Sequence record: MZ234033.1
Origin: Escherichia phage vB_EcoS-G3B1
Direction: 5' to 3' (one strand)
DNA: 51,299 nt
In this document: piece after piece, positions 1 to 51,299 of the stretch
How the letters are laid out: every line of letters begins with the position of its first letter
Position numbering within the stretch: position 1 is the stretch's first letter
Notes under the pieces: generated by a model
Seen by the model: the letters and a program-made list of their open reading frames with translations, nothing else
Told to the model about the DNA's origin: nothing
Databases searched by the model: none
Position numbers and translations under genes: made by a program

Positions 1-127
1 AAGGAGTCAATAAGCCACGATGAATTTATGGGGATCTTGTTGTTCGGTGACTCTTATCGTCTTGGTTACAAGATGGTTGAGCTTGTGGAAGAGGTCAAAT
101 TCTAAATAGCACTTTTTGTTAAAACTC
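1..127. repeat. Terminal 127-bp sequence identical to 51173-51299 (circular closure overlap)
   Basis: First 127 bases of the window are repeated exactly at its end; the ORF 51092..51277 reads through the junction. Confidence 0.9.
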
Positions 128-149
128 GAAAACGATAACCAGGCATAAT
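104..149 (+). promoter_or_regulatory. Cassette motif + CATAAT (copy also at 51276-51299)
   Basis: AAATAGCACTTTTTGTTAAAAC at 104-125 beginning on stop codon; CATAAT at 144-149. Confidence 0.55.
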
Positions 150-203
150 AAATCACATAGGGCGGCACTGCGTCGCCCACAAAACCAATCAGGAGAAAGC
201 ACC

Positions 204-1097
204 ATGTTAAAACTTGCTGACATTAAATTCCCGATCACCTTCGAATCTCGCGGCATTGGTCATTACATTTTTACCGATGAAAAAACATGCCATAAGGTTG
301 ATATGAATAGCGACAAACTAAGCCCATCAGACATGGAGATTGAACACTTTATTGATGCGCACAATACGCAGTACAACGCACTTAAAGACTATGGCTATGC
401 AATGCCAGGATATACCAGCTTCCACTACAAGCCATATAAAGGCCAGGTGTTGCCAGTGCGCTCACCGGAACGCGCAGAGATTCCGATGGTCGAGATGAAA
501 ACATGCGACTATAAAAAGCTGTGGTGCTTAAGTGTTGACAATATCAAGTATCCGATCACGTTCTACACGGTTGGTAATTCAACGATTCGATTCACATCGC
601 GCGACAATGGAGTTTATAGCGATGGTACGAAATCAGAGTTGAAAGTTGATTTCTTTGTTAACGGTCACAATAGATACAATCCGCACAACGAAGAGGATAA
701 AGTGTACTACGTGGAAGACATTACAAAACACTTGTTTGGAGAAACTCCATTCGGCGGCGGTAAGACGTCAATTCAAAAAATCATTGGCGATGAGATCCAC
801 AAAGCGGCTGCCGAAATGAAAGCGCCTGGAGGCTGGCGCATTGACAAGAGCGCATTTGCAAATCAAGAAATCGTAACGCAGGGCGCAATTGAAGATATGC
901 CAGTTGCAGCCACTCTAAAAGGAGTCCGGCTTGATGACGGCACCTGGTATGAAGTAACGGCTACGCCAAAGACGATCGAGATTCATGATGACGTTGTTAT
1001 CCTTCTGCTTCACTACGGCGGCTATAAAAACCGGACGATTGCAGGTGAGATCAGCATTAAGCGCGGAACGATGGTTAAGTGGAAGGTCAAAGTGTAA
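204..1097 (+). CDS. Hypothetical protein with internal duplication (297 aa)
   Basis: ATG preceded by AGGAG; two related segments (IKFPITFESRGIGHYIFTDEKT / IKYPITFYTVGNSTIRFTSRDNG); stop TAA embedded in cassette motif. Confidence 0.6.
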   Translation: MLKLADIKFPITFESRGIGHYIFTDEKTCHKVDMNSDKLSPSDMEIEHFIDAHNTQYNALKDYGYAMPGYTSFHYKPYKGQVLPVRSPERAEIPMVEMKTCDYKKLWCLSVDNIKYPITFYTVGNSTIRFTSRDNGVYSDGTKSELKVDFFVNGHNRYNPHNEEDKVYYVEDITKHLFGETPFGGGKTSIQKIIGDEIHKAAAEMKAPGGWRIDKSAFANQEIVTQGAIEDMPVAATLKGVRLDDGTWYEVTATPKTIEIHDDVVILLLHYGGYKNRTIAGEISIKRGTMVKWKVKV

Positions 1098-1140
1098 ATA
1101 GCACTTTTTGTTAAAACTCAAATGTGGGGCCAGGTATAAT
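1096..1140 (+). promoter_or_regulatory. Cassette motif + hairpin + TATAAT
   Basis: AAATAGCACTTTTTGTTAAAAC at 1096-1117; GGGCCAGGTATAATGGCCC with TATAAT at 1135-1140. Confidence 0.55.
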
Positions 1141-1170
1141 GGCCCTACTTTCAACGAAGGAGATAAAACG

Positions 1171-1392
1171 ATGTACATTAAAAAGAAGATGAAATGCGTT
1201 TCCGTTAACTATGCTTGCTCTGGCATGTTCAAGCCTGGCGAAATATATACGGCGCAAAAACTGAAATCATCAACCGGATCTTTTTACGTGAGCAATAGTA
1301 AGGGGCATCGCATGTTCCTGAACGGCGGCGAAGGCACTAAGGTTATGGCACACGCTATGGTAATGGCTGAATTTGAGGAAGTGAAACAATGA
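1171..1392 (+). CDS. Small hypothetical protein (73 aa), paralog of next gene
   Basis: RBS GGAGA upstream of ATG 1171; shares PGxxY...FLNGGEG...AEFEEVK pattern with 1389..1634. Confidence 0.55.
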   Translation: MYIKKKMKCVSVNYACSGMFKPGEIYTAQKLKSSTGSFYVSNSKGHRMFLNGGEGTKVMAHAMVMAEFEEVKQ

Positions 1393-1634
1393 TCATTGAA
1401 AACAATTTTCTTTGCGTTAAGAGCAATAGACCATTCTTCACGCCTGGCAAGGTGTACCAGGGCAAGAAGGACACAAGAGATGGTCACTCTTATCATGTTC
1501 ACTGCAACAACGGATACAAGTTTTACCTTAACGGCGAGAATGGAACAGAGATCGTTGCGTTTGAAAACGTAGTTGCCGAGTTTGAGCAGATTACAGACGC
1601 AGAATTTGAGGAAGTGAAAGATGAAAACAAATAA
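1389..1634 (+). CDS. Small hypothetical protein (81 aa), paralog of previous gene
   Basis: ATGA start/stop overlap with upstream gene; conserved YLNGENGTEIVAFENVVAEFE...EFEEVK. Confidence 0.55.
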   Translation: MIIENNFLCVKSNRPFFTPGKVYQGKKDTRDGHSYHVHCNNGYKFYLNGENGTEIVAFENVVAEFEQITDAEFEEVKDENK

Positions 1635-1842
1635 GCGCGTCAAGCACAGGTTTACTGATAACCACGGCGACGCGATTGATGTATACAAGTTTGGCGATCG
1701 AGTTTTTATTGATGGCACGTTTGAAGGTGGGCGTAGGCCGGATTTTAGGTCGATACTTACCGTTGACCAAGTGCGCAAGCTGGCAGATAAGTTAAATGAT
1801 CTGGCAGATGAAATAGAATACAAGCAAATCCATTTTAATTGA
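1621..1842 (+). CDS. Hypothetical protein (73 aa)
   Basis: ORF with overlapping start in early cassette array. Confidence 0.5.
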   Translation: MKTNKRVKHRFTDNHGDAIDVYKFGDRVFIDGTFEGGRRPDFRSILTVDQVRKLADKLNDLADEIEYKQIHFN

Positions 1843-1853
1843 TAGGTTTTATA

Positions 1854-2393
1854 ATGAAAAAATACACTTTCGAACTATGGGGCAAGAAGTACGAATTAAT
1901 AACCAGCAAGCCGATTGTTATCGTTGACCTGGACGGCACACTATCGGACGGATCGCATCGTTTGCATTTGCTGCCAACTGAAAACTTGCACCTTACGGAG
2001 TCGTGGAGCGAATTTAACAGGGCCGCCGCCGGAGATTCACCGATTAAAAGCACGATCGCGGTTATTAACGGTTTGTGGGTGTCGGGATTTGCCATCGTCA
2101 TCTTGACCGGACGCAGCGAAGAGGTGCGCTATGAAACCTGCAAATGGTTGAATGAGAGCGGCGTGAAGTTTGACGAAATCATCATGCGCCGCCAGGAGGA
2201 CAACCGAAAGGATACGGTTATTAAAGAAGAAGCCTTGCGCGCTATTGGCCTGGACAATATTGTTTGCGCCTTTGACGATTCGCCGAACGTTGTTAAGCAC
2301 TTCCGCAGCCTGGGAATCACAACCTATCAGGTCACGGAATACGACAAGCCGCACGCTCACCTGCAATCTCACGGCGTGGAGTGTTTAAAATGA
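1854..2393 (+). CDS. Polynucleotide 3'-phosphatase, HAD family (T4 Pnkp phosphatase-domain-like)
   Basis: DxDGT motif (VIVDLDGTL), TGRSEE and RRQEDNRKDTVIKEE segments, C-terminal AFDDSPNVV; resembles the phosphatase half of T4 Pnkp from memory. Confidence 0.7.
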   Translation: MKKYTFELWGKKYELITSKPIVIVDLDGTLSDGSHRLHLLPTENLHLTESWSEFNRAAAGDSPIKSTIAVINGLWVSGFAIVILTGRSEEVRYETCKWLNESGVKFDEIIMRRQEDNRKDTVIKEEALRAIGLDNIVCAFDDSPNVVKHFRSLGITTYQVTEYDKPHAHLQSHGVECLK

Positions 2394-2551
2394 CTTGGTT
2401 GCTTTTAATATTTGTCACAAGTTACAACTCCGCAGCTATTGAGTCGCAGGAGTTCCACGGCGAATCAAGATGCCAGGAAGCGCGAAAGCAAGTTATTCTC
2501 CACATGTCAGATAGTGGGAAGGATGTAACAGCGTTATGCGTTCGTAAATAG
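2390..2551 (+). CDS. Small hydrophobic-N-terminus peptide (53 aa)
   Basis: ATGA overlap with upstream stop; uninterrupted 54 codons translated by hand; stop TAG sits inside cassette motif; below the 60-aa ORF-track threshold. Confidence 0.3.
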   Translation: MTWLLLIFVTSYNSAAIESQEFHGESRCQEARKQVILHMSDSGKDVTALCVRK

Positions 2552-2596
2552 CACTTTTTGCAAAAAACAGATCATCGGGCTTGCTGTATAGTAAGC
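2546..2596 (+). promoter_or_regulatory. Cassette motif variant + hairpin with TATAGT
   Basis: AAATAGCACTTTTTGCAAAAAAC at 2546-2568; hairpin GGGCTTGCTGTATAGTAAGCCC. Confidence 0.5.
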
Positions 2597-2623
2597 CCAT
2601 CAACAACAAACGAGGATTAAATC

Positions 2624-2887
2624 ATGGCTAACAAGATCGAGTTTTTTAAAGCTGTAGACATTATCGACGGCGCGCCTAGCTTCTTTGCTATCCATTCTAT
2701 TGACGGCAAGGATATTGGGTACAACGTTATCCGTCGAGATGGAATATCAAAAATTAGTGACCTGGTAGGCCATATTGTGTCAAACGGGAAATGCGCATGG
2801 CCCGATTCGCCACGAGAGCCGCGCCGCCGCGACATGGTAGAGCCTGTTCTGCTTTACACTCTGGTAGTAGAGGGAGAAAATAAATGA
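2624..2887 (+). CDS. Hypothetical protein (87 aa)
   Basis: ATG 2624 preceded by GAGGA; downstream of cassette motif. Confidence 0.55.
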   Translation: MANKIEFFKAVDIIDGAPSFFAIHSIDGKDIGYNVIRRDGISKISDLVGHIVSNGKCAWPDSPREPRRRDMVEPVLLYTLVVEGENK

Positions 2888-3069
2888 TTTTGTTACTTGC
2901 TTTTTTGGTTGTTTTTCTTTACATTTCAGGCTTATTCACGTTCCGCGCGTTTGTGAAATATTCTGGCGCGACAAACAAGGACGATAAAATCGTTCTAGCT
3001 TTCTGGTTTGTTTGGGTGTGGTTAGCAATTTACGAGATCATCAGAGACAAACAGAAATTTGAGTGGTGA
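2884..3069 (+). CDS. Small membrane protein (61 aa, two predicted TM segments)
   Basis: ATGA overlap with upstream gene; hydrophobic stretches LLLAFLVVFLYISGLF and LAFWFVWVWLAIY. Confidence 0.5.
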   Translation: MILLLAFLVVFLYISGLFTFRAFVKYSGATNKDDKIVLAFWFVWVWLAIYEIIRDKQKFEW

Positions 3070-3125
3070 TTCTTGCTATGGCGCATTCATGCAGTGCGCC
3101 ATGTTGAGAAAACCTAAAGGGGGAA

Positions 3126-3278
3126 ATGATGCGTAACTTTGAAAAAATCATTACCAAAAAGAAGCGTCGCGGGTACGATGAGCATGTGGAGCTTGTGAAA
3201 AAGCAACGCAAGAAGCGCAACGAAGACAAGAAGCGCGGGAAAAAATTTAATGCGATTTTTCGCTATGGAGATCATTAA
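3126..3278 (+). CDS. Small highly basic protein (50 aa)
   Basis: Strong RBS AAAGGGGGAA before ATG; K/R-rich product (KKKRRG...KKQRKKRNEDKKRGKK); stop 3 nt before next ATG. Confidence 0.35.
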   Translation: MMRNFEKIITKKKRRGYDEHVELVKKQRKKRNEDKKRGKKFNAIFRYGDH

Positions 3279-3280
3279 TC

Positions 3281-3871
3281 ATGAAACGAGACATTATCAT
3301 CCTTAATGGGACGCCAGGTTGCGGGAAGGACACTATTGCAGCTTACCTAACGGGCCATAGTTACCCAGCGGTTAAGGCGTCATTCAAACAGCCGATGTTC
3401 GATATTGCGTTTTCCATGCTTGGCCCGACTCGATATGATGAGTTTATTGACCTGTACAACGACCGAGAGCAAAAAGAAAAGCCTCAAGTTATCTTAGGCG
3501 GCAAGTCACCTCGACAATTCATGATCTGGATTAGCGAGGATGTAATGAAGCCAGTCTTTGGGGATCACTATTTCGGGCGTCGAATGGTTGAAGAGATTAA
3601 CGAGATGTACCGAGATTTGGCGGTTGTGATCAGTGATGGCGGATTCCCCGAAGAAATCAAGCCGCTTGTTAAGGCAGGGCATGAAGTGCATATTTGCCGA
3701 TTGCATCGCGACGGCTTCACGTTTGCTGGCGATTCGAGAGACTACATTGACCTGAGCGGTTATCACTATCGAATCCATCACTATGACTTCCACTTGCAGG
3801 ACGGCAAGCCGGAACTGGCTGTAAACGAGATCGTCAATGCTGTCAAATGGAAGCACACACAGATTAAATAG
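3281..3871 (+). CDS. P-loop nucleotide or polynucleotide kinase (T4 gp1 dNMP-kinase-like Walker A)
   Basis: Walker A GTPGCGKDT near N-terminus; size 196 aa; adjacent to phosphatase gene cassette. Confidence 0.5.
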   Translation: MKRDIIILNGTPGCGKDTIAAYLTGHSYPAVKASFKQPMFDIAFSMLGPTRYDEFIDLYNDREQKEKPQVILGGKSPRQFMIWISEDVMKPVFGDHYFGRRMVEEINEMYRDLAVVISDGGFPEEIKPLVKAGHEVHICRLHRDGFTFAGDSRDYIDLSGYHYRIHHYDFHLQDGKPELAVNEIVNAVKWKHTQIK

Positions 3872-3911
3872 CACGAATTGCTAAACGCGGGGCGCAATGC
3901 CTCGCTATAAT
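3866..3911 (+). promoter_or_regulatory. Cassette motif variant + TATAAT
   Basis: AAATAGCACGAATTGCTAAAC at 3866-3886 on stop codon; TATAAT 3906-3911. Confidence 0.5.
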
Positions 3912-3941
3912 GCAAGCACCAATCAACGAGAGGAAACAATC

Positions 3942-4343
3942 ATGGTGGAGTTAAACGACATTCGCGTTGGAACAAAATTTCGCGTAACCTGGGCAGATAA
4001 ATATTGTGGCGTTAGCAAGGGCCAGGTTGTTGCGGTGGATAGTATTTATCGTGGTGTTAGTGGTGACTTTCGCCGTCCGCGCATCAATAATGGCTATATC
4101 ATTACTCGCCGTATTGGCTTTGATAATTATTGCGTAGTGGCGACTCAAGGAGTTTTGATTGAGCTTAAGAGAATCAGCGATCATCGCGGTCGTCATGTTA
4201 AGGCAATTAAAACACCATTTCAGCGAGCGAGATACGATGCGCGACGTATGCGCCGACTTGCGCGAAATGCGATCAAGTTCAAAAAGCCTGGCGATGATTT
4301 TTACGGCATGTATAAGGGGATTGCTCGCAATGCTGGGAAATAA
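3942..4343 (+). CDS. Hypothetical protein (133 aa)
   Basis: Downstream of cassette motif and TATAAT at 3906-3911; RBS GAGAGGAAA. Confidence 0.5.
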   Translation: MVELNDIRVGTKFRVTWADKYCGVSKGQVVAVDSIYRGVSGDFRRPRINNGYIITRRIGFDNYCVVATQGVLIELKRISDHRGRHVKAIKTPFQRARYDARRMRRLARNAIKFKKPGDDFYGMYKGIARNAGK

Positions 4344-4442
4344 CAATAACGCAACGAATCCTAAGCCACCTTTTGATTTTCATTCCGCAATGATTGCGGT
4401 ATTATCAATGCTACTTTTTCTTTATAGCATGAGGGCGCTACT

Positions 4443-4691
4443 ATGGTTTTTAACGCATTGAAACGACTGTTTAAGCCGGAATACCGGATCGTATTTTGCC
4501 GCGACTGTTCTACTTATCATGTGCAGCGACGCAGCTTAGGCGGCAATTGGCACTATGTTACAGACGACTTTTTCGGCATCATTGCCACTGAATTTAAGTA
4601 TTACAGCGATGCTTATATGTACGTCAAGAAGCGCCACCGCTTACGCAAGTGTCGTTTTTCCGTGCTGATTCACGTTAATGATTGTTACTGA
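4443..4691 (+). CDS. Hypothetical Cys-containing protein (82 aa)
   Basis: ORF in early array; FCRDCSTYH segment. Confidence 0.4.
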   Translation: MVFNALKRLFKPEYRIVFCRDCSTYHVQRRSLGGNWHYVTDDFFGIIATEFKYYSDAYMYVKKRHRLRKCRFSVLIHVNDCY

Positions 4692-4698
4692 GGTGAAA

Positions 4699-4881
4699 AT
4701 GAAAACTGGTGTTATTATTCTTTTTCTGATCCTTTTAGGCAGCCACTTAACCATTAACTATGAGGGCATTATGGCCTTTTGGGGCAACTTGATGATGTTT
4801 GCTGCTGGTTCAATTGCTGGCTACTCTGACGGGAAAAAGGATGGTGTGCGCAAGATGCTGATGGGGCTTAAACAAAAATAA
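4699..4881 (+). CDS. Small membrane protein (60 aa)
   Basis: RBS GAGGTGAAA before ATG 4699; hydrophobic VIILFLILLGSHL and LMMFAAGSIAGY. Confidence 0.5.
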   Translation: MKTGVIILFLILLGSHLTINYEGIMAFWGNLMMFAAGSIAGYSDGKKDGVRKMLMGLKQK

Positions 4882-4892
4882 GGGGATATGAA

Positions 4893-5183
4893 ATGGCAAA
4901 CAAAACTTACCGCAAACTACTGGTTAACGCTTTTGAAAACATCGCGCAGTGTAACAAGTGGAACGACTCTAAACACTCGCCAATCACAATGAAGCGCGCC
5001 GGATTCAAAAATACTCGTTCATGGGCGCGAGCTTTCGCAGCTTGCTATATGCCGGATGGCGGACTAGGGGTGATGAACGATTTTTTGATCAACATGATAG
5101 AGGAAGCGGCGCGAGAGGATCGACCGCTGACACAGCGAGATTTTGACGGCTTCGCGCGCGATGAGCTTTACTATCTGAGTTAA
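4893..5183 (+). CDS. Hypothetical protein (96 aa)
   Basis: RBS AGGGGA; stop TAA embedded in cassette motif at 5182. Confidence 0.55.
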   Translation: MANKTYRKLLVNAFENIAQCNKWNDSKHSPITMKRAGFKNTRSWARAFAACYMPDGGLGVMNDFLINMIEEAAREDRPLTQRDFDGFARDELYYLS

Positions 5184-5232
5184 TAGCACTTTTTGTTAAA
5201 ACTTCCGCAAGGGCATTTGGTAAAGTGCCCTT
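5182..5232 (+). promoter_or_regulatory. Cassette motif + hairpin
   Basis: AATAGCACTTTTTGTTAAAAC at 5182-5202; hairpin AAGGGCATTTGGTAAAGTGCCCTT. Confidence 0.55.
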
Positions 5233-5258
5233 ATTGAAGCGAAACAGAGGAAAGCGCA

Positions 5259-5471
5259 ATGAAAATCAAAATCACCAAAATCGACACTATCAACGGCGAC
5301 GGATCAATCACTCTTGAGCAATGTGGCTTGGTTGTTGGTGATGTGCTGGAAGTTGACGGACATTTCAGCGACGGATCTTATTGTGTTATTGCGCCGCGCA
5401 ACAGCGAGTTTATCAAGGCTGGCGACAATATTAGTGTTAACCATGACGAATGCGAGGTAGTAGAAGAATGA
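5259..5471 (+). CDS. Small acidic protein (70 aa)
   Basis: Downstream of cassette motif; D/E-rich, ends ECEVVEE. Confidence 0.55.
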   Translation: MKIKITKIDTINGDGSITLEQCGLVVGDVLEVDGHFSDGSYCVIAPRNSEFIKAGDNISVNHDECEVVEE

Positions 5472-5701
5472 TCACGATTAACCTTTCAGAGAAGCAAGCA
5501 TATCAAGTGATGCGCTACATTTCTGGCTTTGGTATGGAAGGCGCTATGGGTGAAGTTGCGGATCAGATTTGCCGTCAACTTACACCAGCACCAACGCGAG
5601 CGGCAGAAACTGCCGCATGGCGCAACGAGGCTGGATACATCCAGAAAGCTATTGAAGACTGGAAGCGCATAAACGAGACTATGGAGGAATCAGGTTTATG
5701 A
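5468..5701 (+). CDS. Hypothetical protein (77 aa)
   Basis: ATGA overlap; RBS GAGGTAG. Confidence 0.5.
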   Translation: MITINLSEKQAYQVMRYISGFGMEGAMGEVADQICRQLTPAPTRAAETAAWRNEAGYIQKAIEDWKRINETMEESGL

Positions 5702-6012
5702 TTTATATTCACTACTACCAAATCGGAACTAACGAGAACAAGAAAGAGCATCGTTTCATCCATGATGATTTGGACAAGGCAAAGGCACAGCAACAGGTTT
5801 TAGGCGGTGTCATTCAGGCTTTTGAGCCTGTAGAAGATATTGAGTACCGCGAGCATTTAAAAGATGTTGTTATTGATGAGATCTCTTGCTTGATTGATGA
5901 TATGACAAATCACGGCCCTGGTTCCCCGTGGGAAGATGCAGGATCTGTAACGTGGGATAAGGCCAAAGTTAAGACGCTAAACAACTTTCGAGAGATTCTC
6001 GACGGTTTTTAA
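5698..6012 (+). CDS. Acidic hypothetical protein (104 aa)
   Basis: ATGA overlap with upstream gene. Confidence 0.5.
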   Translation: MIYIHYYQIGTNENKKEHRFIHDDLDKAKAQQQVLGGVIQAFEPVEDIEYREHLKDVVIDEISCLIDDMTNHGPGSPWEDAGSVTWDKAKVKTLNNFREILDGF

Positions 6013-6082
6013 TTAAAAACGCATAGCCGTTAGAGCGCCTAAATCGCATTCTAACGAGCTATTTTTCTGGTAAGGTGATTTA

Positions 6083-6211
6083 ATGGATGAGTACAAACAA
6101 CCCTCGCAATGGTGCAAAGAGAAGCAGGAGGAAGCACTTGAGCGCGGAGATGTAGAAGAAGCTATGAACTATTTCAAACTTGCGGAAGAATGGAAGGGGA
6201 GAGGATACTGA
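6083..6211 (+). CDS. Small hypothetical protein (42 aa)
   Basis: RBS AAGGTGA before ATG 6083; stop overlaps next start. Confidence 0.3.
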   Translation: MDEYKQPSQWCKEKQEEALERGDVEEAMNYFKLAEEWKGRGY

Positions 6212-6441
6212 TGTTCGGCATGAACGAGGCGCAATTCAACGCAGCTAAACGCCAGGCTAAAAAGTGCGGCGAGGCAATGAAAGCGGATGTGGAAAAGCGC
6301 GGGAAGTATGTTGATGAAGTAATGAAGGGCATCATTGCAGAACACTACCAGCCAATCGCGCCAATGTTGACGATCACTCAATTCATTTGGCTATGTGGTT
6401 ACTTGCGCGGACGTTGGGGGAACGCTTTCGACAGGGAATGA
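6211..6441 (+). CDS. Hypothetical protein (76 aa)
   Basis: ATG 6211 after GGAGAGGA; ORF-track entry 6190..6441 trimmed to first ATG. Confidence 0.45.
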   Translation: MFGMNEAQFNAAKRQAKKCGEAMKADVEKRGKYVDEVMKGIIAEHYQPIAPMLTITQFIWLCGYLRGRWGNAFDRE

Positions 6442-6602
6442 TTGACAACTCTTTCCTGATTGGTTAGCATGGCGTCGTTTACATAAGAGCGGCTTTGTCC
6501 GAACGCGTGACGCGATAGTCACACAACAACGGCGATATGCAGGAGGTTTTTGCAATGCAAAATAATCCGTAAGACGTATCGCCTTTTTAATGGAGATCCA
6601 AA

Positions 6603-6836
6603 ATGATTAAATACAAATTAACCGTTTCTTTCCGTGATACCGTTATTCATCCTTTCTACAATAGCTTTGTTAACAGCTTTACAGTAGAAGCGACAAATGA
6701 TCAGCTTGGCGGTGACGAAACTTGCATTTCTATCGGCAATGTTGCTTATCCGATTCACAACATTACCAGCATTAAGCGTGAGGTTGTCGCTGATGAATTA
6801 CAAAGTGAAGATGACGATCCGGCGAATGGGGCGTAA
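6603..6836 (+). CDS. Acidic hypothetical protein (77 aa)
   Basis: RBS TGGAGA before ATG 6603. Confidence 0.5.
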   Translation: MIKYKLTVSFRDTVIHPFYNSFVNSFTVEATNDQLGGDETCISIGNVAYPIHNITSIKREVVADELQSEDDDPANGA

Positions 6837-6974
6837 CTGCCAATCATGCAAACAGGAATATGAATGCGTAGTTGATGCTCTTGATGAACTGGAAGCAGTA
6901 GCAAAAGCAAAAGAGCAATCGGGCGCTAATCCTGAAACACATCAATTTTCAATTAATCTTGTGAGGGCTTTACA

Positions 6975-7199
6975 ATGATCGCATTATCTTTCTGCATTGG
7001 TTTTATCATGGCTATCATTATCTTTTCCGTTGTCATGCGCTTTGCTTATAAGTTCGTGATTAATAAAGGTTGGTACGCTTCTGCCATCTGGAGCGAAAAA
7101 CAAAAGAAATGGCTTGTACGTGGTCAATACCTGATGATCGGCAGCAAGATCCTAAATTCCATTCGAGCCAAAGATGGAAAAGTAAAATATACAGCTTAA
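6975..7199 (+). CDS. Small membrane protein (74 aa)
   Basis: N-terminal TM segment IALSFCIGFIMAIIIFSVVM; followed by intrinsic terminator. Confidence 0.5.
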   Translation: MIALSFCIGFIMAIIIFSVVMRFAYKFVINKGWYASAIWSEKQKKWLVRGQYLMIGSKILNSIRAKDGKVKYTA

Positions 7200-7203
7200 A
7201 AAT

Positions 7204-7228
7204 TACCCGCCGCACGGCGGGTTTTTTA
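7204..7228 (+). terminator. Rho-independent terminator ending early + block
   Basis: GC hairpin CCCGCCGCACGGCGGG followed by TTTTTT. Confidence 0.6.
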
Positions 7229-7277
7229 TTGCCCGTTGTCTGGTATAATCAGGCATCTAACCAAAGGAGGATTAATA

Positions 7278-7805
7278 ATGGCTAAAAATGTTGAGCCTGC
7301 TGTAAAGGCATTAAATTTCAAAGAGTTATACAATAAAACTTATGGCGATATTGTCACGCTAAACAACCGCCACAAGTACACGCCGGAACAGGTTTTTGAT
7401 ATGGCGATCCGCTATTTCACTTGGGCCGAAGAGAATCACATCCAGGCGGCTGAAACTGCTTCCTTTCAGGGTGACGTGTACGAGAGCAGAGTTTACAAGC
7501 CTCGCGTTTTCACGGTTAACGGATTCAGCTTGTATCTCGGCGTGACTGAGGCTGCCGTAAGCAAATGGCGTAAAGAGCCTGGATTCTGCGATGTGATGGA
7601 GTTTGTTGATAAAGTAATTTACGAGCAAAAATTCCAGCTTGCGGCAAATAACATGATTAATGCTGGATTTATCGGTAAAGAGATCGGCGTAGAGAAGCCA
7701 GCAACAGTGAGCGTTGAAGCTAGCGCGGCAGCTAATGCAAGCATTGACGCAGTAACTGCCGATGAGGTGAAAGAGGCTGTTATTGATATTCTGGAGCAAC
7801 TTTAA
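7278..7805 (+). CDS. Terminase small subunit (putative)
   Basis: RBS AAAGGAGG before ATG 7278; immediately upstream of and overlapping terminase large subunit. Confidence 0.5.
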   Translation: MAKNVEPAVKALNFKELYNKTYGDIVTLNNRHKYTPEQVFDMAIRYFTWAEENHIQAAETASFQGDVYESRVYKPRVFTVNGFSLYLGVTEAAVSKWRKEPGFCDVMEFVDKVIYEQKFQLAANNMINAGFIGKEIGVEKPATVSVEASAAANASIDAVTADEVKEAVIDILEQL

Positions 7806-9373
7806 TGATCATATGGGAAGATTTGACGGCGGCGCAAAAGCGAGCCATTAAAGAAATCAGTGAGCATTCATTCGAAAAGATGATCAGAATCTGGTTTCAG
7901 TTATTGCAGGGGCAAAAATTCCAGAGCAACTGGCATTTTAGCTTATTGTGCAGTGAGGTAGAGAAGATCATCAATGGAGAGTCGCAGAATGTGATTTTCA
8001 ACATTACGCCAGGTAGCGGTAAGACTGAGATTTTCTCGATCCACATGTCACCCTACGCGTCATTGAAAAGTCGGAAGGTGAGAAACCTTAACCTTTCGTT
8101 TAGTGATGGACTTGTCCAGCAAAACAGCAACAGGATAAAGGAGATTATCGGTTCTCCTGAGTGGCAAGAGCTATGGCCAGGAAAACTGGCAAAGGCGAGC
8201 GCAAAAGATCTCATAGTTACGGATGGCGGCAAGGTTAAATTGCAAGTTAACTCACGTTCTATTGGCGGACAGGTAACAGGTTTGCGTGGCGGCTATATGG
8301 ATGATGGTTTTACTGGTATGCTGGTTCTGGACGATCCAGACAAGCCTGATGATATGCTTTCTAAGGTCAAGCGTGAGGCGATCCACATGAGGTTAAAAAA
8401 CACAGTGCGATCTCGTCGAATGAAAGACACCACGCCAATTGTTATGGTGCAACAGCGACTACACGTTAATGATTCCACCTGGTTCATGCTTAATGGCGGG
8501 ATGGGCGGTATTGAGTTTAAAGTTGTGAGCATTCCTGCGCTGGTTACGAAAGAATACCGCGAAACGCTTCCTGATTGGTTGAAGCCTGAATTTGATCGTG
8601 ATGTGTTGTCAAGTAAGCCAGTGATGATAGATGGAGTTGCTCATTATTCATTTTGGCCTGCAAAGGAAAGCGCGGAGGAATTGCTTGCATTGCGCAATGC
8701 AGATCCTTACACGTTCGCCAGCCAATACCAACAACAACCCATCGCGCTTGGCGGCAACGTGTTTAAAACAGAGTGGTTCCAGTATTACGGCAGCGGCGAA
8801 AAATGCGCACTTCCTAAACCGGATCGCTTTGAATACACATTTATTACTGGAGATACAGCACAGAAGGCCGGAGAGCTTAACGACTATTCAGTTTTTTGTT
8901 ATTGGGGGATGTATAAAAATCGCGTTTACTTCATTGATGGCATTCGCGGCAAGTGGGAAGCGCCAGATCTTGAATTAAATTTTATTGCCTTCGTTAATCA
9001 GTGCTGGAAGCGCAATAAGGAGTGTGGCAGCTTGCGACGTATTCACATTGAGGATAAGGCCAGCGGCACGGGTTTGATTCAGGGGGCCAAAAAGAAGATC
9101 CCGATTGATATAAATCCCGTTCAGCGAAGCAATGACAAGGTAACGCGAGCAATGGACGCCGCGCCAGTAATGAGGGCAGGACGTGTGGCACTGCCAGAAA
9201 GTCATCCCATGTTACCTGAGATACTGGCAGAGGTTGCAGCGTTCACTTTTGACGATTCTCATCCCCATGATGATATTGTCGATAATATAGTTGATGCTGT
9301 TAACGTCGAAATGAACTTGGCTGATGATCCTGTAGCAAGGATGAAAAAGCTGGCTGGTCTACGCAATAAATAG
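7805..9373 (+). CDS. Terminase large subunit
   Basis: Walker A TPGSGKT, 522 aa, followed by portal gene. Confidence 0.8.
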   Translation: MIIWEDLTAAQKRAIKEISEHSFEKMIRIWFQLLQGQKFQSNWHFSLLCSEVEKIINGESQNVIFNITPGSGKTEIFSIHMSPYASLKSRKVRNLNLSFSDGLVQQNSNRIKEIIGSPEWQELWPGKLAKASAKDLIVTDGGKVKLQVNSRSIGGQVTGLRGGYMDDGFTGMLVLDDPDKPDDMLSKVKREAIHMRLKNTVRSRRMKDTTPIVMVQQRLHVNDSTWFMLNGGMGGIEFKVVSIPALVTKEYRETLPDWLKPEFDRDVLSSKPVMIDGVAHYSFWPAKESAEELLALRNADPYTFASQYQQQPIALGGNVFKTEWFQYYGSGEKCALPKPDRFEYTFITGDTAQKAGELNDYSVFCYWGMYKNRVYFIDGIRGKWEAPDLELNFIAFVNQCWKRNKECGSLRRIHIEDKASGTGLIQGAKKKIPIDINPVQRSNDKVTRAMDAAPVMRAGRVALPESHPMLPEILAEVAAFTFDDSHPHDDIVDNIVDAVNVEMNLADDPVARMKKLAGLRNK

Positions 9374-9426
9374 CACTAATTGCTAAAAAGTTATATAATC
9401 AAGGCTGGATTTTTCCAGCCTTTTTT
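9368..9426 (+). promoter_or_regulatory. Cassette motif variant (AAATAGCACTAATTGCTAAAAAG), TATAAT at about 9394-9399, and hairpin plus T-run
   Basis: Motif starts on TerL stop codon; hairpin GGCTGGATTTTTCCAGCC followed by TTTTTT also acts as likely terminator. Confidence 0.5.
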
Positions 9427-9443
9427 ATTATGGAGATTTGACG

Positions 9444-10736
9444 ATGAGCGAAAAAACAAGGCTAGTTAAGGCCGATGGATACAACGAGATTTTCAAGGGT
9501 AGTAATGGCAATGGGCGTGTAGAGTTGCCTTTCTTTATGCAGGGGTTCGAATACACCACGCACGCTGATTTTTACATTCGTGACGGCCTAGCAAAACGAA
9601 TCATCGACGTTGTTCCAGAAGAAATGGTGACGCCTGGATTTAATATTGATGGCGTGGAAGATGAGGAAAGTTTTAGATCTTTGTGGGATGAGAAGCGACT
9701 AAACGATAAAATCATTGATGCGCTTTGCTGGTCGCGTCTTTTTGGTGGCGCTGCAATCGTGGCAATCGTCCAGGATGGCAGGTCGTTAAAGTCACCTGTA
9801 GCGCCTGGTGCAATCCTTGAAGATGTTCGCGTTTACGATCGCTTTCAGGTTAGGGTAGAAAAGCGCGAAACTAATCCACGCAAGGTAAGATATGGTGAGC
9901 CATTAATTTACACCATTTCACCTGGTGCCGACTTGCCAGAATACCAGGTTCACTATTCGCGAGTCTGTATTATCGACGGTGAGCGGCTACCAAATCAGCG
10001 GCGTCAATCAAATGATGGGTGGGGTGAGTCGATCCTGAATAAGAGACTTGTTGAGGCTATTTGTGATTATAACTACTGCGAAAACTTAGCAACTCAATTG
10101 TTGCGACGTAAGCAACAGGCGGTATGGAAAGTTAAAGGTCTTGCTGATCTTTGTGATGATGATGATGGTGTTAGTGCCGCACGTTTGCGACTTGCTCAAG
10201 TTGATGATGAGGGTGGCGTAGGCCGTGCGATCGGCATTGATGCGGAAGATGAGGAATATGATGTTTTAAATTCTGATATTTCTGCCGTCGATTCGTTCTT
10301 GGAAAAGAAGATGGATCGCATTGTATCTCTTTCCGGCATCCATGAAATCATCCTCAAAAACAAGAACGTTGGCGGTGTTAGCGCGAGCCAAAACACGGCG
10401 CTTGAAACCTTCTACAAGCTGATCGACCGAAAGCGAAAGGAAGAATACAAACCAATCCTTGAATTTCTGATCCCGTTCCTTATTCAAGAGGAAGAATGGA
10501 GCATTCAGTTTGCGCCGTTAAGCGTTCCAAGCGAAAAGGACCAGGCCGAAATCTTGAACAAGAACATTGATTCTTTGAGTAAGGCTATTGACGGTCAATT
10601 CATGGATGCAGAAGAGGCGCGCGACACATTGCGAGCCATTGCGCCTAACGTTAAACTAAAAGACGGCAATGACATTAAATTACCTGAGCAAGACGTAGAG
10701 CCGGAGCCAGGAACAACAGAGGGTAGCAATCAATGA
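9444..10736 (+). CDS. Portal protein (putative)
   Basis: Size 430 aa, position directly after terminase large subunit. Confidence 0.6.
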   Translation: MSEKTRLVKADGYNEIFKGSNGNGRVELPFFMQGFEYTTHADFYIRDGLAKRIIDVVPEEMVTPGFNIDGVEDEESFRSLWDEKRLNDKIIDALCWSRLFGGAAIVAIVQDGRSLKSPVAPGAILEDVRVYDRFQVRVEKRETNPRKVRYGEPLIYTISPGADLPEYQVHYSRVCIIDGERLPNQRRQSNDGWGESILNKRLVEAICDYNYCENLATQLLRRKQQAVWKVKGLADLCDDDDGVSAARLRLAQVDDEGGVGRAIGIDAEDEEYDVLNSDISAVDSFLEKKMDRIVSLSGIHEIILKNKNVGGVSASQNTALETFYKLIDRKRKEEYKPILEFLIPFLIQEEEWSIQFAPLSVPSEKDQAEILNKNIDSLSKAIDGQFMDAEEARDTLRAIAPNVKLKDGNDIKLPEQDVEPEPGTTEGSNQ

Positions 10737-11488
10737 TAGTGAAAGGCGTCGTTAAACAATGGCGCTTTCCTGAAGCAAGCGAGCGGCAATTGCGCCGCTC
10801 AATTCAGGAGGCGATAAGGGATCTTGTTGTGCTGATGCGCAGCAAAACAAAGGAAATGAAATTTGACGCGGACACCGAAGAAATCAACGCCGCAGAGGAT
10901 GAGATTAGTAGCTTCGCGTTAAAGCTAATAGCTGGCATCGCCGCATCACTTCCGGCTATCGGTCTTGCTGTTTATAAATTCAACGCGAAGCAATTTATTA
11001 ACGTAGCCAAATCAACGGGAGGCAAGTCAAATTCAGCCGTTATCATCCTTATGGCTATTGGGGCCAATGCGAATGAGAGTTGGTATAGGACGCTATACGG
11101 TCAATGGCATGACATGACGATCGCATCTCTTCAAAAGCTATTTGGAAACATCGTGTCTGACTGGTCAACCAATATTAGATTGGCAAACTTTCGCGGAATG
11201 AGAGATAGCCAGGTTAATGAATTGGCTGGTAAGAGGTTCGCAGTGTATAGCTCTTGGGGTAAGACAAGGGCGGAAAACATCATAGGCGCTTGGAATAGTA
11301 GACTCATGCGCCAGCGTCTTTATGATTCAAAAGTAACTCATTATTTTTGGCATGGTATGCTTGATGACAGAGAGCGATTGCAGCATGTACAATGGGAAGG
11401 TAAGCGCATTGCGCTAGATTCTGAACATGATTTTCCTGGTGAGCCTTTCGGTTGTCGTTGTTGGGCCATACCAGATTGGAACAGTTAA
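10733..11488 (+). CDS. Head morphogenesis / minor capsid protein (putative)
   Basis: ATGA overlap with portal; position between portal and scaffold-like gene. Confidence 0.4.
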   Translation: MIVKGVVKQWRFPEASERQLRRSIQEAIRDLVVLMRSKTKEMKFDADTEEINAAEDEISSFALKLIAGIAASLPAIGLAVYKFNAKQFINVAKSTGGKSNSAVIILMAIGANANESWYRTLYGQWHDMTIASLQKLFGNIVSDWSTNIRLANFRGMRDSQVNELAGKRFAVYSSWGKTRAENIIGAWNSRLMRQRLYDSKVTHYFWHGMLDDRERLQHVQWEGKRIALDSEHDFPGEPFGCRCWAIPDWNS

Positions 11489-11498
11489 GAGGTATTAA

Positions 11499-12614
11499 AT
11501 GAAGGCAAAACAAAGATTTGATAGCGCCAAAGTAAAGGCGCACTTTGATGATAACGGGTTTTTAGTTGATCGCCCTATCGTGGCGCGAATTGGTTTACAA
11601 GTCTATCAGACTCCTTTCGGTGAGCGCAGAGAATTTCGCCCTGCGTCAGAAGTATTCAAGGCCGACTCGCTCGCCACATTTGCAGGGAAGCCGGTCACGG
11701 TTGGTCACGTCACGGTAACGCCAGAAAATGCCGAAAAGGTTGTGGTTGGTTCTTGTGCTGGCGCTGGTGTGCCTAACGGGATCGGCGTAGAGGTTCCGTT
11801 AAGCATTTACTCAAAACGAGCAATCGAAAGCGCAAAGAAGCGAGACACGGCGGAAATTTCAGTTGGTTATACATCGGTTGATATTGATAAACCAGGCTGG
11901 GGCAATAATAAAACTGGTGAGTACGTTTTCGATGAGGACGTTAGCGAAGACTGGAAACCTGATTCTCCTGATTGGGTTAAGTTTGATGCAATCCAGACTG
12001 AAATCAAGGTAAACCACATCGCGTTAGTTTTCCGAGGTCGAGCTGGCATTGCAAAATTAAACCTTGATAGCCAGCAAGATTTTCCGTATAGTGACGACGT
12101 TATTAACAACAAAGAGGATCAAATCATGACTGTAAAAATTAAACTGGATGGCGCTGTAGAGTTTGACGTGCCGAAAGCGGTTGCGGATCACATTGAATCA
12201 CTGAAAGCTGATACCAAAGCGCAGAAAGAAAAGGCTGACAGCCTGGAAGCTGAGCGAGACGCACTGCAAACCAAAGTAGATGGCATTCAGGATCAGATTG
12301 ATGCCGCAGTCAAGAAGGCCAAAGAAGATGCCGAGCAATATGCTCAATTAGTGGCAGACGCTAAAGAGTTAGGCATCAAGTGCGACGGCCTGGATGCGAA
12401 AGCAATCAAGGTTGCATACATCAAGGAAGTTATGGGCAATGACGTTTCTGATAAAACTGATGCCTATATCGAAACAGCTTTCGACATCGCCAAAAACTCT
12501 GATAAAATGGCGGCGCAGCGTAAGAGCATTAAAGGTGACTCTTTCGCGAATGAAAAGCAGGATGACGCAGGTTCTAAGCTGAATCCTAACGCTCGTTTTG
12601 AGAAACTGAAATAA
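11499..12614 (+). CDS. Scaffolding-like head protein (putative)
   Basis: C-terminal half is charged and coiled-coil-like (KADTKAQKEKADSLEAERDALQTKVDG); position upstream of capsid genes. Confidence 0.4.
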   Translation: MKAKQRFDSAKVKAHFDDNGFLVDRPIVARIGLQVYQTPFGERREFRPASEVFKADSLATFAGKPVTVGHVTVTPENAEKVVVGSCAGAGVPNGIGVEVPLSIYSKRAIESAKKRDTAEISVGYTSVDIDKPGWGNNKTGEYVFDEDVSEDWKPDSPDWVKFDAIQTEIKVNHIALVFRGRAGIAKLNLDSQQDFPYSDDVINNKEDQIMTVKIKLDGAVEFDVPKAVADHIESLKADTKAQKEKADSLEAERDALQTKVDGIQDQIDAAVKKAKEDAEQYAQLVADAKELGIKCDGLDAKAIKVAYIKEVMGNDVSDKTDAYIETAFDIAKNSDKMAAQRKSIKGDSFANEKQDDAGSKLNPNARFEKLK

Positions 12615-12626
12615 GGAGTAATTAAA

Positions 12627-13136
12627 ATGGCTAAAATTGGAGCAAGTTATTTTGACACTATGGCGCGTGCGCTTCCTGGTCAGGTATCCGATACTTCGGC
12701 ATATAACATCGACGGCGCTTGTGTTCTTGACAAGGAAGACGGCATCCCAATCCTGGTTGGCGTGGCTGTTAAGCTAAAAGGCGTTGACTCAATGGGTAAT
12801 AAGCTGATCGACGCTATTTCTGGTAGTGGTGATGTTCCTTATGGCGTTGGCATCCGTTCGCACTTTCAAACTACGGCTGATAATGGACGAATGGTTTATG
12901 AGGCTGGCGGCGGAATCAACGTTATGACAGAGGGCCGCGTTTGGATGGTTGGCGATGATACCGACAAGAGCAAAAAACCATCGTATCGTGAGCCTGTAAA
13001 AATTGATGAAAACACTGGCAAGGTGAAAAGTGCTGGCACTATCAATACCAACTGGATTTACACGGGAGATAAAACCACATTTGGAACTGGCGATGATGTG
13101 TTGACTTTGTTTGAAGTTCAGGTCTTCCCAAGCTAA
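12627..13136 (+). CDS. Head-associated structural protein (decoration-like), paralog of next
   Basis: RBS AAGGAG; shares NIDG...G..V.V..KG...TEGRVWMV pattern with 13187..13975. Confidence 0.45.
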   Translation: MAKIGASYFDTMARALPGQVSDTSAYNIDGACVLDKEDGIPILVGVAVKLKGVDSMGNKLIDAISGSGDVPYGVGIRSHFQTTADNGRMVYEAGGGINVMTEGRVWMVGDDTDKSKKPSYREPVKIDENTGKVKSAGTINTNWIYTGDKTTFGTGDDVLTLFEVQVFPS

Positions 13137-13142
13137 AATTAA

Positions 13143-13166
13143 GGCGCTCGCTTGAGCGCCTTTTTT
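13143..13166 (+). terminator. Rho-independent terminator
   Basis: Hairpin GGCGCTCGCTTGAGCGCC then TTTTTT. Confidence 0.6.
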
Positions 13167-13186
13167 ATTATGTAAGGAGAAATGAA

Positions 13187-13975
13187 ATGGCTAAAGATTA
13201 TTCATCTGTTATGGGTCTTTCTTGCCCTGGTTGTTTGGTTGATTCTACTCGCTACAATATTGATGGAACTGGTGTTTGCGGATCTGAGTCGATCATTGCT
13301 GGCAAGGTTGTTTTCTTCAAAGAGAGAGTAGAAGGTTATAACATATTTGTTGATCAAAAAGAGGATAATGCAGTAGTTGCTGGTATTGCGCTAAGGAGCA
13401 ACATAACAACAACAGTTAACGAGGATGGCGGGTACTCTGACTACAAAGAAGGTGATCCTATTAGCGTTGTAACTCGTGGTCGCGTGTGGGTGTTAACTGA
13501 AAGTATTGATGAAGCTCCTTCACACGGTGAAAAAGTATATGTTAATAACGATGGATTTGTTGGCAAGTCCGGCGACCAGGTTGTTGATGGGTGGATTTTT
13601 ACAGGTGATTTTATGAAATTTGACAGTAGCATTAACATTGTAGGGATTCATATCAAACCTGTAATAGTACATGTTCAAAAGTTAACAGCGGCTATTATTG
13701 AAGATGTTGAAGGTAACAAGCCTGATGGAAACAGACCAAACAATGAGCCTGTTAATCTCAAGGTTACTGTAGAGCCTGAATATGCAACAGATAAAACTGG
13801 AACATGGGAGATTTCATTAGGAGGAGAATACGCATCAATTTCGCCAAGTGGTGACACGGCGCAAGTAACGCCATCAAGCAATGGTGATGTATATGTAAAC
13901 TGGGTGGCAAATGACGGATCTGGTGTATCTGACACATTTATCATCAACTTTGTAGATCCAGAGCCTGGCCCTTAA
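13187..13975 (+). CDS. Head-associated structural protein with C-terminal Ig-like extension (paralog of previous)
   Basis: Conserved N-terminal region (RYNIDGTGV...VTRGRVWVL) plus extra C-terminal domain. Confidence 0.45.
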   Translation: MAKDYSSVMGLSCPGCLVDSTRYNIDGTGVCGSESIIAGKVVFFKERVEGYNIFVDQKEDNAVVAGIALRSNITTTVNEDGGYSDYKEGDPISVVTRGRVWVLTESIDEAPSHGEKVYVNNDGFVGKSGDQVVDGWIFTGDFMKFDSSINIVGIHIKPVIVHVQKLTAAIIEDVEGNKPDGNRPNNEPVNLKVTVEPEYATDKTGTWEISLGGEYASISPSGDTAQVTPSSNGDVYVNWVANDGSGVSDTFIINFVDPEPGP

Positions 13976-13993
13976 CATAAAAACATCTTGCAC

Positions 13994-14044
13994 GTTTAAC
14001 AAAAAGTGCTATCATCTAGGCCGTTACATTTAACGGCCTTTTAT
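13994..14044 (+). promoter_or_regulatory. Inverted cassette motif (GTTTAACAAAAAGTGCTAT) plus hairpin and T-tract upstream of major capsid gene
   Basis: Reverse-complement form of the dispersed motif; hairpin GGCCGTTACATTTAACGGCC followed by TTTTAT. Confidence 0.5.
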
Positions 14045-14056
14045 GGAGGAAACAAA

Positions 14057-15028
14057 ATGGCTAAAAAATACGATGAATTAGATGCTACTATTGTAGCAAA
14101 TCATTTGCAGATTCAGGGTGTCAAGACCGACGCTTCTGATATGGGTATTTGGACCGCTCAAGAGCTACACAAGATCCGCTCAACCGCATACGAGAAAGAA
14201 TATCCGGCAGGTTCCGCGCTTCGCGTATTCCCTGTAACAAACGAGCTTTCTGATACTGATAAGACTTTTGAGTATCAGACTTTTGATAAGGTTGGCTACG
14301 CGAAAATTATCGCCGACTACACCGACGATCTGCCGACCGTGGACGCGCTGATGACTTCTGAATTTGGCAAGGTGTTCCGCCTGGGTAACGCTTTTCTGAT
14401 CTCCATTGATGAGATTAAAGCAGGTCAGCGAACTGGCAAGAGCCTGTCAACTCGCAAGGCTAACGCCGCGCAAAATGCGCATGATCAGTTGATTAACTTC
14501 CTGGTGTTCAAAGGTTCCAAGCCTCATAAGATCGTTTCCGTTTTCGATCACCCTAACCTTACGAAAATTGTTTCTAAAGGATGGATGAGCAAGGATGGAA
14601 GCACCAAGTTCCCTGATGTGGCAAGCGATGAACTGGAGGCTGCAATCGAGACTATCGAGGAAGTAACCAAAGGTCAGCACCGCGCGACTAACATCCTGAT
14701 CCCGCCGTCCATGCGTAAAGTCTTGACGGTTCGAATGGAAAATACCACTGAAAGTTATCTTGAATACTTCCAGAAGCAAAACGGCGGCATCACTATCGAC
14801 TCTATCGCAGAGCTTGAGGATATTGACGGCAAAGGTACGAAAGGTTGCTTGGTTTACGAAAAAGATCCAATGAACATGAGCATTGAGATTCCAGAAGCGT
14901 TTAACATGCTTCCGGCGCAGCCAAAAGACCTTCATTTCAAGGTTCCTTGCACTTCCAAGTGTACTGGCCTTACTATTTACCGTCCGTTTACGATGGTGCT
15001 TATTACTGGCTTGAAAAAGTCAGCTTAA
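14057..15028 (+). CDS. Major capsid protein (putative)
   Basis: RBS GGAGGAAA before ATG 14057 (ORF-track start 14006 trimmed); 323 aa; flanked by terminators. Confidence 0.6.
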   Translation: MAKKYDELDATIVANHLQIQGVKTDASDMGIWTAQELHKIRSTAYEKEYPAGSALRVFPVTNELSDTDKTFEYQTFDKVGYAKIIADYTDDLPTVDALMTSEFGKVFRLGNAFLISIDEIKAGQRTGKSLSTRKANAAQNAHDQLINFLVFKGSKPHKIVSVFDHPNLTKIVSKGWMSKDGSTKFPDVASDELEAAIETIEEVTKGQHRATNILIPPSMRKVLTVRMENTTESYLEYFQKQNGGITIDSIAELEDIDGKGTKGCLVYEKDPMNMSIEIPEAFNMLPAQPKDLHFKVPCTSKCTGLTIYRPFTMVLITGLKKSA

Positions 15029-15039
15029 TTAGATAACAT

Positions 15040-15068
15040 GGGGAGCCTTAAGGGTTCCCCTTTTTTTA
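15040..15068 (+). terminator. Rho-independent terminator after capsid gene
   Basis: Hairpin GGGGAGCCTTAAGGGTTCCCC then TTTTTTT. Confidence 0.65.
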
Positions 15069-15085
15069 TTTACGGAGTACACAAA

Positions 15086-15352
15086 ATGAGCAAAACTTTA
15101 AAACTTAAAGTAACTGGCGTTTGCATGATTATTATGGACGGTAAGCGTTATCACCCTGGTGATGAGATTGAAATTGAATCTGATCGCATTAATGATTCCG
15201 CAATTGAATACCTGATCGCTCGCGGCGATGTGGAAGTTAAAGACAATTCCGAAATTAACGAGCAAATCAAGGAGAAAGCGGAGAAGAAGCGCAAAAAAGA
15301 TCCTACCGAGGGCAAGAGCCGCAAAGAGCTAGAGGATGGCGGCGAATATTAA
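15086..15352 (+). CDS. Hypothetical head/neck protein (88 aa)
   Basis: RBS GGAGTACACAAA before ATG 15086; K/E-rich C-terminus. Confidence 0.45.
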
Positions 15353-15398
15353 TAATTGGGGCGCTTATGCGCCCCTTGTCATATCTGGAGAAAACAAA

Positions 15399-15818
15399 AT
15401 GGTAGATGAATTTTACACAGACGCTGAAATCGTTCAGCAAATCGTAAAGTTGGCCCCACCAATGCAGCAGGTTGATCCCGATTTAATTGTGGCATGGATT
15501 GAGCTTGCTAAAGAATTTGTTTGCAAAAAACGGTTTAAAAACTCATACCCGAAAGCGGTTGCGCTTTACACTCTTCACCTTATGACCTTAGACGGGGCAA
15601 TGAAACAGGAAGGTGAAAGCGTAGAAAGCTATTCCCGCCGCGTTGCATCGTTCACTCTGACTGGTGAGTTTAGTCAGACGTTTGATCGAATTTCTTCCGA
15701 TACAAGCGGAAAGCAGATCCGACAAACGCCGTGGGGCAAAATGTACGAAGTGTTAAACCGTAAGCACGGTGGCGGCTTTGGACTTGTAACTGGATTGCGC
15801 CGGAGATGTTGCCGATGA
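15399..15818 (+). CDS. Head-tail connector/adaptor protein (putative)
   Basis: RBS CTGGAGAAAACAAA before ATG 15399; position in neck module. Confidence 0.4.
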
Positions 15819-16189
15819 ATTACAATGAGATTGCAAGAATGGCTACTGCTGGGATTAACTTTTTCAGCGACGCTAACGGTATGTTTAAGTGCATCACGCA
15901 GCAGGGAGGGGTTGAGATTATCGGCGGAGAGGAAGTTACCAAGCCTGAGATTTCAGTGATGATAAAGGGGCTTGTTAGATCTCCGAGGACTAGAGAGGTT
16001 GACGGTGAAACGATCCGAGTAACCGACAAGTTGGGGGTATTCACCAATGAAACTGAGATCAAAAATGGTTATCAGATTGAAATTGATGGCGATCGTTATG
16101 TTGTCGTTGAAGCAAGACCAGTCAGACAGACTAACATCACGGCAGCTTATCGTCCGATATTAAGGAGGATTGCAGTGCATGGCGGATAA
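15806..16189 (+). CDS. Head-tail joining protein (putative)
   Basis: Overlapping start; neck module position. Confidence 0.4.
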
Positions 16190-16622
16190 TTATAAGATCA
16201 GGGAATTTCACGGTGATATAAGCAGGTGGATTGATTCAGTAAGCAGCGGCCTTGTTGATTGCGTTGAAATGTTCGCGACAAACGTCCACGAGGATCTTGT
16301 AAAGCGTTCGCCAGTTGATACGGGCCGATATAAAGCTAACTGGCAGGTAACAGCAAACAAGCCGCCGCTATATGCTCTCAATCAATACGATCGCGATGGT
16401 AGTAAAACCATTGCAGAAGGCAAGCGAGCAATATATGCAATCATGCGGGGCGGTGGCGCGGTGCGGTCAATCTATTTTTCAAACATGCTTATTTACGCCA
16501 ATGCGCTTGAATACGGGCATTCAAAACAAGCGCCGTCCGGCGTGCTGGGAATCGTGGCTGTAAAGCTGCGATCCTATATGACTAAGGCAATAAAGGATTC
16601 GAGGGCAAAAAATGCACTATGA
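16179..16622 (+). CDS. Tail completion / neck protein (putative)
   Basis: RBS AAGGAGG before ATG 16179. Confidence 0.4.
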   Translation: MADNYKIREFHGDISRWIDSVSSGLVDCVEMFATNVHEDLVKRSPVDTGRYKANWQVTANKPPLYALNQYDRDGSKTIAEGKRAIYAIMRGGGAVRSIYFSNMLIYANALEYGHSKQAPSGVLGIVAVKLRSYMTKAIKDSRAKNAL

Positions 16623-17013
16623 TTTAATGTTAGCGGCAAGAAAGGCGCTGGCGGAGGAATATGAATCACGATTCAAGATCGCCTATGAAAACGTTGATTT
16701 TGTTCCTCCTGGTGATGGTTCGATGTGGTTAAAATTTGACTACATGGAAGCCGACACAGATCGCATATCTCTTGATAGAAAATGCGTTTCTTATATCGGA
16801 TTGGTTCAGGTTGGAATTGTTATGCCTCCTGGCGGCGGCACTGATAAAGCGCGTTTGCTGGCTAAAGAGATTGCGAGATTTTTCTATGATGGTAGAATGT
16901 TTGAAACTGGCTATATTAGCGAGGGGGCAAACGTCCACGCATTACTAAAAAGTGAAACAGGTTGGTTCTTACCGATCCGTTTCAGTGTTAGGCTTGACAC
17001 AAAGGAGGAATAA
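16612..17013 (+). CDS. Tail terminator-like protein (putative)
   Basis: Position immediately upstream of major tail protein. Confidence 0.4.
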   Translation: MHYDLMLAARKALAEEYESRFKIAYENVDFVPPGDGSMWLKFDYMEADTDRISLDRKCVSYIGLVQVGIVMPPGGGTDKARLLAKEIARFFYDGRMFETGYISEGANVHALLKSETGWFLPIRFSVRLDTKEE

Positions 17014-17015
17014 TC

Positions 17016-17678
17016 ATGCACTTGCCTAATGGTTCTCAAATTTTCATCGGCGTTAATATGGGTGAGCCAATTAGCGCGACTCAAATCAGCAATGCTGATA
17101 ATCCTGTTTTTACAACCGAAAACACTCAAAGCATCAAAAAAGGCGCTTATGTTCTTATTGAAACATCTTCTTGGGGCAAACTTGTTAGTCGAGTGCTTCG
17201 AGTTAAGGAAGTATCAGATAATGTAAGTGTTACTCTTGAGGGTGTTAGCACTAAAGATACAAACGTATTTCCAGAAGGACAGAACACAGCAACTTTCCGA
17301 GAAGTGAAATCTTGGGTAGAGGTTCCTTGCGTACAGGATCTTGCGCAGGACGGCGGCGAGCAACAGTATTACACTTATCAGTGTTTGGCTGATGACCAGG
17401 AGCAGCAGTTGCCGACCTACAAGAGCGCGGTTTCTCTTACCTACACTTTCGCTCATGAATATGATAACCCGATTTATCCGATCTTGCGCGAGGCTGAGGA
17501 ATCCGGCGACGTAACCGCTTTGCGTATGTACGTGCCGAAAGCTAAAGAGATGCGTTGCTGGGCTGGCGTATTGTCTTTTAATGACATTCCGCAAACAACT
17601 ATGAACGAAATGGAAACTGTTTCCCTTTCTGTATCTCTGAAAGGCCGATTCACGTTCTTACCTTCCGACGTTAAGTAA
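17016..17678 (+). CDS. Major tail protein (putative)
   Basis: RBS AAGGAGG before ATG; followed by strong terminator, then chaperone and tape measure genes. Confidence 0.5.
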   Translation: MHLPNGSQIFIGVNMGEPISATQISNADNPVFTTENTQSIKKGAYVLIETSSWGKLVSRVLRVKEVSDNVSVTLEGVSTKDTNVFPEGQNTATFREVKSWVEVPCVQDLAQDGGEQQYYTYQCLADDQEQQLPTYKSAVSLTYTFAHEYDNPIYPILREAEESGDVTALRMYVPKAKEMRCWAGVLSFNDIPQTTMNEMETVSLSVSLKGRFTFLPSDVK

Positions 17679-17681
17679 AAC

Positions 17682-17705
17682 AAGGGGCGTTGCGCCCCTT
17701 TTTTC
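17682..17705 (+). terminator. Rho-independent terminator after major tail gene
   Basis: Hairpin GGGGCGTTGCGCCCC then TTTTTTC. Confidence 0.65.
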
Positions 17706-17744
17706 ATTCCTGTAAAATCAATCTATCAAATAAATTAATTCCAC

Positions 17745-17763
17745 TTTTAACAAAAAGTGCTAT
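17745..17763 (+). promoter_or_regulatory. Inverted cassette motif (TTTTAACAAAAAGTGCTAT) abutting RBS of tail chaperone gene
   Basis: Reverse-complement form of dispersed motif followed directly by AAGGAGA and ATG 17778. Confidence 0.5.
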
Positions 17764-17777
17764 AAGGAGATCTTAAG

Positions 17778-18095
17778 ATGGCAAAGATGAAACTAACGTT
17801 AGGCCCACTGCCTGATTTTAAGCTGCCTGTTTCTTTCGTGCTTCCAAATGGTGATGAGCAAGTTATTGTTTTTACCGTGCGCCACAAGAAGGCAAGCGAA
17901 ATTCACGAACGATACACGGCAGAAAAGCCGATGAGCGACGTAGAAATGATCACCTTCCTTGCTTCCGGTTGGGATCTGGAAGATGAATTTAACGAGGAAA
18001 ACGTTGCTAAATTGCTGGATTATTACCCGTCTGCGTCATTATCGCTGACTGGTCATTATATGAAAGCACTTGCGGGGCAGCGGGTAAAAAACTAA
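17778..18095 (+). CDS. Tail assembly chaperone (lambda G-like)
   Basis: Position between major tail and tape measure genes; ends in slippery heptamer. Confidence 0.65.
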   Translation: MAKMKLTLGPLPDFKLPVSFVLPNGDEQVIVFTVRHKKASEIHERYTAEKPMSDVEMITFLASGWDLEDEFNEENVAKLLDYYPSASLSLTGHYMKALAGQRVKN

Positions 18096-18412
18096 AGCGG
18101 GCGGTTTACCTGTTTTACCTCAAGCCGCCAACTGACGCACAATTAGAGGCCGTCGGCCTATCCCGTTCAGACTACGAAGGGGAGGAGCCGCCGGAGGTAA
18201 TTTTTGATGAATCAATGTTTCAATCTTGGGATCTGTTTTGCGCTATGCAGACGCAATGGAGATCGACTAGCGGCAGTGTGTATGGGTTCGACTATAACGT
18301 TTTGCCTATGCTTTTTGACATTTACAAGATTGAGGATCGGGAGATGGCGCTAAATGATTTGCGCATCATGGAACAAAAGGCGCTAGAAATGATTCATTCA
18401 AACAAAACATAA
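17778..18412 (+). CDS. Tail assembly chaperone frameshift-extension product (lambda GT-like; -1 shift at 18086-18092)
   Basis: A_AAA_AAC heptamer at 18086-18092 just before stop 18093-18095; -1 frame stays open (hand-translated, no stops) through ORF 18215..18412. Confidence 0.6.
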
Positions 18413-18432
18413 GCGCCGCGAGGCGCTTTTTT
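18411..18432 (+). terminator. Hairpin plus T-run before tape measure gene
   Basis: AGCGCCGCGAGGCGCT then TTTTTT. Confidence 0.45.
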
Positions 18433-18451
18433 AATATCTGGAGGTTTTAAA

Positions 18452-21133
18452 ATGGCTGAAAAATACGCTGGCCTAACGCTAGGCGTTGACGTGTCGCAGG
18501 TCAACAATGCTGTTAAATCATTGCAGCAATTCAAGAAGGCAAACGACGACGCAAAAAAAAGCGTTAATGAATTTGTTGATTCTGAGGTTGTGGCCCGACA
18601 GCAAGCAAAACAGCTTGCCGAAGAACTGGCGCGCCAGAAAGCAGAATTTAAGAAAATCCAGGAGTCAATTGATCCCACTGCATCAAAGATGGATAAGCTG
18701 CGAAAGGCAGCGACACAGCTTGATGCGCTATGGAAAAAGGGCGTTGTTCCTGATCAGACTTTTTTTGAGCTTGGGGCAATTCTTGAGACGCAGCAAAACA
18801 AGCTGATCGCAACCAAAAAAGCGATGACAGAGGAAGGCCGCGCGGCGCTTGAGGAATCAAAGAACAAGGCGCGTGCAGCGGAAGAGGCTAAAAAATTCGT
18901 CCAGGCTTTGCGTGAGCAGGAAGAAGCAGCAGGAAAAAGCAAGTCTGAATTGCTGGAAATGAAAGCGGCACAGCTTGGAGTTAGCCAGGAGGCAGCACCT
19001 TACATCGCAAGGCTGAAAGAGCAGGAAAAGCAGATCCAGAAACTTGGGATTTCTACAGGCCAATACAAACAAGCAATGGCGCAATTGCCAATGCAGATCA
19101 CAGACGTGGTGACTTCACTTGCTTCTGGTATGCCAGTTTGGTTGGTCGCAGTCCAGCAGGGTGGACAGATCAAGGATTCTTTTGGTGGTGCATCCAATGC
19201 TTTAAAAGCGTTGCTATCTTTCCTGAATCCGGTAAACGTGGCGTTTGGCTTGCTTTCCGGCACGCTGGCAATTGCTGCATATAATGCCTACAAAGCACAG
19301 ACAGAGCTTGAGGCAATTAAAAAAACCGTTCAGGAAACAACTGGCTTGAGTGGTGAGTTTGCCGAAAAGATTGCTATAGGAATCCAGGAGCTTTCCGACA
19401 AGACAGGCGAAAGCGCCGAAGATCTGGCAAAGGCTTACATAACAACGAAAGACGGCGCGAGCGAGGCGATTAAAAAACTGGTTGACGTTGGGATGACTTA
19501 TGATGACGCAAAAAAGAAAGTCAACGAGTACAAGGGCGCGTCTAGCTTTGTCAGCTTGAATAACGAAATTGCAAACCACAAAAACAAAGTCCTTGAGTTG
19601 GGCGATTCGTGGTATGAGGTTTTGAAAGCGAAGCGTGATTACGCTTCCCCGTCCGGCGGCCTGTTAGGTAAGGAGCTTGGCTATGTTAACCCTATGCTTA
19701 AGTTTGCACTTAACACTTATGAAGACATTGGAAAGGTCGTAAAAGATGCGAATAAGGACATGGCGGAACGAGCGGAGCGAATCGACAAAGAAAACCTGGC
19801 CTTAAACAGAGTGCGCGCAGCACAGGAGGCTTTAAACAAAGCCATTGAGGATCAGAAAAATGTGGCGCGTTCGGCTGATGAAGAACTGAAAAAGCGCGCG
19901 GCTGAAAACGTGGAGTTTAGGCGCAAAGAGCTTGAGGAAATCAAGAAGCAGGAGCAGAAAAAGAAAGAGGCTAAAGGGGGAATAGTTCGCGGCCCTACTG
20001 AGCAGCTTGATAAAGAGTTGTACGTTTTAAAGGCGCAACTGGAAACTCTTAAAGAGCATCGCACTGTTAACGATGTTATTTCTCGCCAGCGTAAATCTTT
20101 ATGGAGCATCGAAAAGCAGATCGAGATCCTGGAGAATGCGCAGAGCAAGCGTAAATTGACCGGAGCGGAACAGGCGCTACTAAACGAGCAAAAGGCCGTT
20201 CTTGAAATGGCAAGACAAAAAGCTGAGCTAGGGGATCAGATTGTTTTGCAGGAGCGCAAAAACAAGCTGGAGCAAGATAGTATTAAGTTTATCCGTGAAA
20301 CTGAGGCTGCTATTGATGCGATTGGCCTTAAGCAACTTGGATACACTGAAAAGCAGATCGAGCGTGAGCTAGAGTTACGCAAGCTGCGCACCGACTACGA
20401 GGCGCAAGGCGGAAGCGTTAGCGACGAAGTTTTTCAGCAAATGGAGACGAAACTTAAGCTGTATTACCAGGCACAAGACGAGGCGCAAGGCAACTGGTTA
20501 GCCGGAGCAAAGAACGCATGGGAGCTATTCGCGGAAGATGCAAACAATGCCTATGGCAATGTTCAGCAGATCGCAAGCGAGGCGTTAAACGGCCTTACAA
20601 ACCAATTAGCGAATTTTATCGCTACTGGCAAGGCAAACTTTAAAGACTTCTCGACGGCTATCATCAAAATGATTATTCAGATGATCACGAAAATGGTCGT
20701 CTTTAATGCGTTATCTGGCCTGATGGGTGGTCAAACCTGGACGATGGGGAGCTTGCTTAAGAATATTGGCGGATTTGCTGGCGGTGGATACACTGGCGAC
20801 GGCGGGAAGTATGAGCCAGCCGGAATTGTCCATAAAGGTGAATTTGTCATGACGAAGGAGGCGACGCAGCGTATTGGGGTAGGAAACTTGTACCGCATGA
20901 TGCGAGGCTATGCTAACGGCGGCGTTGTTGGTAGTTCCGGCTATACTGGCGGTGGCGCTGTAACTGGTGGAGCACCTCAATTTAACATCGGCGGGATTGA
21001 TGTTAGCATCACTAACGGAAACGATCCGAAGGGCATCGAAACTGGTGTTAAGATGATCTTTACTGATATGATTAAACGTTCCTGTATGCAGGGCGGCGAG
21101 GTTTACGAATTTGTTATGAGCAAGCGAGGTTGA
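18452..21133 (+). CDS. Tail tape measure protein
   Basis: 893 aa, long coiled-coil-like charged regions, glycine-rich C-terminal part; precedes M-L-K-I-J genes. Confidence 0.85.
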   Translation: MAEKYAGLTLGVDVSQVNNAVKSLQQFKKANDDAKKSVNEFVDSEVVARQQAKQLAEELARQKAEFKKIQESIDPTASKMDKLRKAATQLDALWKKGVVPDQTFFELGAILETQQNKLIATKKAMTEEGRAALEESKNKARAAEEAKKFVQALREQEEAAGKSKSELLEMKAAQLGVSQEAAPYIARLKEQEKQIQKLGISTGQYKQAMAQLPMQITDVVTSLASGMPVWLVAVQQGGQIKDSFGGASNALKALLSFLNPVNVAFGLLSGTLAIAAYNAYKAQTELEAIKKTVQETTGLSGEFAEKIAIGIQELSDKTGESAEDLAKAYITTKDGASEAIKKLVDVGMTYDDAKKKVNEYKGASSFVSLNNEIANHKNKVLELGDSWYEVLKAKRDYASPSGGLLGKELGYVNPMLKFALNTYEDIGKVVKDANKDMAERAERIDKENLALNRVRAAQEALNKAIEDQKNVARSADEELKKRAAENVEFRRKELEEIKKQEQKKKEAKGGIVRGPTEQLDKELYVLKAQLETLKEHRTVNDVISRQRKSLWSIEKQIEILENAQSKRKLTGAEQALLNEQKAVLEMARQKAELGDQIVLQERKNKLEQDSIKFIRETEAAIDAIGLKQLGYTEKQIERELELRKLRTDYEAQGGSVSDEVFQQMETKLKLYYQAQDEAQGNWLAGAKNAWELFAEDANNAYGNVQQIASEALNGLTNQLANFIATGKANFKDFSTAIIKMIIQMITKMVVFNALSGLMGGQTWTMGSLLKNIGGFAGGGYTGDGGKYEPAGIVHKGEFVMTKEATQRIGVGNLYRMMRGYANGGVVGSSGYTGGGAVTGGAPQFNIGGIDVSITNGNDPKGIETGVKMIFTDMIKRSCMQGGEVYEFVMSKRG

Positions 21134-21135
21134 TA

Positions 21136-21486
21136 ATGAAGCTGGATCAGTTTAAGTGGTGCACGCAGGTTCAGAACGGCGGCGGGTCCATGACGTCATC
21201 AAATAACGATCGAGAGATTGCATTCGGTAACGGATACACACAGGTAGCATCTGGAGGCTTTAACACAATCAGGCGAGAGTTTAGCATTGTTTACGCTGGG
21301 CTTGATTACAGAGATGTTGTCAAGTTCCTGAATGAGCACAGACTAAAACCTTTCTTGTGGATCATGCCTGATGGAAGCCCTGGATTGTTCAGAGTGAAAA
21401 GCGGTAGCGTCGGCCTTACTCCATTGTCGCCAACCGTTCAGGAAGTAAAAGCCACTTTTACGGAGCAATTTACATCAATGCAGTAA
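21136..21486 (+). CDS. Minor tail protein (lambda M-like)
   Basis: Size about 117 aa directly after tape measure gene. Confidence 0.6.
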   Translation: MKLDQFKWCTQVQNGGGSMTSSNNDREIAFGNGYTQVASGGFNTIRREFSIVYAGLDYRDVVKFLNEHRLKPFLWIMPDGSPGLFRVKSGSVGLTPLSPTVQEVKATFTEQFTSMQ

Positions 21487-21490
21487 TTTA

Positions 21491-21516
21491 AAGCCGCCTT
21501 TGTGCGGCTTTTTTAT
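21491..21516 (+). terminator. Hairpin plus T-run
   Basis: AAGCCGCCTTTGTGCGGCTT then TTTTTT. Confidence 0.5.
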
Positions 21517-21548
21517 TGATGTTACAATGAGCAAAAAGGAGGTAGAAA

Positions 21549-22310
21549 ATGGCTAATAAAGAATCAGGTAGAGTTGAATTTGAGAACTGCCTACAAAGTT
21601 TGTACCCAGGAGAAATTATAACGCTTGTAGAGATTGACGGGACGAAGTTCGGAGCAAATATTTACCGATTTCACAATGAGAACATCTCTTATACTGCCGA
21701 GGAATTAATGCAAGCGCAGCAAACCGGAATCTTGCCGCCGAAAGATATTATTTTTCAGGGTGATGTTTACGGAGCGCGGCCTTTCGGTGTGAGCGGGATT
21801 AACTTCACAAGTAACGGCAGGGCAGATAAGCCTCAGCTTATAGTGTCAAACCTTGACAGCAGGGTGAGCGCCATGATCAGAAATTACAATGGCATGATGC
21901 AAGCAAAGGTGACTTTCTGGATAACGGCAAAGGAATTTATCGGAGAAGGCGGAGCAATCAAAGATGGCGCTTACAGAAAATTGGTTTATTACATTGAGCG
22001 CCCAAGCCAGTACAATAGAGAGATAGCGAAATTTGATCTAACATCGCCTTACGATATGGATGGACTGATGATCCCGCCGCGCATCACTCAAAGCGTTTGC
22101 TATTGGGCGCAAAGGGGATGGTACAGGAGCGGAAAGGGTTGCTCTTATAACGGATCGGCAATGTTCGATAAAGACAATAAGCCAGTAACAGATCCATCAC
22201 AAGACTATTGCGCCGGAACTGTAACGGCTTGCAAATTGAGGTTCGGTCAGCAAAACGAATTGGATTTCGGCGGTTGCGCGGTTGCTTCACTGCTACGGAG
22301 GAATCAATAA
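21549..22310 (+). CDS. Minor tail protein (lambda L-like)
   Basis: 253 aa, position and C-terminal Cys cluster (CYWAQ...CSYNG...C). Confidence 0.6.
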   Translation: MANKESGRVEFENCLQSLYPGEIITLVEIDGTKFGANIYRFHNENISYTAEELMQAQQTGILPPKDIIFQGDVYGARPFGVSGINFTSNGRADKPQLIVSNLDSRVSAMIRNYNGMMQAKVTFWITAKEFIGEGGAIKDGAYRKLVYYIERPSQYNREIAKFDLTSPYDMDGLMIPPRITQSVCYWAQRGWYRSGKGCSYNGSAMFDKDNKPVTDPSQDYCAGTVTACKLRFGQQNELDFGGCAVASLLRRNQ

Positions 22311-23041
22311 TGATTAGTGCAAAAATTAAACTTGAAATAATGCAGCACGTTAAAGAGGAATACCCTAAAGAGGCTTGCGGCGTCATAACTCAAAAGTCAC
22401 GGGTACAGAAATATCACCGCATAACCAACGTGCATGACGATCCAGAAAATTATTTTGAAATGGACGCCGTAGAATACGCTGAATCGCTCGACAAAGGCGA
22501 ATTAATCGCGGTGGTGCATTCCCATTGCGGGGATGGTGCTAGCACGATACCGAGCGCGCACGACTCATGTATGTGCGATGAAATGGGTGTATCGTGGATT
22601 ATAGTTTCATGGCCCGAAGGTGATATGAGAATTGTCGAGCCGCAGGAGAGGCCGCTTATCGGTCGCCCGTGGTCGCTGGGGTCGTTCGATTGCTGGGGTC
22701 TTATCATGGCATGGCATAAACAGCACGGAGTAGTATTGAATGACTTCCGAAAACCTTACGAGTGGTGGAAGTCAGAATATGGTGAAAATCTTTACCAGGA
22801 TAATTATTTGAAAGAGGGATTTATTGAAACTAACGAGCCTCCAAAACCTGGTGATATGGTGATTATGCAGCTATCATCGCCAGTCTGGAATCATGCGGGG
22901 ATTTATTTGGGTAACAATCAGCTATTACATCATGCGTTTGGAAAGCTATCTCGCATTGACTTGTATTCTGGATGGTATCAGGAGCACACTGTAAAAATTT
23001 GCCGACATAAGGATCTGAAATATGACATTGAAAGTAATTAA
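22310..23041 (+). CDS. Tail assembly protein (lambda K-like; JAB/MPN plus NlpC/P60 peptidase motifs)
   Basis: HSHCGDGAS...SAHD (JAMM-like) and DCWGLIMAWH (Cys-His peptidase) motifs; ATG 22310 overlaps upstream stop. Confidence 0.75.
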   Translation: MISAKIKLEIMQHVKEEYPKEACGVITQKSRVQKYHRITNVHDDPENYFEMDAVEYAESLDKGELIAVVHSHCGDGASTIPSAHDSCMCDEMGVSWIIVSWPEGDMRIVEPQERPLIGRPWSLGSFDCWGLIMAWHKQHGVVLNDFRKPYEWWKSEYGENLYQDNYLKEGFIETNEPPKPGDMVIMQLSSPVWNHAGIYLGNNQLLHHAFGKLSRIDLYSGWYQEHTVKICRHKDLKYDIESN

Positions 23042-23618
23042 ACTATCTGGTTCCCTGGGGCGTAGATTTGGCGTCTTTCACAAAATGGCGGTTGACTCAT
23101 ACCCCGAAGCAATACGAGCGTTATCTTCCCAGGTTGATGGGTTCAAAGACTACATGCAAAGCGAAGTAGGATCGCGAATGAAGTATGCTGTATTTGTTGA
23201 TGGAAAAAACGTTAGTCAGCATGATGAAAAATCATGGAAGTGCGCGCGAGAGGTTCGAATAGTTCCCGTTCCAACTGGTTCTAAGTCCGGCGGCCTGTTC
23301 AATGTTGTTTTTGGTGCTGTAATTATGGCTACTGCGTTCTTTACTGGTGGTGCAAGCCTGGCGGCTATGGGCGCTTTTGCATCTTCCGCATTTATGATTG
23401 GTGGGGCTATCGCGTTGGGCGGTGTAATGCAAATGATCTCACCGCAGCAGGGAGGAATGAAACTGCAAAGCCAATCAGCAGAAAACAAGCCTTCTTACGC
23501 TTTCGGCGGTGCTGTAAATACCACGGCGGCAGGTTATCCGGTTCCTTTGCCATATGGATATAGGACAGTAGGCGGAGCAATCTGGTCGGCTGGCAGCTAC
23601 GCAGAAGATAAAGCATAA
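23022..23618 (+). CDS. Tail assembly protein (lambda I-like)
   Basis: 198 aa with Gly/Ala-rich hydrophobic C-terminal half; position between K-like and J-like genes. Confidence 0.6.
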   Translation: MTLKVIKLSGSLGRRFGVFHKMAVDSYPEAIRALSSQVDGFKDYMQSEVGSRMKYAVFVDGKNVSQHDEKSWKCAREVRIVPVPTGSKSGGLFNVVFGAVIMATAFFTGGASLAAMGAFASSAFMIGGAIALGGVMQMISPQQGGMKLQSQSAENKPSYAFGGAVNTTAAGYPVPLPYGYRTVGGAIWSAGSYAEDKA

Positions 23619-23624
23619 AAAAAT

Positions 23625-23648
23625 ACCCGCCTTGCGCGGGTTTTTTTG
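23625..23648 (+). terminator. Hairpin plus T-run before J-like gene
   Basis: CCCGCCTTGCGCGGG then TTTTTTT. Confidence 0.55.
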
Positions 23649-23696
23649 TGCATTTATAATGTGCAAACCAAGAAACAGCACAAAAGGTTAAAAGTC

Positions 23697-26600
23697 ATGG
23701 CTAAATATATGATAAGCGGCAGTAAGGGAGGCGGTCAAAAGCCCTACGTGCCAAAAGAGATGGAAGATAACCTGATCTCGATAAACAAGATTAAAGTTTT
23801 GCTGGCTGTATCTGATGGCGAGTGCGATCCAGATTTTACGTTGCGTGATCTTTATCTTGATGATGTTCCGGTTATTGCCAGCGATGGCACTGTTAACTAC
23901 GAGGGAGTTACGGCTGAATATCGACCAGGCACGCAGACGCAAGATTACATCCAGGGTTTTACTGACACATCAAGTGAGGTTACAGTTGCCAGAGATATTA
24001 CCGGAGACAATCCTTATGTTATTTCTGTTACAAATAAAAATCTATCTGCGGTAAGAATAAAGATCCTGATGCCAGTAGGCATTAAAACAGAGGATAACGG
24101 CGATCTTGTTGGCGTAAGGGTTGAGTATGCCGTAGATATGGCTGTTGATGGCGGTTCTTATAGCGAGGTTATGAGAGATGTAATTGACGGCAAGACAAGA
24201 TCAGGATACGACCGCAGCAGAAGGATTGATCTTCCTAAGTTTGATGAGCGCGTTTTAATCCGAGTAAAGCGACTGACTCCAGACAGCACATCTTCAAAGG
24301 TGACTGATAAAATCAAGCTGCAAAGTTACGCTGAGGTTGTTGATGCAAAATTCCGCTATCCTCTGACTGGACTTGTATTCGTAGAATTTGACAGCGAATT
24401 GTTTCCTACGCAAATCCCTAACATTTCTATAAAAAAGAAATGGAAGATTATTAATGTGCCAAGCAACTATGATCCAATATCAAGAGAATATCACGGGTCA
24501 TGGGATGGGACTTTTAAAAAAGCGTGGTCAAATAATCCTGCTTGGGTTCTTTATGATCTGGTGACAAATCAGCGTTATGGACTTGATCAGCGAGAGTTAG
24601 GAATACAGATCGACAAGTGGAGCTTATACGAGGCGGGCGTTTACTGCGATCAGAAAGTTCCAGACGGTAAAGGCGGCACTGAGCCTCGCTACCTATGCGA
24701 TGTGGTGATTCAGAATCAAGTTGAGGCTTATCAGCTAATCCGTGACATTTGCTCAATCTTTCGCGGAATGAGTTTTTGGAATGGTGAGAGCTTATCAATC
24801 GTGATTGATAAGCCGCGCGATCCATCATACGTGTTTACTAATGAAAACGTCATCAACGGTGATTTTCAGTACACAAACGCAAGCGAAAAAAGCATGTACA
24901 CGCAGTGTAACGTGACGTTTGACGACGAACAAAACATGTATCAGCAGGACGTAGAGGGGGTTTTTGATACTGAGGCGGCATTACGATTTGGATACAACCC
25001 AACAAGCATTACAGCGATCGGGTGTACGCGCAGGAGCGAAGCGAATCGTCGCGGTCGTTGGGTTTTGAAAACAAACCTTAGAAGCACTACTGTAAACTTT
25101 GCTACCGGACTAGAGGGGATGATTCCATCAATAGGTGATGTTATTGCTATCGCTGATAATTTTCAGAGTAGCAACCTAACGTTAAACCTATCGGGCCGAG
25201 TAATGGAAGTTTCAGGGCTGCAGGTTTTCGTTCCGTTTAAGGTTGATGCTCGCCCTGGTGATTTTATTATCATCAACAAGCCGGACGGCAAGCCAGTTAA
25301 GCGCACGATCTCAAAGGTTAGCGCAGACGGAAAAACCATTGAGTTAAATATTGGATTTGGTTTTGATGTTAAGCCTGATACTGTTTTTGCGATTGACCGT
25401 ACTGATCTTGCGTTGCAGCAATACGTTGTGACAACCATCAGCAAGGGTGATGACGAAAACGAGTTTACCTATTCAATCACGGCTGTAGAGTACGATCCGA
25501 ACAAATACGACGAGATTGATTATGGAGTAAACATTGATGACAGACCGACTTCAATTGTTCAGCCTGACGTGATGGCAGCGCCTGAGAACGTTAAGATCTC
25601 ATCTTATTCTCGCGTCGTGCAGGGTGTTAGCGTTGAGACTATGGTTGTTTCATGGGATAAGGTTCCTTACGCATCGCTTTATGAAATGCAGTGGCGAAAA
25701 GGTGATGGTAACTGGCTGAATACGCCGCAGACCGCTAACAAAGAGATAGAGGTAGAAGGGATTTACTCTGGCAACTACCAAGTAAGGGTGAGATCCGTTT
25801 CTGCAAGCGGTAACGCTTCCCCGTGGTCAAAGATTGCAACCGCCACTCTGACAGGTAAAGTTGGCGAGCCAGGAGCGCCGATTAATCTTACGGCTTCTGA
25901 TAATGAAGTTTTTGGCATTCGTGTCAAATGGGGTATGCCGGAAGGATCAGGCGATACGGCTTACATTGAGCTTCACCAATCGCCAGACGGAACGGTTGAA
26001 AACTCAAGTCTGCTTACGCTGATTCCATATCCTCAATATGAGTATTGGCATAGCACGTTACCAGCGGGGCAAGTTGTATGGTATAGAATCCGCAGCGTTG
26101 ACAGAATAGGCAACGTTTCAAGCTGGACTGACTTTGTTCGCGGCATGGCGTCAGATGACGTTGAATCTGTTTTGGGCGACATTCTGGACAAGATTTTTGA
26201 TACAGAAGCTGGTCAAGAAATCAAAGAGAACGCCATAGACAGTGCCAATAAAATCAAAGACCAGGCGCAATCAATCATACAGAACGCGTTGGCAAATGAT
26301 GCAGATGTGAAGTGGACGCGAGTGCAAAACGGAAAGCGCAAGGCTGAATATGGTCATGCTCTTGAGCTTATCGCCAATGAAACAGAAGCGCGCGTAACTC
26401 AAATCGAAGAGTTAAGGGCTTCAATTGATGGCGAGATAACATCAAGCATCAAGACAGTGCAGGAGGCAATTGCCACTGAATCAGAGACGCGAGCGACTCA
26501 AATTCAGCAGCTTGATTCTAAATTCACAAAAGAAATCGACGGCGTGCGCAAGGATACTTCTGCAAGCATTAGCGATGTAAGGCAGACAATCACTAACGAG

Positions 26601-27275
26601 TCAGAAGCGCGCGCTCAGGCCGTTCAGCAGCTTGACGCTAAGTTCACGAAAGAGATAAACGACCTTGACGGAGTTATCAAAACAGAAGTCGAGGCTAACA
26701 TCTCAGAAGTGAAACAGGCGATCGCCAATGAGACAGAGGCAAGGGTTCAGGCTGACCAGGCATTAACAGCACGATTTGGCGACGTTGAATCTGCATTGGT
26801 TGAAAAGTTGGATTCTTGGGCGAGCGTTGATTCAGTTGGGGCTAAATACGCTATGAAACTTGGCCTTACTTACAAAGGCCAGCAATACAGCGCAGGAATG
26901 GTGATGCAGCTTTCGCAGGGTTCATCCGGCCTTATCTCGCAAATTTTGTTTGATGCTAACAGGTTCGCCATTATGACTAGCTCTACTGGAGGGACTTTTA
27001 CTTTGCCTTTCGTGGTTGAGAATAATCAGGTTTTCATTAATAGTCTTTTGGTGAAGAACGGTTCAATCACTAATGCGATGATTGGTAATGTGATTCAGTC
27101 AAACAACTTTGTTCAAAACCAGCAAGGATGGAGGCTTGATAAAAACGGAATCTTTGAGAATTACGGATCAACGCCAGGAGAAGGAGCTACTAAATTCACC
27201 AATGAGGGATTGAAGGTAAAAGATGCAAACGGAGTATTGAGGGTTGAAGTCGGAAGGATTACCGGAAGATGGTAA
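23697..27275 (+). CDS. Tail tip / host specificity protein (lambda J-like) with C-terminal ~40-aa repeats
   Basis: 1192 aa after I-like gene; RBS AAAGG before ATG 23697; repeat units NETEARVTQIEEL.., SETRATQIQQLDSKFTKEI.., SEARAQAVQQLDAKFTKEI.. Confidence 0.8.
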   Translation: MAKYMISGSKGGGQKPYVPKEMEDNLISINKIKVLLAVSDGECDPDFTLRDLYLDDVPVIASDGTVNYEGVTAEYRPGTQTQDYIQGFTDTSSEVTVARDITGDNPYVISVTNKNLSAVRIKILMPVGIKTEDNGDLVGVRVEYAVDMAVDGGSYSEVMRDVIDGKTRSGYDRSRRIDLPKFDERVLIRVKRLTPDSTSSKVTDKIKLQSYAEVVDAKFRYPLTGLVFVEFDSELFPTQIPNISIKKKWKIINVPSNYDPISREYHGSWDGTFKKAWSNNPAWVLYDLVTNQRYGLDQRELGIQIDKWSLYEAGVYCDQKVPDGKGGTEPRYLCDVVIQNQVEAYQLIRDICSIFRGMSFWNGESLSIVIDKPRDPSYVFTNENVINGDFQYTNASEKSMYTQCNVTFDDEQNMYQQDVEGVFDTEAALRFGYNPTSITAIGCTRRSEANRRGRWVLKTNLRSTTVNFATGLEGMIPSIGDVIAIADNFQSSNLTLNLSGRVMEVSGLQVFVPFKVDARPGDFIIINKPDGKPVKRTISKVSADGKTIELNIGFGFDVKPDTVFAIDRTDLALQQYVVTTISKGDDENEFTYSITAVEYDPNKYDEIDYGVNIDDRPTSIVQPDVMAAPENVKISSYSRVVQGVSVETMVVSWDKVPYASLYEMQWRKGDGNWLNTPQTANKEIEVEGIYSGNYQVRVRSVSASGNASPWSKIATATLTGKVGEPGAPINLTASDNEVFGIRVKWGMPEGSGDTAYIELHQSPDGTVENSSLLTLIPYPQYEYWHSTLPAGQVVWYRIRSVDRIGNVSSWTDFVRGMASDDVESVLGDILDKIFDTEAGQEIKENAIDSANKIKDQAQSIIQNALANDADVKWTRVQNGKRKAEYGHALELIANETEARVTQIEELRASIDGEITSSIKTVQEAIATESETRATQIQQLDSKFTKEIDGVRKDTSASISDVRQTITNESEARAQAVQQLDAKFTKEINDLDGVIKTEVEANISEVKQAIANETEARVQADQALTARFGDVESALVEKLDSWASVDSVGAKYAMKLGLTYKGQQYSAGMVMQLSQGSSGLISQILFDANRFAIMTSSTGGTFTLPFVVENNQVFINSLLVKNGSITNAMIGNVIQSNNFVQNQQGWRLDKNGIFENYGSTPGEGATKFTNEGLKVKDANGVLRVEVGRITGRW

Positions 27276-27300
27276 AAAAGGGGGCATAGCCCCCTTTAAT
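27274..27300. terminator. Bidirectional intrinsic terminator between convergent genes
   Basis: A-run, hairpin GGGGGCATAGCCCCC, T-run. Confidence 0.65.
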
Positions 27301-27301
27301 T

Positions 27302-27916
27302 TTAATCATAGTGTGATGCATTTATAACCAAAACAGATGAAGCGGTGTAAATACCAACAGGTCCAGGAGTTTGTGCAACCTGCCTAGAAAAAGAGTAGAT
27401 CCCGTTACCATACGCGGCAGCTTGAGACTCAAAAATCATGAATCCACCTAAAGCCGGATTAGGAACAGAGTTTAATGCTGTCAGTGATGGCATTATGGCG
27501 CAAGGATAGCCCATGTTAACATCAAATGCGATCCCGCTTACGCCTACTTGCTTTGCATCTAGCGGCCTCATTTTTCCATGATAAACCATTTCACCATGAG
27601 CATTATAAAACGCTATGCCGTGACTACCTGGGGGAGTAACCATATTACTAAAAGCATAAACAATAACCTCACCCTGATTATCAGATCTATCAAGTCTTAT
27701 TGCGTGCCTTCCACCATTGTTAAATTGCGTGAATGATATGTATGATTTAGCGGTCAATCTAACAAAGAAAAAACATACCCTATCAACAGGAATTGACGAA
27801 GTAAAAACGGTTCCGGTATTAGCAGATATTACGGCCCGATCAATTAGATTAACTGGAGTGAAATCTGGACTTAACCATAACGATCCGTCTGATTTTTTTA
27901 TACTCATCCCGTACAT
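27302..27916 (-). CDS. Hypothetical tail-associated protein (204 aa)
   Basis: First ATG at 27916 preceded by GGGGGTGA; co-transcribed with lipoprotein gene downstream of J-like gene. Confidence 0.45.
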   Translation of the reverse strand: MYGMSIKKSDGSLWLSPDFTPVNLIDRAVISANTGTVFTSSIPVDRVCFFFVRLTAKSYISFTQFNNGGRHAIRLDRSDNQGEVIVYAFSNMVTPPGSHGIAFYNAHGEMVYHGKMRPLDAKQVGVSGIAFDVNMGYPCAIMPSLTALNSVPNPALGGFMIFESQAAAYGNGIYSFSRQVAQTPGPVGIYTASSVLVINASHYD

Positions 27917-27918
27917 TA

Positions 27919-28197
27919 TCACCCCCAAAAAGTATATATATATCTTGAATCAGATCCAGAAAGCCCACTCCATGTAACGGTGTCGCCACTCACCCCTAAG
28001 TTTGGTGCGCCAGGGTCGCCACCACGCCAGGAATTCATGCCAACATATATTGCTTTCAATGATTTACCTGGCGGCCTGTTTTGGTAAGTCTTGCTACCTG
28101 ATGGCTGAGTGAATTTATCAAGGAAGAAAACAGGCGTTAAAAGTCCTGTAACTTCCCTTCCTCGATCGTCATATATTGCATAACCATATTGCGCCAT
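27919..28197 (-). CDS. Hypothetical protein (92 aa)
   Basis: ORF between lipoprotein and 204-aa gene. Confidence 0.45.
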   Translation of the reverse strand: MAQYGYAIYDDRGREVTGLLTPVFFLDKFTQPSGSKTYQNRPPGKSLKAIYVGMNSWRGGDPGAPNLGVSGDTVTWSGLSGSDSRYIYTFWG

Positions 28198-28466
28198 TAA
28201 TTACACCTCAAATCAATAAATTTACTTTCATTTTGCCAACGGTTGATAAATTTAACTTCTTTATTGTCAACGCTCAACCTGTATTGCTTTTGGCTGAATC
28301 TGTTTTCGCGGACTGCATTAATTTTGACTTCATGGAATCCGTTAACAGGGAATGTTTTAACGTTAAATTTTGCCGTGCAATCGATCTCCTTGAAGTTGCC
28401 AGTAGGCGACGCTGCGCATCCTGTCAGAGCGGCTACAGTGGCGATAACTGCGATTAACTTTTTCAT
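28197..28466 (-). CDS. Cor-like outer-membrane lipoprotein (candidate superinfection exclusion)
   Basis: Signal peptide with lipobox LTGC (MKKLIAVIATVAALTGC), 89 aa, located by receptor-binding module. Confidence 0.6.
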   Translation of the reverse strand: MKKLIAVIATVAALTGCAASPTGNFKEIDCTAKFNVKTFPVNGFHEVKINAVRENRFSQKQYRLSVDNKEVKFINRWQNESKFIDLRCN

Positions 28467-28496
28467 CTTTATATCTCCTTAGTTGTTGTTGTTTTC

Positions 28497-28542
28497 AACT
28501 ATACACGATCTTGGGCATCGCGTTTAGCAAAAAGTGCTATTT
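28497..28542 (-). promoter_or_regulatory. Cassette motif (minus orientation) with TATAGT -10-like element for lipoprotein operon
   Basis: Minus-strand reading CAAATAGCACTTTTTGCTAAAC...TATAGT...AAGGAG ATG. Confidence 0.5.
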
Positions 28543-28967
28543 GTTATTTTTTGTTTTCCGGTGTTATCGAATTTAAGACGGCGTAAATTTAGCGCAAAAT
28601 TTAGACAACATAAGATCAATAAACAATCAATAAAATAGATATATACATATAAAATCAATAGTTTATTTATTTATGTATGTATATTTGTTTTTTCTTGTTA
28701 TCTGCGTTTCTTGTGGTTTTGGTTGTTTGTGGTGATTTTTCTTTCTGAGTATCTGTATGTGCCATCATTCATGTGTATGTATATAATCCGGCGTATCTGA
28801 GAGAACATGGTAACAAGAAAAATAACACACATTAATCATTAACTTATGAGTCAAATCTGTTTTCTTGCCATCTGAGAACGTTTAGAAAACAGAAAAAACA
28901 AAACAGCTATTGACTAAATCAACCAAATGGCTACAATGCACGCATAAAGCAACAAGGAGCATTAAAG
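28543..28967. promoter_or_regulatory. AT-rich divergent intergenic island with ATCAATA repeats, GT-rich tract and promoter-like TTGACT-N17-TACAAT
   Basis: About 425 bp with no credible ORF; paralogous blocks shared with 49473-50084. Confidence 0.5.
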
Positions 28968-30023
28968 ATGAGTGATTTTAACGCCTACACTAGCGAAGAA
29001 ATGAGCAACGAGCTTTATCATGATCCTAACGCGTGGACTGCTGAATATGTCAGCGGTTCCAGCCTAGCGGAGATTTACAGCACTTGCCCGGCGTACTGGA
29101 AGTACAAGCCGCGCCAGGAAACTAAGGCACTTGTTTTCGGTACGCAGTCGCATACCAACTTTGAAAGCAAGGAGCTATTCGAAAAAACATATCGCCGCGC
29201 ACCGTCGCAGGATGATTTTAAAGATCTGATCACTAGTCAAACGGCGTTAGCATCAAAGCTGAAATCTTTTGGCCTGAAAGGTACAACGGGTAAACAATAC
29301 CCTGAATTACTGGAAATGCTGTACAAGTGCGGCGAGGATCTCAATGTGTGGTGGCTTATCGAAATGATGGCAGAATGCCAGGCCGCAGCGGACGGAGTGC
29401 AGTTAATAGACGCTAAAGATTATGATGCCTGTGTAGCGATGCGGCGCGTACTTGAGGCCATACCGGAGCATAACGCTTGCATGAACAGCCCAACCGCGCA
29501 GCGTGAAATGTCAATATTTGGGATCATCAACGGCGTAAAAGTAAAAGTGCGTCTTGATCACGTTGACGTAAACAAGGATGTAAAGGCAACAATCATTAAC
29601 GGTTACGACGAAAAAGGCAGGCCGATTTATGAAGAAGTCACCTATCCAGAAGCGGTGATTATCACTGACTACAAAACAACGGTTAGCGCAAATCCGGTTG
29701 ACTTCCAGCGCCTGGCTTACAATCACGGCTATTATCTTAAAATGGCTTTGCAACATGACTTATTCAAAAAGGCTTATCCAGACGAGGAAAGGCCAGTAAT
29801 TGTAAGATTGCTTGCGCAGGAGAAGAAAGAGCCTTACTTGCCGCTTGCTTTCCGCATGAATATTGAGCAATTGAAGATCGGGCGCATCCAGTACATGAGC
29901 GTGATCAACAAGTTCAACGTTTGCCAGCAGTTAGACGAATGGCCTTCGTATGCAAACGGGCAACCGGAAATTGATCTTGATACTCCTGATTGGGTTCGTG
30001 CTCAATTCAGGCATTATCTTTGA
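28968..30023 (+). CDS. Exonuclease (RecE/PD-(D/E)XK-like, putative)
   Basis: 351 aa first gene of recombination module; IITDYK motif; followed by Erf and SSB genes. Confidence 0.45.
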   Translation: MSDFNAYTSEEMSNELYHDPNAWTAEYVSGSSLAEIYSTCPAYWKYKPRQETKALVFGTQSHTNFESKELFEKTYRRAPSQDDFKDLITSQTALASKLKSFGLKGTTGKQYPELLEMLYKCGEDLNVWWLIEMMAECQAAADGVQLIDAKDYDACVAMRRVLEAIPEHNACMNSPTAQREMSIFGIINGVKVKVRLDHVDVNKDVKATIINGYDEKGRPIYEEVTYPEAVIITDYKTTVSANPVDFQRLAYNHGYYLKMALQHDLFKKAYPDEERPVIVRLLAQEKKEPYLPLAFRMNIEQLKIGRIQYMSVINKFNVCQQLDEWPSYANGQPEIDLDTPDWVRAQFRHYL

Positions 30024-30098
30024 TAAACTAAACAAATAGCTAAACTTTTATAATGGTTGGTGATATAATTCGCCAACCAGATAACGGGAGAATGAGAA

Positions 30099-30356
30099 AT
30101 GACAGACAAAGACAATGCCACATTATTGCATTTAGAACGATTCATTGATCGAGTAACCATTGCAATGAAAGAATTTATTAAGCCGATGAACATTAAAGAG
30201 TCGGAAGAAATGAAGACTTACATCAAGGACGTGGTTGCATCCATTGACAACGTTATCCTTGTTGCAACGATGAGCAAGGGAAACAAAGAGCGCGAGAGGT
30301 TGGTTGCTGAATCAACAGAAGAATTTATTAAAATGCTTGAAAGCGAGAAGGAATAA
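30099..30356 (+). CDS. Hypothetical protein (85 aa)
   Basis: RBS GGGAGAATGAGAA; between exonuclease and Erf genes. Confidence 0.5.
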   Translation: MTDKDNATLLHLERFIDRVTIAMKEFIKPMNIKESEEMKTYIKDVVASIDNVILVATMSKGNKERERLVAESTEEFIKMLESEKE

Positions 30357-31013
<657 letters not shown>

Positions 31014-31018
31014 TAAAC

Positions 31019-31038
31019 GGGGCGCTTGCGCCCCTTTT
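31019..31038 (+). terminator. Hairpin plus short T-run
   Basis: GGGGCGCTTGCGCCCC then TTTT. Confidence 0.4.
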
Positions 31039-31056
31039 GTCATAGGAGAAAACAAA

Positions 31057-31515
31057 ATGCACGTTATTACAGGTGAGATTCGAAAAGAGCCAAAAGTAAA
31101 GCAAATGCCTAACGGCAGCACGCTATATGTTATTGAGCTTTCCGAACGATACAAAGACCGAGAAGGAAATTGGCAGTATACAAACTATGTGTTTTTCTTT
31201 AACGCGAAAACAGACGGCCTGAATGGTTGGTATGCCGAGGCGTTCCAGGTAGGCAAGGTTGTTTCTGTTTCCTGCGATACCTTGCGAGTTGAAACGCGAG
31301 AATACAACGGAAAGATTTACAGCACCGTGCAGCCTGGCGGATTTGCAAACTTGCTATTTAGCCAGAGAGGTGAAAGCCAGCAACAATATCAGCAGCGAAC
31401 GCAAGGAGGCTGGTGGCAACCACAACAGCAACAGCAACAGCAACAAAATACTCAACAGCAGCCGCAGCAAAGCAATCAGCCTCCGATTGACTTTGACGAC
31501 GATATACCATTCTGA
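31057..31515 (+). CDS. ssb: Single-stranded DNA-binding protein
   Basis: Gln-rich tail and acidic C-terminal tip DFDDDIPF characteristic of SSB; RBS AGGAGAAAACAAA. Confidence 0.8.
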   Translation: MHVITGEIRKEPKVKQMPNGSTLYVIELSERYKDREGNWQYTNYVFFFNAKTDGLNGWYAEAFQVGKVVSVSCDTLRVETREYNGKIYSTVQPGGFANLLFSQRGESQQQYQQRTQGGWWQPQQQQQQQQNTQQQPQQSNQPPIDFDDDIPF

Positions 31516-31524
31516 TAACAAAAA

Positions 31525-31549
31525 GCCCCGCATATGCGGGGCATTTTTT
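31525..31549. terminator. Bidirectional intrinsic terminator
   Basis: A-run, hairpin GCCCCGCATATGCGGGGC, T-run; between convergent ssb and fibre genes. Confidence 0.65.
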
Positions 31550-32222
31550 AGTCTAACGTGGTTGGTTTGTTTACCAGTGCCGCTACAACCGCTTTTAGCT
31601 CGTCAATTTCTTTTCTCATCTCATCGTTTTCCGCTTTCAGTTTCTTAACGTGGTGAATCAGTGGAACAGTGAGGCGGTCATACATAACGCCTTCCGCCAC
31701 CATGCCATTACTTGAAGCAATGGCAGGATCTTCTCCTTCTTGCAGCGGTCGCCAGTGAACGTACTCCGGCGCAATTTCTCCAACCTCTTCCGCGATTAGC
31801 CCGTACCATCCCCAATCTTTACGGTCGCTTTCACAAGTTGACCGATACCAAACAGGACGCATTTCAAGCATCAGATCCGCATATTCATCAATAACCGATT
31901 CTACGCTGCGCTTATAACGAGAAGAGGAAGTGGAGCGTAAAACTTGCGAAACTCCAGCATTTGGATCAAGCCATAAGTTTGCTGATTGAGCGGTTGTGTT
32001 AAGATTAAATAAATAAAATGCATCTTTACCAGTTAGGGGGTAAAAACTCCCACTATACCTTCCGCTACCCAACTCGGATGATAGATCAGTTTGTTTTAGA
32101 TACAACTTCAACTTATTGTCAACATCAGTAGTTGATGCTTTTCCTGCAACATCCTGTTTTAGTGTTGAAACGTCATTTTTCAGCTTCGTTATATCACTAG
32201 GTATAACAGTGACTGTAGCCAT
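31548..32222 (-). CDS. Short tail fibre-like protein with C-terminal S74-type intramolecular chaperone domain
   Basis: C-terminal segment SDRKDWGWYGLIAEEVGEIAPEYV...LKAENDEMRKEIDELK resembles self-cleaving chaperone domains of phage fibres; RBS AAGGAG. Confidence 0.5.
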   Translation of the reverse strand: MATVTVIPSDITKLKNDVSTLKQDVAGKASTTDVDNKLKLYLKQTDLSSELGSGRYSGSFYPLTGKDAFYLFNLNTTAQSANLWLDPNAGVSQVLRSTSSSRYKRSVESVIDEYADLMLEMRPVWYRSTCESDRKDWGWYGLIAEEVGEIAPEYVHWRPLQEGEDPAIASSNGMVAEGVMYDRLTVPLIHHVKKLKAENDEMRKEIDELKAVVAALVNKPTTLD

Positions 32223-32234
32223 TTTCCTAACTCC

Positions 32235-32513
32235 TTAAGCCCATTCTCTAATAGGCTGATCTAACTCAACCACGTATCCATTAAAAATTACGGCATCAAA
32301 CTTATCATCAATGATTCGCACATTAACGAAATAGCCGTCGTTCTTTCGCGCAATCTCCTCGCCATCGTCAGTTCGTGCAATTACTGTATAAGTATTGCCG
32401 ATTACATCGAGCAGGATTGCATCCTGAATGGATTCGTTATCATCCCAATTAATTTTTCCTAAAAAGGCCGAAAACTCGGCCTTGTCTGAAAATTTTAATG
32501 TTAAATCACGCAT
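32235..32513 (-). CDS. Hypothetical protein downstream of tail fibre (92 aa)
   Basis: Start overlaps tail fibre stop. Confidence 0.45.
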   Translation of the reverse strand: MRDLTLKFSDKAEFSAFLGKINWDDNESIQDAILLDVIGNTYTVIARTDDGEEIARKNDGYFVNVRIIDDKFDAVIFNGYVVELDQPIREWA

Positions 32514-34504
32514 TAAACAATTTCCCCCAATTGATGATCTGTTAGTGCCTTGTGCCAGATTCGCAAGTTCTTGACGTGTCCGAACAAGTGCCTGTTACCA
32601 GATGCAGACTGTCCGCCAATATTTATGTTTCCTGCAATGTATCGTTGCTTAGTCCACAATGAAGGAGACTCACTGCCAAGAACGCCATCAACTACAACTT
32701 GTAATTTTTTTTCTTCCGTAAATATGAATCCAGCAACAAACTTATTCTTAACTCTATCCCCATATGCTTTATATTCAGTTTTGCTACCTTTGCCGTTAGT
32801 GATTATCAACCTTCTTCCTCCGCTTGTTAAACCAAAATACATGTAACTCTCGTCTTGTATTTCAGTTGTAGATCCAGTAATTGATACATTTAGAAGTCTT
32901 GCTGATCCTTCTATGTTTGGCATTTTATTTACAGCGCCCCAATTAACATTAACCTCCATCAATGCGCATATAGGCGGAGTCGCCCAGTTCATAGGAATTG
33001 GAATGAGCACAATATCGCTAGCTCTTGTTGTTGGTGATCCTTCTGTTATTATGAATGATGATGCACACGAGCCAACCTCAATCTGAGGGGTTGTAAGATC
33101 CATAAAGCTAGTTTCATCAAGAATACCACCACCTGTTTTGTTGGCAATTGTAATAACACCTCTAACATGAGTTGTTTCATCTGTTATTTTATACACAACC
33201 TCTACAAAAACCCACTCACCAACACGAACAGCATTTTTTGCAACAATATTTTCTATATCGCCACCGGACAAATGAATACCTAGACTATCGCAATCAATGT
33301 ATGCAATTGCTACAGCAGATAGAGGATCGCCCTTATCAAATCTTGCACCAAATCTAACATTATTCCCTTTCGCTCTGAAAGATATAGTTACCATATCATT
33401 TTTTACAACTGGTATTTTATTTGGTGTCAGTCCTGCAATGACAGTATATGCACCAGTACCACCAGAAAATTCTCCTGGCTTGAATGTTGCATATTTAAAG
33501 CCTAATGGATCGGTCTTTGTTTTGCTTATTTCAAGCCCTGGGTTTGGATTCCATAACTCCGGTGAGTTTGAATTTATGAAATAGTTAGTTCTCTGACCTT
33601 CGATCAGTAAACCATCCCTTTCAAATCGAGGTTCATCAACATCTGCAATAGTAAGCACGCCAGCTTTATTTATGTAAGTTGCACCGGATGCGCGCTTAAA
33701 GTTGACAACCTTATCTGATGGCATTGTGATCACATCATCGCCAACAGTTATTTTTTTGTAACCAGGAGCAAAGCCGGTGATCATATCCAGGGAATCATTA
33801 AACGGTATCCACACGTCCGGCAACGGTTGCAATAAATCTTTGTAAGGTTCTGCGGCCTGCTTTGCGTATTCCTCCGCTTGATCTCGCGCGCTTTCAGCGC
33901 CTGCCTTTGCAGTGTTCGCAGCATCACGCGCAGTTTCAGCGCCTTCTCTTGCTGTTTCAGCGCCAGTCTTTGCAGTGTTTGCAGCGTCGCGCGCGGATTC
34001 AGCGGCAGCCTTTGCAGTATCAGCACCTTTCTTGCTATTCGCTGCATTTGTTGCGCTTGTCTTCGCGTTATTCTCGCTGGTTTTAGCTGCCTGCTGGCTT
34101 GCTGCTGCTGCGTCAGCATTTGTCTTTACGTCTTCCTGGATCTTCTGTAGCTTATCCCAATCAAAATCCTTGATGATCTCAATAAATCCAGCAAACTCAG
34201 ATTCCTTCCCCTGGTAATAACGCAGCGTTTCCGCTACGTCTTGCGCAAGACCGTCAACCGTTAACGAGTCATGAAGCAAGATCAGGTAATTTGTCTTCTG
34301 TACTACCGCGCCGCCAGTAGTAATTGCGCGAATGCTTGTATCGCTAATCACTTCAGTAATCACAGCAGCTTGCAAAGGTTGAGAAAGAAAGAAAATAGTT
34401 GCACCTGGGCGAATCAAGGTTAATTGCTCACGCCATTTTGTACCGTAACCAGTTACATAACCTTGCGCGTCCATAGACGCTTGGCCTTGTCTGTAAATCG
34501 CCAT
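32513..34504 (-). CDS. Side tail fibre protein with Ala-rich tandem repeats
   Basis: 663 aa; N-terminal MAIYRQGQA; repeat block AKTSATNAANSKKGADTAKAAAESARDAANTAKTGAETAREGAETARDAANTAKAGAESARD. Confidence 0.7.
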   Translation of the reverse strand: MAIYRQGQASMDAQGYVTGYGTKWREQLTLIRPGATIFFLSQPLQAAVITEVISDTSIRAITTGGAVVQKTNYLILLHDSLTVDGLAQDVAETLRYYQGKESEFAGFIEIIKDFDWDKLQKIQEDVKTNADAAAASQQAAKTSENNAKTSATNAANSKKGADTAKAAAESARDAANTAKTGAETAREGAETARDAANTAKAGAESARDQAEEYAKQAAEPYKDLLQPLPDVWIPFNDSLDMITGFAPGYKKITVGDDVITMPSDKVVNFKRASGATYINKAGVLTIADVDEPRFERDGLLIEGQRTNYFINSNSPELWNPNPGLEISKTKTDPLGFKYATFKPGEFSGGTGAYTVIAGLTPNKIPVVKNDMVTISFRAKGNNVRFGARFDKGDPLSAVAIAYIDCDSLGIHLSGGDIENIVAKNAVRVGEWVFVEVVYKITDETTHVRGVITIANKTGGGILDETSFMDLTTPQIEVGSCASSFIITEGSPTTRASDIVLIPIPMNWATPPICALMEVNVNWGAVNKMPNIEGSARLLNVSITGSTTEIQDESYMYFGLTSGGRRLIITNGKGSKTEYKAYGDRVKNKFVAGFIFTEEKKLQVVVDGVLGSESPSLWTKQRYIAGNINIGGQSASGNRHLFGHVKNLRIWHKALTDHQLGEIV

Positions 34505-34520
34505 TTTGTAAAATCCTCCT

Positions 34521-34537
34521 AAATAGCACTTTTTGCC
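34521..34537 (-). promoter_or_regulatory. Inverted cassette motif abutting RBS of tail fibre gene
   Basis: Minus-strand reading GGCAAAAAGTGCTATTTAGGAGG...ATG. Confidence 0.5.
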
Positions 34538-34570
34538 AATGACAATTCAGATAATAGCATTTTTAAATGC

Positions 34571-34596
34571 AAAAAAAAACCCCGCATAAGCGGGGC
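34571..34596 (-). terminator. Rho-independent terminator for minus-strand primase transcript
   Basis: Hairpin CCCCGCATAAGCGGGG with A9 on + strand (T-run on minus). Confidence 0.6.
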
Positions 34597-34611
34597 AATA
34601 CTAGCGGAGTT

Positions 34612-35541
34612 TTATAGCAGTGATTCAGGCTTGTAGAGTTTTCTTTCTACGCCCTGTTTAAAATTATCGTTAACAGGCATCATTATGTCAAGCCCTCTTT
34701 CCTCTGCCGCGATTATCACATCACGATCATCTTTCCGGCAGACTACGCGCATTCTTCTTTCTCCTTTATATCTATGCGCAACCATTTCAAGATTTGAAGG
34801 AGTAAAACAGGCCCACACCTCTTGACCAGTTGATAAATGAACATGCTGAGAATCAATCCAATCAAGGCACAAATAGATCGTCTTATCTGTACTACCTGTT
34901 TTAACAACAGATCCGCGCGTGTAGTCGCGAGCTAAAAACCAATCCTTTCCATCCTCATCAATGAAAAGCACGTTACACATTTCATCATCCAGCCCGTCAT
35001 CATGCACCAGGTGACAAGGTAGCGCGTGAATGTATCGACCATCCTTGACGCCGCAATCATAATGACAATCTTCCGGCGGATATATCCCCTCATAAACGCT
35101 TAAAGGTGTGCGATCGAATTTTAATGTTTTTGCCATCACTTTTTCGCAACATTCATGACTTGCCTGTTTCCCGAACGAGTAACCAGAAGAACGCGAAGCG
35201 CGTTTGTTTGCTCTGATCCTGTAATCTTGTGGCACTTTTCCGAGGAAGCGGCCCAAAATGTTGATGGCCTCGCTGTAAGGTTCGCCAGTTAATTTCATTA
35301 ACCAACCGATCCCCGTGTCGTTGCCGCACACGTTGCAGATCGCGCCGCCGTCGCCCTCTTCATTTAGCTTATCAGTCCATCTAAAACGATCCTTACCGCC
35401 GCAGTGTGGGCAAGGTTGATGCTTTTTGTTGAAAACATCGCTATGCAGTCCGCAAATGCTTTGTAGTGCTTCACGCCATAACCCCTTCATATATGGCAAA
35501 ACATCTTCTTTCTGATAGGTCATAAAGTTTTCAGTATTCAT
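34612..35541 (-). CDS. DNA primase (zinc-finger containing, putative)
   Basis: CPHCGG...CNVCG zinc-binding motif; RBS GAGG before ATG at 35541 (ORF-track start trimmed). Confidence 0.5.
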   Translation of the reverse strand: MNTENFMTYQKEDVLPYMKGLWREALQSICGLHSDVFNKKHQPCPHCGGKDRFRWTDKLNEEGDGGAICNVCGNDTGIGWLMKLTGEPYSEAINILGRFLGKVPQDYRIRANKRASRSSGYSFGKQASHECCEKVMAKTLKFDRTPLSVYEGIYPPEDCHYDCGVKDGRYIHALPCHLVHDDGLDDEMCNVLFIDEDGKDWFLARDYTRGSVVKTGSTDKTIYLCLDWIDSQHVHLSTGQEVWACFTPSNLEMVAHRYKGERRMRVVCRKDDRDVIIAAEERGLDIMMPVNDNFKQGVERKLYKPESLL

Positions 35542-35553
35542 GGCAAACCTCAA

Positions 35554-35590
35554 TAAAAAAGCCCAGCAAATATTATCATTTCGCTGGGCC
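35554..35590 (-). terminator. Hairpin plus T-run between HTH gene and primase (possible attenuator)
   Basis: Minus-strand GCCCAGCGAAATGATAATATTTGCTGGGC then TTTTTT. Confidence 0.4.
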
Positions 35591-35596
35591 TTATCA

Positions 35597-36073
35597 TTAG
35601 CTATTCGTGCTGTTATCACCTTTGTAGAATCGTCCGCCTGGTTCGTAGTCTGAATTTTTGACTACGCGCAACATATCGTATTTGTCGCAACGGGTAGTAA
35701 GAGGCTTACCGTTAGAATCAAACCGCAGATCTGGACGACAAAATGATGCGCGGTATCCTTTGCATCCATTATATTTGTAGTCGTTATGCACCTTTTGTGC
35801 TCCAGCGGCTGAAATCATACCACGCTTTCGCCACTGGTTAACGACTTGCTGAGATACGCGCAGACGTCGAGCCATAGCAGGAACGCCGCCGTAATACTCG
35901 ATCAGAATGTCAAGGCGAGATTTCAGGCTTGCTTTTACCTCATCTCGCAGGATAAGAAATCCGGTTCGGTGTTTTCGTGGTTTTTTGTCTTTACCTCGTC
36001 GCGTTCCGTTGTTACCGTTAATAGTGCGCTTGTCGATCTCACCCGTAGATACTGCAATTCGTGCATCTTTCAT
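35597..36073 (-). CDS. HTH DNA-binding protein (Cro/CI-type-like)
   Basis: Segment GGVPAMARRLRVSQQVVNQWRKRG typical of helix-turn-helix; 158 aa. Confidence 0.45.
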   Translation of the reverse strand: MKDARIAVSTGEIDKRTINGNNGTRRGKDKKPRKHRTGFLILRDEVKASLKSRLDILIEYYGGVPAMARRLRVSQQVVNQWRKRGMISAAGAQKVHNDYKYNGCKGYRASFCRPDLRFDSNGKPLTTRCDKYDMLRVVKNSDYEPGGRFYKGDNSTNS

Positions 36074-36084
36074 CTAGTCACCTC

Positions 36085-36160
36085 ATAGCATTTTTTGTTA
36101 AAACAGTTTATTGTAATGAGTCTATTATATACTCCAAATGGCATTTTTTAAAGGTTTAAG
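36085..36160 (+). promoter_or_regulatory. Divergent regulatory region: cassette motif variant (ATAGCATTTTTTGTTAAAAC) serving helicase (+) and abutting RBS of HTH gene (-)
   Basis: Motif lies 11 bp from the HTH gene start and about 55 bp upstream of helicase ATG with TATTATAT -10-like element. Confidence 0.45.
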
Positions 36161-38158
36161 ATGATTCCAAATATCGAAAAACAAATATCAGCATTAGGCG
36201 AGGCAGTAATAAAAAGCATCCAAGAGCGATTCACGGTTGGCAATATAGTGCCTTATCCTTATCAGTGCGTTGCGTATGCAGAGATCGCAAAGCGCATGAA
36301 AAACTATGAGCATCCTTTCTTTGTTAAGGCTTCTGTATCGGCTGGCAAAACATTGATGTTTGCGATGGTTGCGGCGCAATGCCGCAAAATGGGATTGAAA
36401 ATGATGGTCCTTGCTCGCCAGGCTGAAATTGTTGATCAGGATTCGGAGGAGATCAGCAATCTTGGCGTGCCAAACTCAATCTATTGCGCCGGACTGAAAA
36501 CAAAAAGCGCATACTTTCCGATCGTAGTCGGTTCTGAGGGCACTGTAGTAAACGGATTGTTTAAGTCGTTAGGTGATTATGTTCCGCACGTTATCGGTAT
36601 TGATGAATGTCACCAGGTGGATTGGGAGGATCTCGCGGACGCGATAGAAAATAATGAATCTTACCAGCAGATGACCACTAAGAAGGATTTGCCTGTACTG
36701 ATTGGAGAAGAACAGCAATTTGATTCCAATGGCGATCCAATGTTCGGAACAGGGCGCACACAGTACACCGTAATAATCATGGAAATGATGCGTAGGTGTC
36801 GCGAGGCATACGGGCACGAATTGCGAATATTCGGCATGACTGGATCTGAGTTTCGCGGCGTGGTTCCAATACTGGTTGAAGATAAGAACAAAAAGGGATT
36901 CTGGCGTGAGCAGGTGACTAACATAGACACAAACTACTTAATCAAATTCGGTTCGGTAGTGCCAACAAACTTCGGCGACGTAGGCGACCTGGGTTATGAC
37001 CTTTCAGAGTTCGAAGCCAGTAGCGAGGATGGCGTTTCAGACTTTGACGCTAAAACATTGCGCAAGATGGAAGAAAAGATCCATCAAGACGCAACAATGA
37101 CACAGAAAATCATGGCTAAAGTCCATGAGATATGCAAAGACAGGAACGGAGTTTTAGTTACATGCGCAGGGGAAAGGCACTGCAAGGAGGCCGCCGCCGC
37201 ACTGCCGCCAGGCGTTGAATACAGGATCATAACTGGCAAGACTGGAGATAATCAGCGTAAAGAGTGGCTGAGGGAGGCATACGAGGGAAAAGTAAAATAC
37301 ATCTTCCAGGTACAGGCGCTTACCACTGGCGTTAACGTTCCGTTTTGGGATACTTCGGTAATACTGAGAAAGATAGGATCTCTAACATTGCTTATCCAGC
37401 TTTTGGGGCGCGGCATGCGACTGCTTAAGCAATGGCACATTGAACAGGGATTCAAGAAAAAAGATCATCTTGTATTGGATTTTGCAGGTACTATGGATGA
37501 GTTAGGTGATTTGTATTTCGATCCAATCCTTGAGCAAGCGCAATTCCAAAAGAGATTTACAAACGGGAAAGAGCCTAAGACTTGTCCGATATGTGGAACG
37601 CTAAACAGCTTTTACGCTCGCCGATGTATGCACGTAGACGATAACGGGAAGCGATGTGAGCATTTTTGGACTTACAGAATTTGCGAGGACCAGGTAGATC
37701 AGAGAACGAAAAAGATAATCAAGCGCGGTTGCGGAACAAAAAACGACGTAGTGGCGAGAGTATGCCGTTGTTGCGATATTTCTCTTGTCGATCCTAACGA
37801 GAAGTTAAGCGGCAAGCACTACACCAAAAACGATTGGTGCAACGTTAAATCTTTCCGCGTTGATATGACGAAAAACCAGAAAGGAATTATTTTTTGCTAT
37901 GAGCTTGAGGCCAACGGCGACACGTTCAAGGCATACGAAAGATTTTTCCCTGAGTCAGAAAGCAACATTTGCCGGACGATATGGAGAAAAATAGCATTGC
38001 AGCACATACCGGATCGCAAGATTGCTGGTATGGTGGCGAGCTATAGAAATGCTCGTAAAATAATATCATACGCTCATCACATCATGCCGCCTGTACGCGT
38101 AACGCATCGCAAAAACGGCAAAGGTGAGGATAACATTGCAAAACGGGAGTTTGTTTAA
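36161..38158 (+). CDS. SF2 helicase (DEAD/DEAH-box type)
   Basis: Walker A SVSAGKT and motif II GIDECHQ; 665 aa; followed by VRR-NUC gene. Confidence 0.75.
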   Translation: MIPNIEKQISALGEAVIKSIQERFTVGNIVPYPYQCVAYAEIAKRMKNYEHPFFVKASVSAGKTLMFAMVAAQCRKMGLKMMVLARQAEIVDQDSEEISNLGVPNSIYCAGLKTKSAYFPIVVGSEGTVVNGLFKSLGDYVPHVIGIDECHQVDWEDLADAIENNESYQQMTTKKDLPVLIGEEQQFDSNGDPMFGTGRTQYTVIIMEMMRRCREAYGHELRIFGMTGSEFRGVVPILVEDKNKKGFWREQVTNIDTNYLIKFGSVVPTNFGDVGDLGYDLSEFEASSEDGVSDFDAKTLRKMEEKIHQDATMTQKIMAKVHEICKDRNGVLVTCAGERHCKEAAAALPPGVEYRIITGKTGDNQRKEWLREAYEGKVKYIFQVQALTTGVNVPFWDTSVILRKIGSLTLLIQLLGRGMRLLKQWHIEQGFKKKDHLVLDFAGTMDELGDLYFDPILEQAQFQKRFTNGKEPKTCPICGTLNSFYARRCMHVDDNGKRCEHFWTYRICEDQVDQRTKKIIKRGCGTKNDVVARVCRCCDISLVDPNEKLSGKHYTKNDWCNVKSFRVDMTKNQKGIIFCYELEANGDTFKAYERFFPESESNICRTIWRKIALQHIPDRKIAGMVASYRNARKIISYAHHIMPPVRVTHRKNGKGEDNIAKREFV

Positions 38159-38577
38159 TGGCTATAACTGATAAAGGAGATTATCTTGAGTTTTACGAAA
38201 GAGATCCAACCGACACGAGAAAGGAAGTTAATCACCAGATAGATAGCTTTCAGTGGTTGACTTATGCTCATCCTTATTTGCTAGCGTGGCATACGGTAAA
38301 CGAGAATGAGAAGTCGAAAGTAACGGCGATGATTGATCAGCAGTCCGGCTTGGTTAAGGGGGTAAGCGATTTCATCATCCTGATTGGTTCAAACGGAAAA
38401 TACCCCTTTGCAGCGATTGAGATCAAACGAGTTAATAAATCAGGCAAGGGGAAAGCATCACCAGTCAGCGATGAACAAAAGGCTTTTTTGCGTCGCGTTC
38501 GCAGCTTAGGAGGATTCGCTGCGGTCGCCTACGGATTTAATCAGTTTAAGTTAGCTATTGAATACATGCTTAAATAG
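38158..38577 (+). CDS. VRR-NUC family nuclease
   Basis: SDFIIL...AIEIKRV...SDEQKAFL pattern (PD-(D/E)XK-like); typical helicase-associated arrangement. Confidence 0.55.
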   Translation: MAITDKGDYLEFYERDPTDTRKEVNHQIDSFQWLTYAHPYLLAWHTVNENEKSKVTAMIDQQSGLVKGVSDFIILIGSNGKYPFAAIEIKRVNKSGKGKASPVSDEQKAFLRRVRSLGGFAAVAYGFNQFKLAIEYMLK

Positions 38578-38618
38578 CACTTTTTGTTAAAACTGGCGCG
38601 ATGGATTGCGCCATAATT
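38572..38618 (+). promoter_or_regulatory. Cassette motif + hairpin + ATAAT
   Basis: AAATAGCACTTTTTGTTAAAAC starting on stop codon, hairpin GGCGCGATGGATTGCGCC, then CATAAT. Confidence 0.55.
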
Positions 38619-38657
38619 CAATAACACGAGATTGCTTTTAATAGCGGAGAAATGAAA

Positions 38658-39383
38658 ATGGCTAAAGATATTTTAGATAAAGACACACATGACGCATTCG
38701 TTAGCTTTGAGCAGTTGGAGAGAGAAACGTTTATAGGAAATGCTCTTGCAACTGGAGGCCATTACCAGGCAGTAAAGCCAAATCAATATTATAAGGTAAG
38801 CGGCAACCGATACGCTGGAAGCACTACGCCGGACGTTGTGCGCGATATGTGGAGCACACCTCAAGAGATCGTGGAGTGGATGGAATCAGAATTTGGCGAA
38901 TACGATCTCGACGCGGCAGCAAGCCATGAAAACGCAGTTTGCGAGAAGTTCTATAGCAAGGAAACAAACTGCTTAAAGCGTTGGTGGGGTAGCAACAAGC
39001 ACGTATGGCTTAACCCGCCGTACAGCAACCCAACGCCATTTATCAAGAAAGCAATTGAGCAAATGGAGCACAACAACCAAATTGATGTTTTGCTGCCTGC
39101 CGACAATTCCACGGCCTGGTTTTATGAGGCGCAGAAAAACGCGGCTGAAATCATCTGGATCACTGGAGAAGTTTACGAAGAGGGGGGAGTGGAATATTCC
39201 CGCACCGGAAGAATCGCCTTTGTGTCTGGATTGACTGGCGAGCCTGTACAGGGCAACAATAAGGGAAGCGTGATTTTTGTCATGCGCAAACTTAAAGAAG
39301 GCGAGGAGCAGAAAACGCGATACGTTAAGATCAGCGATATTTGCCCCTCTGTAACCGAACGCCGCGCGCGCAAACGGAGCTAA
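38658..39383 (+). CDS. dam: DNA N6-adenine methyltransferase (phage Dam-like)
   Basis: Catalytic NPPY motif (VWLNPPYSN); ATG 38658 chosen over 38652. Confidence 0.75.
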   Translation: MAKDILDKDTHDAFVSFEQLERETFIGNALATGGHYQAVKPNQYYKVSGNRYAGSTTPDVVRDMWSTPQEIVEWMESEFGEYDLDAAASHENAVCEKFYSKETNCLKRWWGSNKHVWLNPPYSNPTPFIKKAIEQMEHNNQIDVLLPADNSTAWFYEAQKNAAEIIWITGEVYEEGGVEYSRTGRIAFVSGLTGEPVQGNNKGSVIFVMRKLKEGEEQKTRYVKISDICPSVTERRARKRS

Positions 39384-39387
39384 CACG

Positions 39388-39645
39388 ATGAAAAAAGAGA
39401 GAAGCGTTTATTTAAATGAAACTGGCGAGTGGTTGTTATTTCGCGCTATGGTGTGCGATGCACTTGATAAAAACCCTAACGTGAAAAAGATGATTGATTG
39501 CGATCCGTGGGAATTTTCAAGCGCATTAGATATGAGCTTTGATGAGACAAGAAAACTCCCTCTTGAAAAATGGCACGAACAAATCAGAAATGATATGCAA
39601 GAGTTTGTAGATTCGTGGAATTTTCAGAACGGAATGATCCACTAA
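39388..39645 (+). CDS. Hypothetical protein (85 aa)
   Basis: ORF directly after Dam gene; stop TAA embedded in cassette motif. Confidence 0.5.
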   Translation: MKKERSVYLNETGEWLLFRAMVCDALDKNPNVKKMIDCDPWEFSSALDMSFDETRKLPLEKWHEQIRNDMQEFVDSWNFQNGMIH

Positions 39646-39707
39646 TAGCACTTTTTGTTAAAACGCCCGGCATTTTGTCGGGCATAATTATTTCATCGAA
39701 ACGAACG
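39644..39707 (+). promoter_or_regulatory. Cassette motif + hairpin + CATAAT + conserved leader CATCGAAACGAAC
   Basis: AATAGCACTTTTTGTTAAAAC, hairpin GCCCGGCATTTTGTCGGGC, CATAAT, then TCATCGAAACGAACGTGAGGAAA. Confidence 0.55.
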
Positions 39708-39720
39708 TGAGGAAATGAAA

Positions 39721-39900
39721 ATGGTAGTATATAGCAAGAAAGCATTTGACCAGGCGCAACAAGCCGCACGAGAGGCGGTAAAAGGTGGAACGAAAAACAA
39801 TATGCAGCTTGATTGGGGCGCTGCAATGATTCTACTTCGCGTTGCATATGGTCACTACCCATTAGAATTTGCGGAGGCATATTATAAGCATGAAGGTTGA
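39721..39900 (+). CDS. Small hypothetical protein (59 aa)
   Basis: RBS GAGGAAATGAAA before ATG 39721. Confidence 0.45.
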   Translation: MVVYSKKAFDQAQQAAREAVKGGTKNNMQLDWGAAMILLRVAYGHYPLEFAEAYYKHEG

Positions 39901-40132
39901 ACAAGGTAGAGAGGCGGTATGGAATCACGCTAAAGAATGCGGAATAGCCGACGATATAAAGAAGATCGCGCAATACTTTGATATTGCAGATGTGAGCATA
40001 ATTAGCGGCGATAAGATGACTTTCCTCAAGGAAAGGCCGCGAAAAATGGTAAGAGTTCCAGCAGTTCCAACAAAAATTGATTTCAAAGAGGCAATGGCTA
40101 AAATCCGAGAGCCTCGCAAATATTATAAATGA
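39890..40132 (+). CDS. Hypothetical protein (80 aa)
   Basis: First ATG in ORF overlapping upstream stop. Confidence 0.4.
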   Translation: MKVEQGREAVWNHAKECGIADDIKKIAQYFDIADVSIISGDKMTFLKERPRKMVRVPAVPTKIDFKEAMAKIREPRKYYK

Positions 40133-40226
40133 GGATAGTTATCATGTGGCGCTTGTTTGTTCTACCGTTACCCGTTATCATCGCTGTTACAGTTATGTAC
40201 CATATAGTGATGAGATAGGTGGCAGA

Positions 40227-41342
40227 ATGAAAAATGTAAAAATTACAGATGAGCAATTCAAGATCGAACGGGCGGCGGGTAAGACATATAAACAGATCGC
40301 TCAAGAGTACGGAATGAATGTGAGAAGCGTCGAGCGTCGCGCGGCGCGACTTGCAAAGCAAGGCCAGGTATCCACCATTGGAGCGCCTGGTTTTGGCGTT
40401 CATGGTGAGTCAGTAATGACTGACAAAGAAGGCAACATAATCCTAAAGTGGACTAAAACCAGCAAGGATAAAGAGCAATTAGAAGCATTAATGCGCGCAG
40501 CAATGGAGGCATTTAGCGAGGAAGTGCCGCGATTAGATCCGGTTCCATTACAGGAGCGCGACTATAACGAAACGCTTTCCTTGTATCCGATCTTTGACAT
40601 GCACTTAGGCGCTATGGCCCATAAGCACGAATGCGGCGAAAATTGGGATACTGCCACGGCAGAGCGCGTTATGAATAACTTTATCGACTATGCTTTAATG
40701 TGCGCACCGGATAGCGAAAAGGCTGTCATCCTGATTGGTGGCGATATGCTGCATAGCGACGGCCTGGAGGCGGTTACACCTGCAAGCGGTCACGTACTGG
40801 ATCAAGATAGTCGATATGCAAAATTGGTTTACGTTGCCATCCGTGCAATGCGACGAGCAATCAATAAAATGTTGTTAAAGCATAAACATGTTGAAGTCCA
40901 GATCGTAGAGGGCAATCATGACCAATCAGGAATGATTTGGCTGCGCGCAGCAATGGCGGCAGCATATGAAAACGAGCCGCGCGTTTACGTTGATGTTTCC
41001 CCTCGCGTTGTGCACCACACGCAATACGGAAAAACTTTCCTTGCGTACCATCACGGGCACACAGTGCGTAAACCGGAGACTTTGCTAATGATGTGCGCGT
41101 CAGATTGGCGGGAGGACTTCGGAAACTCAAAAACGATGTATGCGCACGTAGGGCACTGGCATCACCAGACCGTAACGGAAACGTCGCTTGGCATCGTGGA
41201 AGTACATAGCACCCTGGCGGCAAAAGACGCATACGCAGCGCGCGGTGGCTGGCGATCTCGACGCCGTGCGGCGGTTATCATTTACGACAAAGAGCATGGA
41301 GAGGTTGGGCGATTTGTTCACTATCCAGAAATGATGAATTGA
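40227..41342 (+). CDS. HTH-domain fused to calcineurin-like metallophosphoesterase
   Basis: N-terminal HTH (TYKQIAQEYGMNVRSVERRAARL); phosphoesterase motifs GDMLHSDG, GNHD, GHWHH; RBS AGGTGG before ATG 40227. Confidence 0.6.
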   Translation: MKNVKITDEQFKIERAAGKTYKQIAQEYGMNVRSVERRAARLAKQGQVSTIGAPGFGVHGESVMTDKEGNIILKWTKTSKDKEQLEALMRAAMEAFSEEVPRLDPVPLQERDYNETLSLYPIFDMHLGAMAHKHECGENWDTATAERVMNNFIDYALMCAPDSEKAVILIGGDMLHSDGLEAVTPASGHVLDQDSRYAKLVYVAIRAMRRAINKMLLKHKHVEVQIVEGNHDQSGMIWLRAAMAAAYENEPRVYVDVSPRVVHHTQYGKTFLAYHHGHTVRKPETLLMMCASDWREDFGNSKTMYAHVGHWHHQTVTETSLGIVEVHSTLAAKDAYAARGGWRSRRRAAVIIYDKEHGEVGRFVHYPEMMN

Positions 41343-41388
41343 TGAATTTTTATTTAAATCAATGACAAATTAAATCAAAAACTTGCAA

Positions 41389-41418
41389 AGGGGCGGCGTT
41401 TGTCGCCTCTTTTTTTTG
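41389..41418 (+). terminator. Rho-independent terminator before lysis cassette
   Basis: GC-rich hairpin (GGCGGCGTTTGTCGCC) then T8. Confidence 0.6.
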
Positions 41419-41487
41419 TTTAATTTTTTACCATGTACGTTTATCATGCGGTCAATATATTGACTTTAATTAATATGGAGAATAAAA

Positions 41488-41703
41488 ATGAAAGATTTTA
41501 TTAACGCAGCTACCGCTGGATCTGGCGGTTCATCTATCGCAAGCGCCGCTACAGGGCAGTTAACCATTGCTATTGCCAGCTTTGTTTTAATGGCTGCATT
41601 CGGTGCATGGGGCGCTTACCTTCGCTGGCGTGATAGTAAAAAATTCCACGAAGCGATCGAAAAAGGTGATATTCAAAAAGCTATTGAAATCAGGGGCAAG
41701 TAA
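41488..41703 (+). CDS. Holin (putative)
   Basis: 71 aa, hydrophobic core [21 protein letters not shown] with charged C-terminus; immediately upstream of endolysin. Confidence 0.6.
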
Positions 41704-42194
41704 TGAGCATAAAGAACAGGGTAGCGGCTGCGGCCTTTGGCGTTGCGGTTGCCTTGACTTCTCCACTTCTTGAAGAGATCGAAGGGGTAAGATACAAGCC
41801 ATACAAAGATATTGCTGGAGTATGGACTGTTTGCGCAGGAATCACCGGACCAGATGTTATCCTGGGGAAAACGTACACTAAAAAAGAGTGTGATGCTTTG
41901 TTGGCTAAGCATATCCAGGTTGCTAAAAAGGAAGTTGACAAGCAAGTTAAGGTTGATATTCCTGATAGTATGCGTGCAGCAATGTACTCATTCACTTACA
42001 ATGCAGGTGTGGGAGCTTTCAGAAATTCAACAATGCTGAAACTCATCAACCAGGGGAAATTAAACGAGGCTTGCGATCAGCTTTATCGTTGGACTTATTA
42101 CCATAACCAAAAAACAGGAAAGCGCGAGAAGTCTAAAGGCTTACTTAACAGGCGCAAGGTCGAATACAAATATTGCACAATGGATCTGAAATGA
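41703..42194 (+). CDS. SAR endolysin (lysozyme-like muramidase)
   Basis: N-terminal weakly hydrophobic signal-anchor ([14 protein letters not shown]) and E-x8-D-x5-T catalytic spacing ([16 protein letters not shown]). Confidence 0.75.
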
Positions 42195-42586
42195 TGAAGA
42201 ATTTTTTACTTACACCAATCGCAATGGCGGTGATCTTGTCTGGATGTTCAAGCGTTACGCCACTGACCGGATTAATCGGCAGTAAGCCGGAAATCACAGC
42301 ACAGGCTGGAGCGGAGAACGTGAAGCAGACAGTTGGCATTACAGCAAAGCAGGACGCCAGCACAAAACAGGAAACCACAATAAAGGAATCTGCGGTTGAC
42401 AAGGTGGACACGTCCAGCAAGAAGGATTTCACAACATCAACCATTCAGGCCAATACCATCAAGGCAGACAAAATTCAGGTCGTGCAGGGTAATAACGGCA
42501 GATGGTACGATCCAGTAATCATATGCGTGGTTGTGTTTCTTGTGCTGATTTGTCTTTACTGGAGAGAAAAGAAAAAGGAGGCTTAA
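42191..42586 (+). CDS. Unimolecular spanin (T1 gp11-like)
   Basis: N-terminal lipoprotein signal with lipobox LSGC plus C-terminal TM helix ([16 protein letters not shown]); last gene of lysis cassette. Confidence 0.7.
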
Positions 42587-42602
42587 TGCCTCCTTTATTT
42601 TT
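42576..42602. terminator. Bidirectional intrinsic terminator
   Basis: A-run, hairpin GGAGGCTTAATGCCTCC, T-rich tail; between convergent spanin and minus-strand genes. Confidence 0.6.
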
Positions 42603-42825
42603 ATGCGTCGGGCCACATATGAGTTTCGTTTGTTGGCTTGTTCGATTCGTCGTACTGCCTTACTTCAATGCTGCAAGTGTCGCCGTACATTTCTGCAATC
42701 TTGCGCTCATTTTCAACCGCCGATTGCTCACTCCAGCCTGAATCCTTATCGTAAACTGTCGGAATTTCAGAAGAAGATCCATTTGCATGATTGTATACGC
42801 GAACTACTAAAAACTTGCTGGACAT
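42601..42825 (-). CDS. Small hypothetical protein (74 aa)
   Basis: ATG 42825 preceded by AAGGAAAA and cassette leader; ORF-track start trimmed. Confidence 0.5.
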   Translation of the reverse strand: MSSKFLVVRVYNHANGSSSEIPTVYDKDSGWSEQSAVENERKIAEMYGDTCSIEVRQYDESNKPTNETHMWPDA

Positions 42826-42845
42826 AATTTTTCCTTTTTGGTTGG

Positions 42846-42907
42846 TTCGTTTCGATGAAACAAATATACCCGACACAAGGTCGGGAGTTTTAACAAAAAA
42901 TGCTATT
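42846..42907 (-). promoter_or_regulatory. Cassette motif variant + hairpin + TATATT + conserved CATCGAAACGAAC leader (minus)
   Basis: Minus-strand GGAATAGCATTTTTTGTTAAAAC, hairpin CCCGACCTTGTGTCGGG, TATATT, TTTCATCGAAACGAACC. Confidence 0.55.
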
Positions 42908-43023
42908 CCATACGCTTTACTGTAACCAATAACACACCATCATCATTGCATAAAACGTGTTCAGTGGTGCTAAAAGCTCGCATATCTGAATAAAGTAGCG
43001 TAAGTAAAGCATGAATAAAATCA

Positions 43024-43419
43024 TCATGTGATATTGAATTTACGGCGCAGTGCTTCAAGATCTTGTCTATTAGCTTTTGCCTGGAACAATTCATCATCGC
43101 CCATCTCCCCTATTCTAGCTATATCCCTGATCCAGTCGTTGCGCATACCATCCAGGCTATACAATTCGAATCCGAAAGGCCGCTTTGACGATCCTTTGGA
43201 CCAGTATTTTCCGCAGACTCCATCTATATAACCAGCCGTCATCATTCTTGCGCAAAATTCCTTAGATGCAAGGCTGGCGAACATTCGCGGCGTAAGTCCG
43301 GCGGCCCGTGCGAGCCGCTCACATTCTCTATGCTGATAGATAAATTTGGCTATGTGCTGCCTGTTAAACCAATCGTATGACTCACACCATTTATACAGAT
43401 CAAGCAAAAACATAATCAT
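43024..43419 (-). CDS. Hypothetical protein (131 aa)
   Basis: Start overlaps stop of upstream P-loop gene. Confidence 0.5.
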   Translation of the reverse strand: MIMFLLDLYKWCESYDWFNRQHIAKFIYQHRECERLARAAGLTPRMFASLASKEFCARMMTAGYIDGVCGKYWSKGSSKRPFGFELYSLDGMRNDWIRDIARIGEMGDDELFQAKANRQDLEALRRKFNIT

Positions 43420-44996
43420 CCCAGCAGTATTGGATTGACAAAAATAACACCATTAATCACACAAACATAATTTCTTTCTTCCAGCATTGGCAGTAAGTGC
43501 CCTTCTATCCTTTTCATTACTCCAGCCTGACCAACGAAAGGTTTTACCTTTCTCGCTGATTCGTACAGGGCGCGGATATTCAGAATCCCTTTATTAGCCT
43601 TGCCGTGCCTCGTGATCAATTCAATCAATTTACCCATTTCAGCATCATCACCAGCATAACCAGAAGCATTGGCGGCGCTAATGTATGTTTTGCTCAATTC
43701 CTGAAACATGATCAACGCCTCTTGCATTGTTTCCACGTCGATCTCTTTCGACTTCTGCGGGTATCCGGCAGGATTAAACCAGTTACGGATAACATGCAGG
43801 ACGGAAGCAAGCCTGATCACCTGTTTATCCATTTTACCCAGCGCACCGCGTAACATTGTATGAGAATACTTTCCTCCGTCTGCAAGATGCGGTTCCATAT
43901 CCTGGCGAGCAATGTTGAGCACTCGCATAGCTGAACGGCTTATTTTCAGCGATATATTTGATTCGCTCATGATGTTATGCACCAATTGATAATATTGGGC
44001 TTTCAATTCAGAATCCACCGCCTCATAGGTAGAATCACCATTTTCATCAATGAATGAGCGACGGCCTAAGAATGATTCCTCTCGGACCAACAAAAAACGC
44101 TCACTAACACCGATGCCTCGCGATCCAGCGTCCATGATTCCGCTTATCGTTTCATCCTGGGCTATGACGCTCATACATCCAAGCGCGCGAAAACTCATAT
44201 TATTGTCAGCATTAGCACGGGCAATTGATACGTGACCATTATCCCACGCCTTAAGCACTAACTCACTGTTAGTCTTCCTTTCGCTATTTGCATATGTCAA
44301 GCCTAACAGACTGTTAATACTTGTTGCTTCATCAGATATTACGGCAAAGTTACCTTGCTTGTTGTTGATTTTCGCCAAGCCTTCTGGAGTTGTATCTGAA
44401 ACAGGAAAAGTTATATCACACATTTTTTCCAGCTTTTCCTCCAGATCCTCTTTTTCCTGGTATAGAGATTCCATATCAGCGCCGGATCTTTCGCTTTTCA
44501 TCTCCTTTGCAAGACCTGCCAGCTTTGCCTGTATTTTCTTTCTTTCCTTGCGGCGTTGCTCGTTGATCTTCTCAACTTCCGCAATCATCGGAGCAATAGC
44601 CATGCTGTTGATCGCAGATTTACCAGTTGACGGCGGCTGGCTTGTAACGACGTAAAGCGCAGTCGGCTGATCGGTTCCGTGATAGTCAACCGTAAAGCGT
44701 CCAAGCATAGCGGCAGAAATGCAGCCGATAAAGTGCATGTAAGCCGATGATTCAGGGAATTGAACGGATCGCGCAATGCTGCGTGATAACTTGCCGACAA
44801 CATCAATATCATTACCAAGAGAAATAACGGGGTAGCGATCGTGACCGCTATTCACATCCTTTACGTCGCCCCAAAAGCTGGACGACTGGCGATAGCCGTT
44901 AGCCTGAATTGATACGCGAACTGGCGAAAGGTTCTGGCTTTCAGCCATAGCGATTATTTGTTGTGGAGTTAATTTGTTCGTTTCTAATGAAAACAT
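43416..44996 (-). CDS. P-loop NTPase of unknown function (526 aa)
   Basis: Walker A SQPPSTGKSA and Walker B-like AVISDEAT; RBS AAAGGAGAAG before ATG 44996; first gene of a cassette. Confidence 0.6.
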   Translation of the reverse strand: MFSLETNKLTPQQIIAMAESQNLSPVRVSIQANGYRQSSSFWGDVKDVNSGHDRYPVISLGNDIDVVGKLSRSIARSVQFPESSAYMHFIGCISAAMLGRFTVDYHGTDQPTALYVVTSQPPSTGKSAINSMAIAPMIAEVEKINEQRRKERKKIQAKLAGLAKEMKSERSGADMESLYQEKEDLEEKLEKMCDITFPVSDTTPEGLAKINNKQGNFAVISDEATSINSLLGLTYANSERKTNSELVLKAWDNGHVSIARANADNNMSFRALGCMSVIAQDETISGIMDAGSRGIGVSERFLLVREESFLGRRSFIDENGDSTYEAVDSELKAQYYQLVHNIMSESNISLKISRSAMRVLNIARQDMEPHLADGGKYSHTMLRGALGKMDKQVIRLASVLHVIRNWFNPAGYPQKSKEIDVETMQEALIMFQELSKTYISAANASGYAGDDAEMGKLIELITRHGKANKGILNIRALYESARKVKPFVGQAGVMKRIEGHLLPMLEERNYVCVINGVIFVNPILLG

Positions 44997-45014
44997 TCGT
45001 TAGCTTCTCCTTTG

Positions 45015-45070
45015 TGGGCCGTAAATTTTAACGGCCCAATACTACCCCGTTTTGTCAAAAAGTGCTATTT
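45015..45070 (-). promoter_or_regulatory. Cassette motif variant + hairpin (minus)
   Basis: Minus-strand AAATAGCACTTTTTGACAAAAC then hairpin GGGCCGTTAAAATTTACGGCCC then RBS. Confidence 0.5.
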
Positions 45071-45286
45071 GATCCGCTCTATTGCAACCAGAAGTCGATC
45101 AGGCTGGCGGTCGCTGTAGCATTCTCCTGTAATCCCATCCTTAAACGTAAAGTAAAGCGCCTTATGATATGAAAAACCAATCAGCCAACCTACCGCCGTT
45201 TTTTTGGTTGGCCTGACTATATCGCCAGGCTTGAAAGTCTTTGTGGTAGAATGCGTTACTTTGTAACGGTTCTCACTGTTTATCAC
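45065..45286 (-). CDS. Small hypothetical protein (73 aa)
   Basis: ORF in minus cassette array with overlapping start. Confidence 0.5.
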   Translation of the reverse strand: MINSENRYKVTHSTTKTFKPGDIVRPTKKTAVGWLIGFSYHKALYFTFKDGITGECYSDRQPDRLLVAIERIK

Positions 45287-45669
45287 AGATATTTGCCCTC
45301 AAACAGATAACATCCGCCAGCAGAGAATCCGACCTCTTCACGGTACAGGTTCCAGCGGTCGCCGCACTCATCAAAAACATAACCCGCAACGCTTCCAAGC
45401 GGTCGCCCTTTCTCGATCTGGTATCGCTTTCCCTGCTTAAAGTGCTTTTTGCACGGCATGTTATGATCTACAAACGTGCAAATAACGGTTTTTGTGTTAA
45501 TTGCGCGGTAATCATCTCGGTTTGCTGGAAGCCAACGGCTACCCTTAACAAGCGTCTTAACCTGGAACTCTTCCAACTCGATCACATCATTACTTCCTGC
45601 AATCTTCTGATAAACCGTTTTAAAACGGCCTTTCATCAATACGTTGGTTTCATTACAGATAACATTCAT
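45283..45669 (-). CDS. Hypothetical Cys-containing protein (128 aa)
   Basis: RBS AAAGGAGATCTAATC before ATG 45669; first gene after cassette motif. Confidence 0.55.
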   Translation of the reverse strand: MNVICNETNVLMKGRFKTVYQKIAGSNDVIELEEFQVKTLVKGSRWLPANRDDYRAINTKTVICTFVDHNMPCKKHFKQGKRYQIEKGRPLGSVAGYVFDECGDRWNLYREEVGFSAGGCYLFEGKYL

Positions 45670-45689
45670 GATTAGATCTCCTTTGTTTG

Positions 45690-45744
45690 TTCGATGTGAT
45701 TATGCCAGGTTTTTACACCTGGCTTTTAACAAAAAGTGCTATTT
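45690..45744 (-). promoter_or_regulatory. Cassette motif + hairpin + CATAAT + CACATCGAAC leader (minus)
   Basis: Minus-strand AAATAGCACTTTTTGTTAAAA, hairpin GCCAGGTGTAAAAACCTGGC, CATAATCACATCGAACAAAC. Confidence 0.55.
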
Positions 45745-46455
45745 TGAGTTTGACTCAAATACGGCGCGAGCAAATCCGCGCGGAGTGAGGGAGCGGATCA
45801 TCTTTGTGCGTGATGAATTGCCGCCAGTTTTGGCCCACCCTGGATTATCTTTGTCTTTCTCTTTCGGCAGGATTAAAGCGCGTGGAGGAATAACAAAGCC
45901 GTTGCCAGTCCAGAGGCATGTTTTCTTAAAGTAGCGATCCCGCGCCGGAATAATATCAGGGAAGTCGGGATGTTTATCATCTTCCGGCAGATAGCCAGCG
46001 TAATCGCACGGATGGAACGTATAATCAGGCTTTCGCCATAACGTTGACAACTTGCCAACCGGATTTTCGATCATGTATGGAACACCGAAATAATCAGCTA
46101 TATCAGCCGCGATCCTGCAAGTGTCTGCGGCCTCATCCTGGAAAGATGGATTTTTAAGGCGCTTTTTAGCCCAATGGCGAGATCCGCTATTTGCAAGGTC
46201 GGTGCATGGTGGGAAGGCCATAATAAAATCAGGATTGCCCCACTCATTATTGATTGCCTTAACATAAAAAGCATCATCAATCCAGACGTTAACGTATTCG
46301 ATATTCTCATGCTGTATGCGCACTGACTGGTAATCACCGTGATCGCCGCCGTCAGCATTAAAGCAAATGCACTTATAGCCATTATCAGCCCAATCTTTAA
46401 CGGCTTTACCAGATCCATCAAATAGGGAGAATATTAAACCTTTATACATCGTCAT
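45739..46455 (-). CDS. Minimal C5-cytosine-methyltransferase-like protein (no obvious target-recognition domain)
   Basis: Motif I-like FSLFDGSG, PC dipeptide in MAFPPCTDLANSG, ENV-like MIENPVG, C-terminal RSLTPRGFARA; only about 238 aa. Confidence 0.4.
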   Translation of the reverse strand: MTMYKGLIFSLFDGSGKAVKDWADNGYKCICFNADGGDHGDYQSVRIQHENIEYVNVWIDDAFYVKAINNEWGNPDFIMAFPPCTDLANSGSRHWAKKRLKNPSFQDEAADTCRIAADIADYFGVPYMIENPVGKLSTLWRKPDYTFHPCDYAGYLPEDDKHPDFPDIIPARDRYFKKTCLWTGNGFVIPPRALILPKEKDKDNPGWAKTGGNSSRTKMIRSLTPRGFARAVFESNSK

Positions 46456-46459
46456 TACC

Positions 46460-46684
46460 TCAAAACGGAAAACAGCGTGGACAACTAGGATCAAAATCGC
46501 ATCCACAATCATTAACAATCATAGTGGGATCTGCAAATATTGCGCTTGATTCAAGATCCATATCCATATCACCTAAAGCCTCATCAAGAGTCTTAATTTT
46601 ATATGCCACTTCAAGCGCCGCCTCTTTATTTAGTCCGGCATCTTCTGCCATTTGAAGGCGTTCAAAAAATCCGTCTTGACTCAT
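46460..46684 (-). CDS. Small acidic Cys-cluster protein (74 aa)
   Basis: D/E-rich with C-terminal CGCDFDPSCPRC; translationally coupled to neighbours. Confidence 0.5.
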   Translation of the reverse strand: MSQDGFFERLQMAEDAGLNKEAALEVAYKIKTLDEALGDMDMDLESSAIFADPTMIVNDCGCDFDPSCPRCFPF

Positions 46685-46797
46685 CGCATAATCCCCTTAA
46701 TAACAGCCAAGATAATAGCTAGGCCAGCAGCAGTAACCAAAAAACCAACCGCGCCAATAATCGAATAAAAAAAGAAATCAATAGCTTTATCTATCAT
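46681..46797 (-). CDS. Small hydrophobic peptide (38 aa)
   Basis: RBS GAGGTGGAA before ATG 46797; hand translation MIDKAIDFFFYSIIGAVGFLVTAAGLAIILAVIKGIMR; ATGA overlap with next gene. Confidence 0.3.
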   Translation of the reverse strand: MIDKAIDFFFYSIIGAVGFLVTAAGLAIILAVIKGIMR

Positions 46798-46838
46798 TTC
46801 CACCTCATTTAAAAGGCGGCAAAACGCCGCCAGATTAA

Positions 46839-47066
46839 TCAAAGAGCGCGCCAACTTTGAATATAGAAAGCATTTTCTTCCAGTAATTCTTTTACCTGAT
46901 CTTTATTGTATTTGCGCACCTTACCGCCTGGATGGATACCAATAAGATAGCCGCCTTTGCCCTCGGTGATAGTGATTTGGCTAATTCCGCAAGACTTATC
47001 AAGTTTTACAGCCACGCGGTGATGAGCGTCAATAGTTGACATAATGTTTAAAACTTTTGCTTTCAT
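46839..47066 (-). CDS. Small hypothetical protein (75 aa)
   Basis: ORF followed by hairpin GGCGGCAAAACGCCGCC. Confidence 0.5.
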   Translation of the reverse strand: MKAKVLNIMSTIDAHHRVAVKLDKSCGISQITITEGKGGYLIGIHPGGKVRKYNKDQVKELLEENAFYIQSWRAL

Positions 47067-47174
47067 TTAAATATCCTCAATTGAAATATGAATGGCGTCG
47101 TGCTCTTTTTCCGTCGCCGCCGTAATGGTCATTTGCAACCGCTACCATCCAGGCATTTTTAAAAATAAATAGCC

Positions 47175-47387
47175 TCATTTCTTATTTTTCATCTTAAATT
47201 TATGGCCCGGAACACCAGCGCCAATATAGCCATCGTTGTATTCCATCAAATAAAGGTGAAGACCATTATCTGAAATTAAATGAGGATCTTCTTTGAGGTT
47301 TCCCATTAGTGGGTATTCTTTTCCGCGCGTAAATTTCCAAATTGAGTTATAAGTTTCTACGCATTTAAGTTTTAATTGCTTTGCCAT
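47175..47387 (-). CDS. Small hypothetical protein (70 aa)
   Basis: Start overlaps upstream stop. Confidence 0.5.
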   Translation of the reverse strand: MAKQLKLKCVETYNSIWKFTRGKEYPLMGNLKEDPHLISDNGLHLYLMEYNDGYIGAGVPGHKFKMKNKK

Positions 47388-47584
47388 TAAATGATCTCCA
47401 TGTATGTTTCAAAGCCATTTAACTTGAACAGGCCGTTTTCACATTTGCGCACGTTCCAAGTTAGCCCTGAGTGGTACGCCTCCATATCATCAAGGTCAAT
47501 GGTGATTTCAGCACCTTTCTTAAACAAACCCTTTTCGTGAGACTTGTCGCGCTTAACAACTTTAACATCAACCTGATTTTCCAT
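47387..47584 (-). CDS. Small hypothetical protein (65 aa)
   Basis: RBS GAGGATTTAAAG before ATG 47584 after cassette leader; ORF-track start trimmed. Confidence 0.5.
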   Translation of the reverse strand: MENQVDVKVVKRDKSHEKGLFKKGAEITIDLDDMEAYHSGLTWNVRKCENGLFKLNGFETYMEII

Positions 47585-47599
47585 CTTTAAATCCTCGCT

Positions 47600-47660
47600 T
47601 GTTGTCGATGGGTGTAATATACCATTCAGGCGCACATCGTTTTTAACGAAAAGTGCTATT
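47600..47660 (-). promoter_or_regulatory. Cassette motif variant + TATATT + CCCATCGACAAC leader (minus)
   Basis: Minus-strand AATAGCACTTTTCGTTAAAA ... GGTATATTACACCCATCGACAACAAGCGAGGA. Confidence 0.5.
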
Positions 47661-47946
47661 CAACAACTTTTCCAGTTAAAGAGATAAGTTGCCTTGTAAT
47701 CTTGTGGCGGCGATACTTACGCGCAACAACAGGAAGGCTTTCACCGCTTTGATGACCAAAGCAGATCGGCAATTCACCTTCAAGGGAGCGGAAGCCACCA
47801 AATTCAAGATCCCGCACTGGCTTAGCGCGCCAGGCTTCAATAAATCCGCGTTCGTCACGAGTGATATAGCGGTATATGTTCGGGAGGGGCAATTGTATCC
47901 CCTCAAAATCCACGGTATCGGTATAGCTATAAAACTTAGAACTCAT
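47656..47946 (-). CDS. Small hypothetical protein (96 aa)
   Basis: Start taken at ATG 47946 (MSSKFYSY...); stop embedded in cassette motif. Confidence 0.45.
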   Translation of the reverse strand: MSSKFYSYTDTVDFEGIQLPLPNIYRYITRDERGFIEAWRAKPVRDLEFGGFRSLEGELPICFGHQSGESLPVVARKYRRHKITRQLISLTGKVVE

Positions 47947-48088
47947 AGTCAACAACTCCAAACTCATTGACGATTTGCGCCTTGTAGAATCCGCCATTTT
48001 TCGCCAGGTTGTAACAAGCGGCTACGGTTTCAAATTCGCGCGCTTCCGGCTGGCTGTTTTCGTGTTCCCAGGTAATCAGAGTAACCAT
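47936..48088 (-). CDS. Small hypothetical protein (50 aa)
   Basis: RBS GAGGATTTGAAA before ATG 48088 right after cassette leader; hand-translated MVTLITWEHENSQPEAREFETVAACYNLAKNGGFYKAQIVNEFGVVDYEF. Confidence 0.3.
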   Translation of the reverse strand: MVTLITWEHENSQPEAREFETVAACYNLAKNGGFYKAQIVNEFGVVDYEF

Positions 48089-48094
48089 TTTCAA

Positions 48095-48167
48095 ATCCTC
48101 GCATTCGTTGTCGATGCGTGTAATGTACAGGAATACGAGGATTGAGTTTTAACAAAAAGTGCTATTT
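48095..48167 (-). promoter_or_regulatory. Cassette motif + TACATT + CGCATCGACAACGA leader (minus)
   Basis: Minus-strand AAATAGCACTTTTTGTTAAAAC ... TACATTACACGCATCGACAACGAATGCGAGGA. Confidence 0.55.
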
Positions 48168-48429
48168 AGTCCAGAAATTCGATTTCACGCTCTCCAGTTA
48201 ACGGATCTGCAAGCCAGAATCCGAGCGGTTCGCCGTGAGCACCGCCATAGAATCCAAGCGCCGCCAGATCTTCACCTTTAACGAATACCAGATTTCCGCT
48301 ACGACTTACGTGAGAAACGTTAACGATAACCGGAAATGTGCGATCCTTAAATGCAGGCCGCAGGGCGTAACATCCGTTATTGAGCAAACGTGCTTTGCGC
48401 TTAACTGGAATAGGTGCATTAATTTTCAT
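48166..48429 (-). CDS. Small hypothetical protein (87 aa)
   Basis: RBS GGAGTAATAACC before ATG 48429. Confidence 0.5.
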   Translation of the reverse strand: MKINAPIPVKRKARLLNNGCYALRPAFKDRTFPVIVNVSHVSRSGNLVFVKGEDLAALGFYGGAHGEPLGFWLADPLTGEREIEFLD

Positions 48430-48655
48430 GGTTATTACTCCTTATCGTAAAGATTTAAAGACGTATAGTTTATTTCGGTAACTATATATCCGCATTGTTA
48501 TTTCTCGCAGCGCAATATATTCCTTCCTGTTTTCCGGAAGACTGGCGAGCAACAACAGACAGTATTTATAAGCGCGGTCAAGATTCCTTTCCGTGCCCCT
48601 GCAATATCCCTTATTGCGCCTGGAGCGGTACAGCCATAACAATTTCTTGAACATT
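48430..48655 (-). promoter_or_regulatory. Probable noncoding regulatory island inside the minus cassette array
   Basis: Inverted repeat TATAGTTA-N8-TAACTATA near 48463-48490 and TTTTCCGGAAG element; the overlapping ORFs lack an RBS and are arginine/tyrosine-rich. Confidence 0.35.
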
Positions 48656-48865
48656 TCAGATCCGCCCATACAGATCGCAAACTTCGTTGATAAAACAGCG
48701 TTGAGAATCTTTATCCTGCTTCTCAAAAATTGCGCGGCATTCAAACTTAAGATTATGCACGATGACTACAACCATATTTTCAGGCATTGAGCGGTTATAG
48801 CGTCGCGCGTCAGTGATTAAAACATCCATACCCATCTCATGTGCTTTCTTGATCACATCCAACAT
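48656..48865 (-). CDS. Small hypothetical protein (69 aa)
   Basis: RBS GGAGAAG before ATG 48865; ORF-track start trimmed. Confidence 0.45.
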   Translation of the reverse strand: MLDVIKKAHEMGMDVLITDARRYNRSMPENMVVVIVHNLKFECRAIFEKQDKDSQRCFINEVCDLYGRI

Positions 48866-49119
48866 TTTTTCTTCTCCTGCAATAAGCAAACATCATTGAT
48901 AAAATCAGCACGGCCCTTAATGTTGCTGATGTGGAACGTCTTTTCAGCGTACAGGCCATCACCTTCAATCACGATCATTACGCGAGTCGGTTTATTCACG
49001 GGCGCACACGAAAAGAGTGGTCGCGCCGGAAGAAATTTAGTGGTCACATCCAGGTTAGCCCTTGCGGCCCTGCAAAATGCCTCCGCCAGATCCAAATCAT
49101 TTTCGGTAATCACCGCCAT
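48853..49119 (-). CDS. Small hypothetical protein (88 aa)
   Basis: Start overlaps upstream stop. Confidence 0.5.
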   Translation of the reverse strand: MAVITENDLDLAEAFCRAARANLDVTTKFLPARPLFSCAPVNKPTRVMIVIEGDGLYAEKTFHISNIKGRADFINDVCLLQEKKKCWM

Positions 49120-49391
49120 TACTTCTTGATCTCCTTACTGATAAATTTCAGCACCTGGCGCAAGAAAACTTCGTTGTTGATAGTCGCTGGCAATTCTTCT
49201 TTCACTTCTTGCGGCAGATAGATATTGCCGTGCCAGGTCAAGCAATCGTAGTTGATACGATAAGAGCAAAGCCACTCGCAATCGTTATCTGCTTCCCAAA
49301 TGCAGAGTTGCAGAACATCGCCAAAATCTTCAACAGTCAGATCCAGACCGTGACGCTTGGCGAAATTGAAAGTGGTTTTGCTGATGTTCAT
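49119..49391 (-). CDS. Small acidic hypothetical protein (90 aa)
   Basis: First gene after cassette leader; RBS CAGGAGATAG. Confidence 0.5.
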   Translation of the reverse strand: MNISKTTFNFAKRHGLDLTVEDFGDVLQLCIWEADNDCEWLCSYRINYDCLTWHGNIYLPQEVKEELPATINNEVFLRQVLKFISKEIKK

Positions 49392-49411
49392 TTACTATCT
49401 CCTGAGCGGTT

Positions 49412-49472
49412 CGTTTCGATGTGTGTAATGTACCCGATCAGGTGGCCTGAGTTTTAACAAAAAGTGCTATTT
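49412..49472 (-). promoter_or_regulatory. Cassette motif + TACATT + CACATCGAAACGAAC leader (first minus cassette)
   Basis: Minus-strand AAATAGCACTTTTTGTTAAAAC ... GGGTACATTACACACATCGAAACGAACCGCTCAGGAG. Confidence 0.55.
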
Positions 49473-50084
49473 GACAGTTAGCACCAGGATTGTGATCGAA
49501 ATAATCAAAAGTAATCATTCGTAATCAAATCACGTCAAAATGATGATTGTCTTTGCAAATTTGATGAGAAAAGTAATCACGTTTAATCATTGGTTGCAGG
49601 GGAGATAGTGAAACCTTCCCCTCTTGCCTCACTTTTCCGCCTGGCTGTCAGTGGTTGTTGTCTTTTGTTCACCACTGTTACCGATTTCATGCGGCGTGTT
49701 TCCGCGCGGTTTTCCGGTGTATCGAAAACGGAAAAAACAAAAAAAATCCTTTATAATACATTGAAAATAAAGATTATTTATTTATATATATCTATAATGT
49801 TTTCTTTTTGTTCTCACTGTTACAGTGCTTTTTGTTGGGTGTGGTGTGGTTGTGTGTTGGTATATATGGATAGTTGCGCGCGCGGCGGATTGCATATGTA
49901 TATATACTTTTTCCGGCGGATTGCGTTAACAGCGTGAACAGAAAAATAACAGCACTGAAATCAATAACTTGCGCATGATTTTGTAGTTTTTCGATATTGG
50001 TAACGTTTTGAATACAACAAAAACATTGACACGCACCAAATAGCTTTTATAATGCGCCAACAGTCAACAACTGGAGGAAAGGAA
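49473..50084. promoter_or_regulatory. AT-rich divergent intergenic island with GTAATCA iterons, GT-rich tract and near-consensus sigma70 promoter (TTGACA 50026-50031, TATAAT 50048-50053)
   Basis: About 610 bp without credible ORF; shares GTTTTCCGGTGT(T)ATCGAA, GT-rich and TGTATGTATATA blocks with 28543-28967. Confidence 0.55.
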
Positions 50085-50549
50085 ATGGAACAGAAGACCA
50101 CTAAGGACTATTGCGATTGGCTTCGCGAGCTTGGTCGCCGCCTGGCTAGTGGCGATATTGAAGAGTATAAAATGTCACTAATTGACCTGGCCGGAATGTT
50201 AAGCGGTGACGACTGCTACAAGATCACGCGCAGTTCATCCTACAGCCGGACCATTATCAACCGCGTTCCAGAAGTAAGGGCCGCAGGTCGGGTAAGCATC
50301 AAGGTAGAGGAAACGGAAGATGATAAATTTTACGTTTTCCGCATGGTCCGCGAATCGAAAAGGAAAATCATCACACCCGAAGAATTGCCAGCCATCAAGG
50401 CAAGGGCGATCAAAAAGTTTGCCGATCGCATACTGGCAGCAATCCCGAATATCGTGGACCTGGAAGGGGATAAACTGGCTGGGGCTTGCGAGGGTGTAAG
50501 CCGCTACCAGGATATGATCCGCGAAATCATCAAAGAGGAAGAGCAATGA
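50085..50549 (+). CDS. Hypothetical early protein (154 aa)
   Basis: RBS GGAGGAAAGGAA before ATG 50085, directly downstream of consensus promoter; ORF-track start 50052 lies inside the -10. Confidence 0.55.
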   Translation: MEQKTTKDYCDWLRELGRRLASGDIEEYKMSLIDLAGMLSGDDCYKITRSSSYSRTIINRVPEVRAAGRVSIKVEETEDDKFYVFRMVRESKRKIITPEELPAIKARAIKKFADRILAAIPNIVDLEGDKLAGACEGVSRYQDMIREIIKEEEQ

Positions 50550-50818
50550 AAAAGGCATTAATCAGCGTTTTGGCGGCAATGGCATTCCTGACCGGATGCA
50601 AAGAAGATGGCGCGCATGTTGGCAATGTGCAGATGGCTAACCCTGGCGATGACTACAGCGTAAGGGAGCTATTCACCGCTGACGGTTGCACCGTTTACCG
50701 ATTCTATGACGATCGCACTGTTTACTTCACCAACTGCAAGGGCACTACTAGCTGGGAAGTGTCGAAAAGCAATGGCAAAGGCACGAAGACAGAACATATG
50801 ACCGTCGAGACAAAATAG
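50546..50818 (+). CDS. Early lipoprotein (90 aa; candidate superinfection exclusion or receptor-masking protein)
   Basis: Signal peptide with lipobox LTGC (MKKALISVLAAMAFLTGC); ATGA overlap with upstream gene. Confidence 0.55.
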   Translation: MKKALISVLAAMAFLTGCKEDGAHVGNVQMANPGDDYSVRELFTADGCTVYRFYDDRTVYFTNCKGTTSWEVSKSNGKGTKTEHMTVETK

Positions 50819-50874
50819 CACTTTTTGTTAAAACGCCAGGCGCAAAGCCTGGCATAATAGCCTCATCGAAACGA
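50813..50874 (+). promoter_or_regulatory. Cassette motif + hairpin + CATAAT + CATCGAAACGAGATTG leader
   Basis: AAATAGCACTTTTTGTTAAAAC on stop codon, hairpin GCCAGGCGCAAAGCCTGGC, CATAAT, CTCATCGAAACGAGATTGAGGAAA. Confidence 0.55.
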
Positions 50875-50890
50875 GATTGAGGAAACAAAA

Positions 50891-51076
50891 ATGGCACGTC
50901 GCATCACCAAAGACCTTAAAGTCCTGAACAAAGAAAACGTAGTTAAAATCCTGGTTATCTGGGGCTACAACGAAGAAACAGCAAAGCAGAAGGTAGAGGC
51001 AGGTTATGACCTGGCTGTAAAAGCAATGCCAAACGATGACGCCAAAGGCATTGCAAACTATGTAGCGTTCTTTTAA
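50891..51076 (+). CDS. Small hypothetical protein (61 aa)
   Basis: First ORF after cassette leader. Confidence 0.5.
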   Translation: MARRITKDLKVLNKENVVKILVIWGYNEETAKQKVEAGYDLAVKAMPNDDAKGIANYVAFF

Positions 51077-51091
51077 TTAGCAGGTGAATAG

Positions 51092-51277
51092 ATGAAAACG
51101 AAACTAGTCCATAAGTCAGAAATCAAGATCGGCGATACTGTGATTCACAACGGCGAGCTTAGAACGGTTGGCAAGGAGTCAATAAGCCACGATGAATTTA
51201 TGGGGATCTTGTTGTTCGGTGACTCTTATCGTCTTGGTTACAAGATGGTTGAGCTTGTGGAAGAGGTCAAATTCTAA
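51092..51277 (+). CDS. Small hypothetical protein (61 aa), runs across the circular junction
   Basis: RBS AGGTGAATAG; C-terminal ELVEEVKF resembles the EFEEVK ends of 1171..1634 proteins; stop inside cassette motif. Confidence 0.5.
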   Translation: MKTKLVHKSEIKIGDTVIHNGELRTVGKESISHDEFMGILLFGDSYRLGYKMVELVEEVKF

Positions 51278-51299
51278 ATAGCACTTTTTGTTAAAACTC

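What the first reader, a model, noticed from the sequence alone, without database searches (positions are those of the whole stretch)
28197..28466. Two separate lipoproteins: Cor-like late lipoprotein (28197..28466, minus) and early lipoprotein (50546..50818)
Both have classic lipoprotein signal peptides with an LTGC lipobox but unrelated mature sequences. One is beside the receptor-binding genes like Cor of T1/phi80 (FhuA-blocking superinfection exclusion); the other is in the earliest transcribed block like Llp of T5. Two exclusion-type lipoproteins in one genome suggests two receptors or stages are masked.
Basis: partly seen in the sequence, partly recalled or inferred. Interest (0 to 1): 0.5.

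Follow-up and report, generated by a model that had tools for sequence, protein, structure and literature searches.

The report
Two phage lipoproteins, one receptor-linked
This T1-like coliphage encodes two small exported lipoproteins: one is the expected receptor-blocking partner of its receptor-binding genes (probably aimed at BtuB, not FhuA), and the other belongs to a widespread early phage family (DUF4884) of unknown function that does not track any receptor module.

Summary
Both ORFs are real and both carry a textbook lipoprotein signal ending in LTGC; their mature parts are unrelated. The window is a complete Warwickvirus genome (Drexlerviridae).

Lipoprotein 1 (28197..28466, minus) is the first gene of a compact three-gene minus-strand operon just after the gpJ tail-tip gene. 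It is a distant relative of Cor but fails the curated Cor thresholds. The same cassette occurs in FritzSarasin (98.9% identical) and KarlJaspers (56%), whose receptor was determined as BtuB. FhuA phages of the same genera carry the T1-type Cor cassette instead. So it is most likely a BtuB-directed exclusion lipoprotein, a kind already described. "Late" is unsupported.

Lipoprotein 2 (50546..50818, plus) is a DUF4884 protein. It is the second gene behind the only perfect sigma-70 promoter in the genome, so "early" is plausible. It is not like T5 Llp, whose counterpart here is lipoprotein 1. Its mature domain is swapped as a cassette between near-identical genomes, independently of the receptor cassette, gpJ and the lateral fibre. 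It also occurs in Rtp and in unrelated phages and prophages, and is absent from T1. "Two receptors masked" is not supported; its function stays unknown.

The parts
23697..27275 (+). gpJ-like central tail-tip protein (1192 aa), immediately upstream of the receptor cassette
   Evidence: ORF; annotated as tail protein / J-like tail tip protein in SECphi27 and FritzSarasin; 95.7% aa identity to PeterMerian, 88.7% to FritzSarasin, 66.9% to T1.
27277..27297 (.). G+C-rich hairpin between the convergent gpJ gene and the receptor cassette; terminator-like
   Evidence: One search found it on the + strand (9-pair stem, 6 G-C pairs, T-rich tail); sequence AAAGGGGGCATAGCCCCCTTT. That it also ends the minus-strand operon is my inference from its position.
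27302..27916 (-). 204-aa protein, third gene of the cassette; candidate receptor-binding protein (PHROG 425)
   Evidence: PHROG 425, E 1e-49; 98.5% identical to FritzSarasin bas04_0023 and 64% to the KarlJaspers counterpart, both BtuB phages; only 26% (E 1e-7) to the FhuA-type protein of PeterMerian.
27919..28197 (-). 92-aa protein, second gene of the cassette (PHROG 557)
   Evidence: PHROG 557, E 4e-20; 98.9% to FritzSarasin, 69.6% to KarlJaspers, no hit in the FhuA phages; its ATG overlaps the stop of lipoprotein 1 as TAATG.
28197..28466 (-). Lipoprotein 1 (89 aa, lipobox LTGC, Cys17): candidate BtuB-directed superinfection-exclusion lipoprotein, a distant Cor relative
28498..28543 (-). Promoter-like element upstream of lipoprotein 1: a 21-nt direct repeat (28543..28523) plus a TATAGT hexamer (28503..28498)
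   Evidence: Exact match to CAAATAGCACTTTTTGCTAAA, one of 20 copies in the window against 0.01 expected. Its architecture matches the other copies. The repeat was described for phage TLS (PMC11447400).
50026..50053 (+). Perfect sigma-70 consensus promoter (TTGACA-16-TATAAT)
   Evidence: it is the only 12/12 match in the whole window on either strand.
50085..50549 (+). 154-aa protein of unknown function, first gene behind the promoter; its stop overlaps the start of lipoprotein 2
   Evidence: 99.4% to FritzSarasin, 29% to PeterMerian; no Pfam-type hit in NCBIfam or PADLOC; weak similarity to T1 ST77; the C-terminal end resembles that of Rtp1 by eye.
50546..50818 (+). Lipoprotein 2 (90 aa, lipobox LTGC, Cys18): DUF4884-family early accessory lipoprotein
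50812..50832 (+). Copy of the 21-nt direct repeat overlapping the stop of lipoprotein 2; right-hand edge of the swapped mature-domain segment

Best explanation
The window is a complete Warwickvirus genome (T1-like, Drexlerviridae). It encodes two unrelated small lipoproteins with different roles.

Lipoprotein 1 is the exclusion component of the exchangeable receptor module that follows gpJ. It is the first gene of a tightly packed operon (lipoprotein, then a 92-aa protein, then a 204-aa candidate receptor-binding protein) that ends at the hairpin shared with gpJ. By analogy with T5 Llp on FhuA and Rtp45 on LptD, it would be exported, lipidated and anchored in the inner leaflet of the outer membrane. 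There it would bind the periplasmic face of the phage's own terminal receptor, so that the receptor-binding protein of incoming or released phages can no longer dock. For this cassette type the receptor is most likely BtuB. This mechanism is inferred, not shown.

Lipoprotein 2 is a DUF4884 protein made from the strongest host-type promoter of the genome, so probably very early. It is a stand-alone accessory gene that is not matched to any host-recognition module. Its most likely role is a receptor-independent action in the periplasm, such as exclusion at a step after adsorption or protection or modification of the envelope. This last step is a guess.
For: Identity of the phage: 99.3-99.8% DNA identity to tunzivis, SECphi27 and swan01; a 127-nt exact terminal overlap shows a circular assembly.

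Lipoprotein 1:
- Signal peptide and lipobox are present.
- It sits directly after gpJ, in an operon with overlapping or abutting start and stop codons.
- The family has two invariant Cys, C30 and C88.
- A profile of the mature domain only aligns end to end with PeterMerian Cor at 15.3 bits, and scores T1 Cor at 6.7 bits; 0 of 500 shuffles reach either score.
- Receptor correlation: FritzSarasin and KarlJaspers, both listed as BtuB phages, have the same minus-strand cassette, at 98.9/98.9/98.5% and 55.7/69.6/64.2% identity. PeterMerian, JakobBernoulli and T1, all FhuA phages, have the +,+,- Cor cassette.
- Literature places cognate exclusion lipoproteins in this locus (PMC8594841, PMC9586334, PMC13164509, bioRxiv 10.1101/2025.07.07.663478).

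Lipoprotein 2:
- It passes the Pfam DUF4884 threshold, 31.8 against 30 bits.
- It lies behind the only 12/12 sigma-70 promoter in the window.
- The divergent segment against FritzSarasin is the mature domain only, about 50590..50824, with flanks near 100% identical.
- FritzSarasin (BtuB) and PeterMerian (FhuA) share one allele, while the window (BtuB type) has another.
- Rtp, predicted to use LptD, has the homologue Rtp3 as well as Rtp45; T1 has none.
- Homologues sit among small early genes, nucleic-acid-metabolism genes or nin-region-type genes of unrelated phages and Pseudomonas prophages.
Against: Nothing here shows lipidation, localisation, binding to BtuB or an exclusion phenotype.

For lipoprotein 2 there is no functional evidence at all. 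The model is of low confidence (pLDDT 65) and has no informative structural neighbour. The homologues were collected through shared words or the pattern DGCTVYRF, so conservation of the core is partly an effect of how they were found.
Confidence: 0.68

Rival explanations
1. One reading: lipoprotein 1 is a late-expressed Cor that blocks FhuA, and lipoprotein 2 is an Llp-like early blocker of a second receptor.
For: PHROG 1119 (Cor) hit for the full-length protein at E 8e-8; position beside the receptor genes; a strong promoter ahead of lipoprotein 2.
Against: The cassette matches BtuB phages, not FhuA phages. The Cor hit depends on the signal peptide and lies below the NCBIfam cut-off. Lipoprotein 2 has no similarity to lipoprotein 1, and no search returned Llp for it. 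T5 Llp lies beside pb5, not in a pre-early block (PMC9586334).
Confidence: 0.07
2. Lipoprotein 2 masks a second surface structure that this phage itself uses, such as the primary receptor of the lateral fibres or a co-receptor. On this view the two lipoproteins together protect both adsorption steps.
For: It is an exported early lipoprotein. Its mature domain is one of about eight mosaic spots between near-identical genomes, and those spots also include the lateral fibre and part of gpJ. Some Drexlerviridae have dual receptor requirements (bioRxiv 10.64898/2026.04.02.716166).
Against: The allele does not follow the receptor cassette, gpJ or the distal fibre/chaperone module. The window and tunzivis share the allele but differ in the central fibre. 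The window and PeterMerian share gpJ (95.7%) and the fibre chaperone (93%) but differ in the allele. The family occurs in myoviruses, a 199-kb Xanthomonas phage and Pseudomonas prophages. Some members have Asp after the lipid Cys or a transmembrane anchor instead of a lipobox, which fits poorly with an obligatory outer-membrane position.
Confidence: 0.1
3. Lipoprotein 2 has nothing to do with exclusion. It modifies host envelope physiology for the phage's benefit, for instance by damping an envelope stress response, controlling lysis timing, or countering an envelope-associated host defence.
For: Early position among host-takeover-type small genes in several unrelated phages, for example next to a Lar-like restriction-alleviation gene. 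No conserved neighbour gene. Independence from host-recognition modules.
Against: There is no positive evidence. It is not near the lysis cassette, which already has a u-spanin. No match in PADLOC.
Confidence: 0.25
4. Lipoprotein 1 is not an exclusion factor but an assembly or accessory factor for the receptor-binding proteins with which it is co-transcribed.
For: It is the first gene of an operon with the two candidate receptor-module proteins, with coupled start and stop codons.
Against: A lipoprotein is exported to the periplasm, whereas virions assemble in the cytoplasm. It shows distant homology to Cor over the whole mature domain. Proteins at the equivalent position have been shown to be exclusion factors (Llp, Rtp45).
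Confidence: 0.05

Closest known systems
Cor of phages T1, phi80, N15 and HK022 (FhuA-directed exclusion lipoprotein)
   Same: A small lipoprotein next to the genes that follow gpJ, transcribed leftward. It has a Cys-Thr-Ala-x-aromatic motif near the start of the mature part and a Cys near the C-terminus. There is weak but non-random profile similarity over the whole mature domain.
   Different: It is 14 residues longer. Pairwise similarity to T1 Cor is limited to the signal peptide and the first motif. It falls below the curated Cor thresholds. The two neighbouring genes are inverted and co-transcribed with it. The cassette is linked to BtuB rather than FhuA.
Llp of T5 (FhuA) and the receptor-blocking lipoproteins of BtuB-dependent T5-like phages (BF23, phiR2-01 gp145)
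   Same: A lipoprotein gene adjacent to the receptor-binding gene and inherited with it as a module (PMC8624392, PMC10644984). The proposed action is at the periplasmic face of a TonB-dependent transporter (PMC9586334). gp145 shows the same Cys-Thr-Ala motif and C-terminal Cys.
Rtp45 of phage Rtp (LptD-directed exclusion lipoprotein, structure solved)
   Same: The same genomic slot after gpJ and the same logic of a receptor-matched periplasmic lipoprotein. Rtp also carries a DUF4884 lipoprotein (Rtp3) at the left end of its genome, so the two-lipoprotein layout recurs.
   Different: A different receptor class and a much smaller protein (about 6 kDa). Sequence similarity to lipoprotein 1 was not tested.
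Pfam DUF4884 (PF16225) / PHROG 6360
   Same: Lipoprotein 2 passes the Pfam gathering score and matches PHROG 6360. All 22 database relatives that carry a Pfam label are DUF4884.
   Different: No member has a known function. The window allele lacks the second Cys pair (C-G-K-x-C) that most relatives have.

Membership tests
Bacterial lipoprotein precursor (signal peptidase II substrate) | Basic N-terminus, uncharged hydrophobic stretch, lipobox [LVI][ASTVI][GAS]C with the Cys at about residues 15-35 | tested here: met
   Both proteins: MKK..., an uncharged stretch of 11 or more residues, LTGC, Cys17 or Cys18. Pfam LPAM_1 gives only weak scores (14.2 and 10.7 bits against a cut-off of 20), which is usual for so short a model.
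Bacterial lipoprotein precursor (signal peptidase II substrate) | Actual lipid modification and cleavage | not testable with these tools
   Needs globomycin sensitivity, palmitate labelling or mass spectrometry.
Cor exclusion lipoprotein family (NCBIfam NF047972; PHROG 1119) | Score above the curated family threshold | tested here: not met
   NF047972: 19.2 bits against a cut-off of 31. The PHROG 1119 hit at E 8e-8 for the full protein is lost when the signal peptide is removed.
Cor exclusion lipoprotein family (NCBIfam NF047972; PHROG 1119) | Homology of the mature domain, including the two conserved Cys | tested here: inconclusive
   A mature-only profile of 45 relatives scores PeterMerian Cor at 15.3 bits with an end-to-end alignment and T1 Cor at 6.7 bits; 0 of 500 shuffles reach either score. 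The signal is real but weak.
Cor exclusion lipoprotein family (NCBIfam NF047972; PHROG 1119) | Location in the variable locus directly downstream of gpJ | tested here: met
Cor exclusion lipoprotein family (NCBIfam NF047972; PHROG 1119) | Association with FhuA as terminal receptor | tested here: not met
   The cassette is shared with the BtuB phages FritzSarasin and KarlJaspers. The FhuA phages PeterMerian, JakobBernoulli and T1 have another cassette.
Cor exclusion lipoprotein family (NCBIfam NF047972; PHROG 1119) | Exclusion phenotype on expression | not testable with these tools
   Needs plating and adsorption assays.
T5 Llp-type receptor-blocking lipoprotein | Fold similarity to Llp (PDB 8A60 chain B) | tested here: inconclusive
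T5 Llp-type receptor-blocking lipoprotein | Gene adjacent to the receptor-binding protein gene | tested here: met
   Met for lipoprotein 1. Not met for lipoprotein 2, which lies about 22 kb away among small genes of unknown function.
Pfam DUF4884 (PF16225) | Score above the Pfam gathering threshold | tested here: met
   31.8 bits against 30 for lipoprotein 2. 22 of 23 database relatives carry PF16225.

The most novel reading that the evidence does not exclude
DUF4884 lipoproteins such as lipoprotein 2 form a so far unrecognised class of early, membrane-tethered periplasmic phage factors. They would act independently of the receptor, for example by blocking a post-adsorption step of incoming phages or by disarming an envelope-associated host function. 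Their mature domains would be exchanged as cassettes between otherwise near-identical phages under diversifying pressure.
Probability: 0.25. Interest if true: 0.55.

Novelty: new member of a known kind. Interest (0 to 1): 0.3.

Why it matters
For lipoprotein 1, the value is practical. It adds a clear sequence-based marker for BtuB-type receptor modules in T1-like phages: a lipoprotein co-transcribed with two receptor-module genes. It also shows that automatic "Cor" labels can rest on the signal peptide alone and can point to the wrong receptor.

For lipoprotein 2, the value is a lead. An uncharacterised family is expressed from the strongest host-type promoter of the genome. It is spread over very different phages and exchanged as a mature-domain cassette, which makes it a cheap and direct target for expression and deletion experiments on what phages do to the cell envelope early in infection.

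Tried and rejected
- A profile search of solved structures with the lipoprotein 2 family gave summed weak matches to designed PQQ-type propeller repeats. Each repeat scored only 3-4 bits, so I treat this as a resemblance of beta-hairpins, not homology.
- PADLOC and NCBIfam gave nothing useful for lipoprotein 2 or its upstream neighbour.
- Clustering the neighbours of 61 homologous loci found no recurrent partner gene. The large clusters were out-of-frame ORFs overlapping the homologue itself, or synteny within one lineage.
- tblastn with a distant lipoprotein 1 relative (P0045) only led back to the same phage group.
- The profile test of lipoprotein 1 against phiR2-01 gp145 was not significant.
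- The Rtp genome paper could not be read.
- I considered an o-spanin role for either lipoprotein and rejected it. The lysis cassette has its own u-spanin, and neither gene is near it.

Full report
**What the window is.** The region around both ORFs is 99.3-99.8% identical to a set of sequenced coliphages: tunzivis, SECphi27, swan01, tunus and others. These are classified as Drexlerviridae, Tempevirinae, Warwickvirus. The first and last 127 bases of the window are identical. The window is therefore a circular assembly of a whole genome, and the position of a gene near the "end" has no biological meaning.

**The observation.** Both ORFs exist as described.
- Lipoprotein 1 (28197..28466, minus, 89 aa) begins MKKLIAVIATVAALTGC.
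- Lipoprotein 2 (50546..50818, plus, 90 aa) begins MKKALISVLAAMAFLTGC.
- A rule-based scan of every six-frame ORF of at least 35 aa found a lipoprotein signal in only three real genes: these two and the u-spanin at 42194..42586.
- Both have ribosome-binding sites.
- The lipid-attachment Cys is invariant in the lipoprotein 1 relatives and present in at least 90% of the lipoprotein 2 relatives.
- The two proteins are unrelated.

**Lipoprotein 1: anatomy.**
- It is the first gene of a minus-strand unit that starts behind a 500-bp A+T-rich spacer (31% G+C).
- The unit runs through a 92-aa gene (PHROG 557) and a 204-aa gene (PHROG 425).
- It ends at a G+C-rich hairpin shared with the convergent gpJ gene.
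- The stop of the lipoprotein gene overlaps the next start (TAATG), and the following junction leaves 2 nt.
- Upstream, 57-77 nt before the ATG, lies one of 20 copies of a 21-nt repeat. In most copies this repeat is followed about 20 nt later by a -10-like hexamer and then a gene. The repeat is known from phage TLS, where its role is undecided (PMC11447400).
- Nothing in this layout marks the gene as late.

**Lipoprotein 1: relation to Cor.**
- The full-length protein hits the PHROG labelled Cor (E 8e-8).
- Without the signal peptide that hit vanishes.
- The NCBIfam Cor model gives 19.2 bits against a cut-off of 31.
- BLASTP against T1 Cor aligns only the signal peptide and a short motif.
- I built a profile from the mature parts of 45 relatives and scored Cor proteins with it. 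PeterMerian Cor gave 15.3 bits with an alignment from the first Cys motif to the C-terminal Cys. T1 Cor gave 6.7 bits. No shuffle out of 500 reached either score.
The protein is therefore a distant relative of Cor, not a member of the curated family.

**Lipoprotein 1: which receptor.** The BASEL collection lists experimentally determined terminal receptors (PMC8594841, S5 table).

| Phage | Genus | Receptor | Genes after gpJ | Identity to window (lipoprotein / 92-aa / 204-aa) |
|---|---|---|---|---|
| FritzSarasin | Warwickvirus | BtuB | same three minus-strand genes | 98.9 / 98.9 / 98.5% |
| KarlJaspers | Hanrivervirus | BtuB | same three minus-strand genes | 55.7 / 69.6 / 64.2% |
| PeterMerian | Warwickvirus | FhuA | two plus-strand genes, then a 75-aa Cor on the minus strand | signal peptide only / none / 26% |
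| JakobBernoulli | Hanrivervirus | FhuA | two plus-strand genes, then a 75-aa Cor on the minus strand | signal peptide only / none / none |
| T1 | Tunavirus | FhuA | two plus-strand genes, then a 75-aa Cor on the minus strand | signal peptide only / none / none |

(Sources.)

PeterMerian's gpJ is 95.7% identical to the window's. The cassette has therefore been exchanged within a conserved backbone. The window phage most likely uses BtuB, and lipoprotein 1 is most likely the matching exclusion factor.

This agrees with published statements that receptor-binding proteins and cognate exclusion lipoproteins sit in this locus (PMC8594841, PMC9586334). It also agrees with a recent note that a Tempevirinae species using BtuB carries a Cor-like gene (PMC13164509).

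[quoted passage not shown] Those cases are Llp with FhuA (PMC9586334) and Rtp45 with LptD. It is not shown here.

**Lipoprotein 2: what it is.**
- It passes the Pfam threshold for DUF4884 (31.8 against 30 bits) and matches PHROG 6360, both of unknown function. Two papers mention DUF4884, neither functionally.
- The relatives share a signal peptide, a variable linker and a core around DGCTVYRFYDDRTVYFTNC with two invariant Cys. Most have a further Cys pair that the window allele lacks. This conservation is partly an effect of how the relatives were found.
- The model is of low confidence (pLDDT 65) and has no informative neighbour.

**Lipoprotein 2: expression.** It is the second gene behind TTGACA-16-TATAAT at 50026..50053. 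This is the only perfect match to the sigma-70 consensus in the whole genome. Its start is coupled to the upstream 154-aa gene. Early expression by host polymerase is therefore plausible, though not shown. In Rtp the homologous pair (rtp1, rtp3) are the first genes of the conventional map.

**Lipoprotein 2: test of the "second receptor" idea.**
- Against FritzSarasin, the DNA is about 100% identical up to codon 15 of the signal peptide and again from the repeat that overlaps the stop codon. Only the mature domain (about 50590..50824) differs, at 46% protein identity. It is one of about eight mosaic spots between the two genomes.
- FritzSarasin (BtuB) and PeterMerian (FhuA) carry nearly the same allele. 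The window, with the BtuB-type cassette, carries another.
- The allele also fails to follow gpJ or the distal fibre/chaperone module.
- T1 has no homologue. Rtp has one in addition to its verified exclusion lipoprotein.
- Homologues occur in Serratia myoviruses, a Pseudomonas phage, a 199-kb Xanthomonas phage, uncultured phages of 5-358 kb and Pseudomonas prophages. Where I looked at the neighbours, they were small early genes, nucleic-acid-metabolism genes or nin-region-type genes, never tail genes.
- No neighbour gene recurs.
- A few members have Asp after the lipid Cys or a transmembrane anchor in place of the lipobox. That fits a periplasmic action better than an obligatory outer-membrane position.
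These results argue against a receptor-matched mask. What the protein does remains open. I favour a receptor-independent periplasmic role, with low confidence.

**Verdict.** Lipoprotein 1 is an ordinary member of a known kind of system, with the receptor assignment corrected from FhuA to BtuB. Lipoprotein 2 is a real but uncharacterised early accessory lipoprotein. It is a reasonable experimental lead, but the sequence gives no evidence that it masks a second receptor.

Noticed in passing
window, 20 sites, e.g. 103-123, 1095-1115, 28523-28543, 49453-49473, 50812-50832: A 21-nt repeat (AAATAGCACTTTTTGTTAAAA) occurs 20 times against 0.01 expected, mostly in the local direction of transcription. 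In most copies it is followed about 20 nt later by a -10-like hexamer, often with a short hairpin in between, and then by a gene start. The spacing is too long for the TTGTTA in the repeat to serve as a -35 box. The repeat was described for TLS with unknown function.
   Followed up: partly
window 1-127 and 51173-51299: The first and last 127 bases are identical. The window is therefore a circular assembly of a complete genome of about 51,172 bp, and the gene 51092..51277 is partly duplicated at the start.
   Followed up: yes
window 42194-42586 (+): This is the third lipoprotein of the genome (lipobox LSGC). It follows the holin and endolysin genes, and it is 96% identical to the gene annotated as u-spanin in PeterMerian.
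   Followed up: partly
window 32589-33700 (-), central part of the lateral tail fibre gene: This stretch has no match at megablast level in the closest relatives and only 90.8% identity to one other phage (PhiR46_1). The fibre chaperone and the distal end are shared with many phages, so the fibre is a mosaic with a rare central segment.
   Followed up: no
window 27302-28466 compared with T1 (L004 28607-29850) and PeterMerian (L007 20050-21212): BtuB-type and FhuA-type cassettes seem distantly related gene for gene: both map to PHROG 425 and 557, and the lipoproteins share a weak profile signal. In the BtuB type, however, the two larger genes are inverted and co-transcribed with the lipoprotein.
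   Followed up: partly
window 28467-28967 and 49392-50084: The two long A+T-rich non-coding spacers, each lying between divergently transcribed genes, share several stretches of about 75% identity (about 100 bp, E 2.5e-8) in addition to the 21-nt repeat.
   Followed up: no
window 26309-26759 (+), within gpJ: A 450-bp segment of gpJ differs from FritzSarasin although both phages carry the same receptor cassette. The same gene is 95.7% identical to that of the FhuA phage PeterMerian.
   Followed up: no

What the first reader, a model, noticed from the sequence alone, without database searches (positions are those of the whole stretch)
28543..28967. Paralogous AT-rich intergenic islands at the two divergent transcription junctions (28543-28967 and 49473-50084)
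The two longest noncoding stretches share blocks: GTTTTCCGGTGT(T)ATCGAA (about 28551 and 49708), GT-rich tracts (about 28705-28735 and 49832-49860), TGTATGTATATA-type runs, and short iterons (ATCAATA repeats in the first, GTAATCA repeats near 49505-49585 in the second). Both sit where minus- and plus-strand gene blocks diverge. They may be duplicated early promoter/operator clusters, replication origins or sources of noncoding RNA.
Basis: seen in the sequence. Interest (0 to 1): 0.6.

Follow-up and report, generated by a model that had tools for sequence, protein, structure and literature searches.

The report
Duplicated early-promoter islands of T1-like phage
The two AT-rich gaps are true copies of one ~430-bp non-coding module found twice in every T1-like phage examined; each copy carries a strong host-type promoter plus a long, strictly conserved upstream region that is most likely an early-transcription control region and possibly a replication origin.

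Summary
The window is a Warwickvirus-type T1-like phage (Drexlerviridae). The reported similarity is real. The cores 28545-28905 and 49655-50020 align collinearly at 69% identity (local score 82 against 22±3 for shuffles). The same paralogy holds in T1, Rogue1, PaulSarasin, morffagbaw and a Klebsiella phage.

Three parts are already known from the TLS and T1 literature:
- The shared CAAAAAGTGCTATTTG block is a leftward copy of the family's dispersed 21-nt repeat (22 copies here).
- The right edges are two of the three sigma70 promoters predicted in TLS.
- The IGR2-only 180-bp insert, which holds the GTAATCA/AATCA repeats, matches the T1 and TLS genome left end (pac region).

The new part is the ~370 bp in between:
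- It is as conserved as core genes, and its length is invariant (370-372 bp in IGR1).
- It holds the genome's least stable duplex and its most GT-rich tract.
- An IHF-like site lies 76-77 bp (IGR1) or 66-67 bp (IGR2) from the -35, one helical turn apart.
- It carries short TGTTA-type repeats.
- The two copies within a genome show concerted evolution.

I found no conserved ORF and no RNA-family support. The best reading is a duplicated immediate-early promoter control module (confidence about 0.5). A dual replication origin is not excluded (about 0.25).

The parts
28522..28542 (-). IGR1 leftward copy of the Drexlerviridae 21-nt direct repeat (caATAGCACTTTTTGCTAAAC). Its -10-like TATAGT lies at 28503-28498, the predicted start is near 28491, and it drives the cor-like lipoprotein gene that starts at 28466.
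   Evidence: Pattern search: 22 hits against 2.4 expected. A -10-like hexamer lies 18-19 nt downstream, as in 16 of 20 copies. Consensus and orientation match the TLS paper.
28541..28603 (.). Block 2: a T-run followed by GGTGTTATCGAA (unit U1), then GGCGTAAATTTAGCGCAAAATTTA. Paralogous to 49655-49726.
   Evidence: HSPs 28541-84 / 49655-97 and 28553-71 / 49709-26. Conserved columns in the 10-sequence alignment. Internal direct repeat with 28682-28702.
28615..28699 (.). AT-rich core (blocks 3-4). Contains the ATCAATA x3 copies, the TATATACATA / TATGTATGTATAT imperfect palindrome (arms 28622-54 / 28667-99), and a perfect IHF core consensus AATCAATAGTTTA at 28653-28665. It holds the second least stable 50-bp duplex and the least stable 100-bp duplex of the window.
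   Evidence: Within-genome paralogue identity 0.75 against 0.65 for orthologues.
28682..28743 (+). Unit U2 (TTTTTCTTGTTATC) followed by the GT-rich tract. This is the most GT-rich 60-bp window of the genome (88% G+T on the + strand).
   Evidence: The composition is conserved but the sequence is not (identity 0.37-0.51).
28770..28793 (.). Second TGTATGTATATAAT run followed by the conserved CCGGCG.
   Evidence: HSP 28770-28845 / 49893-49970. Alignment. Also scores as a weak sigma70-like site, GTGCCA-17-TATAAT, but its -35 is not conserved.
28801..28846 (+). Three direct (G/T/A)AACA repeats (GAGAACA, GGTAACA, AATAACA; unit U3 in inverted orientation), then an IHF-like site AATCATTAACTTA at 28834-28846 (one mismatch to the core consensus).
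   Evidence: The site-to--35 distance is 76-77 bp in all four IGR1 orthologues.
28885..28937 (+). A-rich UP-like tract (unit U4) and sigma70 promoter TTGACT-16-TACAAT. The predicted start is near 28944, and it drives the exonuclease VIII (recE)-erf-ssb operon (ATG at 28968).
   Evidence: Equivalent to TLS P51. Conserved in morffagbaw, PaulSarasin, K50 and T1.
49452..49472 (-). IGR2 leftward copy of the 21-nt direct repeat (exact consensus core). Its -10-like TACATT lies at 49432-49427, the predicted start is near 49420, and it drives the leftward early operon (gene start 49391).
   Evidence: Equivalent to TLS DR18.
49474..49654 (.). IGR2-specific insert. It holds the densest AATCA/TGATT cluster of the genome (7 copies in 127 bp, including the three GTAATCA) and the hairpin AGGGGA-N13-TCCCCT at 49598-49622. 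It is homologous to the region that holds position 1 of the T1 and TLS records, so it is the probable pac region.
   Evidence: Gap in IGR1 in alignments. AATCA density, p ~ 5e-6. T1 and TLS end sequences. pac mapping in TLS and placement of the terminus in this UTR.
49655..49726 (.). Block 2 of IGR2. Contains unit U1 (TTTTGTTCACCACTGTTACCGA) and a second copy, GTTTTCCGGTGTATCGAA.
49736..49823 (.). AT-rich core of IGR2 (TTTATAATACATTGAAAATAAAGATTATTTATTTATATATATCTATAATG) plus unit U2. It holds the least stable 50-bp duplex of the window and is the part of IGR2 most widely conserved in distant Drexlerviridae.
   Evidence: Distant phage hits centre on query 231-351 = window 49704-49824. HSP 28643-28734 / 49756-49846, E = 1.4e-9.
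49799..49860 (+). GT-rich tract of IGR2, the second most GT-rich window of the genome (85% G+T).
49893..49971 (+). TATGTATATATAC run, then CCGGCG (49913-18), then three direct repeats GTTAACA / GTGAACA / AATAACA (49925-49952), then a perfect IHF core consensus AATCAATAACTTG (49959-49971).
   Evidence: The site-to--35 distance is 66-67 bp in three IGR2 orthologues.
50000..50053 (+). A-rich UP-like tract and sigma70 promoter TTGACA-16-TATAAT (12/12). The predicted start is near 50060, and it drives DUF7174 and the small early genes (ATG at 50085).
   Evidence: Equivalent to TLS P01.

Best explanation
The two islands are ancient paralogues of one non-coding control module that every examined member of the T1-like family (Drexlerviridae) carries twice.

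Each module ends on the right in a near-consensus host sigma70 promoter with an A-rich UP-like tract. These are the promoters host RNA polymerase can use unaided on incoming DNA, so they fire the rightward immediate-early operons: recE-erf-ssb from IGR1, and DUF7174 plus small genes from IGR2.

Each module is bounded on the left by a leftward copy of the family's 21-nt repeat. Together with a -10 hexamer 18-19 nt downstream, that repeat forms a second, phage-specific promoter class.

I infer that the ~370 bp between the two promoters is a phase-locked upstream control region for the sigma70 promoter. It contains:
- an IHF-like bend site at about -96 (IGR2) or -106 (IGR1);
- three direct AACA-type repeats just upstream of that site;
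- four T-run+TTGTTAYC units arranged two direct plus two inverted;
- in the centre, the most easily melted and most GT-rich DNA of the genome, which would respond to the negative supercoiling generated between two divergent promoters.

Proteins bound there (host IHF and probably a phage regulator) would set the strength and timing of early transcription.

IGR2 additionally carries a 180-bp insert that corresponds to the packaging start (pac) region of T1 and TLS.

Shown by sequence: the paralogy, the promoter consensus, the conservation, the spacing and the physical extremes. Inferred: that the region acts on transcription, that IHF binds, and which phage protein is involved.
For: Paralogy:
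- (score 82-88 against 22±3; z = 10.3).
- It is present in W, morffagbaw, PaulSarasin and T1, and in K50 and Rogue1.

Promoters:
- 12/12 and 10/12 sigma70 matches, the former the only perfect one in 51 kb.
- The same positions in four genomes.
- The TLS authors found only three sigma70 promoters, and two of them are at these sites.

Leftward repeat:
- 22 copies against 2.4 expected.
- 14 of 20 copies have a -10-like hexamer exactly 19 nt downstream.

Coupling to the rightward promoter:
- The IHF-like site to -35 distance is 76, 77, 77 and 77 bp in IGR1 and 67, 66 and 67 bp in IGR2. Each value is fixed among orthologues, and the two sets differ by one helical turn.
- In IGR2 the module stays attached to the sigma70 promoter, while the 180-bp insert separates it from the leftward promoter.

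Constraint:
- IGR1 is 500-503 bp long in four genera and 74-81% identical, the same as recE and both helicases.
- The block-2-to--35 length is 370-372 bp.

IHF core consensus: 5 matches in the window, 2 of them in the islands. Matches are perfect at the block-8 position in 5 of 8 Tempevirinae/Klebsiella-phage modules.

Physical extremes.

No conserved ORFs.
Against: - No transcript, footprint or mutant data exist for any T1-like phage in the searchable literature.
- 370 bp with about ten conserved blocks is much more than known sigma70 upstream regions need.
- The third predicted sigma70 promoter of the family (36.1-kb junction) works without such a module.
- The IHF-like block-8 site is absent in T1 and Rogue1 although the module is present.
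- Intrinsic curvature is not a shared feature (the wedge parameters were taken from memory).
- The least-stable-DNA, inverted-repeat and concerted-evolution features fit an origin equally well.
Confidence: 0.5

Rival explanations
1. The modules are the (dual) replication origins of the phage. In this reading the AT-rich core is the unwinding element. The T-run+TGTTA units and the triple AACA repeats, arranged in inverted orientation around it, are loading sites for a phage initiator or for the MCM-like DUF3987 helicase. IHF bends the DNA, and divergent transcription from the two flanking promoters supplies the negative supercoiling that opens the duplex. The two copies would act like SPP1 oriL/oriR or P4 ori/crr.
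For: - The two least stable 50-bp and 100-bp duplex windows of the genome lie in the two modules.
- TGTT[AC][ACT]C occurs 9 times in the islands against 0.9 expected, in + orientation on the left and - orientation on the right.
- In T1 the 8-mer GTGTAACA occurs 4 times, all inside the two islands.
- Conservation and length invariance equal those of essential genes.
- Concerted evolution of the AT-rich block.
- Both islands abut replication/recombination operons.
- The TLS authors found no origin anywhere else.
- The phage encodes a P4-alpha-like primase and an MCM-like AAA+ helicase.
- P4 itself has two cis-acting regions that share an 8-mer repeat.
Against: - No initiator or origin-binding domain was identified. 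There is no homologue of the P4 alpha origin-binding part.
- The repeat motif is short and degenerate, was defined post hoc, and is not over-represented genome-wide.
- GTTCAC is absent from IGR1 of this phage.
- No DnaA boxes were seen by eye; this was not scanned formally.
- GC skew simply follows transcription direction, so it gives no origin signal.
- The helical-turn relation to the -35 points to promoter coupling.
- T1 may rely largely on recombination-dependent replication (my own knowledge).
Confidence: 0.25
2. Only the flanking promoters are functional. The DNA between them is AT-rich spacer. It looks paralogous because it was duplicated together with the promoter, and it is kept similar by gene conversion through the phage's own RecE/Erf recombination system.
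For: - Within-genome identity exceeds orthologue identity in block 4, and in K50 in blocks 2-3. Gene conversion would produce this pattern.
- The GT-rich tract is conserved in composition but poorly in sequence.
Against: - Orthologues from four genera keep IGR1 at 500-503 bp and 74-81% identity, equal to core genes.
- Sub-block lengths are fixed to within 1-3 bp.
- About ten blocks are conserved across three subfamilies.
- A neutral spacer would have decayed and changed length.
Confidence: 0.1
3. The islands encode small non-coding RNAs or tiny hydrophobic peptides (for example from the GT-rich tract).
For: - The + strand of IGR1 folds slightly better than shuffles (z = -2.2).
- Some GenBank records annotate 3-5 'hypothetical proteins' there.
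- The GT tract can be read as a 20-aa hydrophobic ORF; this comes from my own reading of the sequence and falls below the 30-aa cut-off.
Against: - No Rfam family at gathering or relaxed thresholds. The only hits are far below threshold: Ocean-V at 23 bits against a cut-off of 75, and snoU18 at 22 bits against 47.
- The minus strand has z = -1.1.
- ORFs differ in frame, start and length among ten homologous sequences.
- No conserved internal promoter or terminator.
Confidence: 0.05

Closest known systems
TLS/T1 regulatory elements: the 21-nt direct repeat aaATAGCACnnnTTGnTAAAA and sigma70 promoters P01 and P51 (Phage 2024, PMC11447400)
   Same: The leftward blocks at 28522-42 and 49452-72 match the consensus, orientation and distance to the start codon (about 76-81 nt). 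The rightward promoters sit upstream of the same genes as TLS P51 (exonuclease) and P01 (first gene after the genome end).
   Different: That paper lists the elements individually and calls the repeat's function unknown. It does not describe the 370-bp paralogous region between them, the fixed -10 hexamer 19 nt after the repeat, or the relation between the two islands.
IHF-dependent upstream activation of sigma70 promoters (lambda pL, Mu Pe, ilvPG UAS1 with supercoil-induced duplex destabilisation); my own knowledge
   Same: An IHF-consensus site roughly 90-105 bp upstream of the start, embedded in or next to very AT-rich, easily melted DNA. The spacing to the promoter is fixed and preserved modulo one helical turn.
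   Different: Binding and activation are untested here. The region is three to four times longer, carries extra repeats and a GT-rich tract, and exists in two copies per genome.
Two-site phage origins: P4 ori/crr (annotated in NC_001609) and SPP1 oriL/oriR (my own knowledge)
   Same: Two distant non-coding regions of one genome share short repeats in both orientations next to AT-rich DNA. The window's primase is homologous to the primase part of P4 alpha.
   Different: P4 has 6 to 10 exact TGTTCACC copies per region and an alpha protein with an origin-binding domain. Here the repeats are degenerate, differ between subfamilies, no origin-binding homologue exists, and no replication data exist.
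pac regions of headful-packaging phages (T1 and TLS left end; P22, SPP1)
   Same: The IGR2-only insert aligns with the place where the T1 and TLS records start, and it is packed with short AATCA/TGATT repeats.
   Different: This concerns only 49474-49654, not the shared module. The cut site was mapped at low resolution in TLS and only inferred for this phage.

Membership tests
Bacterial sigma70 promoter | -35 TTGACA and -10 TATAAT hexamers separated by 16-18 bp | tested here: met
   50026-50053 is TTGACA-16-TATAAT (12/12). 28910-28937 is TTGACT-16-TACAAT (10/12). Conserved in orthologues.
Bacterial sigma70 promoter | Transcription start mapped about 7 nt downstream of the -10, active with host RNA polymerase alone | not testable with these tools
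   No transcript data for any Drexlerviridae found.
Drexlerviridae 21-nt direct repeat (TLS DR1-18) | Match to aaATAGCACnnnTTGnTAAAA, intergenic, oriented with transcription, about 76 nt upstream of a start codon | tested here: met
   28540(-) has one mismatch and 49470(-) has none. The 5' ends lie 76 and 81 nt from the start codons at 28466 and 49391. Consensus.
IHF binding site | Core consensus WATCAANNNNTTR with AT-rich DNA on its 5' side | tested here: met
   28653-28665 and 49959-49971 are 2 of only 5 matches in the window. 28834-28846 has one mismatch. Perfect at the block-8 position in morffagbaw (both islands), PaulSarasin IGR1, K50 IGR1 and W IGR2.
IHF binding site | Binding and bending by IHF | not testable with these tools
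   Needs a footprint or gel shift. The site is missing in T1 and Rogue1 modules.
Iteron-type or initiator-helicase replication origin | AT-rich DNA unwinding element | tested here: met
   The two least stable 50-bp and 100-bp windows of 51 kb are at 49749/49733 and 28635/28596.
Iteron-type or initiator-helicase replication origin | Several well-defined repeats that bind the initiator | tested here: inconclusive
   TGTT[AC][ACT]C occurs 9 times against 0.9 expected in the islands, but the motif is post hoc and degenerate. There are triple AACA repeats. T1's GTGTAACA is 4/4 inside the islands.
Iteron-type or initiator-helicase replication origin | A cognate origin-binding protein encoded by the element | tested here: not met
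   No homologue of the P4 alpha origin-binding region. Candidates exist only by fold or family: an MCM-like helicase and a Cro-like HTH protein.
Iteron-type or initiator-helicase replication origin | Initiation of DNA synthesis or autonomous replication at the site | not testable with these tools
   GC skew is uninformative because it follows gene orientation.
pac site (IGR2 insert only) | Coincides with the first packaging cut or genome end | tested here: inconclusive
   Position 1 of T1 and of TLS aligns to about window 49540-49560. The TLS end was mapped by restriction analysis, and SU57 places the terminus in this UTR. There are no read-end data for this phage.
Structured non-coding RNA | Match to a known family or significant conserved structure | tested here: not met
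   Rfam gave nothing at gathering thresholds and only sub-threshold chance hits at E <= 1. Folding z-scores are -2.2 and -1.1.

The most novel reading that the evidence does not exclude
The two modules are the long-sought replication origins of T1-like phages. In this reading they form a pair of concertedly evolving origins. The genome's most meltable DNA, flanked by inverted short repeats, would be opened by supercoiling from two divergent early promoters and loaded with the phage's MCM-like helicase and P4-alpha-like primase. Early transcription and replication initiation would then be physically the same element.
Probability: 0.22. Interest if true: 0.62.

Novelty: new variant of a known kind. 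Interest (0 to 1): 0.42.

Why it matters
T1 is one of Delbrück's seven classic coliphages, yet its transcription programme and replication origin are still unmapped. The 2024 TLS re-annotation explicitly lists the function of the 21-nt repeat as an open question and reports finding no origin.

This analysis delimits, to the base, two homologous 430-bp regulatory modules that are as conserved as the replication genes. It gives exact predicted start sites, spacing rules and candidate protein sites. It also separates the shared module from the pac-region insert.

That turns 'where does early transcription, and possibly replication, start in Drexlerviridae' into a handful of direct experiments. 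It also identifies compact, very strong and probably regulated host-range promoters that are of interest for engineering these widely used phages. The kind of element itself is not new.

Tried and rejected
- Rfam at gathering and relaxed thresholds found nothing credible.
- RNA folding of both strands gave weak z-scores.
- ORFs of 30 aa or more in ten homologous sequences show no conserved frame. The 115-aa TTG ORF at 49590-49937 and the tiny 'hypothetical proteins' annotated in some GenBank records are rejected.
- Cumulative GC skew as an origin indicator is uninformative because skew follows gene orientation in every block.
- Intrinsic curvature, computed with a wedge model whose parameters I took from memory, is average in IGR1. 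Only the pac-side part of IGR2 is curved, so curvature is not a shared feature.
- Chi-like activity of the GT tract is rejected: the only exact Chi is at 31409, and no near-Chi lies in the islands.
- I considered sigma54, DnaA-box, ArcA and OmpR readings of the short motifs by eye. Spacing or consensus does not fit, or the motif is too short to assign, so I make no such claim.
- A P4-type ori/crr membership is rejected. The TGTTCACC-like core GTTCAC is absent from IGR1 and under-represented in the genome, and there is no alpha origin-binding homologue.
- A search of 5,426 complete E. coli genomes for the module (satellites, prophages) found no match.
- Literature searches for T1-family transcriptomes, origin mapping or any mention of the paralogy found none. 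The T1 genome paper is not held.
- The ATCAATA tandem as a functional iteron is rejected because it is not conserved in orthologues.
Full report
**Identity of the window.** The sequence is 98-99.7% identical over both regions to Escherichia phages tunzivis, tunus, tonn and relatives. These are Warwickvirus, subfamily Tempevirinae, family Drexlerviridae, the T1-like phages. The first 127 bases repeat exactly at the end, an assembly overlap of a circularly permuted genome.
- IGR1 (28467-28967) lies between a leftward cor-like lipoprotein gene and the rightward exonuclease VIII (recE) gene.
- IGR2 (49392-50084) lies between the first gene of the long leftward early operon and a rightward DUF7174 gene.
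- In T1 the equivalent of IGR2 spans the ends of the GenBank record.

- Local alignment of the two islands scores 88, against 22.7±2.3 for dinucleotide-preserving shuffles. No other part of the genome scores above 42 against IGR1.
- BLAST resolves a collinear chain: 28523-43/49453-73 (20/21), 28541-84/49655-97, 28643-734/49756-846 (74%, E = 1e-9) and 28770-845/49893-970 (73%). The two promoters follow.
- After removing the shared promoter motifs, the cores 28545-28905 and 49655-50020 still score 82 against 22.4±2.9. Their global alignment has z = 10.3 and 69% identity, with lengths of 361 and 366 nt.
- IGR2 differs mainly by a ~180-bp insert at 49474-49654.

**The paralogy is a family trait.** The same IGR1/IGR2 similarity scores 66-81 against ~22±3 in morffagbaw, PaulSarasin (Changchunvirus) and T1 (Tunavirinae). 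It is also evident in a Klebsiella phage and in Rogue1 (Rogunavirinae). A ten-sequence alignment shows about ten blocks conserved across both orthologues and paralogues.

**What is already known.**
1. *The 21-nt repeat.* The block CAAAAAGTGCTATTTG is, on the minus strand, a copy of the 21-nt repeat aaATAGCACnnnTTGnTAAAA described for TLS. That paper reports 18 intergenic copies, oriented with transcription and about 76 nt upstream of start codons, with function stated to be unknown. The window has 22 matches against 2.4 expected, so this block is not specific to the two islands. Lining up all copies shows something the paper does not mention. In 14 of 20 copies a -10-like hexamer (YATAAT-like) lies exactly 19 nt after the 19-nt core (two more at 18 nt, one at 20). 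The spacer often contains a GC-rich inverted repeat. That places the repeat at about -50 to -32, with its TAGCA-N5-TGCTA palindrome centred near -42. This is the geometry of a class-II activator-dependent promoter, which is an inference.
2. *The sigma70 promoters.* The right edges are near-consensus: TTGACA-16-TATAAT at 50026-50053, the only 12/12 match in the window, and TTGACT-16-TACAAT at 28910-28937. They sit upstream of the same genes as TLS P01 and P51, two of only three sigma70 promoters those authors could find.
3. *The pac region.* Position 1 of the T1 record (which annotates a 2.8-kb terminal repeat from position 1) and position 1 of TLS both align to about 49540-49560 of the window. 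The TLS start was set from restriction mapping of pac. The SU57 paper also places the terminus and pac in this UTR. The insert holds the densest AATCA/TGATT cluster of the genome: 7 in 127 bp against 0.65 expected.

**What is new: the ~370 bp between the promoters.**
- *Conservation.* IGR1 is 501, 501, 503 and 500 bp in four genera. It is 74-81% identical to the window, the same as recE (76-79%), erf and both helicases.
- *Length.* From the start of block 2 to the -35 is 370, 371, 371 and 372 bp in IGR1, and 348-380 bp in IGR2. Sub-block lengths are fixed to within a few bp.
- *Physical extremes.* The two least stable 50-bp and 100-bp duplex windows of the 51-kb genome are at 49749 and 28635. 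Immediately to their right lie the two most GT-rich windows: 88% and 85% G+T on the + strand, with the next best at 75%.
- *Internal repeats.* Each module contains four related T-run+TTGTTAYC units, two direct on the left and two inverted on the right. The outer ones abut the two promoters as A-rich UP-like tracts. TGTT[AC][ACT]C occurs 9 times in the islands against 0.9 expected, although the motif is post hoc and the looser TGTTMWC is not over-represented in the genome as a whole. In T1 the 8-mer GTGTAACA occurs four times in 48.8 kb, all inside the two islands.
- *Triple repeats.* About 110-130 bp upstream of the -35 there are three direct (G/T)(T/A)AACA-type repeats in every module. Their exact sequence differs between subfamilies.
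- *IHF-like sites.* The IHF core consensus WATCAANNNNTTR has only five matches in the window, and two are in the islands. At the block-8 position the site is perfect or one mismatch off in nearly all Tempevirinae-type modules.
- *Helical phasing.* The distance from that site to the -35 is 76, 77, 77 and 77 bp in IGR1, and 67, 66 and 67 bp in IGR2. Each value is fixed among orthologues, and the paralogues differ by one helical turn.
- *Concerted evolution.* In the AT-rich block 4 the two copies within a genome are more alike (0.72-0.83 in W, morffagbaw, PaulSarasin and T1) than orthologues are (0.65). In the Klebsiella phage the same holds for blocks 2-3, and in Rogue1 the AT-rich blocks of the two islands are nearly identical.

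**What it is not.**
- No ORF is conserved in frame or position among ten homologous sequences.
- Rfam gives nothing at curated thresholds and only chance-level hits at E <= 1.
- Folding energies are barely better than shuffles.
- The module does not occur in complete E. coli genomes.
- GC skew follows gene orientation everywhere, so it says nothing about an origin.
- A wedge-model curvature profile shows no shared bend (parameters from memory).
- There is no Chi or near-Chi in the GT tracts.

**How it most likely works.**
- *Shown by sequence.* Each island is a divergent promoter pair. The rightward sigma70 promoters are the ones host polymerase can use unaided, so they should be immediate-early. 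The leftward repeat-type promoters lack a -35 at the proper distance and probably need a phage factor.
- *Inferred.* The 370-bp region is an upstream control region tied to the rightward promoter. Two observations argue for this. The insert in IGR2 separates the module from the leftward promoter but not from the sigma70 promoter. The one-helical-turn relation of the IHF-like site to the -35 is what face-of-the-helix-dependent upstream activation predicts; lambda pL, Mu Pe and ilvPG are precedents from my own knowledge.
- *Speculation.* The extremely meltable AT core and the alternating TG/TA tracts lie where negative supercoils from two divergent polymerases accumulate. They could make the promoters supercoil-sensitive or buffer them.
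- *Candidate phage factor.* The Cro-like helix-turn-helix protein at 35597-36073 is expressed from the third sigma70-like promoter. This is unproven.

**The main rival.** The same features also describe a replication origin: the least stable DNA, short repeats in inverted arrangement around it, IHF-like sites, conservation equal to essential genes, two copies that evolve in concert, and adjacency to replication and recombination genes.
- The phage encodes a primase homologous to the primase part of P4 alpha (24% over 253 aa, E = 9e-17).
- It also encodes a DUF3987 protein whose confident AlphaFold model (pLDDT 85.8) matches MCM-type AAA+ helicases (Foldseek E = 5e-6, TM 0.32-0.37).
- P4 offers a precedent for two cis-acting replication regions sharing an 8-mer.
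- Against membership in that family: there is no homologue of the alpha origin-binding part; the P4-like core GTTCAC is absent from IGR1 and is under-represented in the genome; and no initiator was identified.
- I therefore rate the origin reading at about 0.25. It is not exclusive of the promoter reading.

**Novelty and value.** The individual end elements and the pac location are published. In the searchable literature I found no description of the long paralogous module, its length invariance, its physical extremes, the helical-turn relation or the concerted evolution. The kind of element (a phage early promoter control region, or an origin) is known. This is an unusually long, duplicated and tightly constrained variant in a classic phage family whose transcription programme and origin remain unmapped. 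Interest is moderate.

Noticed in passing
window 1-127 and 51173-51299: The first 127 bases are repeated exactly at the end of the window. This is an assembly overlap of a circular or permuted genome, so the unique length is 51,172 bp.
   Followed up: yes
20 sites, e.g. window 106, 1098, 3868, 38574, 39645, 42906(-), 45742(-), 50815: In 14 of 20 copies the family's 21-nt repeat is followed by a -10-like hexamer exactly 19 nt later. The spacer often forms a 4-6-bp GC-rich inverted repeat. The repeat's palindrome TAGCA-N5-TGCTA would be centred near -42. This looks like a phage-specific, activator-dependent promoter class, and it bears on the open question posed in the TLS paper.
   Followed up: partly
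window 13994-14012(-) and 17745-17763(-): Two copies of the 21-nt repeat lie antisense inside the rightward late structural gene block. No gene follows them, so their role is unexplained.
   Followed up: no
window 43416-44996(-): The DUF3987 'DNA helicase' gives a confident AlphaFold model (pLDDT 85.8, pTM 0.84). Its best PDB matches are MCM2-7 and archaeal MCM subunits (Foldseek E = 5e-6, TM 0.32-0.37), which suggests an MCM-like AAA+ replicative helicase with a C-terminal helical/winged-helix-like domain.
   Followed up: partly
window 34612-36160: The third divergent junction (36074-36160) is only 87 bp. It holds a rightward 21-nt-repeat promoter and a leftward TTTAAA-17-TATAAT promoter for a Cro-like HTH regulator (35597-36073) and a P4-alpha-like primase (34612-35619). 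It has no paralogous module.
   Followed up: partly
window 27302-28197(-): The two membrane-protein genes next to cor are on the minus strand in this phage and its Warwickvirus relatives. Their homologues are on the plus strand in T1, morffagbaw and PaulSarasin. This is a local inversion bordering IGR1.
   Followed up: no
L002 (T1) 103-120 and 48735-48755: T1 carries two leftward copies of the 21-nt repeat in its IGR2 equivalent, one on each side of the genome end. The inner copy, followed by the hairpin ACCAGGTTCGCCTGGT, has decayed in the window.
   Followed up: no
window, whole: The hexamer GTTCAC is under-represented: 9 occurrences against 18.8±4.3 in shuffles. ATCAATA is over-represented: 28 against 11.3±3.4. 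Neither is explained.
   Followed up: no
window 50052-50549: The mechanical ORF starts at an ATG inside the -10 region of the promoter (50052). The start at 50085, which has a GGAGG ribosome-binding site, fits the DUF7174 profile from residue 4 and is the likely true start.
   Followed up: partly

What the first reader, a model, noticed from the sequence alone, without database searches (positions are those of the whole stretch)
31548..32222. Short fibre-like protein consisting mainly of an S74-type self-cleaving chaperone domain
The 224-aa protein has a C-terminal half resembling the intramolecular chaperone/autoprotease domain normally found at the end of long tail fibres or tailspikes (motif around SDRKDW ... 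LKAENDEMRKEIDELK), attached to only about 110 residues of N-terminal sequence. After self-cleavage the mature product would be very small, suggesting a minimal fibre tip or a chaperone acting in trans.
Basis: partly seen in the sequence, partly recalled or inferred. Interest (0 to 1): 0.45.

Follow-up and report, generated by a model that had tools for sequence, protein, structure and literature searches.

The report
Minimal second tail-fibre with S74 chaperone
This is a real, conserved gene of a T1-like coliphage for a very short tail-fibre protein, more than half of which is a self-cleaving folding (S74) domain; it is most likely a stripped-down second subunit that plugs onto the phage's lateral tail fibre, which makes it an unusual variant of a known design and not a new kind of system.

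Summary
The ORF is real: 31548-32222, minus strand, 224 aa. The window is a Warwickvirus (Drexlerviridae) genome. Residues 99-224 are a genuine peptidase S74 / intramolecular chaperone domain by three measures: Pfam (borderline), a profile search against solved S74 domains (E 5e-15), and the predicted fold (MyRF ICA, endoNF, GA-1).

The catalytic pair is S99/K104 (LRST|SSSRYK), the same pattern as T5 pb1. Cleavage would leave a 98-aa mature chain.

The gene is under purifying selection (dN/dS 0.14). It is the third gene of a widespread cassette: a lateral fibre with a lectin-like, hypervariable end, then a 92-aa protein, then an S74 fibre.

All third-gene products (224, about 234, 346-351 and 579 aa) start with the same motif, M-x-T-x-T-x-IP-x-DI(T/K)-x-LK. 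In 80 of 80 metagenomic loci this motif begins an ORF right after a 92-aa homologue.

My best reading is a minimal LtfB-like second fibre subunit that docks on the lateral fibre. A trans-chaperone role is disfavoured: 44 of 76 related loci lack the gene, and it does not co-vary with the variable fibre end. No experiment supports any of these roles. Interest is modest.

The parts
31548..32222 (-). Whole gene for the 224-aa S74 mini-fibre. It is the third gene of the lateral-tail-fibre unit.
   Evidence: ORF. It is 99.6% identical to tunzivis gp74 and 93% to PeterMerian bas05_0029. dN/dS against PeterMerian is 0.14.
32178..32222 (-). N-terminal motif MATVTVIPSDITKLK (residues 1-15). This is the proposed docking module, shared by all fibres encoded after the 92-aa gene.
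   Evidence: Translation. M1, T3, T5, I7, P8, D10, I11, T12, L14 and K15 are invariant in the six third-gene products aligned, which range from 215 to 579 aa; variants with K at position 12 (DIK) appear in IMG/VR loci. In 80 of 80 IMG/VR loci the motif starts an ORF directly after a 92-aa homologue. Differences from PeterMerian in residues 1-33 are 5 synonymous and 0 non-synonymous.
32067..32177 (-). Residues 16-52: a heptad coiled-coil segment. The DVSTLKQ unit lies at 32154-32174 and its copy number varies between phages. A short KASTTDVDNKL stretch follows.
   Evidence: Indels between homologues are in frame and nearly all multiples of 7 aa (7, 14 or 21). There is a weak match to a GCN4-fused fibre segment, 7o9v, at E 0.25. 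AlphaFold predicts helices 12-26, 31-41 and 44-52, but at low confidence because the model is a monomer.
31929..32066 (-). Residues 53-98: the distal tip that precedes the cleavage site (SGRYSGSFYPLTG...TTAQSANLWLDPNAGVSQVLRST). It is inferred to form the last intertwined beta turns of the trimer.
   Evidence: Translation. T76, T77 and R96 are invariant, and N82, S97 and T98 are at least 90% conserved, in 86 homologues. The segment is homologous to the last residues before the S74 domain of long fibres of 958 to 1435 aa.
31911..31931 (-). Predicted autocleavage site T98|S99 and catalytic dyad S99...K104 (TSSSRYK).
   Evidence: Translation. K104 is invariant and S99 at least 90% conserved in 86 sequences. 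These residues align with the S-x4-K of solved S74 proteins. The pattern matches T5 pb1: Thr1263|Ser1264...Lys1269 (PMC4690869).
31665..31928 (-). S74 / intramolecular-chaperone core, residues 99-186.
   Evidence: Pfam PF13884 covers residues 99-155. Block-mean pLDDT is 85-97. Fold matches are. dN/dS is 0.03.
31551..31664 (-). C-terminal long helix, residues 187-224 (LKAENDEMRKEIDELKAVVAAL). This is the trimerising coiled coil of the chaperone domain.
   Evidence: AlphaFold predicts a helix at 181-217. Leucine-zipper-type Pfam matches fall at 189-216. It aligns with the C-terminal helices of 8hqz, 6f45 and 7dc3.
32231..32236 (-). Shine-Dalgarno sequence AAGGAG, 8 nt upstream of the ATG. It overlaps the TAA stop of the 92-aa gene.
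   Evidence: Read directly from the sequence.
32036..32046 (-). Homopolymer tract TTTTTACCCCC inside codons 59-62. This is where the copy in phage orkinos is frameshifted.
   Evidence: The alignment shows C5 changed to C6 in orkinos. Truncated gene calls that begin around residues 51-58 occur in other genomes (P0015-P0017).
32235..32513 (-). Gene for a conserved 92-aa protein of unknown role. It always lies between the lateral fibre gene and the third gene.
32513..34504 (-). Lateral tail fibre, 663 aa. It has a conserved N-terminal anchor and an Ala-rich coil (residues 1-232), followed by a hypervariable distal part that ends in a ConA/laminin-G-like domain.
   Evidence: Pfam Laminin_G_3 at residues 551-658 and PHROG 1419. 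NCBIfam GTA_spike_fiber at 300-495. Residues 401-663 are only 51-61% identical to tunzivis, while the two downstream genes are 99% or more identical.
31525..31542 (.). Bidirectional intrinsic terminator shared with the convergent SSB gene. It ends the fibre unit.
   Evidence: a stem of 7 G-C pairs with T-runs on both strands.
34579..34596 (-). Terminator between the primase gene and the fibre gene. It marks the upstream limit of the three-gene unit.

Best explanation
The 224-aa protein is a minimal second subunit of the phage's lateral tail fibre, comparable to LtfB of T5-like phages.

Proposed mechanism:
1. Three chains are brought together by the C-terminal S74 intramolecular-chaperone domain (residues 99-224: an alpha/beta core plus a C-terminal coiled-coil helix).
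2. This domain templates folding of the short intertwined tip (about residues 53-98) and the heptad coiled coil (about 16-52).
3. Once the trimer is correct, Ser99, activated by Lys104, cuts the T98|S99 bond and the chaperone leaves.
4. The remaining 98-residue trimer has no separate receptor-binding domain between coil and tip. It attaches through its conserved N-terminal motif (M-x-T-x-T-x-IP-x-DIT-x-LK) to the distal part of the 663-aa lateral fibre, possibly with the 92-aa protein.

Shown here: the ORF, the S74 fold, the conserved dyad, purifying selection, the cassette architecture, and the shared N-terminal motif. Inferred: trimerisation, cleavage, docking on the lateral fibre, and what the stub does on the virion (stabilising or capping the branch point, or binding a conserved surface structure).
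For: S74 identity:
- Pfam match.
- Profile hits to solved S74 domains, with S99/K104 aligned to their S-x4-K.
- The 11 best Foldseek matches in the PDB are all S74/ICA domains.
- K104 is invariant, and S99 and T98 are at least 90% conserved, in 86 homologues.
- The T|S...K pattern is that of T5 pb1 (PMC4690869).

A functional gene:
- Strong Shine-Dalgarno sequence.
- dN/dS 0.14 overall, and 0 non-synonymous against 5 synonymous changes in residues 1-33.
- Indels are in frame and nearly all multiples of 7 aa.
- The same short form is kept at about 56% identity in lambdoid prophages. The prophage type is present in 740 of 5426 complete E. coli genomes.

A second fibre subunit:
- The gene after the 92-aa gene is 224 aa here, 351 aa in JenP1 and 579 aa in T5-like BUCT632. 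All begin with the same motif and end in S74.
- In 80 of 80 IMG/VR loci the motif starts an ORF 16 nt after the last aligned codon of a 92-aa homologue, which itself follows a homologous fibre end.
- Homologues of the 579-aa fibre in phages with other attachment systems match only from residue 29 or 49 onward. The first ~28 residues are therefore specific to this context.

Published precedents:
- DT57C LtfB docks on LtfA through its N-terminal ~45 residues (PMC4728585).
- The BASEL phage IrisVonRoten is modelled with a distal IMC-bearing fibre attached to a proximal fibre that has a C-terminal galectin-like domain (PMC11990801).
Against: - There are no proteomic, microscopy or genetic data for this protein or any close homologue.
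- Complexes could not be modelled here. The N-terminal 70 residues have pLDDT below 50 in the monomer model.
- A 98-aa mature chain with no recognisable binding domain is an odd thing for a phage to keep.
- The gene is frameshifted in at least one sequenced relative, orkinos. Split matches or truncated gene calls in others suggest the same, so it may be dispensable, at least on laboratory K-12.
- A related phage carries the same S74 end fused to a single 1195-aa fibre. The short gene could therefore have begun as a leftover 3' end.
- The Pfam score is only just at threshold.
Confidence: 0.6

Rival explanations
1. It is a trans-acting assembly chaperone. The S74 protein would help the 663-aa lateral fibre to trimerise and would not itself be a virion component. 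This is how PeterMerian's annotation reads ('putative lateral tail fiber chaperone').
For: - GenBank annotations of orthologues use this name.
- It is encoded directly downstream of the fibre gene, like lambda tfa.
- The chaperone domain makes up more than half of the protein.
Against: - Homologous fibre plus 92-aa gene pairs exist without any S74 gene in phage 21 and in 44 of 76 IMG/VR loci.
- The S74 protein does not co-vary with the part of the fibre that would need folding. In tunzivis the S74 protein is 99.6% identical while fibre residues 401-663 are 51-61% identical. In L007 the figures are 94-99% and 32-34%.
- The cleavage site and the preceding tip are strongly conserved. That is expected for cis action.
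- The N-terminal motif is shared with fibres that clearly carry receptor-binding domains.
- All solved S74 domains I know of act in cis (background knowledge; PMC4690869).
Confidence: 0.12
2. It is an evolutionary leftover. A cassette (variable fibre end plus the 92-aa gene) was recombined into an ancestral long fibre gene. The old 3' end, with its S74 module, was stranded as an ORF with little or no present function, perhaps serving only as a homology arm for further cassette exchange.
For: - IMG/VR loci L008 and L009, in the same genomic context, have one 1195-aa fibre. Its first ~500 nt region is 88.8% identical and its last 198 aa are 76% identical to residues 34-224 here.
- Long prophage fibres end in the same module.
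- Frameshifted or truncated copies occur in several sequenced relatives.
Against: - There is clear purifying selection, including in the N-terminal 33 residues that the long fibres lack.
- It has its own strong ribosome-binding site.
- The N-terminal motif is shared with 346-aa and 579-aa third-gene fibres in other phage families, which argues against a chance start codon.
- The short form persists at about 56% identity across phage families and in 740 E. coli genomes.
Confidence: 0.15
3. It is an independent short fibre that binds directly to the tail tip, or elsewhere on the virion, and not to the lateral fibre. It would recognise a conserved receptor such as the LPS core through its exposed tip.
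For: - The tip segment (residues 34-98) has the highest dN/dS at short distances, 0.31 and 0.52. It is rich in aromatic residues.
- The protein is conserved while the lateral fibre end varies.
Against: - The N-terminal motif occurs with the same fibre-end and 92-aa pair in phages whose tail tips are unrelated: T5-like, lambdoid, Nonagvirus and Drexlerviridae. The common partner is therefore that pair and not the tail tip.
- The dN/dS counts are tiny.
Confidence: 0.1

Closest known systems
C-terminal intramolecular chaperone domains (peptidase S74) of phage K1F endosialidase, T5 L-shaped fibre pb1 and GA-1 neck appendage (PDB 3GW6, 4UW8, 3GUD)
   Same: Same fold. Same Ser-x4-Lys dyad at the domain boundary, with Thr before the Ser as in T5. 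Same C-terminal trimerising helix. Same position at the very end of a fibre protein.
   Different: In those proteins the chaperone folds a large enzymatic or receptor-binding body of hundreds of residues. Here it makes up 56% of the protein, and the mature part is a 98-aa coil plus tip. Sequence identity is low (Foldseek: 14-18% to 3gw6 and 3gud, 26% to MyRF 7dc3). Cleavage has not been shown.
LtfB of T5-like phages DT57C and DT571/2 (branched lateral tail fibres; PMC4728585, PMC10713586)
   Same: A second fibre protein encoded downstream of the anchoring fibre. It is proposed to dock through a short conserved N-terminal segment and it ends in an S74 domain.
   Different: DT57C LtfA itself ends in S74, and there is no mention of a 92-aa gene in the passages read. 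LtfB carries a real receptor-binding region and determines host range (O81). The N-terminal docking sequences were not compared here, so no homology to DT57C LtfB is claimed.
T-shaped distal fibre of Tequintavirus phages (IrisVonRoten Gp24 in PMC11990801; BUCT632 579-aa protein here)
   Same: Same gene position after a proximal fibre with a lectin-like end and a 92-aa gene. Same N-terminal motif, with 76% identity over 17 residues. Ends in S74.
   Different: That protein has about 470 mature residues with two receptor-binding domains, whereas this one has 98 and none recognisable. I did not check directly that IrisVonRoten carries the 92-aa gene.
346-351-aa third-gene fibre of Nonagvirus JenP1 and many E. 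coli prophages
   Same: Same cassette, same N-terminal motif, and S74 at the end.
   Different: Its mature part is about 226 residues, and its S74 domain is only 25% identical to this one.
MyRF ICA domain (eukaryotic S74 homologue, PDB 7DC3)
   Same: It is the best structural match (E 5e-5, 26% identity) and a profile match (E 4e-8).
   Different: It is part of a membrane-bound eukaryotic transcription factor and has no fibre context.
Separately encoded tail-fibre assembly chaperones (lambda Tfa, Mu gpU, T4 gp38/gp57A)
   Same: A small gene downstream of a fibre gene.
   Different: Unrelated folds that act in trans. No similarity was found.

Membership tests
Peptidase S74 / C-terminal intramolecular chaperone domain (Pfam PF13884) | Sequence match to the family model at or above the curated threshold | tested here: met
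   PF13884 gives 22.1 bits against a cut-off of 22, E 1.9e-4, residues 99-155. This is marginal. It is reinforced by a family profile that hits solved S74 proteins: 8hqz_d at 5e-15, 6f45 at 3e-8, 7dc3 at 4e-8, and 3gud. Many homologues also carry PF13884 in precomputed annotation.
Peptidase S74 / C-terminal intramolecular chaperone domain (Pfam PF13884) | Fold of the solved domains: a mixed alpha/beta core followed by a long C-terminal helix | tested here: met
   In the AlphaFold model, block-mean pLDDT is 85-97 across roughly residues 101-220. The 11 best Foldseek matches in the PDB are all S74/ICA domains (7dc3, 3gw6, 3gud). TM-scores are modest because these domains are intertwined trimers and the model is a monomer.
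Peptidase S74 / C-terminal intramolecular chaperone domain (Pfam PF13884) | Catalytic Ser and Lys five residues apart at the N-terminal boundary of the domain | tested here: met
   S99 and K104 (SSSRYK). K104 is invariant and S99 at least 90% conserved in 86 homologues. They align with the S-x4-K of solved members. T98 precedes the Ser, as Thr1263 does in T5 pb1.
Peptidase S74 / C-terminal intramolecular chaperone domain (Pfam PF13884) | Preceded by an intertwined trimeric beta structure whose correct folding licenses cleavage (Arg sensor from a neighbouring chain in T5 and K1F) | tested here: inconclusive
   A conserved block T76, T77, N82, R96, S97, T98 precedes the site. The monomer model is unreliable there (block-mean pLDDT about 50-72) and no trimer could be modelled.
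Peptidase S74 / C-terminal intramolecular chaperone domain (Pfam PF13884) | Autoproteolytic release of the domain after trimerisation | not testable with these tools
   This needs expression and SDS-PAGE or mass spectrometry of the wild type against S99A and K104A mutants.
Second (distal or branch) subunit of a multi-protein lateral tail fibre (LtfB-like) | Encoded downstream of, and in one unit with, the virion-anchored fibre gene | tested here: met
   The gene order is fibre, 92-aa gene, S74 gene, with a 1-nt overlap and then a 12-nt spacer. Terminators bracket the unit. The same order is seen in Drexlerviridae, lambdoid, Nonagvirus and T5-like phages.
Second (distal or branch) subunit of a multi-protein lateral tail fibre (LtfB-like) | A short conserved N-terminal docking segment that is independent of the rest of the protein | tested here: met
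   The motif M-x-T-x-T-x-IP-x-DI(T/K)-x-LK is shared by products of 215 to 579 aa with unrelated bodies. It is always found in the same context, 80 of 80 loci. It is absent from homologous fibres that use other attachment systems. That it actually docks is an inference.
Second (distal or branch) subunit of a multi-protein lateral tail fibre (LtfB-like) | Physical attachment to the first fibre protein and presence in the virion | not testable with these tools
Second (distal or branch) subunit of a multi-protein lateral tail fibre (LtfB-like) | Carries a receptor-binding domain that contributes to host range | tested here: not met
   Only 98 mature residues, with no domain hit outside S74 and coiled-coil-type matches. 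The protein is conserved where the lateral fibre end is hypervariable. I therefore call it a minimal variant that works like an LtfB in assembly, not a standard member.
Trans-acting tail-fibre assembly chaperones (Tfa/gpU type) | Homology to known Tfa families, or obligatory co-occurrence with the fibre it folds | tested here: not met
   No Tfa-type hits. The fibre plus 92-aa pair occurs without it in 44 of 76 loci and in phage 21.

The most novel reading that the evidence does not exclude
The mature product is a fibre with no receptor-binding domain: a 98-residue trimeric stub. Its only job would be to occupy and stabilise the branch socket of the lateral fibre, as LtfA of DT57C appears unstable without LtfB. 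It would be kept as a 'blank' second arm, and its conserved S74 end would double as the homology arm through which new binding modules are swapped in and out. Evidence that both states exist at one locus comes from the 1195-aa fused allele and from the 346-aa and 579-aa third-gene variants. The T5AC5 tract, where at least one relative (orkinos) is frameshifted, could even switch this arm on and off.
Probability: 0.25. Interest if true: 0.5.

Novelty: new variant of a known kind. Interest (0 to 1): 0.3.

Why it matters
Lateral fibres decide which O-antigen types a coliphage can reach, and they are the parts people re-engineer for phage therapy. This work defines a portable three-gene fibre cassette found in T1-like, T5-like, 9g-like and lambdoid phages. 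Its variable element is the lectin-like end of the first fibre. The third gene is an optional plug-in fibre recognised by a 15-residue N-terminal tag.

The window's protein is the smallest such plug-in. If the tag-and-socket idea is right, it gives a natural minimal scaffold (tag, coil, tip, self-removing chaperone) for grafting binding domains onto these fibres.

It would also correct the 'chaperone' labels in several GenBank records. The prophage form is present in about 14% of complete E. coli genomes, and as far as I could find it has never been studied.

Tried and rejected
- Single-sequence search of the PDB found only coiled-coil noise. A profile of the full-length alignment was dominated by the N-terminal fibre repeats of longer homologues and hit Bdellovibrio fibre proteins, not S74 domains. 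Only a profile cut to the S74 region worked.
- NCBIfam has no model for the S74 protein.
- Literature searches for Ser911/Lys916, for T1 fibres and for Peptidase_S74 in prophages gave nothing on this short protein. The T1 cryo-EM paper saw no lateral fibres at all.
- The promoter scan is at background level (10 found against 9.3 expected), so I name no promoter.
- I considered SDRKDW as the catalytic motif and rejected it. It lies 32 residues inside the domain and does not align with the S-x4-K of solved members.
- I did not verify that IrisVonRoten carries the 92-aa gene. The link to the published multimer model rests on BUCT632 and other Tequintavirus homologues.
Full report
**What is in the sequence**

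The window is essentially a complete genome of a T1-like siphophage of the genus Warwickvirus (Drexlerviridae, Tempevirinae). The region around the finding is 88-96% identical at the DNA level to phages such as tunzivis, orkinos and Tuinin. The protein is 99.6% identical to tunzivis gp74 and 93% identical to PeterMerian (Bas05) bas05_0029.

The finding's coordinates are exact. An ATG-to-stop ORF of 224 aa lies at 31548-32222 on the minus strand. It is the last of three tightly packed minus-strand genes:
- a 663-aa lateral tail fibre (32513-34504);
- a 92-aa protein (32235-32513, overlapping the fibre's stop by 1 nt);
- the 224-aa protein, 12 nt further on, with AAGGAG 8 nt before its ATG.

Two strong intrinsic terminators bracket the unit. 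One lies after the primase gene (34596-34579). The other is a bidirectional terminator shared with the convergent SSB gene (31525-31542).

**Is the S74 resemblance real?**

Yes. Pfam PF13884 matches residues 99-155 but only just reaches threshold: 22.1 bits against 22, E 1.9e-4. Three further lines settle the question.
- A profile built from the C-terminal 137 residues of 16 family members finds solved S74 domains. These are a T5-like L-shaped fibre (8hqz_d, E 5e-15), the phage S16 long fibre (6f45, 3e-8), the MyRF ICA domain (7dc3, 4e-8), plus 8jov and GA-1 3gud.
- An AlphaFold model built on 86 homologues is confident from about residue 101 to 220, with block-mean pLDDT of 85-97. Its 11 best Foldseek matches in the PDB are all S74/ICA domains: MyRF 7dc3 (E 5e-5, probability 1.0, 26% identity), endoNF 3gw6 and GA-1 3gud.
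- The catalytic pair is present and conserved. In 86 homologues K104 is invariant, and S99, S100, T98 and S97 are at least 90% conserved. S99 and K104 align with the S-x4-K of the solved proteins.

The local sequence LRST|SSSRYK reproduces the Thr1263|Ser1264...Lys1269 arrangement described for T5 pb1 (PMC4690869). Predicted cleavage at T98|S99 would leave a 98-residue mature chain, not about 110.

**Is it a working gene or a stranded gene end?**

This question arises because the same module ends long fibres elsewhere. Two IMG/VR contigs in the same genomic context (regulator, primase, fibre) carry one 1195-aa fibre. Its 5' region is 88.8% identical to the window's fibre gene. Its last 198 residues are 76% identical to residues 34-224 of the short protein. 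Lambdoid prophage side fibres of 958 to 1435 aa also end in this module, at 48-59% identity.

Several results argue that the short form is nonetheless maintained by selection.
- Against PeterMerian there are 22 synonymous and 11 non-synonymous differences (dN/dS 0.14). In the S74 core the ratio is 0.03. In residues 1-33, which the long fibres lack, there are 5 synonymous and 0 non-synonymous changes.
- Against distant homologues the synonymous sites are saturated, while dN is only 0.23-0.39.
- Length differences between homologues are in frame, and nearly all are multiples of seven residues. They reflect copy-number changes of a DVSTLKQ-type heptad.
- The short form persists at about 56% identity in lambdoid prophages and phages.
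- The prophage type is present at full length in 740 of 5426 complete E. coli genomes, where PGAP calls it 'tail fiber domain-containing protein'.

On the other side, at least one sequenced relative, orkinos, carries a frameshifted copy, caused by C5 becoming C6 in a TTTTTACCCCC tract. Matches split into two pieces in ityhuna, AV105, JLBYU10 and JLBYU19, and truncated gene calls elsewhere, suggest more such copies. The gene may therefore be dispensable, at least on laboratory K-12.

**The cassette and the N-terminal tag**

Homologues of the 92-aa protein occur in 179 phage records. These span Drexlerviridae, lambdoids, Dhillonvirus, Nonagvirus, T5-like and rV5-like phages, and the gene always lies directly after a tail-fibre gene. 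What follows it varies:
- 224 aa in this window;
- 215-234 aa in Hanrivervirus and lambdoid prophages;
- 351 aa in JenP1 ('endosialidase-like');
- 579 aa in the Tequintavirus BUCT632;
- nothing fibre-like in phage 21, where a 97-aa membrane protein comes next.

All the third-gene products end in S74, and all begin with the same motif, M-x-T-x-T-x-I-P-x-D-I-(T/K)-x-L-K. A scan of IMG/VR with that motif gave 189 confirmed loci. In all 80 that were kept, the motif starts an ORF 16 nt after the last aligned codon of a 92-aa homologue, and that homologue follows a homologue of the fibre's distal part. The ORF is 229-234 aa (this type) or 346 aa (JenP1 type).

The 579-aa protein is a homologue of the T-shaped fibres described for BASEL phages. 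In T5-like phages those homologues match it from residue 1. In Wifcevirus and Gordonclarkvirinae, which attach their fibres differently, they match only from residue 29 or 49. The first ~28 residues therefore behave as a context-specific attachment tag.

This fits two published cases. LtfB of DT57C is proposed to dock on LtfA through its N-terminal ~45 residues (PMC4728585; PMC10713586). In IrisVonRoten a distal IMC-bearing fibre is modelled on a proximal fibre that has a galectin-like C-terminal domain (PMC11990801). The window's 663-aa fibre has such a lectin-like end: Laminin_G_3 at residues 551-658.

**Which part varies?**

Within the genus, the distal two-thirds of the lateral fibre is the hypervariable element. 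Compared with tunzivis, fibre residues 401-663 are 51-61% identical, while the 92-aa protein is 99% and the S74 protein 99.6% identical. Compared with IMG/VR locus L007, the figures are 32-34% against 97% and 94-99%. The short S74 protein is therefore not the host-range-variable element. It belongs to the conserved scaffold.

**Mechanism proposed, and what is inferred**

What is shown:
- the gene and its ribosome-binding site;
- the S74 fold and the conserved dyad;
- purifying selection;
- the cassette architecture and the shared N-terminal tag.

What is inferred by analogy with K1F, T5 and DT57C:
- The C-terminal domain trimerises and templates the short tip (residues 53-98) and the heptad coil.
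- S99/K104 then cut at T98|S99 and the domain leaves.
- The 98-residue trimer docks by its N-terminal tag on the distal part of the lateral fibre, possibly involving the 92-aa protein.

What the stub does there is open. It may stabilise or cap the branch point, or it may bind a conserved surface structure through the tip. The tip shows the highest dN/dS at short distance (0.31 and 0.52), but on very small counts.

**Rivals**

*Trans chaperone for the lateral fibre*, as the PeterMerian annotation suggests. This is disfavoured for three reasons.
- The fibre plus 92-aa pair exists without the S74 gene in phage 21 and in 44 of 76 IMG/VR loci.
- There is no co-variation with the variable fibre end.
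- The cleavage site, the tip and the N-terminal tag are conserved, as expected for a cis-acting domain on a structural protein.

*Pure leftover.* The fused allele and the frameshifted copy support this reading. The selection signature, the shared tag and the persistence across phage families argue against it.

*Independent fibre on the tail tip.* This is unlikely, because the tag travels with the fibre-end and 92-aa pair across phages whose tail tips are unrelated.

**Novelty and verdict**

The S74 domain in this gene is already recognised in some GenBank records: 'chaperone of endosialidase' and 'peptidase S74 domain-containing protein'. S74-terminated fibres and branched fibres are established concepts.

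What is unusual is the extreme reduction. The chaperone domain is 56% of the protein, and the mature part has no recognisable binding domain. The other useful result is the definition of the three-gene cassette and its N-terminal tag. I found no publication on this short form.

I rate it a new variant of a known kind, of modest interest (0.3). Confidence that it is an S74 protein is about 0.95. Confidence in the minimal-second-fibre mechanism is about 0.6.

Noticed in passing
window 32036-32046 (minus strand TTTTTACCCCC, codons 59-62 of the S74 gene); L118 (orkinos): Phage orkinos has C6 instead of C5 in this tract, which splits the gene into two annotated ORFs. Clusters of truncated gene calls that begin around residues 51-58 (P0015-P0017; 10, 4 and 3 member sequences) suggest breaks nearby in other genomes. 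These could be sequencing artefacts, loss on laboratory hosts, or a contingency-type switch.
   Followed up: partly
window 32154-32174 (DVSTLKQ heptad) and homologues P0001, P0019, P0021: The N-terminal coil changes length between phages by whole heptads (7, 14 or 21 aa). In some phages the IPxDITxLK motif itself is duplicated, for example the 245-aa form that represents 73 sequences. The stub's length is therefore tunable.
   Followed up: partly
window 32235-32513 (minus strand): The 92-aa protein is conserved from T1-like to T5-like, lambdoid, 9g-like and rV5-like phages (179 phage records) and always follows a fibre gene. Its predicted alpha/beta fold is confident (pLDDT 91.6), but it has no informative structural or family match. 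It stays 97-99% identical while the adjacent fibre end drops to 32-61%, so it is probably not a chaperone specific to the variable domain.
   Followed up: partly
window 32513-34504 (minus strand), residues 300-495 and 551-658: The lateral fibre combines a 'GTA_spike_fiber' (head spike fibre) domain hit (NCBIfam NF048003, E 8e-15) with a C-terminal ConA/laminin-G-like domain. Its distal ~430 residues are swapped between otherwise near-identical Warwickvirus genomes.
   Followed up: partly
L003 2957-3244, L006 5716-6003, L034 4292-4585 (lambdoid prophages and phage 21): In lambdoid phages the fibre cassette is followed by a conserved 95-97-aa protein (MDI(S/T)P(L/F)LHALCAVAAQ...), which the phage 21 record annotates as a membrane protein with two transmembrane segments. 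It follows directly whether or not the S74 gene is present. It could be a moron or an exclusion function. It is absent from the window.
   Followed up: no
window 31006-31515 (plus strand): The SSB-like protein encoded convergently has a long glutamine-rich C-terminal tract (QQYQQRTQGGWWQPQQQQQQQQNTQQQPQQSNQPP) before the acidic tip DFDDDIPF.
   Followed up: no
window 34663-34691 (minus strand): The best sigma-70-like match in the region (TTGACA-17-GATAAT, 11 of 12) lies inside the 3' end of the primase gene, upstream of the terminator at 34596-34579. It cannot simply be the fibre-unit promoter. The overall number of promoter-like sites is at chance level.
   Followed up: no

What the first reader, a model, noticed from the sequence alone, without database searches (positions are those of the whole stretch)
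39684..39720. Conserved 5' leader box CATCGA(A/C)A(A/C)GA downstream of the -10-like element in at least seven cassettes
After the ATAAT/TACATT hexamer, several cassettes share the same sequence just before the RBS: + strand at about 39695 and 50862 (CATCGAAACGA), minus-strand cassettes at about 42849, 45690, 47600, 48100 and 49412 (CATCGAAACGAAC, CATCGACAAC variants). Conservation of transcribed leader sequence across unrelated downstream genes suggests a shared RNA-level signal (translation control, RNase processing site or small-protein/sRNA binding site), not just a promoter.
Basis: seen in the sequence. Interest (0 to 1): 0.65.

Follow-up and report, generated by a model that had tools for sequence, protein, structure and literature searches.

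The report
Start region of phage marbox promoters
The repeated CATCGAAACGA box is real, but it is the transcription-start end of a standard promoter cassette that T1-like phages place before about 18 gene groups; the cassette's upstream half matches the binding site of the host stress regulators MarA/SoxS/Rob, so these phages may wire their gene expression into a host stress circuit.

Summary
CATCGAAACGA occurs four times exactly (0.14 expected), with four close variants, always after a -10-like hexamer. The window is a complete T1-like coliphage genome (Drexlerviridae, Warwickvirus).

The box is positions -1 to +10 of a roughly 62-bp cassette: a 20-bp upstream box, 18 bp of free spacer (usually a GC-rich hairpin), a -10 hexamer, 5 nt, then CAT. 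In 189 non-redundant cassettes from about 30 T1-like phages, CATCGA sits exactly 5 nt after the -10 in 53 of 56 cases. Its distance to the Shine-Dalgarno sequence varies from 6 to 27 nt. The leaders are unstructured, show no covariation and match no Rfam family. The box is therefore tied to the promoter and start site, not to the ribosome-binding site. About a third of cassettes keep the 11-mer almost exactly, so it is a selected module whose specific role is unresolved.

The upstream box was published for phage TLS as a direct repeat of unknown function. It matches the E. coli marbox perfectly and has the same orientation and 18-bp spacing as micF, a class II MarA/SoxS/Rob promoter. No MarA homologue is encoded by the phage. 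I found no paper linking the two. Binding is untested.

The parts
39645..39664 (+). Upstream box of the focal cassette, ATAGCACTTTTTGTTAAAAC. It is marbox-like and spans predicted -50 to -31.
   Evidence: Perfect match to GCAnnWWnTGnnAAA (consensus from PMC12052159).
39665..39683 (+). Spacer hairpin GCCCGGCATTTTGTCGGGC (class A). It fills the 18-bp spacer, and its last base is the first base of the -10 hexamer.
   Evidence: -14.1 kcal/mol, z -3.46. One search calls it terminator-like. The orthologous T1 hairpin is annotated as a terminator.
39683..39688 (+). -10 hexamer CATAAT, 18 bp after the upstream box.
   Evidence: The spacing is fixed in 311 of 389 unique cassettes.
39694..39704 (+). Leader box CATCGAAACGA, positions -1 to +10. 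The predicted start is A at 39695.
39709..39723 (+). Shine-Dalgarno GAGGA (39709-39713) and start codon ATG (39721) of a 59-aa gene. The predicted leader is 26 nt.
50815..50874 (+). Cassette with the exact box: upstream box 50815-50834, -10 CATAAT 50853-50858, box 50864-50874.
42847..42906 (-). Cassette with the exact box: upstream box 42906-42887, -10 TATATT 42868-42863, box 42857-42847.
49411..49470 (-). Cassette with the exact box: upstream box 49470-49451, -10 TACATT 49432-49427, box 49421-49411.
48106..48165 (-). Cassette with the variant box CATCGACAACG (48116-48106).
47600..47659 (-). Cassette with the variant box CATCGACAACA (47610-47600).
45686..45742 (-). Cassette with the variant box CATCGAACAAA (45696-45686). 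This box starts 2 nt, not 5 nt, after the -10 CATAAT.
2548..2608 (+). Cassette with the variant box CATCAACAACA (2598-2608). It has a class B hairpin, GGGCTT...AAGCCC, flanking the -10.
106..125 (+). Upstream box of a cassette that lacks the leader box. The same kind of cassette starts at 1098, 3868, 5183, 36085 and 38574 on the + strand, and at 28540 and 45068 on the - strand.

Best explanation
The box is the start-site and initial-transcribed segment (-1 to +10) of a standard expression cassette that T1-like phages place in front of about 18 gene blocks.

The cassette runs in this order:
- the stop codon of the upstream gene;
- a 20-bp asymmetric upstream box, ATAGCAC(K)WWTTG(Y)TAAAAC;
- exactly 18 bp of sequence-free spacer, usually a GC-rich hairpin;
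- a -10 hexamer preceded by G at -14;
- 5 nt;
- C(-1) A(+1) TCGAAACGA;
- a short (22-31 nt), A-rich, unstructured leader;
- the SD and the start codon.

Shown here: the register, the fixed spacings, the lack of RNA structure, the family-wide conservation, and the sequence and geometric identity of the upstream box with a host class II marbox promoter (micF).

Inferred:
- Transcription starts at the A of CAT.
- Host RNA polymerase is brought to these promoters, which lack a -35 element, by a host MarA/SoxS/Rob-type activator on the upstream box. Rob is the most likely, because from memory it is the constitutively abundant one.
- The box works mainly at initiation, by fixing the start at a favoured C-A step and supplying a purine-rich initial sequence. 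It also provides the unpaired 5' end of a very short leader that runs straight into the SD.
- It is not a folded RNA element and not an operator anchored to the ribosome-binding site.

Why one third of cassettes keep the 11-mer almost exactly is not explained by these general needs. It remains open.
For: - **Register:** the distance from upstream box to -10 is the same in 311 of 389 unique cassettes. CATCGA lies 5 nt after the -10 in 53 of 56 cases, against 6-27 nt to the SD.
- **Logo of 189 non-redundant cassettes:** C at -1 in 73%, A at +1 in 80%, then T 57%, C 53%, G 52%, A 64-73% and C 50%. The spacer (-30 to -18) and positions +18 to +25 carry almost no information.
- **No RNA structure:** the four exact-box leaders fold at -0.7 to -3.5 kcal/mol with z +0.8 to +1.25. 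The family-wide subset averages -1.4 kcal/mol with z +0.7. Mutual information is found only between neighbouring positions.
- **Marbox match:** the published core 5'-gcannwwntgnnaaa-3' (PMC12052159) has 19 perfect matches in the window against 1.47 expected. Three box positions were left free in my collection scan. The two that the marbox specifies as W are W in 98-100% of cassettes; the one it leaves free is not limited to A or T (it is T or G).
- **micF read directly from the E. coli genome:** ACAGCACTGAATGTCAAAAC, 18 nt, TAGAAT, 7 nt, then +1. Orientation and spacing are the same as in the phage cassette. The marbox of the mar operon itself matches the phage box variant ATAGCACTTTTTGCTAAAAC (seen in T1 and TLS; window copies mostly have T at -37) at 16 of 20 positions.
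- **Class II rules from the literature:** forward orientation, centre near -41, no -35 element, canonical -10 (PMC10268841; PMC8811837). All are met.
- **Promoter census:** the standard -35/-10 scan misses these promoters, and only one perfect canonical promoter exists in the window.
- **No phage MarA:** tblastn finds no MarA homologue in the window, T1 or TLS.
- **Conservation:** the same cassette is present in T1, TLS and KP36.
Against: - No transcript 5' ends are available for any T1-like phage. The held library has no such study, so +1 is predicted only from -10 geometry.
- Binding of MarA, SoxS or Rob is untested.
- Activation by these factors at host promoters is modest: about twofold for RamA at acrA and micF, and the paper calls this comparable with MarA (PMC8811837). 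Dependence of a virulent phage on them has never been reported.
- The upstream box is also a partial palindrome, TAGCA-N5-TG(Y)TA.
- The Hamming distribution to CATCGAAACGA is bimodal (27, 21 and 15 cassettes at 0, 1 and 2 mismatches, against 0.5, 4.6 and 16.8 expected). This is more than a soft initiation optimum would give, and it hints at a specific reader of the 11-mer.
- Orthologous promoters in T1, TLS and KP36 drift away from the consensus (CATAGAAACGA, TAACGGAAAAC, CATCAACCAAT).
Confidence: 0.5

Rival explanations
1. The first ten nucleotides of the mRNA (5'-AUCGAAACGA) are an RNA-level signal read at the 5' end by a phage or host protein. It could be a translational repressor or enhancer, an RNase, or a factor that protects 5' ends. 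It would coordinate a subset of mostly small early genes.
For: - A discrete subclass keeps the 11-mer nearly exact: 63 of 189 cassettes within 2 mismatches, against 22 expected.
- The motif often continues as CGAAACGAAAC(G)GAG up to the SD.
- The box is single-stranded in every fold, so it is accessible.
- In the window it mostly precedes small genes of unknown function.
Against: - C at -1, which is not transcribed, is as conserved as the transcribed bases.
- Spacing to the SD and start codon is variable.
- There is no structure or covariation, no Rfam hit, no complementary sequence in the phage genome and no rRNA complementarity above shuffles.
- No candidate RNA-binding protein was identified.
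Confidence: 0.2
2. The box is a DNA operator overlapping +1. A phage-encoded regulator, for example the Cro-type HTH protein at 35597-36073(-), binds it to switch off a temporal class of promoters.
For: - The subclass is discrete.
- The box is phase-locked to the promoter.
- TCG-N3-CGA is a short inverted repeat inside the box.
- The phage encodes a conserved HTH regulator.
Against: - The inverted repeat has only 3-bp arms and no extended symmetry.
- The box is absent from the regulator's own promoter region, 36074-36160.
- Orthologous promoters lose the box without losing the cassette.
- The box is not linked to any upstream-box subtype or hairpin class.
Confidence: 0.1
3. The box has no function of its own. 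It is inherited with the cassette as new genes are acquired and cassettes are copied or homogenised by recombination between the conserved flanks. This would resemble the promoter/stem-loop cassettes described for T4-type phages (from memory).
For: - Some window copies are clearly paralogous beyond the box: 39645 and 42906 share TTTCATCGAAACGAAC and similar hairpin stems.
- 47659, 48165 and 49470 share TAYATTACACNCATCGA.
- The phage encodes RecE/Erf-type recombination proteins.
Against: - The 18-bp spacer between two conserved blocks is almost information-free while the box is conserved. Simple hitch-hiking would keep both.
- The exact 11-mer recurs in cassettes that differ at more than 15 of 66 surrounding positions, and in phages only about 60-70% identical.
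Confidence: 0.1
4. This rival concerns the upstream half of the cassette. The 20-bp box is read not by host MarA/SoxS/Rob but by the phage's own dimeric Cro-type HTH regulator. That protein would bind the pseudo-palindrome TAGCA-N5-TG(Y)TA, centred at -42, and act as a class II-type activator. The regulator gene is made first from its canonical sigma-70 promoter.
For: - Five-bp inverted arms are present, perfect when -37 is C (56% of cassettes).
- The centre at -42 suits any class II activator.
- The regulator is conserved in the window, T1, TLS and KP36.
- It has a near-consensus promoter of its own: window 36152-36124(-) at 10/12, KP36 36523(-) at 11/12.
- It has a Cro-type HTH.
Against: - Invariant positions are asymmetric. 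C-44, A-34 and A-33 have no symmetric partners. Position -37 is only Y whereas its partner G-47 is 100% conserved. All of this is what the marbox consensus specifies.
- The cassette is strictly oriented.
- The putative recognition helix differs between the four phages (for example SQQVVNQWRKR against NLKTVWGWKER, overall 50-63% identity) while the box is invariant.
- The earliest genes also carry the box, and they must be read before any phage protein exists.
Confidence: 0.3

Closest known systems
E. coli and Salmonella class II mar/sox/rob promoters (micF type)
   Same: A 20-bp asymmetric marbox in the same orientation, overlapping the -35 position, centred near -41. It lies 18 bp from a canonical -10, and there is no -35 hexamer.
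   Different: Host sites usually deviate from the consensus, whereas the phage has about 18 perfect copies in 51 kb. The phage promoters carry a hairpin in or around the spacer and a conserved start region. Activator binding is untested. micF has no CATCGA-like start region.
The 21-nt direct repeats of phage TLS, also noted for T1, Rtp and Rogue1 (PMC11447400)
   Same: This is the same element: aaATAGCACnnnTTGnTAAAA, co-oriented with genes and about 76 nt upstream of start codons. Here, 50 nt of promoter plus a leader of about 26 nt gives the same figure.
   Different: That paper left the function open (stoperator, enhancer site or UP element). In the section I read, it did not describe the fixed -10 partner, the marbox match, the hairpins or the CATCGA start box.
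T4 middle promoters (MotA box plus -10, sigma appropriation). From memory.
   Same: A phage promoter class without a -35 element, defined by an activator box at fixed distance from a -10 and repeated many times in the genome.
   Different: The T4 box is read by phage-encoded MotA with AsiA, is centred near -30 and has a different sequence. No MotA or AsiA analogue was identified here.
Conserved initial transcribed sequences of phage promoter families (T7 +1 to +6; T5 early promoters). From memory.
   Same: Conservation extends past +1 and is phase-locked to the promoter. It is known to affect start-site choice and promoter escape.
   Different: Those cases involve a phage RNA polymerase (T7) or very strong sigma-70 promoters with -35 elements (T5). 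The sequence here is unrelated, and only a third of cassettes keep it.
RNA-level leader signals such as T4 RegA operators or lambda nut/boxA. From memory.
   Same: Short shared sequences in the 5' regions of many phage mRNAs.
   Different: RegA sites are anchored on the start codon, and nut sites include a hairpin. This box is anchored on the -10, is unstructured, and resembles neither sequence.

Membership tests
Class II mar/sox/rob (marbox) promoter | Marbox sequence: core 5'-GCAnnWWnTGnnAAA-3' (PMC12052159). The 20-mer AYnGCACnnWnnRYYAAAYn is quoted from memory (Martin et al. 1999). | tested here: met
   19 perfect core matches in the window against 1.47 expected. 19 matches to the 20-mer with at most 1 mismatch against 1.11 expected. 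In the family logo, every specified position is 95-100% conserved and the free positions vary.
Class II mar/sox/rob (marbox) promoter | Asymmetric site in the 'forward' orientation relative to the core promoter. | tested here: met
   The strand and reading direction are the same as the micF marbox relative to its -10 and +1. All well-formed window cassettes are co-oriented with the downstream gene.
Class II mar/sox/rob (marbox) promoter | Site overlaps the -35 position, centred near -41. | tested here: met
   The box spans predicted -50 to -31. Box-to-hexamer spacing is 18 bp, identical to micF, and fixed in 311 of 389 cassettes. This depends on a predicted, not measured, start site.
Class II mar/sox/rob (marbox) promoter | No recognisable -35 hexamer, with a canonical -10. 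| tested here: met
   Positions -35 to -30 read AAAACn. The -10 consensus is TAtaaT with G at -14. The standard -35/-10 scan does not find these promoters. The literature rule is in PMC10268841.
Class II mar/sox/rob (marbox) promoter | Bound and activated by MarA, SoxS or Rob. | not testable with these tools
   This needs EMSA or footprinting, in vitro transcription and host mutants. Indirect evidence only: no MarA homologue in the phage.
T1-like 21-nt direct repeat (TLS DR) | Consensus aaATAGCACnnnTTGnTAAAA, in the direction of transcription, about 76 nt before start codons. | tested here: met
Structured cis-regulatory leader RNA (riboswitch, attenuator or other Rfam family) | Conserved secondary structure with covariation, or a match to a curated family. 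| tested here: not met
   Leaders fold at -0.7 to -3.5 kcal/mol with z above 0. There is no pair covariation and no Rfam hit.
Translational operator anchored on the ribosome-binding site (RegA type) | Fixed position relative to the SD or start codon. | tested here: not met
   Distance from box to SD is 6-27 nt and to the start codon 22-34 nt, whereas distance from the -10 to the box is 5 nt in 53 of 56 cases.
Sigma-70-dependent promoter-proximal pause element (lambda PR' type) | A -10-like hexamer (A at position 2, T at position 6) in the initial transcribed region. | tested here: not met
   No hexamer within CATCGAAACGAA has both A2 and T6, read directly from the sequences. The rule itself is from memory.
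Intrinsic terminator (for the class A spacer hairpins) | GC-rich stem-loop followed by a U-rich tract. | tested here: inconclusive
   Two window hairpins pass the scan (39665, 42885). Orthologues are annotated as terminators in the T1 and KP36 records. However, tails are not T-richer than in cassettes without hairpins, and class B hairpins have no U tract.
UP element | A/T-only sequence at about -59 to -38 contacted by the alpha C-terminal domain (consensus from memory). | tested here: not met
   The invariant GCAC and TG are not A/T, and the box lies 8-9 bp closer to the -10.

The most novel reading that the evidence does not exclude
T1-like phages (Drexlerviridae, including Klebsiella Webervirus) run nearly all of their transcription through perfect class II marboxes. 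They would therefore borrow the host activators Rob, MarA, SoxS and RamA. Phage gene expression would then be tuned by the same bile-salt, antibiotic and oxidative-stress signals that switch on multidrug resistance. The conserved CATCGAAACGA start region would be a co-evolved part of this activator-dependent promoter, or a second control layer on a subset of it.
Probability: 0.45. Interest if true: 0.85.

Novelty: new variant of a known kind. Interest (0 to 1): 0.66.

Why it matters
T1-like phages are classic laboratory contaminants and common therapy candidates, for example Klebsiella Webervirus. How they are transcribed has stayed obscure: genome papers find only a handful of sigma-70 promoters plus a mysterious 21-nt repeat.

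Reading that repeat as a marbox, joined to a -10 and a conserved start box, gives a complete and testable promoter model for about 18 transcription units per genome. If host MarA/SoxS/Rob/RamA drive these promoters, phage productivity would depend on the host's stress and antibiotic-resistance state. Strains that over-express mar or ram could be better or worse hosts, which matters for combining phages with antibiotics.

The cassette is also a very compact natural expression unit, about 76 nt from stop codon to start codon. The leader box itself is of moderate interest. It defines a discrete subclass of these promoters whose specific reader, if there is one, is unknown.

Tried and rejected
- **RNA structure in the leader.** Rejected. 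ViennaRNA on 189 leaders and on the four exact copies shows no structure, and mutual information shows no pairing.
- **Known RNA families and tRNAs.** None found.
- **Trans-acting antisense partner in the phage genome.** The reverse complement occurs only at the cassettes themselves.
- **Pairing with 16S or 23S rRNA.** No better than shuffled leaders.
- **A phage-encoded MarA-like protein.** tblastn with MarA finds nothing. The annotated regulator is Cro-type, not AraC-type.
- **Association of the box with upstream-box subtype (TTT, GAA, TAA) or hairpin class.** None.
- **Selection for a U tract after class A hairpins.** Not seen.
- **Class I marbox reading of the two reverse-oriented boxes (13993-14012, 17744-17763).** Rejected, because there is no room for a core promoter before the downstream start codons.
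- **TCGA as a methylation or restriction target.** TCGA is merely under-represented genome-wide (125 found, 194 expected). Not pursued.
- **Literature.** I found no transcript map of any T1-like phage. No paper co-mentions MarA/SoxS/Rob with T1-like phages. 'Marbox' appears with 'bacteriophage' only incidentally, judging from titles and abstracts. The T1 genome paper (PubMed 14972552) is not held.

Full report
**What the window is.** An 8-kb stretch of the window is 99% identical to Escherichia phages orkinos, tonn, swan01, ExeQuayColi and others. These belong to Drexlerviridae, Tempevirinae, genus Warwickvirus. The first 127 bases repeat at the end, so the window is one complete, circularly permuted genome of 51,172 bp.

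**Checking the observation.** CATCGAAACGA occurs exactly four times: 39694(+), 50864(+), 42847-42857(-) and 49411-49421(-). Only 0.14 matches are expected from dinucleotide shuffles. An eighth copy, CATCAACAACA, lies at 2598-2608. If position is ignored and two mismatches are allowed, the motif is no commoner than chance. All of the signal therefore sits in copies that follow a -10-like hexamer.

**The box belongs to a larger cassette.** Every copy lies at the downstream end of a repeated unit. A 20-bp upstream box, ATAGCACTTTTTGTTAAAAC, occurs 19 times in the window with at most 3 mismatches (0.03 expected). It is followed by 18 bp of unrelated sequence, a -10-like hexamer and 5 nt, and in 8 of about 17 well-formed units by the CAT box. 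Predicted leaders are 22-31 nt long, and the stop codon of the upstream gene usually abuts the upstream box.

**The cassette is family-wide.** T1 and TLS have the same architecture, and so does Klebsiella phage KP36, genus Webervirus. To quantify this I scanned IMG/VR for ATAGCACNNNTTGNTAAAA. That collected 389 unique cassettes from about 30 genomes of T1-like size. In 311 of them the best -10 lies at one and the same distance from the upstream box.

**Family logo.** I reduced the set to 189 cassettes that differ from each other at more than 15 of 66 positions, and aligned them on the -10.
- The upstream box carries 1.3-2.3 bits per position.
- The spacer (-30 to -18) carries almost nothing.
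- G at -14 is present in 83%.
- The -10 reads TAtaaT.
- The discriminator region is C-rich.
- The start region reads C(-1) 73%, A(+1) 80%, T 57%, C 53%, G 52%, A 64-73% at +5 to +7, and C 50% at +8.

53 cassettes carry CATCGA and 27 carry the full 11-mer in exactly this register.

**Promoter-anchored or RBS-anchored?** Among cassettes with CATCGA anywhere in the 31 nt after the -10, 53 of 56 have it exactly 5 nt after the hexamer. Its distance to the SD ranges from 6 to 27 nt, and to the start codon from 22 to 34 nt. Elsewhere in the cassette windows it occurs 3 times in 20,034 positions. With the hexamer taken as -12 to -7, the A of CAT is the seventh base downstream. That is the usual start position, and C-A (pyrimidine then purine) is the favoured start step; CAT is the classical E. 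coli start consensus (from memory). C at -1 would not be transcribed, yet it is 98% conserved in the subclass. This points to a DNA-level constraint on at least the first part of the box.

**No RNA structure or pairing partner.**
- Leaders from +1 to +40 are on average less structured than shuffles. The CATCGA subset has mean MFE -1.4 kcal/mol and z +0.7.
- The four exact-box leaders fold at -0.7 to -3.5 kcal/mol with the box unpaired.
- Mutual information is confined to neighbouring positions, which reflects sub-motifs rather than base pairs.
- No Rfam family matches anywhere in the window.
- No complementary sequence exists elsewhere in the phage.
- Complementarity to 16S or 23S rRNA does not exceed that of shuffled controls.

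**The box is more than a soft preference.** The Hamming distance to CATCGAAACGA is bimodal. There are 27, 21 and 15 cassettes at 0, 1 and 2 mismatches, against 0.5, 4.6 and 16.8 expected if columns were independent. A second broad group lies at 4-9 mismatches. In the subclass the motif often continues as CGAAACGAAAC(G)GAG into the SD. The subclass is not tied to any upstream-box subtype or hairpin class. Orthologous promoters in T1, TLS and KP36 drift between CATCGAAACGA, CATAGAAACGA, CATCAACCAAT and others. About a third of cassettes therefore carry a discrete, selected 11-mer whose specific reader, if any, I could not identify.

**What the upstream box is.** The 2024 TLS re-annotation described it as a 21-nt direct repeat, aaATAGCACnnnTTGnTAAAA. 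That paper reports 21 copies, co-oriented with genes and about 76 nt before start codons, also seen in T1, Rtp and Rogue1. It left the function open: stoperator, enhancer site or UP element (PMC11447400).

**The upstream box fits the E. coli marbox.** The marbox is the asymmetric site for the monomeric AraC-family activators MarA, SoxS and Rob.
- The marbox core used by the Grainger laboratory, 5'-gcannwwntgnnaaa-3' (PMC12052159), has 19 perfect matches in the window against 1.47 expected.
- The 20-mer AYnGCACnnWnnRYYAAAYn (from memory, Martin et al. 1999) matches 19 times with at most 1 mismatch, against 1.11 expected.
- My collection scan left three box positions free. The two that the marbox specifies as W are A or T in 98-100% of cassettes; the one it leaves free is not limited to A or T (it is T or G). 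Position -37 is Y in 94%.

**Geometry compared with micF.** I read the archetypal class II promoter, micF, directly from the E. coli K-12 genome. It runs ACAGCACTGAATGTCAAAAC, 18 nt, TAGAAT, 7 nt, then +1. The phage cassette has the same orientation and the same 18-bp distance. The mar operon's own marbox, ATGCCACGTTTTGCTAAATC, matches the phage box variant ATAGCACTTTTTGCTAAAAC (seen in T1 and TLS; window copies mostly have T at -37) at 16 of 20 positions. Published rules for class II promoters are forward orientation, a site near -41 overlapping the -35 position, no recognisable -35 hexamer and a canonical -10 (PMC10268841; PMC8811837). All are met.

**Other promoters and regulators in the phage.**
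- The ordinary -35/-10 scan does not find these promoters. The window has only one perfect canonical promoter, at 50026-50053.
- The phage encodes no MarA homologue.
- Its annotated regulator is a Cro-type single-HTH protein.
- No paper among the 8 million searched mentions MarA/SoxS/Rob together with T1-like phages.

I therefore propose that these are class II marbox promoters served by host factors. Rob, which is constitutively abundant (from memory), is the obvious candidate for the first minutes of infection. This is an inference from sequence and geometry. Binding has not been tested.

**Main rival for the upstream box.** The box could instead be an operator for the phage Cro-type regulator. 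It contains TAGCA-N5-TG(Y)TA centred at -42. The regulator is conserved, and it has its own near-consensus promoter.

Against this rival:
- The invariant flanks are asymmetric (C-44, A-34, A-33).
- Position -37 is only Y whereas its partner G-47 is 100% conserved.
- The cassette is strictly oriented.
- The putative recognition helix differs between the four phages, which are 50-63% identical overall, while the box does not change.
- Even the earliest genes carry the box.

I give this rival about 0.3.

**Hairpins (side finding, unexplained).**
- 160 of 189 cassettes fold at -4 kcal/mol or better between -31 and +6. The mean is -10.4 against -4.8 for shuffles.
- 90 of 189 have a perfect inverted repeat of at least 6 bp, against 12 of 189 shuffles.
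- The dyad centres are sharply phased at two places.
- Class A is centred near -20.5, with the hairpin inside the spacer. Example: 39665-39683, -14.1 kcal/mol, z -3.46.
- Class B is centred near -12.5, with arms flanking the -10 and the 3' arm often reaching into CAT.
- Class A hairpins are annotated or predicted as terminators in the T1 and KP36 records and by the scan here. Their tails are not T-richer than in cassettes without hairpins.
- Class B hairpins have no U tract at all.

The hairpins may terminate or stabilise upstream transcripts while being squeezed into the free parts of the promoter. That explanation is not established.

**Verdict.** The box is real, non-random and family-wide. 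It is best read as the start-site and initial-transcribed module of a compact, activator-type promoter cassette, and not as a folded RNA signal or one anchored on the ribosome-binding site. A signal read at the 5' end of the RNA, or an operator at +1, remains possible for the well-conserved subclass. The more important result is the identity of the cassette's upstream half with the host marbox, which makes a specific and easily tested prediction about how T1-like phages are transcribed.

Noticed in passing
window 39665-39683, 42869-42885, 50836-50852 (class A); 1117-1146, 2577-2598, 5208-5232, 45019-45042 (class B): GC-rich hairpins with different sequences occupy the free parts of most cassettes, in two phased geometries. 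In class A the hairpin lies inside the 18-bp spacer (centre about -20.5). In class B the arms flank the -10 hexamer (centre about -12.5). 90 of 189 cassettes have a perfect inverted repeat of at least 6 bp, against 12 of 189 shuffles. The function is unknown; candidates are a terminator, a 3' stabiliser for upstream transcripts, or an aid to DNA melting.
   Followed up: partly
window 17687-17763 (- strand): A reverse-oriented cassette (box 17763-17744, -10 TAGATT) sits in the + strand tail-gene block. It points at a bidirectional terminator hairpin (17687-17702) about 10 nt downstream of its predicted start. It could make an RNA of about 40 nt, antisense to the intergenic region after the major tail gene. 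T1 has the same arrangement (L002, about 18850, - strand).
   Followed up: partly
window 13993-14012 (- strand): A reverse-oriented perfect marbox with no usable -10 lies just upstream of a hairpin and the RBS of the + strand gene starting at 14057 (probably the major capsid gene; the T1 counterpart lies before the major head protein gene). It is conserved in T1 (15086) and TLS (15042). There is no room for a class I promoter, and its role is unknown.
   Followed up: partly
window 50026-50053 (+): This is the only perfect consensus sigma-70 promoter in the genome (TTGACA, 16 nt, TATAAT). It precedes a 154-aa gene of unknown function (50085-50549, phrog_4841), which may be an immediate-early gene.
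   Followed up: partly
window 36074-36160: Divergent, overlapping promoters. The helicase cassette (box 36085-36104, -10 TATTAT 36123-36128) shares its -10 region, on the opposite strand, with a near-consensus sigma-70 promoter (36152-36124) for the Cro-type regulator gene 35597-36073(-). The same layout is seen in KP36.
   Followed up: partly
window 1-127 and 51173-51299: There is a 127-bp terminal direct repeat. The window is a whole circularly permuted genome of 51,172 bp, so the cassette at 106 and the one at 51278 are the same element.
   Followed up: yes
window 150-204: The cassette at 106 has no CAT box. Instead it has a 48-nt leader carrying a strong hairpin (GGGCGGCACTGCGTCGCCC) a few bases after the predicted start, possibly a 5' stabiliser.
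   Followed up: no
window 9370-9440; L002 (T1) 8362: A perfect marbox is followed not by a spaced -10 but by a canonical terminator (GGCTGGATTTTTCCAGCC plus a T run) and then directly by the RBS of the next gene. In T1 a marbox abuts the start of the small terminase gene. These look like degenerate or re-used cassettes.
   Followed up: no
window 23675-23694; L002 25021; L003 24908: A marbox-like sequence (ACAGCACAAAAGGTTAAAAG) lies at the start of the large tail protein gene and is conserved in T1 and TLS. It appears to overlap that gene's RBS rather than form a promoter.
   Followed up: no
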